A stretch of 31,383 nucleotides of DNA from a virus (lineage: Duplodnaviria > Caudoviricetes). The stretch is from positions 1 through 31,383 of IMG/VR virus record IMGVR_UViG_3300017651_000084. The stretch is one strand, 5' to 3'. Below are positions 1 to 31,383 of the stretch, piece by piece. The position numbers were made by a program, and so were the translations under genes. Under the pieces are notes generated by a model, which was given only the letters and a program-made list of their open reading frames with translations, did no database searches and was not told the DNA's origin. Within the stretch, counting starts at the first letter, position 1. The number at the start of each line of letters is the position of its first letter.

Positions 1-170
1 GAATTACCTATGCGCTAGGGTTAAAAGCTATTTTACGACATGATCCTGATATTATCATGGTAGGAGAAATACGAGATGCGGAAACGGCGAAGATTGCCAT
101 TCGTGCTGCTTTAACAGGACATTCAGTAAGGGTAATAGAACTATGCAAGAAAAAAAGATTTAATGATTAA
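1..170 (+). pseudogene. comGA: Host competence/type IV pilus ATPase ComGA, 5' part, interrupted by the prophage (starts upstream of window)
   Basis: Frame +3 reads [40 protein letters not shown], i.e. the Walker B and His-box of the GspE/PilB/ComGA family. After H (120-122) it diverges to [15 protein letters not shown] (stop 168-170) instead of the expected LVLxTLH. Confidence 0.85.
105..140. other. Probable attL junction (host/prophage boundary)
   Basis: ComGA homology ends at about 122 and the integrase stop is at 160. There is an imperfect dyad centred on CA 120-121 (7 of 13 flanking pairs complementary). Confidence 0.6.
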
Positions 171-1626
171 ACTTGAAATCAAGAATTTTTAAACACTCTG
201 GTTTTCTTTTGAAACTAACCCGTTCAACGAAAAAACTTTTTGTCACCAGATGTACTAAAAATTTCTTTTCGCTAGTTTTCATATAATTCCAGTTTGTTCG
301 AATATCAGTTAAAATACCTTGAAGCTCTTCAGGGTTATATTTTATCACATGATTCGGTTTCATTTCCTCTATTTGTTGTCTAATTAATTTTTCTCTTTCG
401 TTCTCTTCATTCATTCGCTTCGTAAAGTCATCATCTGATATTTTCGTGTTTGCCCACGCATATTGCCATTTCTTTCTTCGATTCTCTATCAATTTTAACT
501 CATTCTGTAATAGCGCTAACTCTTTATCTAATTCATTTTCTTTTTTAGTTGTTTCAATATCTGAGCTTGCTGCTACCTCATCATGGATATCAAGAAAACT
601 TAATATGTTTAAGAATCGGTCTGTAATATATGTTTCAGCCATAAAGGGCATATCACATAGTTTCGCCTTTGCTTTTACGCAATAATATGATTTCGATTCG
701 TACTTTTTCCCTCCACGTTTCATATAAGATAATTTTCCAGCCAAAGCTGATCCACACCTGGCACATTTAGCTACACCCGAAAAAATAAAATCGCTTGTTG
801 CTCTTCTAGGATGATTTGTAGTTCTATTATTTACGATGTGTTGAACCTTCTCATAATCATCAACCGAAATGATTGCAGGAACAGCATCTTCTACTTCAAA
901 ATATTGATCTTTATTCACCCGGTAGTTGTAGCGGATTGTTCCCTTATACGTTGGATTTGTCAAAATATATCTAACTTTATTCGTGTTCCAAGATTGCCCT
1001 GATTTATTTGTAAAGTGCCGTTCATTTAACGTAGTTGCGACTTTATTCATACCCATACTATTGGTTAAGTAAAGTTGATATATCTCCTTTACCAATGCAG
1101 CTTCACTAAAGTTAATAACCAATGTATCATTTTCTCGATCTATTTCGTATCCAAACGGAGCTGTATTGGTGACCCATTTCCCTTGGCTCGCTTTTTGTTG
1201 CATCCCCATCCTCACACGTTCTGCAAGGTTCTCTCGTTCCCACTGAGCGAGAGCAGCAATAATAGTAATAAATACTCTTCCCATTGCAGTTGTGGTGTCA
1301 TAGACCTCGGTTGAAGATTTGAATTTACAGTTATGTTTTTCAAATACTTCAAGCAATTTATATAAATCTAAAACAGAACGAGTTAAGCGATCCAATCGAT
1401 AAACAAGTACACAATCAACGACACCTTCTTCTATATGTTTTAACATCCGTTGCAGTTCTGGACGTTCTAAATCTTTCGCACTTAACCCCTCATCAACATA
1501 AAAATTAAATACATCCCACCCTTGTGAAATGCAAAAAGCTTCAAGTTTTTGTTTTTGCGCGGATATAGAGTATCCTTCCCGCGCTTGCTCTTCAGTTGAA
1601 ACCCTTATATATGCTGCTACATTCAT
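160..1626 (-). CDS. int: Large serine recombinase (phage integrase)
   Basis: N-terminal YIRVST catalytic motif, VYRLDRLTR, recombinase domain (APFGY), zinc ribbon CARCG...C...C and coiled coil; 488 aa; start overlaps the upstream stop (ATGA). Confidence 0.96.
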
Positions 1627-2327
1627 TTTTTGCGACCTCCTACTAATTCTAGTTCTTTAGCATAATATTCTGATTTGATATTCCATAATACATCATCTCT
1701 ATATTCATAAGGTATTTCATTGATAAAATCTTGGAAATCAGGTCTTAGCCAAGGTGGGGTATCTTCATAAAGATCGATTTCCTGAGCCAAATGATCATCA
1801 TCTATCGAGGCATCCTTATAAGATTGACTAGCTTCAGCAAGTTTTTCATAAAACTGTAATCCAAACATTCTCGTTTCGAATTGTTCTAAACGACTTTTAG
1901 CAAAATCAAAGGTGACATTAAAACAAGAAGATATTAGATTGATTGCTTGATCTCGATACGTAGGGAATTCTAGTTTTAACAGCATAAATGTAGGTACACA
2001 GAAATGCATCATAAAATGATTGGCTTGAGCTTCTTGTAACTCACGGAATAGTTTTGGCATGATTAATTGACTTCCTGTATGATGCAACACATGGCCAAGT
2101 TCATGACCAAAGTCTTGCCATTTCTCCATTTCTGAAATGTTTTCATTTAACACAATATGATATTTTCCTTTAAATTTAACAGCTTTACTGTCCCAATCAC
2201 GAATATGTAAAGGAATGTTTAACCTTGAAGCAATGTAATCATAATCTAACTGTGAAGGGGAGGAAATTCCTATTGTTTGATACAGTGTTTGTATTTTTTC
2301 TTCCATTGTTGTCATCTGATAGTTCAT
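1623..2327 (-). CDS. ImmA/IrrE-family metallopeptidase (anti-repressor protease)
   Basis: HELGH zinc motif followed by E.QAN.F; next to the integrase; RBS GCGGGGG. Confidence 0.9.
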   Translation of the reverse strand: MNYQMTTMEEKIQTLYQTIGISSPSQLDYDYIASRLNIPLHIRDWDSKAVKFKGKYHIVLNENISEMEKWQDFGHELGHVLHHTGSQLIMPKLFRELQEAQANHFMMHFCVPTFMLLKLEFPTYRDQAINLISSCFNVTFDFAKSRLEQFETRMFGLQFYEKLAEASQSYKDASIDDDHLAQEIDLYEDTPPWLRPDFQDFINEIPYEYRDDVLWNIKSEYYAKELELVGGRKK

Positions 2328-2358
2328 ATTAACCCCCGCAAAAGTCCTTTTTAAGAAA

Positions 2359-2387
2359 ATTATACAAACATACGTTCTTATTTACAA
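2359..2387 (-). promoter_or_regulatory. SigA promoter for immA-int with a LexA (Cheo) box in the spacer
   Basis: Minus strand TTGTAA (2382-2387), 17 bp, TATAAT (2359-2364). AGAACGTATGTTTG (2365-2378) fits GAAC-N4-GTTY. Confidence 0.75.
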
Positions 2388-2450
2388 TCCCTTTATTTTC
2401 CTTTATCAAGTTGTTTAAATAAAAATAATTGAATTAGATTTCAATAAGGG

Positions 2451-2476
2451 ATATGATAATTACAAATAAGCGTTCG
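2451..2476 (+). promoter_or_regulatory. Possible -10 element and second LexA-like box upstream of the 240-aa gene
   Basis: TATGATAAT at 2452-2460 followed by CAAATAAGCGTTCG (2463-2476), which has one perfect GTTCG half-site and one degenerate half. Confidence 0.5.
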
Positions 2477-2496
2477 TATTTAAGGAGTGAAAAGGA

Positions 2497-3219
2497 GTGA
2501 AAAGTTTTATTATTCTCATGTCAATTTGGGGTGTTGTACTAGCATTAATAATAATTAATCTTTTTACAAATCCTGCCTCTTTTTTTGTTAATGGAACAAT
2601 AATTCTTGGGTGGTTTCTGTTTGCTATACAATTAACCTGGAATCAATCGGAAAGATTTTATATGTTTATAAAAAAGTTGTGGTTTAATATGATAAATCCT
2701 GAATGTGTTTGGAATATGGAAGTTTCATACCAAGGGGATTTTGACAGAGATATCTTTGATGTTTTAGATAAAACTTTTTTGGAAAGAGGAGAAAACCAAA
2801 AAATTATATCAGTAAGTAACATGCGTAAAATATACAAATTGGATACCCTGTCTTTCGAGATTAGTGTAGATGAATATAGTAGTACTATACAATTATCTTT
2901 ACAAGATTTAGAAGTTTCTTACAGACGATCCAAAAAAATAATTGAAGAGGAACTTGGTCAGCTATTAGAAGAAATAAATAAAAAAATAAAAGCTGACAAT
3001 ACTCATTACTCTTTAATCATTCAATTTAATGAATTTAATCCTTACTATGGTTTTTTTATAAGACGTCTGAATGCAAAAGATATTCAGACATTTAATGTGA
3101 AATTTAATATTGAAAGTGATAAGGTGTCAATTGGAAAAAAAAGAATCGAAATAAACACTACAACTTTACAAAAGTTAACCACTTTTTCAAAGGAATATTT
3201 AACTCTTTCCCCACGCTAA
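2497..3219 (+). CDS. Unknown membrane-anchored protein (two N-terminal hydrophobic helices plus soluble domain)
   Basis: RBS AAAGGAG/AAGGAG upstream; residues ~3-23 and ~29-47 are hydrophobic; 240 aa; opposite strand to its neighbours. Confidence 0.8.
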   Translation: MKSFIILMSIWGVVLALIIINLFTNPASFFVNGTIILGWFLFAIQLTWNQSERFYMFIKKLWFNMINPECVWNMEVSYQGDFDRDIFDVLDKTFLERGENQKIISVSNMRKIYKLDTLSFEISVDEYSSTIQLSLQDLEVSYRRSKKIIEEELGQLLEEINKKIKADNTHYSLIIQFNEFNPYYGFFIRRLNAKDIQTFNVKFNIESDKVSIGKKRIEINTTTLQKLTTFSKEYLTLSPR

Positions 3220-3894
3220 TTATAGGTGGGGTTTTATTAGCGTTTGATATATTTCCTCTACTAGATCTAATTCCTGTTCAATTGTTTCAATTGTGTCGTA
3301 TAAAACTATAGTCCCTTTTTTAGAGATAGCTATAGAAAATTCCTCTTTAGATTTATGGCTAACATATTTCATACGAATAGAAGATACATTACCTTCAGCA
3401 GCTGCATCTATAAATTCTTCACTTTTGTGTACATTTGGTCCAAAAAATCCAGCTGTTTTTAAGTGCGCTCTATTAAGATCTGCAATCCAGGCTCCACCTA
3501 CTTCTGTAATAAGCGGATACATTCTTGTGAAATCAATTTTTACCGGTTCTAAATTATATAACTTGGTGTTATTAATCCTTTTTATAAAATCGAGAGCTGC
3601 ATCAGTTTTGGTTTGAATAAAGGATAGGTCTTCTGCGGATTTAAAATAAGTATAGAAATTAAGTGGTTCGAAATAATATGTAAAATTTTTTCCGAAAACT
3701 CTTCCATTTTTTTTATGCATAAAATCATGATGACAAAGATATTGATCAAAATCCAAATGAAAGTCAATATGTTTTAATTCCAGTTTAATTTCAGAAGAAC
3801 CTTCATCTTCAAAAAGTTCTTCTTGAATGGGAATCATATAAGATTGAATAGTATGAAATTTAAAGGTGTTACAAGCCAAATAAGCCTTTGCCAT
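3220..3894 (-). CDS. Unknown soluble protein downstream of the repressor
   Basis: 224-aa ORF with RBS AGAAAGGG; its stop abuts the stop of the convergent gene. Confidence 0.82.
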   Translation of the reverse strand: MAKAYLACNTFKFHTIQSYMIPIQEELFEDEGSSEIKLELKHIDFHLDFDQYLCHHDFMHKKNGRVFGKNFTYYFEPLNFYTYFKSAEDLSFIQTKTDAALDFIKRINNTKLYNLEPVKIDFTRMYPLITEVGGAWIADLNRAHLKTAGFFGPNVHKSEEFIDAAAEGNVSSIRMKYVSHKSKEEFSIAISKKGTIVLYDTIETIEQELDLVEEIYQTLIKPHL

Positions 3895-3910
3895 AATCTC
3901 AACCCTTTCT

Positions 3911-3949
3911 AAAAAAGCACCTAACCATTCTCTGGTCTAGGTGCTTTTT
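3911..3949. terminator. Bidirectional terminator-like hairpin after the repressor
   Basis: AAAAAGCACCTA (3912-3923) / TAGGTGCTTTTT (3938-3949) with A/T tracts on both sides. Confidence 0.7.
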
Positions 3950-4292
3950 ACTTTTTCTCTTGCTCATTCAAATACTTTAAAAAGTCCAATGCTTTCCTGC
4001 GGTTTTCTTCTGGTGATCCTTTTAACTCTTTAAAAAAGATTTCGAATTCGGGATCGTCAAGCATGTCCTCGAAATTGGCTGTATCGTCTGTATTTTTAAT
4101 TTCACGTCCGAGTAGATAATCAACTGACACATCGAAGAAATCTGCAAATTTCTCAATAATTGTTATTTCTGGCTTTCTGTTTCCAGTTTCGTATCCCGAG
4201 ATTGTAGACTCTGCTAAATTAAATTTTTCTCCAAACTCTTTCATAGTCAACTTCTTTTCTTTTCTTAACTTACGAAGCTTTTCTCCGAACAT
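3948..4292 (-). CDS. CI/ImmR-like XRE-family prophage repressor
   Basis: HTH_3 pattern LRKLRKEKKLT...ESTISGYETG.R.P...FFDVSVDYLLGR; no S24 peptidase domain; RBS GGAGGTG. Confidence 0.92.
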   Translation of the reverse strand: MFGEKLRKLRKEKKLTMKEFGEKFNLAESTISGYETGNRKPEITIIEKFADFFDVSVDYLLGREIKNTDDTANFEDMLDDPEFEIFFKELKGSPEENRRKALDFLKYLNEQEKK

Positions 4293-4316
4293 CGGGACAC
4301 CTCCATCCTAAACATT

Positions 4317-4432
4317 ATTATACTTTGCATTATGCAAACATTAAACAAAAAAACAAAAAACTTTGCAAAATGCATTGACACTTTGCGTTCCGGGAAGTAT
4401 ATTGAATATAAGAACTTTACGTAATGCAAAGT
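4317..4432. promoter_or_regulatory. Lysis/lysogeny switch: divergent promoters and four palindromic operators
   Basis: ACTTTGC-N5-GCAAAGT variants at 4322, 4360, 4380 and 4414. Rightward TTGACA (4375-4380), 17 bp, TATATT (4398-4403). Leftward TATAAT at 4317-4322. Confidence 0.85.
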
Positions 4433-4449
4433 TAAGCGAGGTGATGCAA

Positions 4450-4671
4450 ATGTACAGTTTACCAAAACAAGCGAGAATAGACGCTTCACTAAGTATTGAA
4501 GAAGCAGCTAAACGTCTTAAAATATCCGCTGGATATCTATCTCAAATAGAAAATGGCCAACGTCAAGTCAGCGCTGATCGAGCAGAAGAAATTGCAAATT
4601 TATATCAAAAAAAGAAAGAAGAAATTTTTTTGCCAAGTCGCTACTCGATACGCGAAGTCCCTGCGGTTTGA
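4450..4671 (+). CDS. Cro-like XRE HTH regulator
   Basis: ARIDASLSIEEAAKRLKISAGYLSQIENG; divergent from the repressor; RBS GAGGTG supports ATG 4450 rather than 4363. Confidence 0.88.
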   Translation: MYSLPKQARIDASLSIEEAAKRLKISAGYLSQIENGQRQVSADRAEEIANLYQKKKEEIFLPSRYSIREVPAV

Positions 4672-4717
4672 TATTAATATTTTCTCCTATTAATTAAATG
4701 AAATGGGGTGGGAAACA

Positions 4718-4864
4718 TTGGAGAACACAAATGCTAACCAACAAAATTTCGGCCAGCCATCAAGTCGGATAAAAAAGCTAGTTGTTGAACACATGCTAAA
4801 AACCTCAGTACCACGCATCTTAGAAGAAAGAAGGAAACAACAGATTCAAAAAGGAGCTAGTTAA
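4718..4864 (+). CDS. Small hypothetical protein (48 aa, not in ORF track)
   Basis: GGGGTGGG RBS and TTG start; MENTNANQQ...MLKTSVPRILEERRK...GAS; fills the gap before the next gene. Confidence 0.65.
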   Translation: MENTNANQQNFGQPSSRIKKLVVEHMLKTSVPRILEERRKQQIQKGAS

Positions 4865-4884
4865 CTTACAGGGGAGGTTGAGTA

Positions 4885-5082
4885 GTGAATAGTATTGAAG
4901 ACCAGCTGTTTATTTCCGAAATCAAAGCAAAGCTTTTGTTAATCCTTCATGAATTAAAGCATGACAATGATTATCTTTCAAGAAAAGATATTGCTGAGGA
5001 TTTAGCGGAAGTCCTTGACTACATTTCCGAGATAGAGCCTACCCGCACATTTCAAGAAATGATTCATAAGGAGGGTGAGTAG
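4885..5082 (+). CDS. Hypothetical protein
   Basis: RBS GGGGAGG; 65 aa; stop abuts the next start. Confidence 0.7.
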   Translation: MNSIEDQLFISEIKAKLLLILHELKHDNDYLSRKDIAEDLAEVLDYISEIEPTRTFQEMIHKEGE

Positions 5083-5415
5083 ATGGAGCTGCTAATCAAA
5101 GATGAACAGGGTGCATTAGCCATTGATTTTAGTGTTGTGGAATCCATTGTAAAAAACGATGAATTTTTAAAGGAAATTGAAAGAATTTTTTGTCGCAATA
5201 AAAAAAGAAAAAGAGCAATTAAAGCATTTGATTATGAATTCGATGGTAAATCACTTTCTATCGATTGTTGCGTCGGAGGAACCTTATACAAAATTTATTA
5301 CTGGACGGAAAGTAATTTATATTCCATAGAGAGTTTTGGTTCTGTAGATGCCATGAGTTTACTTGTTAAAAGTGGATATACCATTTCAAAAGAAAATATA
5401 CCTTTTAATTTTTAA
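5083..5415 (+). CDS. Hypothetical protein
   Basis: RBS AAGGAGGG; 110 aa. Confidence 0.75.
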   Translation: MELLIKDEQGALAIDFSVVESIVKNDEFLKEIERIFCRNKKRKRAIKAFDYEFDGKSLSIDCCVGGTLYKIYYWTESNLYSIESFGSVDAMSLLVKSGYTISKENIPFNF

Positions 5416-5443
5416 TGAGGTTGAAAACACCTCACTTCCTTTT
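5416..5443 (+). terminator. Possible terminator hairpin
   Basis: TGAGGT/ACCTCA stem followed by CTTCCTTTT. Confidence 0.4.
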
Positions 5444-5503
5444 ACCACATTTGCGAAATTTGATGAACGATTTAATGAATAATTTTTGGAGGCGATTCAT
5501 ATA

Positions 5504-5584
5504 ATGTCCGATTTACTAAAGCCCGTGTCCATACTTACAGCATTCGCTTTTGGATATCTGATTTTATTAGCTTTATGTATTTGA
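5504..5584 (+). CDS. Small hydrophobic peptide (26 aa)
   Basis: RBS GGAGG; MSDLLKPVSILTAFAFGYLILLALCI. Confidence 0.45.
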   Translation: MSDLLKPVSILTAFAFGYLILLALCI

Positions 5585-5618
5585 ATATTACTATCTTGAT
5601 AGAAAAGGAGATGAAACG

Positions 5619-6380
5619 ATGAACAAGGATTTGGTTTTTATCGAAAACAAGAAAGTGGTGACTGACAGTTTAACTGTCGCTGAAGTATTTGGAAAAGAAC
5701 ATAAGAATGTTTTAACTGACATTAGAAAGCAAATGGAATATGCAGGAGATGAATTCGCCCGGCTAAATTTTCAGCGCGGCACGTACCAGGATAAAAACAA
5801 TCAAGCAAGACCTAAATATAACCTTACAGAAGAAGCCTTCACGTTGATCGTGTTTAGTTATAACACTAAAGAAGCGGTGCAAGCAAAGATTAAGTTTATA
5901 AAAGAGTTTAGAAGAATGAGTGATACATTAAAATCCGTTTATTCGCCTTCTTACATGATTGATGATCCAATCGAACGAGCTAAGAAATGGATTGAGGAAC
6001 AAGAACAAGTCAAAATGTTGGAGCAACGCGTGGCAGAATATGAACCAAAAGTTACTTATTATGACATCATCTTAAAATCAACAGATACAGTAAATATCAC
6101 TCAGATTGCAAAAGATTATGGATTGTCTGGACAAGCATTAAATTCCATTCTTCACGAAGAAGGAATTCAATATAAGTTAAGTGGTCAATGGTTACTCTAC
6201 AGTAAGTACCAGCACAGAGGGTACACGAAGTCAGAAACACAAGAATACACGCGAAGCAATGGTGAAATTGGAACAAAACTTCATACCAAATGGACTCAAA
6301 CAGGACGTCTGTTTATCCATCAAATTCTTGCCAAACGAGATATCTTACCTGTTATGGACTTGGAGAGTGACGCATCATGA
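5619..6380 (+). CDS. Phage antirepressor, Rha N-terminal domain plus KilAC/ANT C-terminal domain
   Basis: TDSLTVAEVFGKEHKNVL (Rha); PKVTYYD.IL...ITQIAKDYG...WTQTGRLFI (KilAC). Confidence 0.9.
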   Translation: MNKDLVFIENKKVVTDSLTVAEVFGKEHKNVLTDIRKQMEYAGDEFARLNFQRGTYQDKNNQARPKYNLTEEAFTLIVFSYNTKEAVQAKIKFIKEFRRMSDTLKSVYSPSYMIDDPIERAKKWIEEQEQVKMLEQRVAEYEPKVTYYDIILKSTDTVNITQIAKDYGLSGQALNSILHEEGIQYKLSGQWLLYSKYQHRGYTKSETQEYTRSNGEIGTKLHTKWTQTGRLFIHQILAKRDILPVMDLESDAS

Positions 6381-6619
6381 AATTACATAAACGAGCTTCA
6401 AAATCTGAGTATTTTGGGTTATTAGAATATGAGTCTTTATTAGTACAAGAAATTGAGATTCATAGCAATAGATTAGGTCATGAGAACGAGGTGAGGGTGT
6501 TAGAAGAAAAGAGACGAGAGGTTTCCGTTCAAAGAAGACGAATGAAGCTTGCATTACAAAACAAAAAGCAGCAAGTGGTTCCAGCACTTACTGCCCAAAC
6601 AAAGACACATAGTTTATGA
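6377..6619 (+). CDS. Hypothetical coiled-coil protein
   Basis: ATGA overlap with the antirepressor; 80 aa. Confidence 0.65.
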   Translation: MKLHKRASKSEYFGLLEYESLLVQEIEIHSNRLGHENEVRVLEEKRREVSVQRRRMKLALQNKKQQVVPALTAQTKTHSL

Positions 6620-6653
6620 ATTAATATTACCACTATTTAAGGTAATACGGCAA
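6562..6653 (-). ncRNA. Putative short antisense RNA unit (promoter plus terminator)
   Basis: Minus strand TTGCCG, 18 bp, extended -10 TGGTAATAT (6624-6632). Hairpin GCAGTAAGTG/CACTTGCTGC plus T5, with a G-U pair possible only on the minus strand. Confidence 0.5.
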
Positions 6654-6737
6654 TGATTAGTTTTGCCGTAATAGATAGGAATGTAGATTTTCCACCGTCT
6701 TCCATAACGGTCCTATCTATTCCGGTGCAACTGATCA
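6646..6737 (+). ncRNA. Structured intergenic RNA element
   Basis: 27-position stem 6654-6680/6711-6737 with 3 G-U pairs and 2 mismatches; competing 8-bp stem 6646-6653/6663-6670. Confidence 0.6.
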
Positions 6738-6762
6738 CCAATCTTTAGAAAGGAGTCTAAAC

Positions 6763-6936
6763 ATGATATTTCTAGTGGATTTTGTACTAAATACGAAAGG
6801 CAAGTTCAAGACGCTTTACACCGCTTTGGTAGAAGCAATAAGTGTAACTGACTGCCATCAGAAAGCGTCCGAACTAGCCAAGGACATTCCTCGACTACAG
6901 AACGAAAATATCCAAGTCTTAATCGAGGAATTATAA
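6763..6936 (+). CDS. Small hypothetical protein (57 aa, not in ORF track)
   Basis: RBS AGAAAGGAG; MIFLVDFVLNTKGKFKTLY...VLIEEL. Confidence 0.7.
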   Translation: MIFLVDFVLNTKGKFKTLYTALVEAISVTDCHQKASELAKDIPRLQNENIQVLIEEL

Positions 6937-7004
6937 GAATACTTAATTCTTATAGTGCCACAGTTAAAGAGCATTTACAAGATATCAGGAGGTACTTTAG
7001 GAGA

Positions 7005-7901
7005 ATGACTAAACTTTTACTTAATGAAAGTCCATTGGTGATAATCCCATCTTTAGCAAACGCTGTTGGACTTAATGAGAGCATCGTACTTCAACAGTTG
7101 CATTTTTGGGTAGAGAAAAGCACGAACATATATGACGGACATAAATGGGTTTATAACACATATGACGATTGGCAAGAGCAATTTCCTTTTTGGTCAATTA
7201 GAACAATTAAGAGAATTATTACTGGATTAGAGAACAATGGGTATTTAATAACCAGCAATTACAACAAGTTAAAAATCGACCGCACGAAATGGTACAGGAT
7301 TAACTATGAAAAATTAGAATCATTAGTGGCACGTCCAAGGGGACAAGTTGGCACTATGGACGTGCCAACTTGTCACGATGGAGGGGCCAACTTGGCACCA
7401 CCATTACCAGAGATTACTACAGAGATTACTACAGAGATAAAAAGAGAAGAAGAAGAAAACGCACGCGTCAATCAATTAAAAGTAAACAATCCTTTCTTGT
7501 TTTTTGAAGAAAATGGATTTGGAGCGATTAGCGGATATATGTCACAAAAAATAAAAGCTTGGTGCGAGGATCTATCAGATGAGCTTGTTGTTGAAGCTAT
7601 GAAACTAGCTGTAGAAAAAGGTGCTAAACATTGGAGTTACGTTGAAGCTATTTTAAGAGATTGGGTTGATAAAAATATTCAAACGGTCGAAGAAGTTCAT
7701 GCTGCTTTAATAAAACACCGAGAAGAACAAAAGAAAAAACAAGTTCAAAGAAGACCTAAACAGTCAATTCGACAAGAACAAATTCCCGAATGGCTAAACA
7801 ATCAATCACATTCTAACGAAATACCTCTTGATAATGCTTTTGAAGAGGAGAAGCGAAGGCTGCAAGAAGAACTGCAACAATACCAAAAGAAAAACGAATG
7901 A
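7005..7901 (+). CDS. Phage replication initiator with DnaD/DnaB_2 domain
   Basis: N-terminal wHTH (LLLNESPL...LA..VGLNESIVLQQLHFW...WVYNTY..W..QFPFWS); C-terminal WSYVEAILRDW motif. Confidence 0.9.
   Translation: MTKLLLNESPLVIIPSLANAVGLNESIVLQQLHFWVEKSTNIYDGHKWVYNTYDDWQEQFPFWSIRTIKRIITGLENNGYLITSNYNKLKIDRTKWYRINYEKLESLVARPRGQVGTMDVPTCHDGGANLAPPLPEITTEITTEIKREEEENARVNQLKVNNPFLFFEENGFGAISGYMSQKIKAWCEDLSDELVVEAMKLAVEKGAKHWSYVEAILRDWVDKNIQTVEEVHAALIKHREEQKKKQVQRRPKQSIRQEQIPEWLNNQSHSNEIPLDNAFEEEKRRLQEELQQYQKKNE
7320..7440. repeat. Replication origin iterons within the initiator gene
   Basis: GACAAGTTGGCAC 7342, GCCAACTTGTCAC 7364, GCCAACTTGGCAC 7386 and a partial copy at 7320 (22-bp period); CAGAGATTACTA x2.6 at 7408-7439. 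Confidence 0.75.
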
Positions 7902-7921
7902 ACGGACGGAAGTGAGCAAGA

Positions 7922-8314
7922 ATGCCTAAGTATCCATTGTGGATCAGAATTGAATATTTGGATTACGACATGCAGATAGGATACACAGGATGTGTATGTA
8001 CCAGGGCAGACTTGCTTGATGTGATTATTCGCCTAGATATCTATCAATCTAACATAAAGTACTTTGAGATAAACGGTGAAGCTCAGCTAAATCACGTATT
8101 AGTTACCTTGTATCAAGAGGCTGAAAAAGTAAGGAAAGAGAGAGGGCATGATATGAAACAAGGGAAAAGACCTACAAATAGACAAAAAGAGGCTATAGAA
8201 GCCGCAGGACTAAAAGCAAGTAATTGGTTAGTTGTTAAGAACCTCCAACATGAGAATGAATTACATATTGTGAATCGTTCATCCAACAAAACGAGAGTTA
8301 TTCGTTATGAGTAA
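7922..8314 (+). CDS. Hypothetical protein; C-terminal part resembles the small DUF6906-type phage proteins
   Basis: MKQGKRPT.RQK......GL...NWLVVK from an internal ATG at 8153 that has its own GAGAGGG RBS. Confidence 0.65.
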   Translation: MPKYPLWIRIEYLDYDMQIGYTGCVCTRADLLDVIIRLDIYQSNIKYFEINGEAQLNHVLVTLYQEAEKVRKERGHDMKQGKRPTNRQKEAIEAAGLKASNWLVVKNLQHENELHIVNRSSNKTRVIRYE

Positions 8315-8552
8315 AAGAAAAACAATCTGGAAGCCTTATAGATTAACTACAAGAGATCATGAGGAATTCAAACACGAAATCATTGAAGCAATGTTGGATT
8401 TAGATTTCGCCCTTCGATGCTACTATATCGCAATGAAAGACGATTTAGAACTAACCGAAAACGAGAGGTTAGACAACATGCAAAAGGCCCTTAAAGATGC
8501 ATTAAGAGCAACAGGAGATGCACTTCCAACAAACTCAATAAATTTTAATTAG
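8307..8552 (+). CDS. Hypothetical protein
   Basis: 81 aa; overlaps the upstream stop. Confidence 0.6.
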   Translation: MSKRKTIWKPYRLTTRDHEEFKHEIIEAMLDLDFALRCYYIAMKDDLELTENERLDNMQKALKDALRATGDALPTNSINFN

Positions 8553-8565
8553 TGAGAGTGAAAAT

Positions 8566-8745
8566 ATGAATGAATTAAGAAAAGGTCAAAAACAAGCAGA
8601 GGACTTTTACAAGAGTAAACTTCTTGAATTGAATTATTTTAAGCACTACGACGGCAGACAACTTTATGAGTTGAACCTCAGTGAACTAAAAGAAATATAT
8701 ACAAATCTTAAGGAAGAGAAGGGGCAAAAAGATGGATTTAAATAA
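8566..8745 (+). CDS. FbpA (Fur-regulated basic protein)-like small protein (59 aa, not in ORF track)
   Basis: MNELRKGQKQAEDFYKSKLLELNYFKHYDGRQLYELNLSELKEIY; contains the R.LYEL.LSEL signature. Confidence 0.72.
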   Translation: MNELRKGQKQAEDFYKSKLLELNYFKHYDGRQLYELNLSELKEIYTNLKEEKGQKDGFK

Positions 8746-9292
8746 ATACTTTGATATGCAACGTATTCTGGATGAACACATCTTAAACGAACATCCTGAA
8801 TTAAAAGAACAAGATAATCTGCCATGGAAGTTATTAGCCCTACAAGTGGAACTAGGTGAATGTGCAAACGAATGGCGCGGGTTTAAAAAATGGAGTAATA
8901 ACCAGGAACCTAGAACCAAGGCATTAAAATTTCCTGCCATGATGGAAGAGGACAAAGAGTATTACAATCCCTTGCTTGAAGAGTATGTAGATGGATTCCA
9001 TTTCGTTTTGTCAATTGGATTAGAATTGAAGATTCTTCCGCCTTACGAGATTACACCTTACATCTCAAAAAATACAACTGATCACTTTAATAACGTGTTT
9101 GAGGACATCTCAAACTTAAAAAAATCAATAAACGAAGATTGGGAAGTAGAAGAGATTGTTGAATTGTACGATGAACTTTTTAGAGGTTATATCGGATTAG
9201 GAGACATGCTTGGATTCACTTGGAATCAAATCGGACAAGCATATATAGCAAAGAATGAAATAAATCACGAAAGACAAGTAAACGGGTATTAA
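8732..9292 (+). CDS. dut: Dimeric all-alpha dUTPase (dUTPase_2)
   Basis: LALQVELGECANEWRGFKKWS, LLEEYVDGFHF, AY..KN..NHERQ..GY motifs. Confidence 0.9.
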   Translation: MDLNKYFDMQRILDEHILNEHPELKEQDNLPWKLLALQVELGECANEWRGFKKWSNNQEPRTKALKFPAMMEEDKEYYNPLLEEYVDGFHFVLSIGLELKILPPYEITPYISKNTTDHFNNVFEDISNLKKSINEDWEVEEIVELYDELFRGYIGLGDMLGFTWNQIGQAYIAKNEINHERQVNGY

Positions 9293-9293
9293 T

Positions 9294-9392
9294 ATGAACT
9301 TCTTCCGTGGCTGTTTTATATGCATTGTTCCAGCACTAATCATTTTGGCAGCTATGATCTATTTAGTAATTTGGTTGAATAACACATTTTAA
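9294..9392 (+). CDS. Small single-TM peptide (32 aa)
   Basis: MNFFRGCFICIVPALIILAAMIYLVIWLNNTF; starts 1 nt after the dUTPase stop. Confidence 0.5.
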   Translation: MNFFRGCFICIVPALIILAAMIYLVIWLNNTF

Positions 9393-9428
9393 GAAAAAGG
9401 TTTCAAGAATTCGAGGTGAGTATTTCGA

Positions 9429-9602
9429 ATGGCAGGTGCCTCTATTGTCGTAGGAAAGAAAAGTCAATGTTGCAATTGTTCAAAAGTTTTTGTTGTAACA
9501 AACGAAAAACTAGTTTGCTATTGTTCGAGAAAATGTGAATTTGAACATGATTTGTTTTACTGGAAACCAGCAGCAATATTACCTAATGAGAGTGGGAGAT
9601 AG
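9429..9602 (+). CDS. Small Cys-rich putative zinc-binding protein (57 aa)
   Basis: RBS GAGGTG; CCNC...YCSRKC. Confidence 0.65.
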   Translation: MAGASIVVGKKSQCCNCSKVFVVTNEKLVCYCSRKCEFEHDLFYWKPAAILPNESGR

Positions 9603-9603
9603 T

Positions 9604-9756
9604 ATGAAAACAAACCCACAACTAGAATTACAACGGAAAATTATCAAAGAAGAATATGACGATTTGAAATGCTTAAACTCATTGAAAGCAGCTGCTCTAA
9701 ATAATGAACTGGATAAGCTGAACAGGAAGAAAAGAAAAGGACGGAGGATAACATGA
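9604..9756 (+). CDS. Hypothetical protein (50 aa)
   Basis: RBS GGGAG supports ATG 9604; ATGA overlap with the next gene. Confidence 0.6.
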   Translation: MKTNPQLELQRKIIKEEYDDLKCLNSLKAAALNNELDKLNRKKRKGRRIT

Positions 9757-10295
9757 GGGATTATCTTAATTCTAATGAGAAAAACCAATTTATGGTCCTT
9801 CAGTCAATAGTACAACTGATGGACGGATTAAGAAATAGTGGGGTAGATGGTCCAAAAATTAGCAGCATGTTAGAAGATTGGAAAAGCCGAGGAAACATCA
9901 CAAAAGAAGAGCACAAGAACCTAAAAACAGCGGAAACATTCTTGAGAAAATTTTTATCCTCAGTTTATGAAAGGTTAAGCCCAAAGGATCAAGACCAACT
10001 AAAGAAGAAACTTGTTAAGTTTGATTTCAAGTTGATTGATGATTATACCCTAAAACAAATTGACCGTAATATTGCAGATAAAATCAACAATGCCACAATG
10101 CCAAGGCAACAATTCTATGACTGGTGTGTTGAAATCATGAATGTAAAGTGCAACGGATGCACAAAAGATTGGAATACCTGCGAGTTATTTGAAGTGTTTG
10201 ATAATAATTTGGTTCCAGAGAGTGGTTTCGACTGTAAAAACTGCAAATACGCGTATCAATCAGAGGATTATCAGGAGGTACGTGAAGATGCGTGA
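9753..10295 (+). CDS. Conserved phage protein with C-terminal Cys cluster (DUF5651-like)
   Basis: MRDYLN..EK; CNGC.K....C.L...C.NCKYAY. The family name is recalled from memory. Confidence 0.7.
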   Translation: MRDYLNSNEKNQFMVLQSIVQLMDGLRNSGVDGPKISSMLEDWKSRGNITKEEHKNLKTAETFLRKFLSSVYERLSPKDQDQLKKKLVKFDFKLIDDYTLKQIDRNIADKINNATMPRQQFYDWCVEIMNVKCNGCTKDWNTCELFEVFDNNLVPESGFDCKNCKYAYQSEDYQEVREDA

Positions 10296-10605
10296 TAACG
10301 AAATATCAGTGGATATTGAAAAGTTACATCAACTCTTTATGTCTGGAGAAAAGCTTTCAGTAATCGCTTATAAGTTTCAAGTGAGTGAAGGCTATATTCA
10401 GCGCTTAATCAGTAATGAACGAAAACAGAATCCAGATAAATGGCCAAAACGGAAAAAGAAAAAACAAACAATGGAAATTGATATTTATTCATGTGAAGAG
10501 TGTGGCAGAGCTTTTGGTGTTGAAGAGTGTGAGGATCCTAAAGTTTGCCCTTGTTGTGAAAGTGAATTATGGGAATATTCACATTCTGTAAAAATCACAA
10601 TCTGA
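10288..10605 (+). CDS. HTH plus zinc-ribbon protein
   Basis: RBS AGGAGG supports ATG 10288; LSVIAYKFQVSEGYIQRLIS HTH; CEEC...CPCC. Confidence 0.7.
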   Translation: MRDNEISVDIEKLHQLFMSGEKLSVIAYKFQVSEGYIQRLISNERKQNPDKWPKRKKKKQTMEIDIYSCEECGRAFGVEECEDPKVCPCCESELWEYSHSVKITI

Positions 10606-10640
10606 TAAAAAATCTTGAAGTAAATAATTGAGGTGAAAAT

Positions 10641-10811
10641 ATGACTAGAGAAGCTACGGGTTATAAATCGAAATATGATCATCCAAATGCATTTGGTAAA
10701 TTTCTCTGTATTATGTGTCAAAAGAAAAGTAAATTGCCTGCGAATTATTGCAAAAACTGTGGAAAAGAGCTGGAAGAATATCAGAAAAAAGGATTGAGGG
10801 TGGGAAGTTGA
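10641..10811 (+). CDS. Small zinc-ribbon protein (56 aa, not in ORF track)
   Basis: RBS GAGGTG; CIMC...YCKNCG. Confidence 0.65.
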   Translation: MTREATGYKSKYDHPNAFGKFLCIMCQKKSKLPANYCKNCGKELEEYQKKGLRVGS

Positions 10812-11062
10812 AGGTTCTAGTTAGCAAGGGAAACTATGAACAAGTTCGTGAAGCTGAAAAGGTAGCCGGAAAGAAAATCAAACATTTAAAAATGTACGTA
10901 CCAGATTGCGTGGACAATGTTTGGGGAGTATATCAAATTATCCGTTGCTATAAATCTATTAATAACTATTATTCAGAAATGAAACTAATAAAAAAGGCAG
11001 ACAGCGAAATCGATGCTCATTTAAAAGTAGTGGAATTAGTAAGGGAAATTAAGCAAAGTTGA
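10808..11062 (+). CDS. Hypothetical protein
   Basis: TTG 10808 overlaps the upstream TGA; RBS GAGGGTGG. Confidence 0.65.
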   Translation: MKVLVSKGNYEQVREAEKVAGKKIKHLKMYVPDCVDNVWGVYQIIRCYKSINNYYSEMKLIKKADSEIDAHLKVVELVREIKQS

Positions 11063-11097
11063 AAGAAAAAGCGACATAAACCAAAGGAGGAATTTTA

Positions 11098-11355
11098 GTG
11101 AAATATAAATATGAGAACGTTCAATCTGTCGAAGTTAAGGAGTCATTCAAAGCACATAAACACGATGATTCGTATGAAATTATAGAAACAATCGAAATAC
11201 CAGTTGGTGCTAAAGGTGTGATTGTATCAATGGGTAACAGTAGTATTGATAATTTTCAAAGTCATTACGATATCGAATTAAACATTGATGGTAAAGAAGT
11301 GGAAGCAAGTATTCATGAAGATGGTATGGAGAAACTTTTCAAACTATTTTATTAG
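11098..11355 (+). CDS. Hypothetical protein (beta-rich, possibly SH3-like)
   Basis: RBS AAAGGAGG; 85 aa. Confidence 0.72.
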   Translation: MKYKYENVQSVEVKESFKAHKHDDSYEIIETIEIPVGAKGVIVSMGNSSIDNFQSHYDIELNIDGKEVEASIHEDGMEKLFKLFY

Positions 11356-11385
11356 GTCGCAGTTCGAGAAAAGAGTTAAGGGGTG

Positions 11386-11565
11386 ATGGAGCTCTTGCCG
11401 AAATGGAAGGAAAACGAAAACAACGAGTATGAGGTGTTTATGTGTCAGCGTGGAATAATTACCATTCCTGCGCCCTTGAGGAAATTGCTTTCCCTAGATG
11501 ATAACGCATCAATTGTCGTCCGACTGGAAGACGATAAGCTTGTATTAATACCAAAAAAGGAGTGA
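11386..11565 (+). CDS. AbrB/MazE/SpoVT-family DNA-binding protein
   Basis: QRGIITIPAPLRKLLSL....IVVRLEDDKLVL.P swapped-hairpin pattern. Confidence 0.78.
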   Translation: MELLPKWKENENNEYEVFMCQRGIITIPAPLRKLLSLDDNASIVVRLEDDKLVLIPKKE

Positions 11566-11569
11566 TCAC

Positions 11570-11704
11570 ATGCCTGTAAGTAAACAAAAATTACAAAGGT
11601 TTATTGATTTACAACTCCATGAGATTAAAAAACAGAAGAAAGACTTATACACTTTCCTGTTGCAATTGAATGCATATTTAGCTGAAGGGAAGTTTGATGA
11701 ATGA
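11570..11704 (+). CDS. Small hypothetical protein (44 aa, not in ORF track)
   Basis: RBS AAGGAG; MPVSKQKLQRFIDLQLHE...GKFDE; ATGA overlap with the next gene. Confidence 0.6.
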   Translation: MPVSKQKLQRFIDLQLHEIKKQKKDLYTFLLQLNAYLAEGKFDE

Positions 11705-11889
11705 ACTTAAAATATTTGTTCTTTTGTAAAAACTGTGGAGCGCCTCAAGAAATACACGAGTATGTTGTGAAAGTCCACATGGTAAACCCAAGAGTACCAG
11801 GGTACCATTGCGACAATTGCAAGGAGATAAACTTTATGAGTCCTCAAAAGAAAATGGAACTAATTCAATTAGTCTATAAAAACAAATGA
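11701..11889 (+). CDS. Small zinc-ribbon protein
   Basis: CKNC...CDNC. Confidence 0.65.
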
Positions 11890-11906
11890 ATTCGGAGGGT
11901 ATGAAC

Positions 11907-12395
11907 ATGATGAATCGAGCAGTCCTTGTTGGACGTTTAACTAAGGACCCGGAGTTAAGATATACACCATCAGGTGTAGCAGTAGCAACATTCACTTTAG
12001 CAGTTAATCGTACATTTACGAATCAACAAGGTGATCGCGAAGCGGATTTTATAAACATTGTTGTGTGGAGAAAACCTGCTGAAAATGTAGCCAATTTCTT
12101 AAAGAAAGGTTCATTAGCTGGAGTTGACGGACGCATCCAAACTAGAAACTATGAAGGGCAAGATGGTAGACGCGTTTATATTACAGAAGTTATTGCTGAG
12201 TCTGTTCAATTTCTTGAACCTAAAAAAGATGGAGGATATCAAAGTCCGACAGATCCACCACCGATACATGAAAATTATCAATCTAATAATCAATCAAACA
12301 GCCAAACGACTCGTGGAAATGCACGAAATGATAATGATCCATTTGCAAATAGTGGACAACCAATTGATATATCAGATGACGACTTACCATTTTGA
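11907..12395 (+). CDS. ssb: Single-stranded DNA-binding protein
   Basis: [21 protein letters not shown]; acidic tail DISDDDLPF; RBS GGAGGG supports ATG 11907. Confidence 0.97.
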
Positions 12396-12415
12396 AAAAA
12401 GGTGGAGAATCCTGT

Positions 12416-12541
12416 ATGAAAAATAAAAAAAAGTATAAGAAATGGTTGCAGAAAAGCAGTAAGTTCCGAAATGAATTGAGAGTTAAAGAGTGTTGGAGAA
12501 ACATATTCGTGAAGAAAGGTATTTTAGAAGAAAGGGGATAA
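12416..12541 (+). CDS. Small basic protein (DUF3983-like, 41 aa)
   Basis: RBS AGGTGGAG; ...WRNIFVKKGIL. Confidence 0.6.
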   Translation: MKNKKKYKKWLQKSSKFRNELRVKECWRNIFVKKGILEERG

Positions 12542-12544
12542 TCA

Positions 12545-12703
12545 ATGATGCACGGCAAGGTACATGAGTGGAAAATGACGGAGAAGGAAAGACAAGAGTA
12601 TATAAAAAAATATCCTATAAAACAATCAACAAAGTCAAAGAGAAAAGGTAAAGCAGCATATAAAGACGTTTTATCAGGTAGAGATAGCCGAAAGGAAAAA
12701 TAA
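12545..12703 (+). CDS. Small basic hypothetical protein (52 aa)
   Basis: RBS AAAGGGG; MMHGKVHEWKMTEKERQEYIKKYP. Confidence 0.62.
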   Translation: MMHGKVHEWKMTEKERQEYIKKYPIKQSTKSKRKGKAAYKDVLSGRDSRKEK

Positions 12704-12768
12704 AAAAGCCAGGACTTCTCCTGACTGACCCTAACTTTATTATATCACAGGAGGAGTTCGGTTGTGAA
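12702..12768. promoter_or_regulatory. arpU leader: anti-SD hairpin and antisense promoter/terminator
   Basis: GGACTTCTCCTG 12712-12723 pairs with CAGGAGGAGTTC 12748-12759. Minus strand has TTCACA, 18 bp, extended -10 TGATATAAT, and an AGTCAGGA/TCCTGGCT hairpin with a T tract. Confidence 0.6.
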
Positions 12769-13219
12769 AAGACAAATGACAATAATCTTACCAGAAGTAA
12801 ATACGAAAGCTACAAGAAAAAAGGTAGAAGCTAAATTTGAAGATTATCGAAAATACTTAGTAACACTGCCTAGTGATTTTATTCCGAAAATCACACCTAC
12901 ATACTCGGTTATTCCTCCTGTTGTTACTAACTCGTTTCATAGTTCAACTGAAGATATAGCAATTGAGCGTATCGAACTAGAAAAATCAAGAAATGAGTTT
13001 ATGAGCAAAATTCACAAAGCTGTAAATACATTGAAGAACGACGAACGTTTCATTATTTTAAAGAAATATATGTGCCATGATATTGGATATGACTTGGATA
13101 TCTGGACTGAATTAGGAATCGGCAAAACTAAATACTATGAAGTAAAAGATAAAGCAATTTTACGATTAGCATTTGCTCTTAAAATTGAAGTGTATAAGAA
13201 AAAGAACGGGGGGAAATAA
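12764..13219 (+). CDS. ArpU-family late/packaging transcriptional activator
   Basis: LPEVN.KATRKKVE...P.IT.TYS...S.TE..A...A...L...ER.II...Y...IW.ELGI.KTKYY..K..A..RLAFAL. Confidence 0.88.
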   Translation: MKRQMTIILPEVNTKATRKKVEAKFEDYRKYLVTLPSDFIPKITPTYSVIPPVVTNSFHSSTEDIAIERIELEKSRNEFMSKIHKAVNTLKNDERFIILKKYMCHDIGYDLDIWTELGIGKTKYYEVKDKAILRLAFALKIEVYKKKNGGK

Positions 13220-13221
13220 TC

Positions 13222-13764
13222 ATGAACCTCGTTCAACCCATACGTGATAGAGAGCTCCTTCAAGAAATAAAGAAATCCTTAAAGAGAGAAAACGAGAGGA
13301 ATTATATTTTATTCTTGTTAGGAATTAATACGGGACTTAGGATATCAGATATTTTGAGATTAAGAGTACGTGACGTTCAAGGCTGGGATATCTATATAAG
13401 GGAAAAGAAGACTGGAAAGCCCAAACAAATTAAAATGCCTGGAGAACTTAAGAAAGAAATTAGGAACTATGTAAAGGATAAAGATTCGTCTGAATTTTTG
13501 ATTAAAAGCAGAGAAGGGAAGAACAAGCCAATCACTCGAGGAATGGCATATGTAATTTTAAGTGAAATTGCAGAAGAATTTGATTTAGAACGAATTGGTA
13601 CCCATTCTCTAAGAAAGACATACGGGTATCATCACTATAAGCAATTTAAAGATGTTGCAGCTCTTCAAAAAATATTTAACCATTCTGATCCAAGTATTAC
13701 CTTAAGATACATCGGTATTGAGCAAGATAGCTTGAATGAAATGCAACGTAAATTTAAGATTTAA
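13222..13764 (+). CDS. Tyrosine recombinase, catalytic domain only (180 aa)
   Basis: GINTGLRISD (R), EKKTGK (K), HSLRKT (HxxR), FNHS and TLRYIG (Y); complete catalytic set. Confidence 0.92.
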   Translation: MNLVQPIRDRELLQEIKKSLKRENERNYILFLLGINTGLRISDILRLRVRDVQGWDIYIREKKTGKPKQIKMPGELKKEIRNYVKDKDSSEFLIKSREGKNKPITRGMAYVILSEIAEEFDLERIGTHSLRKTYGYHHYKQFKDVAALQKIFNHSDPSITLRYIGIEQDSLNEMQRKFKI

Positions 13765-13787
13765 TGATTTCTATATTTTTTTATCTA

Positions 13788-13910
13788 TTTTTCAATTGTC
13801 TACAAATTTCATGTTGTCAAATTGAAAAAATAAAGTACCTATAAATATTGATTTTATAGGGATTGTTTGAAAGCTTCGAGTTGTACACATTATAGGTTAA
13901 AGCTAATTCA
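13788..13910. promoter_or_regulatory. Candidate recombinase target region with stacked inverted repeats
   Basis: TTTTTCAATT-N22-AATTGAAAAA (13788-13829); CCTATAAA-N7-TTTATAGG (13838-13860); imperfect dyad GAGTTG...TAATTC (13878-13909). Confidence 0.45.
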
Positions 13911-13998
13911 CTAATTGAGAATGAGAGGGCATTTTAGATTCAAAAGTGCTCAAAATCAAATGAAATACTTATGCTAATACGACAAAAAAAGTAAAGGG

Positions 13999-14439
13999 AT
14001 GAAAGTAATGAGGGAAATTAAGTTTCGTGCTTGGGATAAAGTTTATGAACATTTCCACGAAGGAGATATTGCTAGGGAATATGTCTTAGGTGATTTTTTA
14101 AACAATCCAGAATACGAAGTAACGCAATACACTGGCTTACTCGATAAGAACGGTAAGGAGATTTACGAAGGGGATATATTAAGAGTTCCTGTTGACATTA
14201 ATCAAGAAACTCATGGTTGCTATTCTTTACATGAAATAATCCTGAAAAAAGGAGTAGTCATCACCAAATATTTAATATCTGAAAAAGGAAGAATCTTGCC
14301 GAGGGGATATGCGGCGGGGTTCTTACTAGATAGCTATAACTTTGATAACAAAACATTCTTATTTAACGATAATCCAACCATGGAAACAAGAGTTGAAGTA
14401 ATCGGCAACATTTACGAAAATGCAGATTTATTTTTGTAA
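13999..14439 (+). CDS. YopX-family protein
   Basis: MREIKFRAWDK...QYTGL.DKNGKEIYEGDI...EVIGNIYEN. Confidence 0.92.
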   Translation: MKVMREIKFRAWDKVYEHFHEGDIAREYVLGDFLNNPEYEVTQYTGLLDKNGKEIYEGDILRVPVDINQETHGCYSLHEIILKKGVVITKYLISEKGRILPRGYAAGFLLDSYNFDNKTFLFNDNPTMETRVEVIGNIYENADLFL

Positions 14440-14485
14440 TAGTTCGGGGCTAGTACTGAAAGTTTTGGGTAAGGAGGGCGTGGAA

Positions 14486-14860
14486 ATGGAGTATGACGAG
14501 AAAGTAATTAGGGCTAAAAGACGAATAGAGTTTCTGCGAAAAGTGCACGGATTGAGAAAAAAAGATATTTGTAAAGCTATGGGATTTAGTAGACAACATT
14601 ATCATGAAAAGTACCAAAATAGTCCTGTTTTAAGCGTTAAATCGCTTATAGGAATTACAAATTTGTTAGGAATTTCTGAATATGACTTGTTGCATTCATT
14701 AGATACAGAATTTAATGAATTGCCAATTGTTAAGGCTTTTCTTGAATACTCTGAAGCTTGGGATAAGTATCAAAGTTTAAAGATAGGAAAATGGGATTGC
14801 GAACCATTTAACAACATTGGTGTTGATTGGTTAGATCCGAAAGACCAAAAAGCGAATTAG
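14486..14860 (+). CDS. XRE-type HTH protein with C-terminal extension
   Basis: RBS AAGGAGG; IEFLRKVHGLRKKDICKAMGFSRQHY...LLGIS..DL. Confidence 0.7.
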   Translation: MEYDEKVIRAKRRIEFLRKVHGLRKKDICKAMGFSRQHYHEKYQNSPVLSVKSLIGITNLLGISEYDLLHSLDTEFNELPIVKAFLEYSEAWDKYQSLKIGKWDCEPFNNIGVDWLDPKDQKAN

Positions 14861-14875
14861 GAGGGTTTTTAAAAA

Positions 14876-15046
14876 ATGGATAAAATTGATTTATTACTTA
14901 GTGGCAAAGAAAGATATTTCTGTCATCGTTGTGAAGGACAAAAGGCTTATATTATTAAATCTTTTTATGAAGATAATGACAAAATTGAAGTTTACTATTG
15001 TCCAGAATGTAACAATGAATGGTCTAATGATGAAGAACATTGCTAG
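14876..15046 (+). CDS. Small zinc-ribbon protein (56 aa, not in ORF track)
   Basis: RBS AGGAGGG; CHRC...YCPECNNEW. Confidence 0.7.
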   Translation: MDKIDLLLSGKERYFCHRCEGQKAYIIKSFYEDNDKIEVYYCPECNNEWSNDEEHC

Positions 15047-15098
15047 TTCTCACTTCGAGAAAATTGACTAAAAGAGCGCAGTAAGAAAGGAGTATGAA

Positions 15099-15383
15099 AT
15101 GGACAGAGATTATTTGATTTCTCTTTGCGAAAAAGCAATTGTAAAACAAGATAATTGGACAGATAGGGATTCAGCAAGTTCCCAAGTTCAAATTGGCAAA
15201 GCGTGGGCTTTATTGAAAGCTAATTGCGACTACAAAGCCATCCAACAAAATGAACAAATCATAGATTTAACAATCGAATACAAAGGGTTTTCTTACTTTG
15301 AGATGTTGGATATGGAAAAAGATTATTTTTATATACCAACTGAAAAACTTCTTGAAAAAATGAACGGTAAGGACTGGTATTAA
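15099..15383 (+). CDS. Hypothetical protein
   Basis: RBS AGAAAGGAG; 94 aa. Confidence 0.75.
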   Translation: MDRDYLISLCEKAIVKQDNWTDRDSASSQVQIGKAWALLKANCDYKAIQQNEQIIDLTIEYKGFSYFEMLDMEKDYFYIPTEKLLEKMNGKDWY

Positions 15384-15414
15384 CTTCGCAGTTCGAGGAT
15401 TATTGACACAAAGC

Positions 15415-15491
15415 GCGAACTTTCGACGAACTTTTCGCGAACTTTTCGCGAACTAATTATGAACTTCTTTTGGTTATAAAGGTGATATGAT
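15415..15491 (+). promoter_or_regulatory. Late promoter: five 11-bp direct repeats plus extended -10
   Basis: RCGAACTTTTC-like units at 15415, 15426, 15437, 15448 and 15459; TGATATGAT at 15483-15491; no canonical -35. Confidence 0.72.
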
Positions 15492-15523
15492 TGTAATGTG
15501 AGAAAATTTCTTGAAGCAGGTTA

Positions 15524-15555
15524 GCGTCTTTCCAAATTGGGAGGACGCATTTTTT
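15524..15555 (+). terminator. Intrinsic terminator-like hairpin
   Basis: GCGTCTTTCCAA/TTGGGAGGACGC stem followed by ATTTTTT. Confidence 0.65.
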
Positions 15556-15557
15556 AT

Positions 15558-15629
15558 GTCTCTGTGGTGTAACGGAAAGCACAACATGTTTCTACCTTGC
15601 TAGTTCGGGTTCGATTCCTGACAGGGACT
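15558..15629 (+). tRNA. tRNA-Arg(TCT)-like gene with degenerate anticodon stem (possible pseudo-tRNA)
   Basis: Acceptor GTCTCTG/CAGGGAC, D-arm GTGT/GCAC with GG, T-arm TCGGG-TTCGATT-CCTGA, loop TTTCTAC. Anticodon stem ACATG/CTTGC has 2 mismatches; no encoded CCA. Confidence 0.72.
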
Positions 15630-15652
15630 TATTAACCCAAGAGGTGATTGAT

Positions 15653-15868
15653 ATGAGACTTGAAGATCATCTTAATGACAAACAGAAGAAGCAGCTCAAC
15701 AAGATAAGAGTATCTCTACCAAAACCTAAGAATAAGAAAAAGAATAAAGATAACAACAAATCTAGTACAGCTAAGAAGAAAGAAGAGAAGGTTGATTGGG
15801 TAGATATTATGGGGATGAATCGTGATACTTATAGACGTGGTAAGGGAGGAGCAATGAGAAGGAAATGA
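15653..15868 (+). CDS. Small basic phage protein
   Basis: RBS GAGGTG; ends W.DIMGMNRDTYRRGKGGAMRRK. Confidence 0.72.
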   Translation: MRLEDHLNDKQKKQLNKIRVSLPKPKNKKKNKDNNKSSTAKKKEEKVDWVDIMGMNRDTYRRGKGGAMRRK

Positions 15869-16176
15869 CAACAGAGGAATTAATTAAGCTCATTCGTTCC
15901 GATAACCTTATGAAGTTTTATAAATGTAAAGAATGGTTGGCACTTCGGGAAAGAGCGTTGAAACGAGACAATAATGAGTGTCAACTATGCAAGGCTAAGG
16001 GTAAAGTTGGACCTGCAGAGAATGTTCATCATATGAAAGAAGTAAAGACTCATCCAGAGTTAGCTTTATCACTGGACAACTTACAATGCCTTTGCATTCC
16101 GTGTCATAACGAAGTACATGATCGATTGGATAAGATTAGTAACAAACCAAAGTTTATAAACGAGGAGAGATGGTAA
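15865..16176 (+). CDS. HNH endonuclease (terminase-associated)
   Basis: FY...EW..LR..AL.RDN.ECQ.C...VHH......P.LAL...NL..LC..CHN..H. Confidence 0.93.
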   Translation: MTTEELIKLIRSDNLMKFYKCKEWLALRERALKRDNNECQLCKAKGKVGPAENVHHMKEVKTHPELALSLDNLQCLCIPCHNEVHDRLDKISNKPKFINEERW

Positions 16177-16485
16177 ATGAGTTGTACAGATTATCTATAT
16201 GAATGTTTATATTGTCAACATCAAGAAATAGTTAAAGCTTCTGATCCAAGGAAAGATGGTCGAAGCTGCAGCAAGTGCGGAAAGCATACAACATTATTAT
16301 GGTATCGACCAAGTGCTATTACGTTTGATGAAATGCATGAGTATCCTAATAAACTGTTACAAAGTTCAGTTCAAAAGAAAGCAAAAGAGAATATCAAGAA
16401 GATCTTATTAGACTATGACATTAACAGCATTGATTACAACGCAAAAGATGATGAATATGTGATTTATCTTGATAGAAAAGGATAA
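16177..16485 (+). CDS. Zinc-ribbon hypothetical protein
   Basis: RBS GAGGAG; CLYC...CSKCG. Confidence 0.7.
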   Translation: MSCTDYLYECLYCQHQEIVKASDPRKDGRSCSKCGKHTTLLWYRPSAITFDEMHEYPNKLLQSSVQKKAKENIKKILLDYDINSIDYNAKDDEYVIYLDRKG

Positions 16486-16489
16486 CATA

Positions 16490-16550
16490 TACCCCCCGGT
16501 CAAAAAGTTTCACCATTTTTGGGGGAACCGTTCAACGGGGAGGGGTGCAG
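16490..16550. other. Probable cos (cohesive end) region
   Basis: CCCCCCGG...GGGGGAACCGTTCAACGGGGAGGGG GC-run cluster between the HNH module and terS, the usual cos position in HNH-terminase phages. Confidence 0.6.
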
Positions 16551-16626
16551 ATTAAATAGATTTGAGCCAATTTCACTATGATTTATTGGTAATTACTGGT
16601 AAATAAATGGAAGGAGGGAAAGGAAA

Positions 16627-16938
16627 ATGGCGAGAAACAGCAAAGCTCAAAGAAAGCGCATTGAGAATGACCTTTTAAACCAGTTGGAAGAAAAGTGGAT
16701 CACTGGAACTCACTATGTAGATTTGGTACAAGACTACCTAGCTCTTTGGGATGTAAAGAATGAATTAATAGAAGACATAAAAACGAACGGTATAAAGGTT
16801 GTTGGGATGCATGGACCTAAATCTAATCCCTCCATCAATGACCTTAATAAAACGAATGCGCAGATGTTAAAAATTTTATCAGACCTCGGATTAAAGGCAT
16901 CACCAGAAATTAAGGATGATGGCGATGACGATTTCTAA
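16627..16938 (+). CDS. terS: Terminase small subunit (P27 family)
   Basis: DLV.DY..LW.....L..DIK..G.......NPSI..L.K.N.QMLKIL..LGL; directly upstream of terL. Confidence 0.88.
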   Translation: MARNSKAQRKRIENDLLNQLEEKWITGTHYVDLVQDYLALWDVKNELIEDIKTNGIKVVGMHGPKSNPSINDLNKTNAQMLKILSDLGLKASPEIKDDGDDDF

Positions 16939-18571
16939 GGTTATATATAATGAACACATTGATTTTTATATGCAAGAAATTGAATCCGGTAATATTAAAG
17001 CGTCAAAAGAATTAAAGCTTTTAATAAAATATTTAAAGGAAAAATTAAATCGAGAAAGAGACTTAATCTATATCAATCATGATGAAATCAATGATGCGAT
17101 TGAAAATATAGAAAAGTATTTTCCTTTTAAATTACTACCGTGGCAAAAATTTATAACTGCATTCGTTGTAGGACTGTTTTATAAAAATGATGACTCATTA
17201 GTCTTTAATGAGTTTTTTTTAATGATGGGTCGTGGAGCTGGAAAGAATGGATTCATTGCAGCGTTATGTTTTTACTTGATTTCTAAACAAAAAATTAGAA
17301 AGTATGACGTAGCAATTGTTGCAACTAATCAAAAACAAGCAAAGACATCTTTTATGGATGTATGGGAAGTGCTAGATGATCACTGGAAAAAACTTAGCAA
17401 ACATTTTAAAAGAACTCTAGAAGTTATAGGATTCTATAAGACGAAATCAAAGCTTGAATACTTCACAAATAATGCTAAAACAAAAGATGGTTTGAGACCA
17501 GGGGCGGTAATATTTGATGAAGTACATGCATATGAGAGCGAAGATAACATAAAGGTTTTCACCTCTGCGTTAGGGAAAGTACCAAGACCAAGAAGATTTT
17601 ATATTACTACAGATGGAAATATCCGTGATGGTTTTCTGGACCACATGAAGGAAGAAGCGAAAATGCTATTAAATGGAGAAATCCAAAATAGCAGAATGTT
17701 CCCCTTCATTTGTAAACTGGATTCACCAGAAGAAGTACATCATAAAACCAACTGGGAAAAAGCAAATCCATCAATCAATTACTTTCCCCATTTAATGCTC
17801 GAAATGGAAACGGAATACCATAATATTGAACATCGTAAATCAGCAAAGATTGAATTTATGACAAAAAGAATGAACATCCCTTCTCAGGATGCTTATGATT
17901 TAGTTGCTGAATGGGAAAAAATCGAAGCAACCAATCAGGATATACCAAACCTTAAAGGTTTTGAATGCATTGGTGGTGTTGATTATGCAGATACGAAAGA
18001 TTTTGTTGGAGTAGGATTATACTTTAAAGTTGGTTCAAAAAGATATTGGTTGCATCATACATTTATTAACCAAAAATCATTAAAACAAAACAATTATAAA
18101 GTCGATATTGAATTGGCAAAAGAACAAGGGTTAGTAACAATTATAAAAGATGAAACAATAAAACCCGAATATGTTGTAAAGTGGTTTGCTGAAAAATCTA
18201 GCGAATACCAGATAAAATTAATTGCTAGTGATATGTATAGGGTAAATTATCTTAGAGAAGAATTCGAAAAAGTTGGATTTAAAAATTTGTCTATAGCAAG
18301 AAGTGGTACCAAAACGCATACACAATTACAACCAATTGTTGAAGACTTATTCGCATATGAAAACATTGTATATGGTGATGATCTAATGATGCGTTGGTAT
18401 ACGAATAATACGTATGTAAAAAGAGATGGAAAAGGGAATATAACTTATGAAAAGATCGAGCCACGTCTGAGAAAGACAGATGGCTTTTTTGCGTTTATTC
18501 ATGCGTTGCAATTTGATTCTGAATTGAAAGATAGAAAACTACAAAAACCACTGAAAGCTATTGTATTTTAA
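16916..18571 (+). CDS. terL: Terminase large subunit
   Basis: LLPWQKF, Walker A MGRGAGKNG, Walker B VIFDEVH, nuclease GGVDYA and KTDGFFA. True start may be 16919 or 16925. Confidence 0.95.
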   Translation: MMAMTISKVIYNEHIDFYMQEIESGNIKASKELKLLIKYLKEKLNRERDLIYINHDEINDAIENIEKYFPFKLLPWQKFITAFVVGLFYKNDDSLVFNEFFLMMGRGAGKNGFIAALCFYLISKQKIRKYDVAIVATNQKQAKTSFMDVWEVLDDHWKKLSKHFKRTLEVIGFYKTKSKLEYFTNNAKTKDGLRPGAVIFDEVHAYESEDNIKVFTSALGKVPRPRRFYITTDGNIRDGFLDHMKEEAKMLLNGEIQNSRMFPFICKLDSPEEVHHKTNWEKANPSINYFPHLMLEMETEYHNIEHRKSAKIEFMTKRMNIPSQDAYDLVAEWEKIEATNQDIPNLKGFECIGGVDYADTKDFVGVGLYFKVGSKRYWLHHTFINQKSLKQNNYKVDIELAKEQGLVTIIKDETIKPEYVVKWFAEKSSEYQIKLIASDMYRVNYLREEFEKVGFKNLSIARSGTKTHTQLQPIVEDLFAYENIVYGDDLMMRWYTNNTYVKRDGKGNITYEKIEPRLRKTDGFFAFIHALQFDSELKDRKLQKPLKAIVF

Positions 18572-18583
18572 GGAGGTGAGAGT

Positions 18584-19729
18584 TTGGGATTATATAGTTT
18601 CTTTAAAAGTTGGTTTACCCCAGAAGGGAAATTAAACGATGTTATTTATTTAGATTTAGCCATTGAATATCACATTAAAAGATTAGCTGTTGAGTCATGT
18701 ATAAATTTAATTGCTAACACTTTAGTTCGTTGCCCGATTCGAACGTTCGAAAATGGCAAGGAGATTATCAGTCGTAATCATTACCTTTTTAACGTAGAGC
18801 CCAATCAAAATCAAAATGCTAGTCAATTCTTTCATGAATTCGTATCAAAATTAGTTTATGAGAATGAATGCTTAGTTATTATGCAAAATGAACAGTTGTA
18901 TATAGCGGATGATTTTGACAGAAAAGAATATGCATTTTTTGAAAATACATATTCGAAAATTGTAGTGAATGGATATCAATTAAATAAATCCTTTCAAGAA
19001 AGCGAGGTCCTATATTTCAAACTTAACAATAACAAGATTAGAAATGTTATTGATGATTTATATGAGACATACGGAAAGCTGATAGCATCTGCAATGAACT
19101 ATTATAAACGGTCAAATGCTTTGAGAGTGAAACTGAAATTGGAAGGCGTGTTTTCTCAGAATACAGAAGAACAAGAACAGCGTGAGGAAATGTTTAACGC
19201 ACAATTAAAAAAGTTTCTTGAAGCTGAAAACGCAGCTGCTCTTCCATTGCAAGATGGAATTACTCTTGAGGAACTTACCAATCTTTCAAATAGTGGTCGC
19301 ACAAGTAGAGACATACGCGCTCTTATTGATGATGTATTTGACATTGTGAGTATGGGGTTTCTTATCCCTAAAGGTTTAATCAAAGGTGATTTAGCTGATG
19401 TGGAGGGGCAGACAGATAATTTTGTTATGTTTTGTATTGCTCCAATTGCAGAGTTAATTCAAGACGAAGGAAATAGAAAAGTATACAAAAAGGATGGGTA
19501 CTTAAAACGTAATTATATGAAAGTTGATACCTCTATGATCAAGTACGTAGATATCGTCAAATTGGCAACTGCAATAGATAAATTATTCTCAAGTGGTACC
19601 CGCAGTGTCAATGAAAACAGAATGATGATTGGCGAGGAACCAATTGACGCAGATTGGGCGAATGAGCACCACATTACTAAGAACTATCAAAGTGTCAAAG
19701 ATTATTTGAAAGGGGGTGAAAGTAAGTGA
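18584..19729 (+). CDS. Portal protein (HK97 family)
   Basis: AV..CI..IA...LFNVEPN.NQ.A..F; NE.R...G..P; position after terL. Confidence 0.92.
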   Translation: MGLYSFFKSWFTPEGKLNDVIYLDLAIEYHIKRLAVESCINLIANTLVRCPIRTFENGKEIISRNHYLFNVEPNQNQNASQFFHEFVSKLVYENECLVIMQNEQLYIADDFDRKEYAFFENTYSKIVVNGYQLNKSFQESEVLYFKLNNNKIRNVIDDLYETYGKLIASAMNYYKRSNALRVKLKLEGVFSQNTEEQEQREEMFNAQLKKFLEAENAAALPLQDGITLEELTNLSNSGRTSRDIRALIDDVFDIVSMGFLIPKGLIKGDLADVEGQTDNFVMFCIAPIAELIQDEGNRKVYKKDGYLKRNYMKVDTSMIKYVDIVKLATAIDKLFSSGTRSVNENRMMIGEEPIDADWANEHHITKNYQSVKDYLKGGESK

Positions 19730-20457
19730 AAATGAAGCGATTCAAGAACGAAAAGTACAATGAAATGGCTGCTGAAATCAAACATAATTTTAAAGCGGAA
19801 GTTTCCGGAGATACAACTGAGATTACTATTTATGGTGATATCGGTGAGTCCTGGTGGTATGAATCTATATCAGCAAATGATATTAAGGAAGCTTTAAAGA
19901 ATGTCACGACCGAAACAGTCACTGTTCGTTTGAATAGTCCTGGAGGCGACGCTTTCGATGGCATTACAATTTATAATCAACTAAAGAACCATGATGCAAA
20001 AGTAATTATTTATGTAGATGGATTAGCTGCAAGTGCAGCATCTGTAATTGCAATGGCAGCTGACGAACTAATCATGAATACCGGTTCCATGTTGATGATT
20101 CATGAAGCTTCCACATTTGCATGGGGTACTAAGACTGATATTAAGAAGACATTAAACGCTTTGGAAGGCTTAGATAAATCTCTTGCAGATATCTATATGA
20201 CACGTTATCAAGGTGAAAGAAGTGAAATAGACACCATGATTCAAAATGAAACATGGTTTACTGCAAGTGAAGCAGTAGAAGTTGGTCTCGCTGATAAGGT
20301 GAATGAAGTGGATGAAACTGAAGATGATGAAGCAGAGGACATTGATGCTGAAGCATACAAAAATAACGTCCTTATGAAATTCAGAAATAATAAAACGCTG
20401 ATTGCTGCAAGTGCTAGTAATAAAAATATCTTAGGTAAATTCAGGAGGGAAAATTAA
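19726..20457 (+). CDS. ClpP-like prohead maturation protease
   Basis: IYGDIG, LNSPGGD, DGLAASAASVI, LMIH, ETWFTA.EA...G.AD. Confidence 0.94.
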   Translation: MKMKRFKNEKYNEMAAEIKHNFKAEVSGDTTEITIYGDIGESWWYESISANDIKEALKNVTTETVTVRLNSPGGDAFDGITIYNQLKNHDAKVIIYVDGLAASAASVIAMAADELIMNTGSMLMIHEASTFAWGTKTDIKKTLNALEGLDKSLADIYMTRYQGERSEIDTMIQNETWFTASEAVEVGLADKVNEVDETEDDEAEDIDAEAYKNNVLMKFRNNKTLIAASASNKNILGKFRREN

Positions 20458-21668
20458 TGACTTTAACAACTAAAAAAGATTTCTTACTTAACCTTAACCT
20501 TCAACATTTTGCGGTGAAAAATTTAGATCGCAGTCAAACAGTAATTGAAAATAAGGATGAGCAAATCACTGCAATGCAACAAGCATTTGAAAATGGAGAT
20601 GCAAAAGAGGTTGCGGAAAAAATTGTAACAAACTTTGAAAACAATTTACTTCATTTCCAAGACATGATGAACTCAGTCATCAAAGAAGCTCAACAAGCTA
20701 AAGATGAGAATTGGGATGCACAAGTTTTAGCTTCCCGTGGTGTTCGTGTTTTAACCACAGAAGAAAAGAAATTTTACAATGCTGCAATCGAGGTACAATC
20801 ATTTGATCAAGTTGAACAATTAATGCCTCCAACTGTATTTGAACGAGTGTTCGAGGATTTGCAAAAAGAACACCCTTTATTATCATTAGTTAACTTTCAA
20901 CAAACAGGAGCAACTACATCTTGGGTACTTCGTAAGCCAGGAACACCAGCTGCGTTCTGGGGAGATGTAACAGCTGCAGTTCAAGAAATGATTGATGAAG
21001 GTTTCCGCACAATTGAACAAGGTATGTTCAAACTTAGTGGTTTCTTAGTTGTATCAAAAGCAATGTTTGAGCTGGGACCTGAATGGTTAGATCGTTACGT
21101 CCGTCTCTTTATGCAAGAAGTTGTTGCCGATGAATTAGAAAACGTAATTGTTAATGGCGATGGTAACAAAAAACCAATTGGTATGATTAAAGATTTAGAA
21201 GGAGCTGTAGTTGGTGGAGCTTACCCTGACAAAACACCTGTTGCTTTACCTGATTTTTCACCATCAACAATTGGAACAGAAATACTAGCGCCAACTACAA
21301 AAGGTGGTACTCGTCGTTATACTGGTGTAACTCTAATTGTCAATCCATTAGATTATGCAACAAAATTCTTTTCATTAGGAGCAAAACAAAAAGACGATGG
21401 TACATGGACATATGATAATTTTGCAGTTCCGGGTCTTAAAATTGTACAATCTCCTGCAGTGCCATTAAATCGTATGGTTGCGGGTAATCCAAAGGATTAC
21501 TTTATGGGTGTTGCATCAAAACAGACATTAGAAACTACTGATGTATTACGAATGATTGAAGACCAACGTTTGTATTTAATTCGTCGCCTTGCAAACGGTC
21601 GGCCGCTTGATCCAGATTCATTCACTGTATACGATATTAGCGCTCTTGAACCAGCACCTGCAGTTTAA
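20457..21668 (+). CDS. Major capsid protein (HK97 fold with N-terminal delta domain)
   Basis: RG...LT.EE.KFY, P.TV..RVFEDL..EHPLL, GP.WLDRYV, GDG..KPIG. Confidence 0.93.
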   Translation: MTLTTKKDFLLNLNLQHFAVKNLDRSQTVIENKDEQITAMQQAFENGDAKEVAEKIVTNFENNLLHFQDMMNSVIKEAQQAKDENWDAQVLASRGVRVLTTEEKKFYNAAIEVQSFDQVEQLMPPTVFERVFEDLQKEHPLLSLVNFQQTGATTSWVLRKPGTPAAFWGDVTAAVQEMIDEGFRTIEQGMFKLSGFLVVSKAMFELGPEWLDRYVRLFMQEVVADELENVIVNGDGNKKPIGMIKDLEGAVVGGAYPDKTPVALPDFSPSTIGTEILAPTTKGGTRRYTGVTLIVNPLDYATKFFSLGAKQKDDGTWTYDNFAVPGLKIVQSPAVPLNRMVAGNPKDYFMGVASKQTLETTDVLRMIEDQRLYLIRRLANGRPLDPDSFTVYDISALEPAPAV

Positions 21669-21694
21669 TGGATAAATAGAAGGGAGATTTATAC

Positions 21695-21901
21695 ATGCCT
21701 TATAAAGTAATCAATAAGTTTAAAGATTCAAAAGACAATAACACTCTTTACGAGGTGGGAGATGAGTATCCCAAAGGAGACTACAAACCTACAAAAAAAC
21801 GAATCGAGGAATTGTCTAAGGAACATAAACATTATAAACGTGTCTTTATCCAGGAAGTTGAATCGAATGAAGAAACGAAAGAACCATCTTCTGAAAAATA
21901 A
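21695..21901 (+). CDS. Small head-associated protein
   Basis: YKVI..FKD......Y.VGD.YP......RIEEL pattern typical of the gene after the capsid gene. Confidence 0.7.
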   Translation: MPYKVINKFKDSKDNNTLYEVGDEYPKGDYKPTKKRIEELSKEHKHYKRVFIQEVESNEETKEPSSEK

Positions 21902-21907
21902 TAGGAG

Positions 21908-22207
21908 GTGGTTTTTATGCTTGAAGAGGTAAAAAGCTACTTACACATAACGTGGAATGAAGAAGATGCCACTGTGTTAATACCCATGATCAACAGAGGG
22001 AAAGCATATTTAAACGACATTGCTGATTGTGAGTTGGTTTATGAAGATGATTACCAGGCAAAGCAGTTATTGCTAGATTATTGTCGTTATGTTCGTAACA
22101 ATACATTTGAAATGTTTGAAGTCAATTTCAAGCGAGAACTCCTTAAACTTTCCATAAGAGAAGGAGTGAAAAAACATGTTTCGTCAACAACAACCACCAC
22201 TACATGA
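21908..22207 (+). CDS. Head-tail connector (gp6-like)
   Basis: LEEVK.YL.ITW..ED...LLLDYCRY.RN...E.FE.NF; start may be ATG 21917. Confidence 0.8.
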   Translation: MVFMLEEVKSYLHITWNEEDATVLIPMINRGKAYLNDIADCELVYEDDYQAKQLLLDYCRYVRNNTFEMFEVNFKRELLKLSIREGVKKHVSSTTTTTT

Positions 22208-22538
22208 AGTGTTTAATGATGGTTTATTAATTTATGGACATAAACAAACGCAACGCTCTTCTACTGGAAAACGAATAGGAGAAGCCTTTATCAGTGAAGG
22301 AACATTAGCATTCAAAGAGATTTCAAGAAGAGACAATGACTTTCAATTTGCTGGTATGATGGGTGCGAGTTTAGACTTAAAAGTTAAAACTCAGTACCCT
22401 CCTTCTTTTAGGAACGTTAATAAAGCTAAACTAAATGTAATCATAAATAATATAGAATATGATGTGATTAAAGTTGATTCTGACAACTTAAAACGGCATC
22501 TTTATTTCTATCTTCAGGAAGTAGGTGGATTAAGTTGA
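22176..22538 (+). CDS. Head closure / head-tail adaptor
   Basis: FNDG.L..G...Y.VIKVD; position in the neck module. Confidence 0.72.
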   Translation: MFRQQQPPLHEVFNDGLLIYGHKQTQRSSTGKRIGEAFISEGTLAFKEISRRDNDFQFAGMMGASLDLKVKTQYPPSFRNVNKAKLNVIINNIEYDVIKVDSDNLKRHLYFYLQEVGGLS

Positions 22539-22939
22539 ATGAAAGAACTAAAACAATAATGCGCGAACAAAAAGAAGCCATTTTTAATAACCTTTCAACT
22601 CAATTTAATCTTCCTGTTTTTGAGGATGATATTGCAGAGGACGAGGAAAAGGACCTTGATAAAAACGGTTATAACTGTTTTATTTTTGAAACAGGGAATT
22701 TCCAACCTACACAAGATTTTAAAAAACTCTCTCAGGATATCAATGTTTATTATCATTCTGAAAATAAAGATGATGTAGACGAAATGACAATAGATATTAT
22801 ATCTAGTCTGATAACAGTTAAAGGAGTCTACTTTACTGATTCAACTAAAGAACGAATGCAGATGAAGGATACTGATCGTTTTATGGATAGAGTAACAATT
22901 ACATTTACGAGGAAGATTCCAATTGAGTATCAAGTATAA
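22535..22939 (+). CDS. Putative tail terminator/completion protein
   Basis: Acidic 134-aa protein in the neck module; assignment by position and size only. Confidence 0.55.
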   Translation: MNERTKTIMREQKEAIFNNLSTQFNLPVFEDDIAEDEEKDLDKNGYNCFIFETGNFQPTQDFKKLSQDINVYYHSENKDDVDEMTIDIISSLITVKGVYFTDSTKERMQMKDTDRFMDRVTITFTRKIPIEYQV

Positions 22940-23357
22940 GCTGGATTATTCAGAGATAGTAAAACTTCAAAATAAAATATCTCAACTACCTGATGTAATG
23001 GAGGATGTTATTAATGACACTTTACATACAGACGGTGCTGAGATAACGATTGAAGAAATTACTAAATTCATTCCAGTATCCACATTTAAAAACAGAATGA
23101 GAAAAAAGAAACATGCGAAGACAAGTAATTGGTCTAAAGTGAAAAATGACAATTTGGGTTTCACGATTACAACTAAGGGTGGAGCTGCAAAGAAAAAAGG
23201 TAGTTTTGGATACCTCGTCTTTCCGAATGAAGGACGTGGACCATCCAATCCAGTAGAACAAAGATTCATGGAAAAAGGATTAGAAAAGGCTACACCAAGA
23301 ATTATGAATAGATTGAATGAGCGGATAGATAAGAAATTAGAGGAGGCGTTAAATTAA
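22923..23357 (+). CDS. HK97 gp10-like neck/tail component
   Basis: IPVS...H...FGYLVFP.EGRG......Q.FMEKG pattern. Confidence 0.65.
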   Translation: MSIKYKLDYSEIVKLQNKISQLPDVMEDVINDTLHTDGAEITIEEITKFIPVSTFKNRMRKKKHAKTSNWSKVKNDNLGFTITTKGGAAKKKGSFGYLVFPNEGRGPSNPVEQRFMEKGLEKATPRIMNRLNERIDKKLEEALN

Positions 23358-23944
23358 TGGCTACAATTGTAGAAGAGTTTGATTCAACTAGTATTAAAAA
23401 TTCAAGCATTCAGTTTTTTGAAACCGATGGAACAAAAAAGCCAGGAACCAAGTTTGGGAGTATCGGATCTATCGAAGGAGAAACAACTTTAAGAGAATTA
23501 ATAAAAAGAGCAGAAGGTGTAGAGGTCCGTAAAAAGACAAAACCTGAAAAGATTGACATAACAATTTCTGCACTTATCCCGGTTGGAGTTGTTCGTGATT
23601 TCTTCGGATTAAGTACAGAAGGATTAAAGCCTGGTGTTTATAAATATTCTCAGCAAAGCAAAGGGAAAGAATTTGTTTATACTGCTGACGTAATTGATGA
23701 GTTTGAAGATGTAGTGAAATTAATTGCTTTCCCGAAAGCGGTTAGTGCTACAGGGTTTAAATTCGCAATTGAAAATGGTGCAGATGAAGTAGCACAAATG
23801 GAAGTTGAAGTAACTGCATATCCAGATGAACAAGGTAACTTATATTACGAAGCGTTTGTTTCAGAATTAGATGATCCAACTATTGCTGACACTTGGCATT
23901 CTGAATTTAATTACACGCTTGTCGAAGCAATTCCAGCGCCTTAG
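23357..23944 (+). CDS. Major tail (tube) protein
   Basis: 195 aa, upstream of the chaperone and tape measure genes, followed by a terminator. Confidence 0.82.
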   Translation: MATIVEEFDSTSIKNSSIQFFETDGTKKPGTKFGSIGSIEGETTLRELIKRAEGVEVRKKTKPEKIDITISALIPVGVVRDFFGLSTEGLKPGVYKYSQQSKGKEFVYTADVIDEFEDVVKLIAFPKAVSATGFKFAIENGADEVAQMEVEVTAYPDEQGNLYYEAFVSELDDPTIADTWHSEFNYTLVEAIPAP

Positions 23945-23971
23945 GAGTAGGTTTTTACCTGCTCCTTTTTT
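23943..23971 (+). terminator. Intrinsic terminator after the major tail gene
   Basis: AGGAGTAGGT/ACCTGCTCCT followed by a T tract. Confidence 0.8.
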
Positions 23972-23998
23972 ATTTGTATATAGGAAGGAGGAATCTAA

Positions 23999-24481
23999 AT
24001 GGGTGTTAAAATTAGCGCTATTGAATTAAAGGAAGTTGAAATTGTTGAATTGGAAGATGGGACTTTTGAAAAACGTTTTATTAATCCGAAGAGATATCCT
24101 GCATTTCTTACTCATAGATCCTTAGCTAGAGGACAGCAACTTGGAATTACAAAAACATCACTCATTAGCGAATTGATTAAAATGAATCAGCTGGTTGATT
24201 CTGATGGGAATATTGATATGGATAACATCACACCTGAACAAGCAGAAATTATAGATATTGAAAAATATTTACCTGTCATCTATTTGGGTGTGATTGGAGC
24301 GAATAAAGCTTTACAACTCTCCTACGATGATTTTCTCAACTTATACCACGCTGATATGGAAAAAATAATGATTGATTATATCGAGTTAGTTATGCCTTAC
24401 ATTGACGATAATCCAAATGAATTCAAAAAGGGATTAGAACAAAGCACAAAAAAAAAGCGGAAAAAGGCGAACGGAAAATAA
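23999..24481 (+). CDS. Tail assembly chaperone (gpG-like)
   Basis: Between major tail and tape measure genes; ends near a slippery A9G run. Confidence 0.82.
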   Translation: MGVKISAIELKEVEIVELEDGTFEKRFINPKRYPAFLTHRSLARGQQLGITKTSLISELIKMNQLVDSDGNIDMDNITPEQAEIIDIEKYLPVIYLGVIGANKALQLSYDDFLNLYHADMEKIMIDYIELVMPYIDDNPNEFKKGLEQSTKKKRKKANGK

Positions 24482-24651
24482 AACCTCCTAAACTAAATAT
24501 TCAATGTGTAGAAGACCTTTACACCCTTTATGTATTAGCCTATGGAATTGACCATGAAACCTTCTGGGATTATCCGTTGTTTGATGTTGAACGGATATTC
24601 GAAAACAAACAAGCATATGATTCATGGTCTAATAACCCTAAATATCAATAG
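24448..24651 (+). CDS. -1 frameshift extension of the tail chaperone (gpGT-like)
   Basis: A AAA AAG at 24451-24457. The -1 frame is open as KAEKGERKIKPPKLNIQCVEDLYTLYVLAYGIDHETFW...NPKYQ* and ends just before the tape measure RBS. Confidence 0.8.
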   Translation, partial: KKKAEKGERKIKPPKLNIQCVEDLYTLYVLAYGIDHETFWDYPLFDVERIFENKQAYDSWSNNPKYQ

Positions 24652-24666
24652 ATCGGAGGTGAACGA

Positions 24667-27114
24667 ATGGCAAAACAACCAGAAGCTAAAGTTAAATTTA
24701 GTGTACTCAATAAAGAGTTTAATGATGGCATGGCCGAAATAAATCGTGAGAGTACGAAATTAAGAAAAGAATTTAAGTTGCAAGAAGAACAATTGAAACA
24801 AAATGGCTCTGCATCGGACCTATTAAGCAACAAAATAAATCGTTTATCAAGTGAACAAGAACTGACTAGAAAGAAGATTAAATTAACAGAGGAACAATTA
24901 GCAAAAGCCAAGCAACATTATGGTGAAAACTCTAATGAGGCTAATAAACTATCAAATAAATTATTAGATTTACGTATTAGTGAACAAAAGCTCGAGAATG
25001 CCATAAGCGGTACTAAAGCGGAATTGAATAAACAATCCCAAGCAATGGAAGACACTGCTAAGGATGCTAAGAAATTATCTGATGCTCTAGCAGAAGTAGG
25101 AGATAAAGCAAAAGACATTGGAGGTAAATTTTCCACTGGTGTAACACTTCCGTTAGCTGGTATGGGTCTTGCTGCAGGGAAAACTGCAGTTGATATAGAT
25201 GGAGCAGTTCGTTTATTAAATGGTTCATTAGGCACAACAGGAGAAGAAGCTAAGCAACTTGAAGAAGATTTGCGTACAGTTTGGACGGACGGATTCGGTG
25301 ACAATCCAGAAGATGCTGCAAGAGCAATGATGTTAGTAAAGCAAAATATTCAAGGCATTAACGATGGGGAACCACTTCAAGAGGCTACTAAGGACATATT
25401 AACTTTAGCAAAAGTAACGGATTCGGATGTTAGTGAAGCTACACGTGGTATTAATCAATTGATGCATAACTTTGGATTAACATCTCAAGAAGCTATGGAT
25501 TTGTTCGCTAAGGGCCAAGCAGAAGGGTTAAATTACTCCCAAGAAATGTTCGATAACGTTTCTGAATATGCTCCTCTATTTAAACAAATGGGATTTTCCG
25601 CGGAAGAGTATTTCACTATATTAGCTAATGGAAGTCAAAATGGAGCTTATAATCTAGACTACATTAATGACTTGATGAAAGAGTTTGATATTCGTGCAAG
25701 GGATGGTTCTAAAACAACAGCCGAAGCATTTGAAGGAATGTCCCAAAGTACACAGGATATGTTTCAAAAATTCCTAGATGGTAAAGCAACAACACAGGAA
25801 TTATTTGACGTTGTTATTCCAGAACTAGAAAAGATGGATGATCAAGTATTAGCCAATCAAATAGGTGTTGACTTATTCGGTACAAAGTTTGAAGACATGG
25901 GCGCAAAAACTGTATTTTCTTTAAATGATGTTAACACCTCGCTACAAAATACTAAAGGATCCATGGATGCCCTAGCACAATCTCAAGAAGAATCTTTTGG
26001 GATGAAACTTCAAAGTTCTTTAAGATCTATAGGTGCAGCATTAGAACCAGTTGGAATTATTTTATTAAATATGCTCATGCAAGTAACTCCATACCTTGAA
26101 CGGTTTGCACTATGGTTTCAAAACCTTAGTCCTGGCATTCAAAGGGTAGTTGTGGTGATTGGTGGATTATTAGCGATTTTAGGTCCACTAATATCTTTCT
26201 TTGGATTTTTCTTGCAAGGTGTAATGCCAATTATAAATGTTGTTACAAAGCTGTGGAGCTGGATTTCTAAACTTGCGCCAGTCTTTAAAGTATTAAGGAT
26301 TGTAATGTTAGCTCTGACGGGACCAGTCGGAATTGTAATTGCGATAATAACCGCACTCGTTACAGCTATTGTTCTTTTGTGGCAGAAAAACGAAGCTTTT
26401 AGAAACGCTGTTACTAAAGCGTGGAATTGGATAAAGGATACTGCAGTAAAAGTATTTAATTATGTCATCTCGTTCTTTCAAAAATGGGGTTCAACTATAC
26501 TTGCAGTAGTAACTGGTCCGATTGGGGCATTAGCATTATTTATTTATAAAAATTTTGATTCAATAAAATCTAAAGCTCAATCGATTTTTTCTAAAGTAAA
26601 GGATTTTATGACAAATCCAATTCAAAATGCACGTGATACTATCCTTGGAATTATAGACAAGATCACTGGTGCGTTTAGCAAAATGAAGATTACGATTCCA
26701 AAACCAAAACTTCCGAAAATCGATATAAGTACAGCTTATAAAGAGATTGCAGGGATAAGCATTCCTTACCCAAGATTTAATGTGAATTGGCACAAAACAG
26801 GCGGGGTAATGACACAGCCATTTATTGCAGGTAATGCAGGATTTGGTGATGTGGAAGAGGGGATTGTTCCTTTTGAAGGACCTCACGCTATGAAAATAGC
26901 AAAGTTAATTGCTGCAGCACAAAACAAGTTGTCAAATGCGAAAAATAACTTAGTTGATAAAGTATCTAACAATATACTTCAAGTGAATATCGAAGCAGCG
27001 GATGTAGTTTTGAATAAAAAATCTGTTGGAAAAGTAATGTGGAAACCGATTCGAGAAGAAACAGTTAGGCATCAAAACCAAAGTGCAAGGACTATAAAGG
27101 GGAGAATTCGATGA
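24667..27114 (+). CDS. Tail tape measure protein
   Basis: 815 aa; N-terminal coiled coil, central phage minor-tail core, hydrophobic segments, W/F-spaced repeats. Confidence 0.92.
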   Translation: MAKQPEAKVKFSVLNKEFNDGMAEINRESTKLRKEFKLQEEQLKQNGSASDLLSNKINRLSSEQELTRKKIKLTEEQLAKAKQHYGENSNEANKLSNKLLDLRISEQKLENAISGTKAELNKQSQAMEDTAKDAKKLSDALAEVGDKAKDIGGKFSTGVTLPLAGMGLAAGKTAVDIDGAVRLLNGSLGTTGEEAKQLEEDLRTVWTDGFGDNPEDAARAMMLVKQNIQGINDGEPLQEATKDILTLAKVTDSDVSEATRGINQLMHNFGLTSQEAMDLFAKGQAEGLNYSQEMFDNVSEYAPLFKQMGFSAEEYFTILANGSQNGAYNLDYINDLMKEFDIRARDGSKTTAEAFEGMSQSTQDMFQKFLDGKATTQELFDVVIPELEKMDDQVLANQIGVDLFGTKFEDMGAKTVFSLNDVNTSLQNTKGSMDALAQSQEESFGMKLQSSLRSIGAALEPVGIILLNMLMQVTPYLERFALWFQNLSPGIQRVVVVIGGLLAILGPLISFFGFFLQGVMPIINVVTKLWSWISKLAPVFKVLRIVMLALTGPVGIVIAIITALVTAIVLLWQKNEAFRNAVTKAWNWIKDTAVKVFNYVISFFQKWGSTILAVVTGPIGALALFIYKNFDSIKSKAQSIFSKVKDFMTNPIQNARDTILGIIDKITGAFSKMKITIPKPKLPKIDISTAYKEIAGISIPYPRFNVNWHKTGGVMTQPFIAGNAGFGDVEEGIVPFEGPHAMKIAKLIAAAQNKLSNAKNNLVDKVSNNILQVNIEAADVVLNKKSVGKVMWKPIREETVRHQNQSARTIKGRIR

Positions 27115-27860
27115 AAAGTAAACTTAACTTCCTAATTGAATATGTTAACGGTGAAATATTTGACATGCACAACTTAGGATTGTGGGTATCCTCATTTCAT
27201 ATTTTTTCCCCTGACGCAGAAAGAAGAACAATAGAACGGCCAAAAGGCAACGGTTCATTTTTAGTATCTTCTCGAATAAAAACAAGGAAGATAGAAATTG
27301 GATTTGAATTTGAGGCAGAGGACATTCAGTCTTTTGACAACTTGAAACACGATATTTTCAGGATGTTTTATACCAAGGAAGAATTTAAGATTGTTAGAGA
27401 TATCTCTCCAAATAAGGAATTATATGCGATTCAAGAAGGGGATTATGATATTGATAACATCACTATGGAAGATGGGGAATTTTCAATTGAGTTAACTATG
27501 CTCGATCCGCTTATTTATGGTATAGAAGAGGAATTGGTATTAGGTGACTATCCAATACGAAATGAAGGAAATGAAGAAGCAACACCAATCATTATAGTGA
27601 ATTTCACTTCTTCTGCAACTGAGTATAAAATTGAACACTCTAACGGTAAATTTGTGAGAATAATATATAACTTTGATGCAGGTGATAAATTAGAAGTTGA
27701 TTTGTCTAAGCGTAAAGTATTTATTAATAATGTCTTAAATATGCACACTTATTACTGGCGCAATAATCCTTTTAATTTGATGCCAGGAGAAAATATTTTG
27801 ACGGTAACACCTTCCGACGTTGCAAAAACAACGATTAAATTCAAGCCGAGGTGGTTGTAG
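27111..27860 (+). CDS. Distal tail protein (Dit)
   Basis: DP..YG, N.GNEEA.P.I, F.L.PGEN.L; directly after the tape measure gene. Confidence 0.85.
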   Translation: MKSKLNFLIEYVNGEIFDMHNLGLWVSSFHIFSPDAERRTIERPKGNGSFLVSSRIKTRKIEIGFEFEAEDIQSFDNLKHDIFRMFYTKEEFKIVRDISPNKELYAIQEGDYDIDNITMEDGEFSIELTMLDPLIYGIEEELVLGDYPIRNEGNEEATPIIIVNFTSSATEYKIEHSNGKFVRIIYNFDAGDKLEVDLSKRKVFINNVLNMHTYYWRNNPFNLMPGENILTVTPSDVAKTTIKFKPRWL

Positions 27861-30800
27861 ATGTCTGATTTACTTATTTTTGATCCGTATGACAATCTAT
27901 TAGCTGTCCTCTCAAACGAAGTAGAAGGAGCATGTTCTTTTTGGGATGCACCATTTAAGGAAATTCTTAATCAAGGTTCAACTTTTGAGTTCACTGTGTC
28001 AGCGGATCACGAGGATTCAAAACACGTAGTAGCTGAAAACCAAGTAGCATTTATGGATAAAGACGGTGCTTTTAGGCTTTTTGTTATTAAAGAACCAGAA
28101 GAAACAAACGGAACCAATGGACCACAAATAACAGCTATTTGCGAACCGGCTTTTCTTGAATTGAATGATGAAATTATTGAAGATATCCGACTTTACAATA
28201 CAACGTTACAAGATGCATTAAGCAGAGTCTTAGAAGGTACACGTTGGGAAGTTGGTGAAGTTGCGGAATTAGGGACTAACTCAACTAATGTTTATTATGA
28301 TACAGCGACTAATGGCATTGAAAAATGTATTAATAATTGGGGTGGAGAGTTTAAGGATAGAATTGAATTGAATGAGGATGAGAACAAAATTTCTGGTCGT
28401 TTTATCGATGCACCAGCAAGACGAGGAGCAGATACAGGAAAACGATGGGAGATAGATAAAGACATCCTTACCCTTACCCATAAAGTTCAATCATTTCCCA
28501 AAACAGCCCTATATGGTCGTGGTTCATCATTAGAAACAGACGATGGTGGATTTACAAGAAAGATTACGTTTGCTGATGTTGAATGGAAAGTAAGTAATGG
28601 TGATCCAGTTGATAAACCCTTAGGACAAGAATGGGTAGGAGATCCAGAAGCGCTTGCCGAGTATGGAAGAAAAAATGAAGATGGTTCTTTACGTCATAGA
28701 TTCGGAATATTTGATAACGGTGATCAAGAAGACCCAGAATTATTACTTTTAGAGACTTGGGAAGCATTACAAGAACAAAAGCGTCCACTTGAAAATTATG
28801 AGATGGATGTTTTTTTATTAGAAGAAATTACAGGATATGAACATGAAAAGGTGCGCTTAGGAGATACCACATTTGCTATTGACCGTTCTTTTTCCAAACC
28901 AATTGAAATTGAATCACGTGTTATTTCATTCGAATATGATGTATCTGATCCAGATAATACAGGAGAAGTAGAGTTAGGACAGCATATTGATTTATATGCA
29001 GATGAAAAACGATTGGATGATATTGAAACTAAACTGAATGATAAAGGCGGTATTTGGGATAAAGGAGGAAATAAACCCGTAACCGATGACCGCATAGAAA
29101 ATGTCACACCAACAAAAGTATTGAATGTAGTTGCATCGGGATTGTTTAAGAACATTTTAGTTGAGTGGGATTTCGTCAGTACAATATCAATAGCGCATTA
29201 TGAAATATATGCTTCTCAAATACAAGGATTTACACCTGACGCTTCGAATCTAGTGTATCGTGGGAAAACAAGTGTATATAGCCATAAAGCAGACAACAAT
29301 CAACAGTGGTATTTTAGAGTACGCGCGGTTAACACTCATGGAGTAGCTGGACCGTTCTCTGATGAAGCTACAGCAAATACTGCACGAATCATTTCGGAAG
29401 ATATCTTTTTTGGTGAGGACATTGCAGCTGAGCTTAGAGAGTTATCGAAAACAGCTCAATTATTAGCTGAGAATTCCATTACAGAAGTGCAAATACAAGA
29501 TGGTCAAATCTCAGCTCGTCTAATGGCAGCTAATAGTATTACTGCTGCGAATGGGGCCCTAGCAAATGCATCAATTACAAGGGCGAAACTCCAGAACGCA
29601 ATCATTGGGACAGCTCAAATTGATGATTTAGCAGTAACTAATGCAAAGATAGGGAATCTTGCTGTAGATGATGCTAAAATTGCTAATTTGTCAGTATCAA
29701 AATTAAAAGCCGGGACCATTGATACAACACACATAAAAATACGTGGTGGTTCTACACAAACTTACGCTGAAATAGATGGAAATATGATGGGTATTTACGG
29801 TCAGTTTGTACGCGACTTCCCTGACGGACCTGCAACTTACACGTCTTTCACACAGTCTTTTGAAGGAGCTTTCAGAGCAGGAATAGCTAAAAAGGTAGCT
29901 GGTAGTACCACTATAGATGATAATAGATGGACAGTCTTAACTGATAAAGGTATATCAACACAGCAAGAAATCCATAGCTTGTCACCAGATAAAAACGGTG
30001 CTAGGTTTATTGACTTGTACGCAGATGAAACAAGAACAGGAACGGTTAAAGGTTTAGGTATGCATATTTACAGTGGTCAAAATATGACTATTGAAGCCTT
30101 TTATGATCTAAATATTTTTGCAGACAAAAATACCTTAGTGGACGTTACATCAGGTGGTTTTCGTGTAAATGCAAATGATGCAGGACTTGTCTTAAAAAGA
30201 TTAAATCCTTATACGACTACAAGCGGTCAATCTATCACATTTAGAGCAAGTGATGATACGGTGATGGGGATATTATCACAGCCGAATAACAACTACAACA
30301 TGCACCTTCGGACAGTGTTTGGCGACTACTTAATTCTAGGGGCAAAGCAAGAGATTCACATTAAAGACCAGGACGGTAACGGATGGAAAGATGTTGTTGC
30401 TAATCACTATAAAATAGATTCTGGTCACTCAGCTTATATCAATGGTACTGGTAGCGGAAATACATCGGGTGCAGGTGATATATCTGGAACGAATAATAAT
30501 GGCTCACCTGTTTTAATGGCTAGTGGAATACGAATTAGAAATGCAGATTTTAATTTTTATTTAGCGGTGGATGCAACGGGTGAGTTGAGAGTTACGGATC
30601 TATTTGGAGCTGGCGCAACAGAGATAGGTTATAGGCCTATTCGCACAAGTGAGGTGCGCAATGGTTCATCAATCACATATAAAACAAACATAGAACCTTT
30701 AGCAGACATTGGATTAAGTACAATTAACAATCTTGATGTAAATCGATATATCCTACAAACTGATGTCGATAACGGGATATATGACAACTGGCAAGTAGGA

Positions 30801-31022
30801 TTAATCAGCGAATTAAGTCCAGAAGTGGCTACCCCTGACGGAAAAGCAATCAACCTATATAAATTATTAGGTTATAACGTTAAAGCGACTCAAGAAGTTG
30901 ATGTTAAAGCAGAGTCCAGTCTTAAAAGGTTAGATGATCACGTTTTACTATTTGAAGTTATGCAGCAATCAATTGACGAACTAACTCAAAGGGTTACAAA
31001 TTTAGAACAACAGGCTAGCTAA
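27861..31022 (+). CDS. Tail tip / Tal-type spike protein with FN3 domain, repeats and C-terminal intramolecular chaperone (S74-like)
   Basis: Phage endopeptidase-like N-terminus (TALYGRG); FN3 WYFRVRAVN.HG..G.FS; 10-aa I..AKI..LAV repeats; SS..YK.NI...GLI.E plus terminal coiled coil. Confidence 0.85.
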   Translation: MSDLLIFDPYDNLLAVLSNEVEGACSFWDAPFKEILNQGSTFEFTVSADHEDSKHVVAENQVAFMDKDGAFRLFVIKEPEETNGTNGPQITAICEPAFLELNDEIIEDIRLYNTTLQDALSRVLEGTRWEVGEVAELGTNSTNVYYDTATNGIEKCINNWGGEFKDRIELNEDENKISGRFIDAPARRGADTGKRWEIDKDILTLTHKVQSFPKTALYGRGSSLETDDGGFTRKITFADVEWKVSNGDPVDKPLGQEWVGDPEALAEYGRKNEDGSLRHRFGIFDNGDQEDPELLLLETWEALQEQKRPLENYEMDVFLLEEITGYEHEKVRLGDTTFAIDRSFSKPIEIESRVISFEYDVSDPDNTGEVELGQHIDLYADEKRLDDIETKLNDKGGIWDKGGNKPVTDDRIENVTPTKVLNVVASGLFKNILVEWDFVSTISIAHYEIYASQIQGFTPDASNLVYRGKTSVYSHKADNNQQWYFRVRAVNTHGVAGPFSDEATANTARIISEDIFFGEDIAAELRELSKTAQLLAENSITEVQIQDGQISARLMAANSITAANGALANASITRAKLQNAIIGTAQIDDLAVTNAKIGNLAVDDAKIANLSVSKLKAGTIDTTHIKIRGGSTQTYAEIDGNMMGIYGQFVRDFPDGPATYTSFTQSFEGAFRAGIAKKVAGSTTIDDNRWTVLTDKGISTQQEIHSLSPDKNGARFIDLYADETRTGTVKGLGMHIYSGQNMTIEAFYDLNIFADKNTLVDVTSGGFRVNANDAGLVLKRLNPYTTTSGQSITFRASDDTVMGILSQPNNNYNMHLRTVFGDYLILGAKQEIHIKDQDGNGWKDVVANHYKIDSGHSAYINGTGSGNTSGAGDISGTNNNGSPVLMASGIRIRNADFNFYLAVDATGELRVTDLFGAGATEIGYRPIRTSEVRNGSSITYKTNIEPLADIGLSTINNLDVNRYILQTDVDNGIYDNWQVGLISELSPEVATPDGKAINLYKLLGYNVKATQEVDVKAESSLKRLDDHVLLFEVMQQSIDELTQRVTNLEQQAS

Positions 31023-31029
31023 AATAGGA

Positions 31030-31215
31030 GTGAAAATAATGAATATAGATTTAAATGACATTATTGAAAATTTAACTGCAAGGATAAGTATCCTGACACG
31101 TGAAAGCGCAATAAAAACCGCTCAAATTATTGCGTTAGAAAAGGAAATCGCTGAGACTAAATCAGCTAAAAAGAATGAACAACAGGAAGAGACGAAAAAA
31201 CCAGAAGCCGAATAA
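31030..31215 (+). CDS. Small coiled-coil tail-associated protein
   Basis: RBS AGGAG; 61 aa; start may be ATG 31039. Confidence 0.68.
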   Translation: MKIMNIDLNDIIENLTARISILTRESAIKTAQIIALEKEIAETKSAKKNEQQEETKKPEAE

Positions 31216-31229
31216 GGCTTTTTTATTTT
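31204..31229 (+). terminator. Intrinsic terminator
   Basis: AAGCC-GAATAA-GGCTT followed by TTTTATTTT. Confidence 0.6.
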
Positions 31230-31253
31230 GGTTTACTGAAGGAGGGATAGGCC

Positions 31254-31383
31254 ATGAATAAAGAATTTAACATAACCGTAGATATAGAAAAATCCATCCG
31301 AAACCAAGTGTATAACGTTAACTCCAACGATTTGGACACGCTCAAATTTATCGTTACAGTTAATAAAAGCGGTGCTCCTATCA
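31254..31383 (+). CDS. BppU-like baseplate upper protein, N-terminus (truncated by window end)
   Basis: RBS AAGGAGGG; MNKEFNITVDIEKSIRNQVYNVNSNDLDTLKFIVTVNKSGAPI. Confidence 0.6.
   Translation, partial: MNKEFNITVDIEKSIRNQVYNVNSNDLDTLKFIVTVNKSGAPI

Follow-up and report, generated by a model that had tools for sequence, protein, structure and literature searches.

A gene bracketed by two differing spacers, as in the heterospecific lox and FRT sites engineered for Cre and Flp, is replaceable and not simply excisable. In phage genomes, mosaic joints usually lie at gene boundaries and are mostly ascribed to illegitimate recombination combined with selection, since conserved boundary sequences are rarely found, according to the available text of PMC3029335. 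T4-type PeSLs, as described in the part of PMC2839356 that concerns them, are elements of about 100 bp and of a single kind, with a promoter and a terminator, which flank small accessory genes and mark their gain, loss or replacement between related phages. Integron arrays consist of co-oriented, mostly promoterless single-gene units with a site overlapping the gene end; the accessible sections of a survey report no complete integron in Firmicutes genomes (PMC4889954). Tn916 and Tn1549 have strong inner inverted arms and 6-bp centres that differ between the ends (PMC5871717, in its accessible part). The SPBRE/MrpR sites of SPbeta and the L5 stoperators are repeated, oriented, intergenic sites of temperate phages, namely 13–15-bp repressor sites of one phage group each, and neither account, in its available text, connects them with gene exchange (PMC10516654, PMC3029335).

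Here we describe sites in a 31,383-nt Caudoviricetes record of a soil Bacillus-type phage (IMGVR_UViG_3300017651_000084), which was analysed at full length (the window), and in related prophages. Small accessory genes in this phage and in many Bacillaceae prophages are bracketed by two site classes with a set order, orientation and fit to the gene boundaries. Each site is a 32-bp pseudo-palindrome with symmetric arms (13-6-13, arm-spacer-arm), a consensus that conforms to the layout of lox/dif-type core sites (inverted 11–13-bp arms, 6–8-bp asymmetric spacer). A GA-type form (spacer GACACA) lies upstream of the gene's ribosome-binding site and a CG-type form (CGANNA) on its stop codon. By eye, the core may resemble a Spo0A box, a LexA box and a −35 hexamer.

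As with heterospecific lox or FRT, arm-spacer-arm sites with two different spacers surround a gene; unlike them, the phage sites are natural and lie in early operons, with a 6-bp spacer and weak outer arms, and exchange between them is suggested by genome comparison. Like PeSLs, they flank small accessory genes at which gene content changes, but they are 32 bp long and of two polar kinds, and neither an excess of promoters, nor the combination of sigma-70 promoter and stem-loop terminator, nor support for a hairpin was found. The co-oriented single-gene units recall integrons, whereas IntI, a folding attC, an attI/Pc layout and a link to an adjacent integrase are missing and two end types replace the one site per cassette. 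Compared with Tn916/Tn1549, the centres are fixed by class and the units are short (0.2–0.9 kb), with neither integrase nor excisionase. We found no description of these sites in the open-access literature, searched in its main texts (supplements excluded). Because each joint is built on a defined 32-bp layout that comes in a start and a stop form, the question of boundary mosaicism becomes testable.

Sites in the phage window

Site models were trained iteratively, with chosen thresholds, on 136 loci from other prophages; the CG-class model draws on 42 sites from 58 other prophage loci, and the window was held out. An exact 14-base scan of viral contigs was dropped, since chance or coding matches made up nearly all of its 119 loci. 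Second and third pattern scans gave 47 and 15 loci, of which 13 and all 15, respectively, were kept (the 13 by eye, as plausible phage sites). A pattern scan of 269 whole genomes yielded 28 matches versus 13 for a reversed control, so some of the fetched sites are due to chance. The duplicates L336 (=L379) and L380 (=L341) were removed before pairs and units were counted.

Under the CG-class model, 11352, 15381 and 15043 are the top three of about 62,700 window positions (19.6, 15.9 and 10.0 bits), and the best minus-strand score is 6.9 bits. These are the copies that an earlier reading of the letters without database searches (the sequence-only reading) had called strong, at 11357, 15386 and 15048; all ten motif strings that it quoted are found where it placed them. 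Three matches of at least 10 bits fall within 9300–15450, whereas 300 dinucleotide shuffles average 0.17 and never exceed 2. The structural module, in which that reading had not noticed the motif, indeed holds no plus-strand copy of at least 10 bits (best 9.0, inside a tail gene). Enriched and recovered by held-out models, the motif is real, but it takes two forms rather than being one repeated motif.

With the window likewise held out, the GA-class model places 11048 first (19.7 bits) and 15053 second (10.2 bits); two minus-strand positions score 12.0 and 10.6 bits, so that sites 15053 and 13968 (7.1 bits) are called on position and pairing and not on score alone. The supposedly weak copy at 11053 is a real site (11048) and the top GA-class match. 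The signal at 15076 belongs to site 15053 but corresponds to a right arm and not to an in-register copy, and 14834 has a good right arm without a left one, its GA-like spacer displaced by one base. The copy at 13972 lies within the GA-type candidate 13968, which is doubtful at its score; 14437 is weak, and 9382 and 10595 receive no support from the models. What had been likened to an empty cassette (15048/15076) is a CG-type end abutting a GA-type start, as in five junctions of relatives at spacings of 12–21 bp.

Start-type and stop-type signals occur together at 4 of 50 plus-strand genes (11098, 13999, 14876 and 15099), at thresholds set after the scores had been seen. The window holds two clear units (11048–11383 and 15053–15412), one probable unit (14829–15074) and one doubtful unit, that of YopX (Table 1). 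A YopX homologue forms a GA–CG unit in L268, and sites at both ends accompany 1 of 44 homologues, L430 and L433 with their B. cereus-type sites being left out of these counts. No terminator-like match was found at the window sites. Three shallow contig sets over 8800–16400 show no joint at any site, and contigs cannot show absence.

Table 1 Features of the window region that carries the sites (positions in the window)
Position	Strand	Feature	Basis
11048..11079	+	GA-type start site, spacer GAAAGA, strong inner arm	precedes RBS of 85-aa gene; top GA-class score, 19.7 bits, held-out model
11098..11355	+	85-aa cargo gene, unit 1	ORF; relatives at 70–74%
11352..11383	+	CG-type stop site, spacer CGAGAA	gene's TAG at offset 1; top score, 19.5–19.6 bits
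12764..13219	+	ArpU-family late-gene activator (context)	TIGR01637, 132.9 bits vs cut-off 43.1
13222..13764	+	180-aa tyrosine recombinase, catalytic domain only	PF00589, phrog_216
13793..13909	.	likely own cis-site of the recombinase: two 32-bp palindromic sites (13793–13824, 13878–13909)	inverted around short central palindrome
13968..13999	+	doubtful start site of GA type, weak, ahead of YopX	7.1 bits, lower than two minus-strand scores
13999..14439	+	YopX gene, doubtful unit	PF09643
14432..14463	+	weak CG-type site at YopX stop, doubtful	−0.5 bits; left arm in top 0.3%
14829..14860	+	start site, strong inner (right) arm 14848–14860, without outer arm	right arm 10.3 bits, top 0.01%
14876..15046	+	cargo gene of 56 aa, zinc-ribbon-like, in probable unit	ORF; weak zinc-ribbon matches under cut-off
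15043..15074	+	CG-type stop site, spacer CGAGAA	third CG-class match, 9.4–10.0 bits
15053..15084	+	GA-type start site, spacer GACTAA	10 bp after CG site 15043; 10.2 bits (right arm, 10.1)
15099..15383	+	94-aa cargo gene, unit 2, no family	ORF; one relative at 61–64%
15381..15412	+	CG-type stop site, spacer CGAGGA	gene's TAA at offset 0; 15.9–18.9 bits
15414..15468	+	tandem repeats of 11 bp, at which ArpU likely binds in the late promoter (predicted)	repeat D1; separate from motif

Located in transcribed intergenic gaps, the arms show approximate complementarity, as would suit a motif acting as an RNA or single-strand hairpin in processing, in antitermination or in an attC-like manner. Such a role is extremely unlikely given that the arms of one site do not covary (0.424 vs. 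0.417, p 0.29), that the mean folding energy is about −2.5 to −2.9 kcal/mol (z −0.2 to −0.7) and that Rfam matches only a tRNA in the window.

Site architecture in other prophages

The order GA–gene–CG is seen in 50 spaced pairs (211–945 bp) of the other prophages versus 4 spaced pairs with CG before GA, and GA and CG sites less than 1 kb apart share a strand in 66 cases and are opposed in none. In a test blind to the spacer, CG follows the best inner arm found after a GA site in 40 of 45 cases, and GA precedes the best inner arm found ahead of a CG site in 40 of 49. That the sites delimit single-gene units, as first proposed from the window, holds across relatives: a single plus-strand ORF fills 33 of the 50 units and, in 25 of these 33, ends with its stop at CG-site offset 0 or 1; RBS-like words follow 43 of the 50 GA sites (20% background). 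A reverse-strand ORF occupies eight units instead. The integron-like single repeated site gives way here to two fixed end types. CG spacers are identical within one locus in 15 of 34 pairs (2.8 by permutation).

At 5.4 and 4.6 bits, the outer arms are weak beside the inner arms (10.6 and 12.0), a contrast that may be overstated because the left arm had been weakened in the seed of the GA model. Together with a slight excess of complementarity between the inner arms of one unit (0.591 vs. 0.560, p 0.009) and the variable spacing of CG+GA junctions (10–21 bp), it would be consistent with a miniature non-autonomous element that circularises through its inner arms with a mismatched 6-bp centre and inserts at degenerate targets, in the manner of Tn916/Tn1549; the Int of Tn1549 is known for homology-free exchange (PMC5871717, in its accessible part). 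We consider such an element unlikely, since the spacer classes are fixed at both ends, unlike variable coupling sequences, no empty site was found for 69 segments tested (few of which had informative relatives), and two strong arms are not the average state of tandem junctions.

Gene content and probable gene exchange among relatives

Gene content changes between relatives at the GA and CG sites, and homology begins or ends there, as the sequence-only reading had anticipated. One gene family forms a GA–CG unit in L412, L429 and L436 with different neighbours at both ends, and L367 and L334 share both flanks and differ in the content between them. Site pairs with one shared flank number 10 at GA and 7 at CG, those with both flanks shared one each; the breakpoint pairs of the window's site family are few, old (72–91% identical) and not independent, and their spacers agree at the level of class only. 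Spacer positions 4–6 are unshared in upstream-only pairs (0.38 vs. 0.50 at random). In the window itself, two cargo genes have readable relative DNA, where they lie at sites of another sequence family. No DNA-bearing relative was found for the 94-aa gene in viral contigs or for the 85-aa gene in viral contigs and 401 genomes; the latter has no Pfam, PHROG or NCBIfam match, and a metagenome scan returned only the window's own record (L530).

In a sister family of sites, from phages of the B. cereus group, identity switches across the spacer and the spacers hold a fixed order. Partners carry the same 6-bp spacer in 135/226 and 96/168 cases (10% at random); where the spacer is shared, the far arm is close to random at its variable positions. 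Genome comparison makes recombination at the GA and CG sites likely.

Swaps could also arise if the sites were bound by a regulatory protein, in the manner of stoperators, SPBRE or PeSLs, and if they fed homologous or annealing-type recombination as the sole short homology common to unrelated phages. No recombinase tracks the motif, and tandem GA sites in L334 and L484 are accompanied by 30–100 bp of duplicated flank, which points to homologous events as well. Precedents are described, in the available parts of the sources, for a repeated SPbeta element bound by a recombinase-fold repressor (PMC10516654), for PeSLs (PMC2839356) and for boundary-sequence exchange (PMC3029335). This explanation is nevertheless rather unlikely in view of a pair of fixed spacer classes that go with gene start and gene stop, the shared spacers with near-random far arms of the sister family, the occurrence of the motif in phages of many host genera, whereas stoperators are phage-specific, and promoters that are not in excess in the motif region (13 vs. 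24 expected).

We favour, with a probability of about one half, the reading that GA and CG sites serve a tyrosine-type recombinase, supplied in trans, as points of crossover. The recombinase would bind both arms and exchange strands over the 6-bp spacer, and GA would recombine with GA and CG with CG through matching spacers, so that two phage genomes, or a phage and a prophage, would by double crossover exchange one gene for another within the same slot. The new gene would stay in frame with the early operon. Occasional GA–GA and CG–CG tandems would result from single crossovers between like spacers, and the exchange would be comparable to engineered cassette exchange with heterospecific lox sites. 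The weak outer arms are not predicted by a simple double crossover.

More tentatively, Bacillales phages may possess a general and so far undescribed site-specific exchange system, in which spacers mark the start and stop sites and a host or a helper provides the recombinase; each host lineage would have its own site family (two-ended, the ordered eight-spacer family of the B. cereus group, SPbeta-like). Were this so, gene-boundary mosaicism in phages would have a dedicated mechanism, a natural recombinase-mediated cassette exchange, and a recombinase with naturally heterospecific spacers would offer a new tool for such exchange. The site models permit accessory units to be called across Bacillaceae prophages, giving a list of small exchangeable genes.

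The 180-aa recombinase and candidate enzymes

In the sequence-only reading, the 180-aa recombinase encoded between the two clusters was taken as a possible integrase of an integron-like array, which would excise, capture and shuffle cassettes. The protein looks intact and is catalytically complete by motif, as had been stated (R40, K63, H128-x-x-R131, H154, Y163); 243 phage records hold a match to it, and it could work in trans from a co-resident prophage. Its likely own sites are also 32 bp long, and one of their arms bears a loose likeness to the cassette arm of the B. cereus type (4.5 vs. 11.9 bits for true arms). Of 58 distinct regions 3′ of the gene in homologues (identity at least 70%), however, 49 contain both own sites, which score −7.5 bits or lower under the CG-class model and are kept as a pair across phages that use unrelated cassette motifs. 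Nor does the enzyme co-occur with the units. It is encoded by three and absent from four of seven near-complete unit-bearing phages, and units occur in 5 of the 15 loci that encode it, compared with 3 of the 19 that do not (p 0.42), and in 0 of 4 versus 8 of 34 loci of the YopX-fetched set, again without L430 and L433. Sister-type sites number 10 in phage IEBH and 7 in phage 250, neither of which has a PF00589 match, and phi105 has the recombinase with no match to the CG-class or B. cereus-type model in the 15 kb covered. The integron-integrase model TIGR02249 gives 42.6 bits (residues 15–88) against a cut-off of 265, for a protein of only 180 aa. Because of its own conserved site pair and the lack of co-occurrence, the 180-aa recombinase is probably not the cassette enzyme, and an integron-like array driven by it is very unlikely.

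An invertible switch behind the recombinase was rejected: the two spacers differ and, by eye, the inner palindrome stays put in relatives; the NCBIfam scores for FimB and FimE invertases are 33.8 and 29.1 bits, against cut-offs of 221 and 222.

The search for an enzyme supplied in trans returned no protein family in more than 22 of 42 unit-bearing loci, counted on partial loci, and one unit-bearing phage (96% complete) lacks any PF00589 match. Among 30 of the recombinase matches of 5 genomes, no core host recombinase gene (XerS-like or XerC/D) is adjoined by a site of the cassette family. The two-arm model gives four dif-like sites of hosts −2.2 to 4.5 bits (true single arms average 10.5), and a dif/pdif (XerC/XerD) module was discarded, as the arms do not match host XerC/XerD binding sites.

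Probable late-gene control beside the units

The gene at 12764–13219 scores above the TIGR01637 cut-off and direct repeats precede the late genes, as in ArpU/Ltr late activators, whose binding to such repeats has been demonstrated (PMC3753634, in its accessible part). Repeats like those at 15414–15468 are also present in two other loci, L001 and L200.

Two classes of site bound single genes

The window spans an entire 31,383-base virus record and carries a temperate siphovirus-type genome with ImmA/ImmR-like, DnaD-like replication, dUTPase and SSB genes; its 180-aa tyrosine recombinase, whose closest relatives reside in Bacillaceae genomes, precedes YopX, with HNH, terminase and virion genes beyond. 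A sequence-only reading had described one repeated gene-boundary motif in this region, and all ten strings it quoted were found in place. To avoid circularity, site models were trained on other prophages only, with the window left out. The first model, seeded with three copies in one prophage (L200) and trained on 58 loci, ranked 11352, 15381 and 15043 best among ~62,700 window positions; in all three, the stop codon of the gene upstream falls at offset 0 or 1. Enrichment over shuffled sequence was confirmed, three matches at 10 bits occurring in 0 of 300 shuffles of 9300–15450. With more loci, the motif became a 32-bp pseudo-palindrome of consensus arm TTAATGCACAKTT, 6-bp spacer and inverted arm (CG site, on the gene stop). 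In a second class (GA site, before the gene start) the spacer starts with GA, most commonly GACACA, and the right arm continues into the ribosome-binding site. The repeated motif is real, but its weak copies belong to this second class.

Sites and related features of the window
Feature	Position	Strand	Score or remark
GA site	11048	plus	19.7 bits, held-out model
GA site	15053	plus	10.2 bits, held-out model
GA site	13968	plus	7.1 bits, held-out model
Lone right arm	14848–14860	plus	10.3 bits, held-out model
CG site	11352	plus	19.5 bits, held-out model
CG site	15381	plus	18.9 bits, held-out model
CG site	15043	plus	9.4 bits, held-out model
CG site, weak	14432	plus	-0.5 bits, held-out model
Serine integrase	160–1626
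ArpU-family activator	12764–13219
Tyrosine recombinase, 180 aa	13222–13764
Likely own site pair of the 180-aa recombinase	13793–13909		directly 3' of its stop; two 32-bp palindromic sites

The noise level of the GA model is set by two minus-strand positions, 10701–10732 (12.0 bits) and 9359–9390 (10.6 bits); the latter overlaps a proposed copy at 9382, and both were taken as noise. Copies proposed at 9382 and 10595 found no support under the held-out models; in the prophage L395, however, a GA site does close the homologue of the window gene whose end lies at 10605. Both signals were present, at thresholds chosen after the fact, in 4 of 50 plus-strand genes (85-, 94- and 56-aa genes and YopX). 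YopX is doubtful as a unit; only 1 of 44 homologues is bracketed at both ends.

Across 136 loci, 75 GA and 109 CG sites passed 15 bits, the CG count, though not the pairing, being inflated because CG-type patterns had been used to fetch part of the loci. Neighbouring sites 41–1000 bp apart were GA-CG in 50 cases, CG-GA in 4, GA-GA in 4 and CG-CG in 8, and GA/CG pairs within 1 kb always shared a strand (66 of 66). When only inner arms, those facing the gene, were scanned, CG followed 40 of 45 left arms and GA preceded 40 of 49 right arms. An RBS-like word follows 43 of 50 GA sites; 33 of 50 units hold one plus-strand ORF and 8 a reverse-strand ORF. Several units in L485–L494 hold a reverse-strand ORF or sit apart from the phage markers tested, and units may therefore also carry independently expressed genes. 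Five further CG-GA pairs, spaced 12–21 bp, resemble 15043/15053 of the window; the supposed empty cassette at 15048/15076 is therefore the end of one unit abutting the start of the next.

Information content is 10.6 and 12.0 bits for the inner arms and 5.4 and 4.6 bits for the outer arms, a contrast possibly overstated by model seeding. Strong inner and weak outer arms would suit movement through Tn916-like circles (PMC5871717), a route we regard as improbable. Empty sites, sought for 69 segments of which few had informative relatives, were not found. The two arms of a site showed no covariation, and folding was poor.

Probable gene exchange at the sites

Partners at GA sites shared the upstream flank only in 6 pairs, the downstream flank only in 4 and both in 1; at CG sites the counts were 5, 2 and 1. 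The clear pairs switch inside the motif, but the pairs are few and not independent, and several are old. One gene family, presumably methyltransferase-like from a motif, is present as a GA-CG unit in L412, L429 and L436, its neighbours differing at either side, and L367 and L334 have both flanks in common around different content. In L334 and L484, where GA sites stand in tandem, 30–100 bp of flank is duplicated. Identical CG spacers recur within a locus (15 of 34 vs. 2.8 expected; 9 of 28 vs. 2.3 without L424), a likeness that the window fits with CGAGAA twice and CGAGGA once.

Evidence that the window's cargo genes have been exchanged is indirect and comes from comparison of relatives. In L531, the relative of the 94-aa gene ends on an other-family site (AAAA-6-TATT type), and in Geobacillus virus E3 two sites of that type, with different spacers, enclose the relative of the 85-aa gene; in these relatives as well, sites bound the cargo genes, but they are not GA/CG-family ends. 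A third site type, TAAAA-6-TTTTA, bounds relatives of both cargo genes (L531:1270–2035, a Bacillales genome; L532:545–880, Geobacillus virus E3), and one of its spacers is the commonest CG-class spacer.

A sister family of the same geometry but different sequence emerged from 79 further loci fetched with the 180-aa recombinase, mostly of B. cereus-group type: 352 plus-strand vs. 1 minus-strand sites, in 63 of the 79. Arrays occur in the B. cereus-group prophages L002–L080, L430, L433, L449 (IEBH) and L450 (phage 250). About eight 6-bp spacers follow a fixed order, and neighbouring sites have equal spacers in 3 of 206 cases vs. 10.7%. Between partners, the switch in identity falls across the spacer, which is wholly common to them in 135 of 226 and 96 of 168 pairs vs. 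10% at random; phages trade genes where their spacers match. The two families are mutually exclusive, with 1 GA/CG-family site in 1.09 Mb of sister-type loci.

GA and CG sites are built like tyrosine-recombinase core sites, and flanking a gene with two unlike spacers would permit its replacement without excision. We favour exchange by double crossover between like spacers, with the enzyme supplied in trans (probability roughly 0.5). Searches through protein co-occurrence, host recombinase loci and host dif sites yielded no candidate enzyme. A regulatory binding site doubling as common microhomology, which we hold to be unlikely yet slightly more credible than the circle route, remains a serious rival, given the precedents of MrpR/SPBRE (PMC10516654), PeSLs (PMC2839356) and boundary sequences (PMC3029335).

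The 180-aa recombinase

Proposed earlier as the cassette enzyme, the 180-aa recombinase has its catalytic set by motif; 243 phage records contain a match, among them phi105, phi3626 and streptococcal phages. It is probably not the cassette enzyme. Its 3' site pair scores poorly under the CG-class cassette-site model. The pair occurs in 49 of 58 distinct 3' regions at ≥70% identity, and phages of both cassette families have it, whereas the 3' region of nine B. cereus-type loci is of another kind. Between the two sites lies a short central palindrome, and the outer arms covary with recombinase clade. Of 11 near-complete virus records with the motif, 3 contain the gene, as do 3 of the 7 that have a full unit. 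Units were present in 5 of 15 ArpU-fetched loci with the recombinase vs. 3 of 19 without (p 0.42, not significant) and in 0 of 4 YopX-fetched loci with it vs. 8 of 34 without, i.e., association was absent. IEBH and phage 250 lack any PF00589 match but bear 10 and 7 sister-type sites, respectively. The enzyme most likely acts on its own 3' site, perhaps resolving genome multimers; it might also act in trans on cassette sites from another prophage.

Relation to known systems and neighbouring features

Against integron definitions in PMC4889954, the GA/CG system differs on four tested features, and the integron identity suggested by the sequence-only reading fails. Boundary-delimited phage cassettes are already a known kind. 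In the open-access literature searched, no description of GA/CG sites was found, nor did an SPbeta comparison (10.1101/2021.11.22.469490), a thermophilic-phage review (PMC8303945) or the Tyrovirus paper (PMC9703825) return one when queried by word. That the sites belong to an undescribed site-specific exchange system is a tentative reading, at somewhat less than even odds.

At the head of the late region (15524–15629), a terminator-like hairpin precedes tRNA-Arg(TCT); a tRNA-like stretch was seen by eye at the equivalent position in L001 and L200. Two convergent AT-rich genes between immA and immR (2497–3894; 240 and 224 aa), which matched no family above cut-off, are possibly cargo or a defence pair. 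The gap after dUTPase (9445–9526) contains two 37-bp direct repeats, 45 bp apart and 70% alike.
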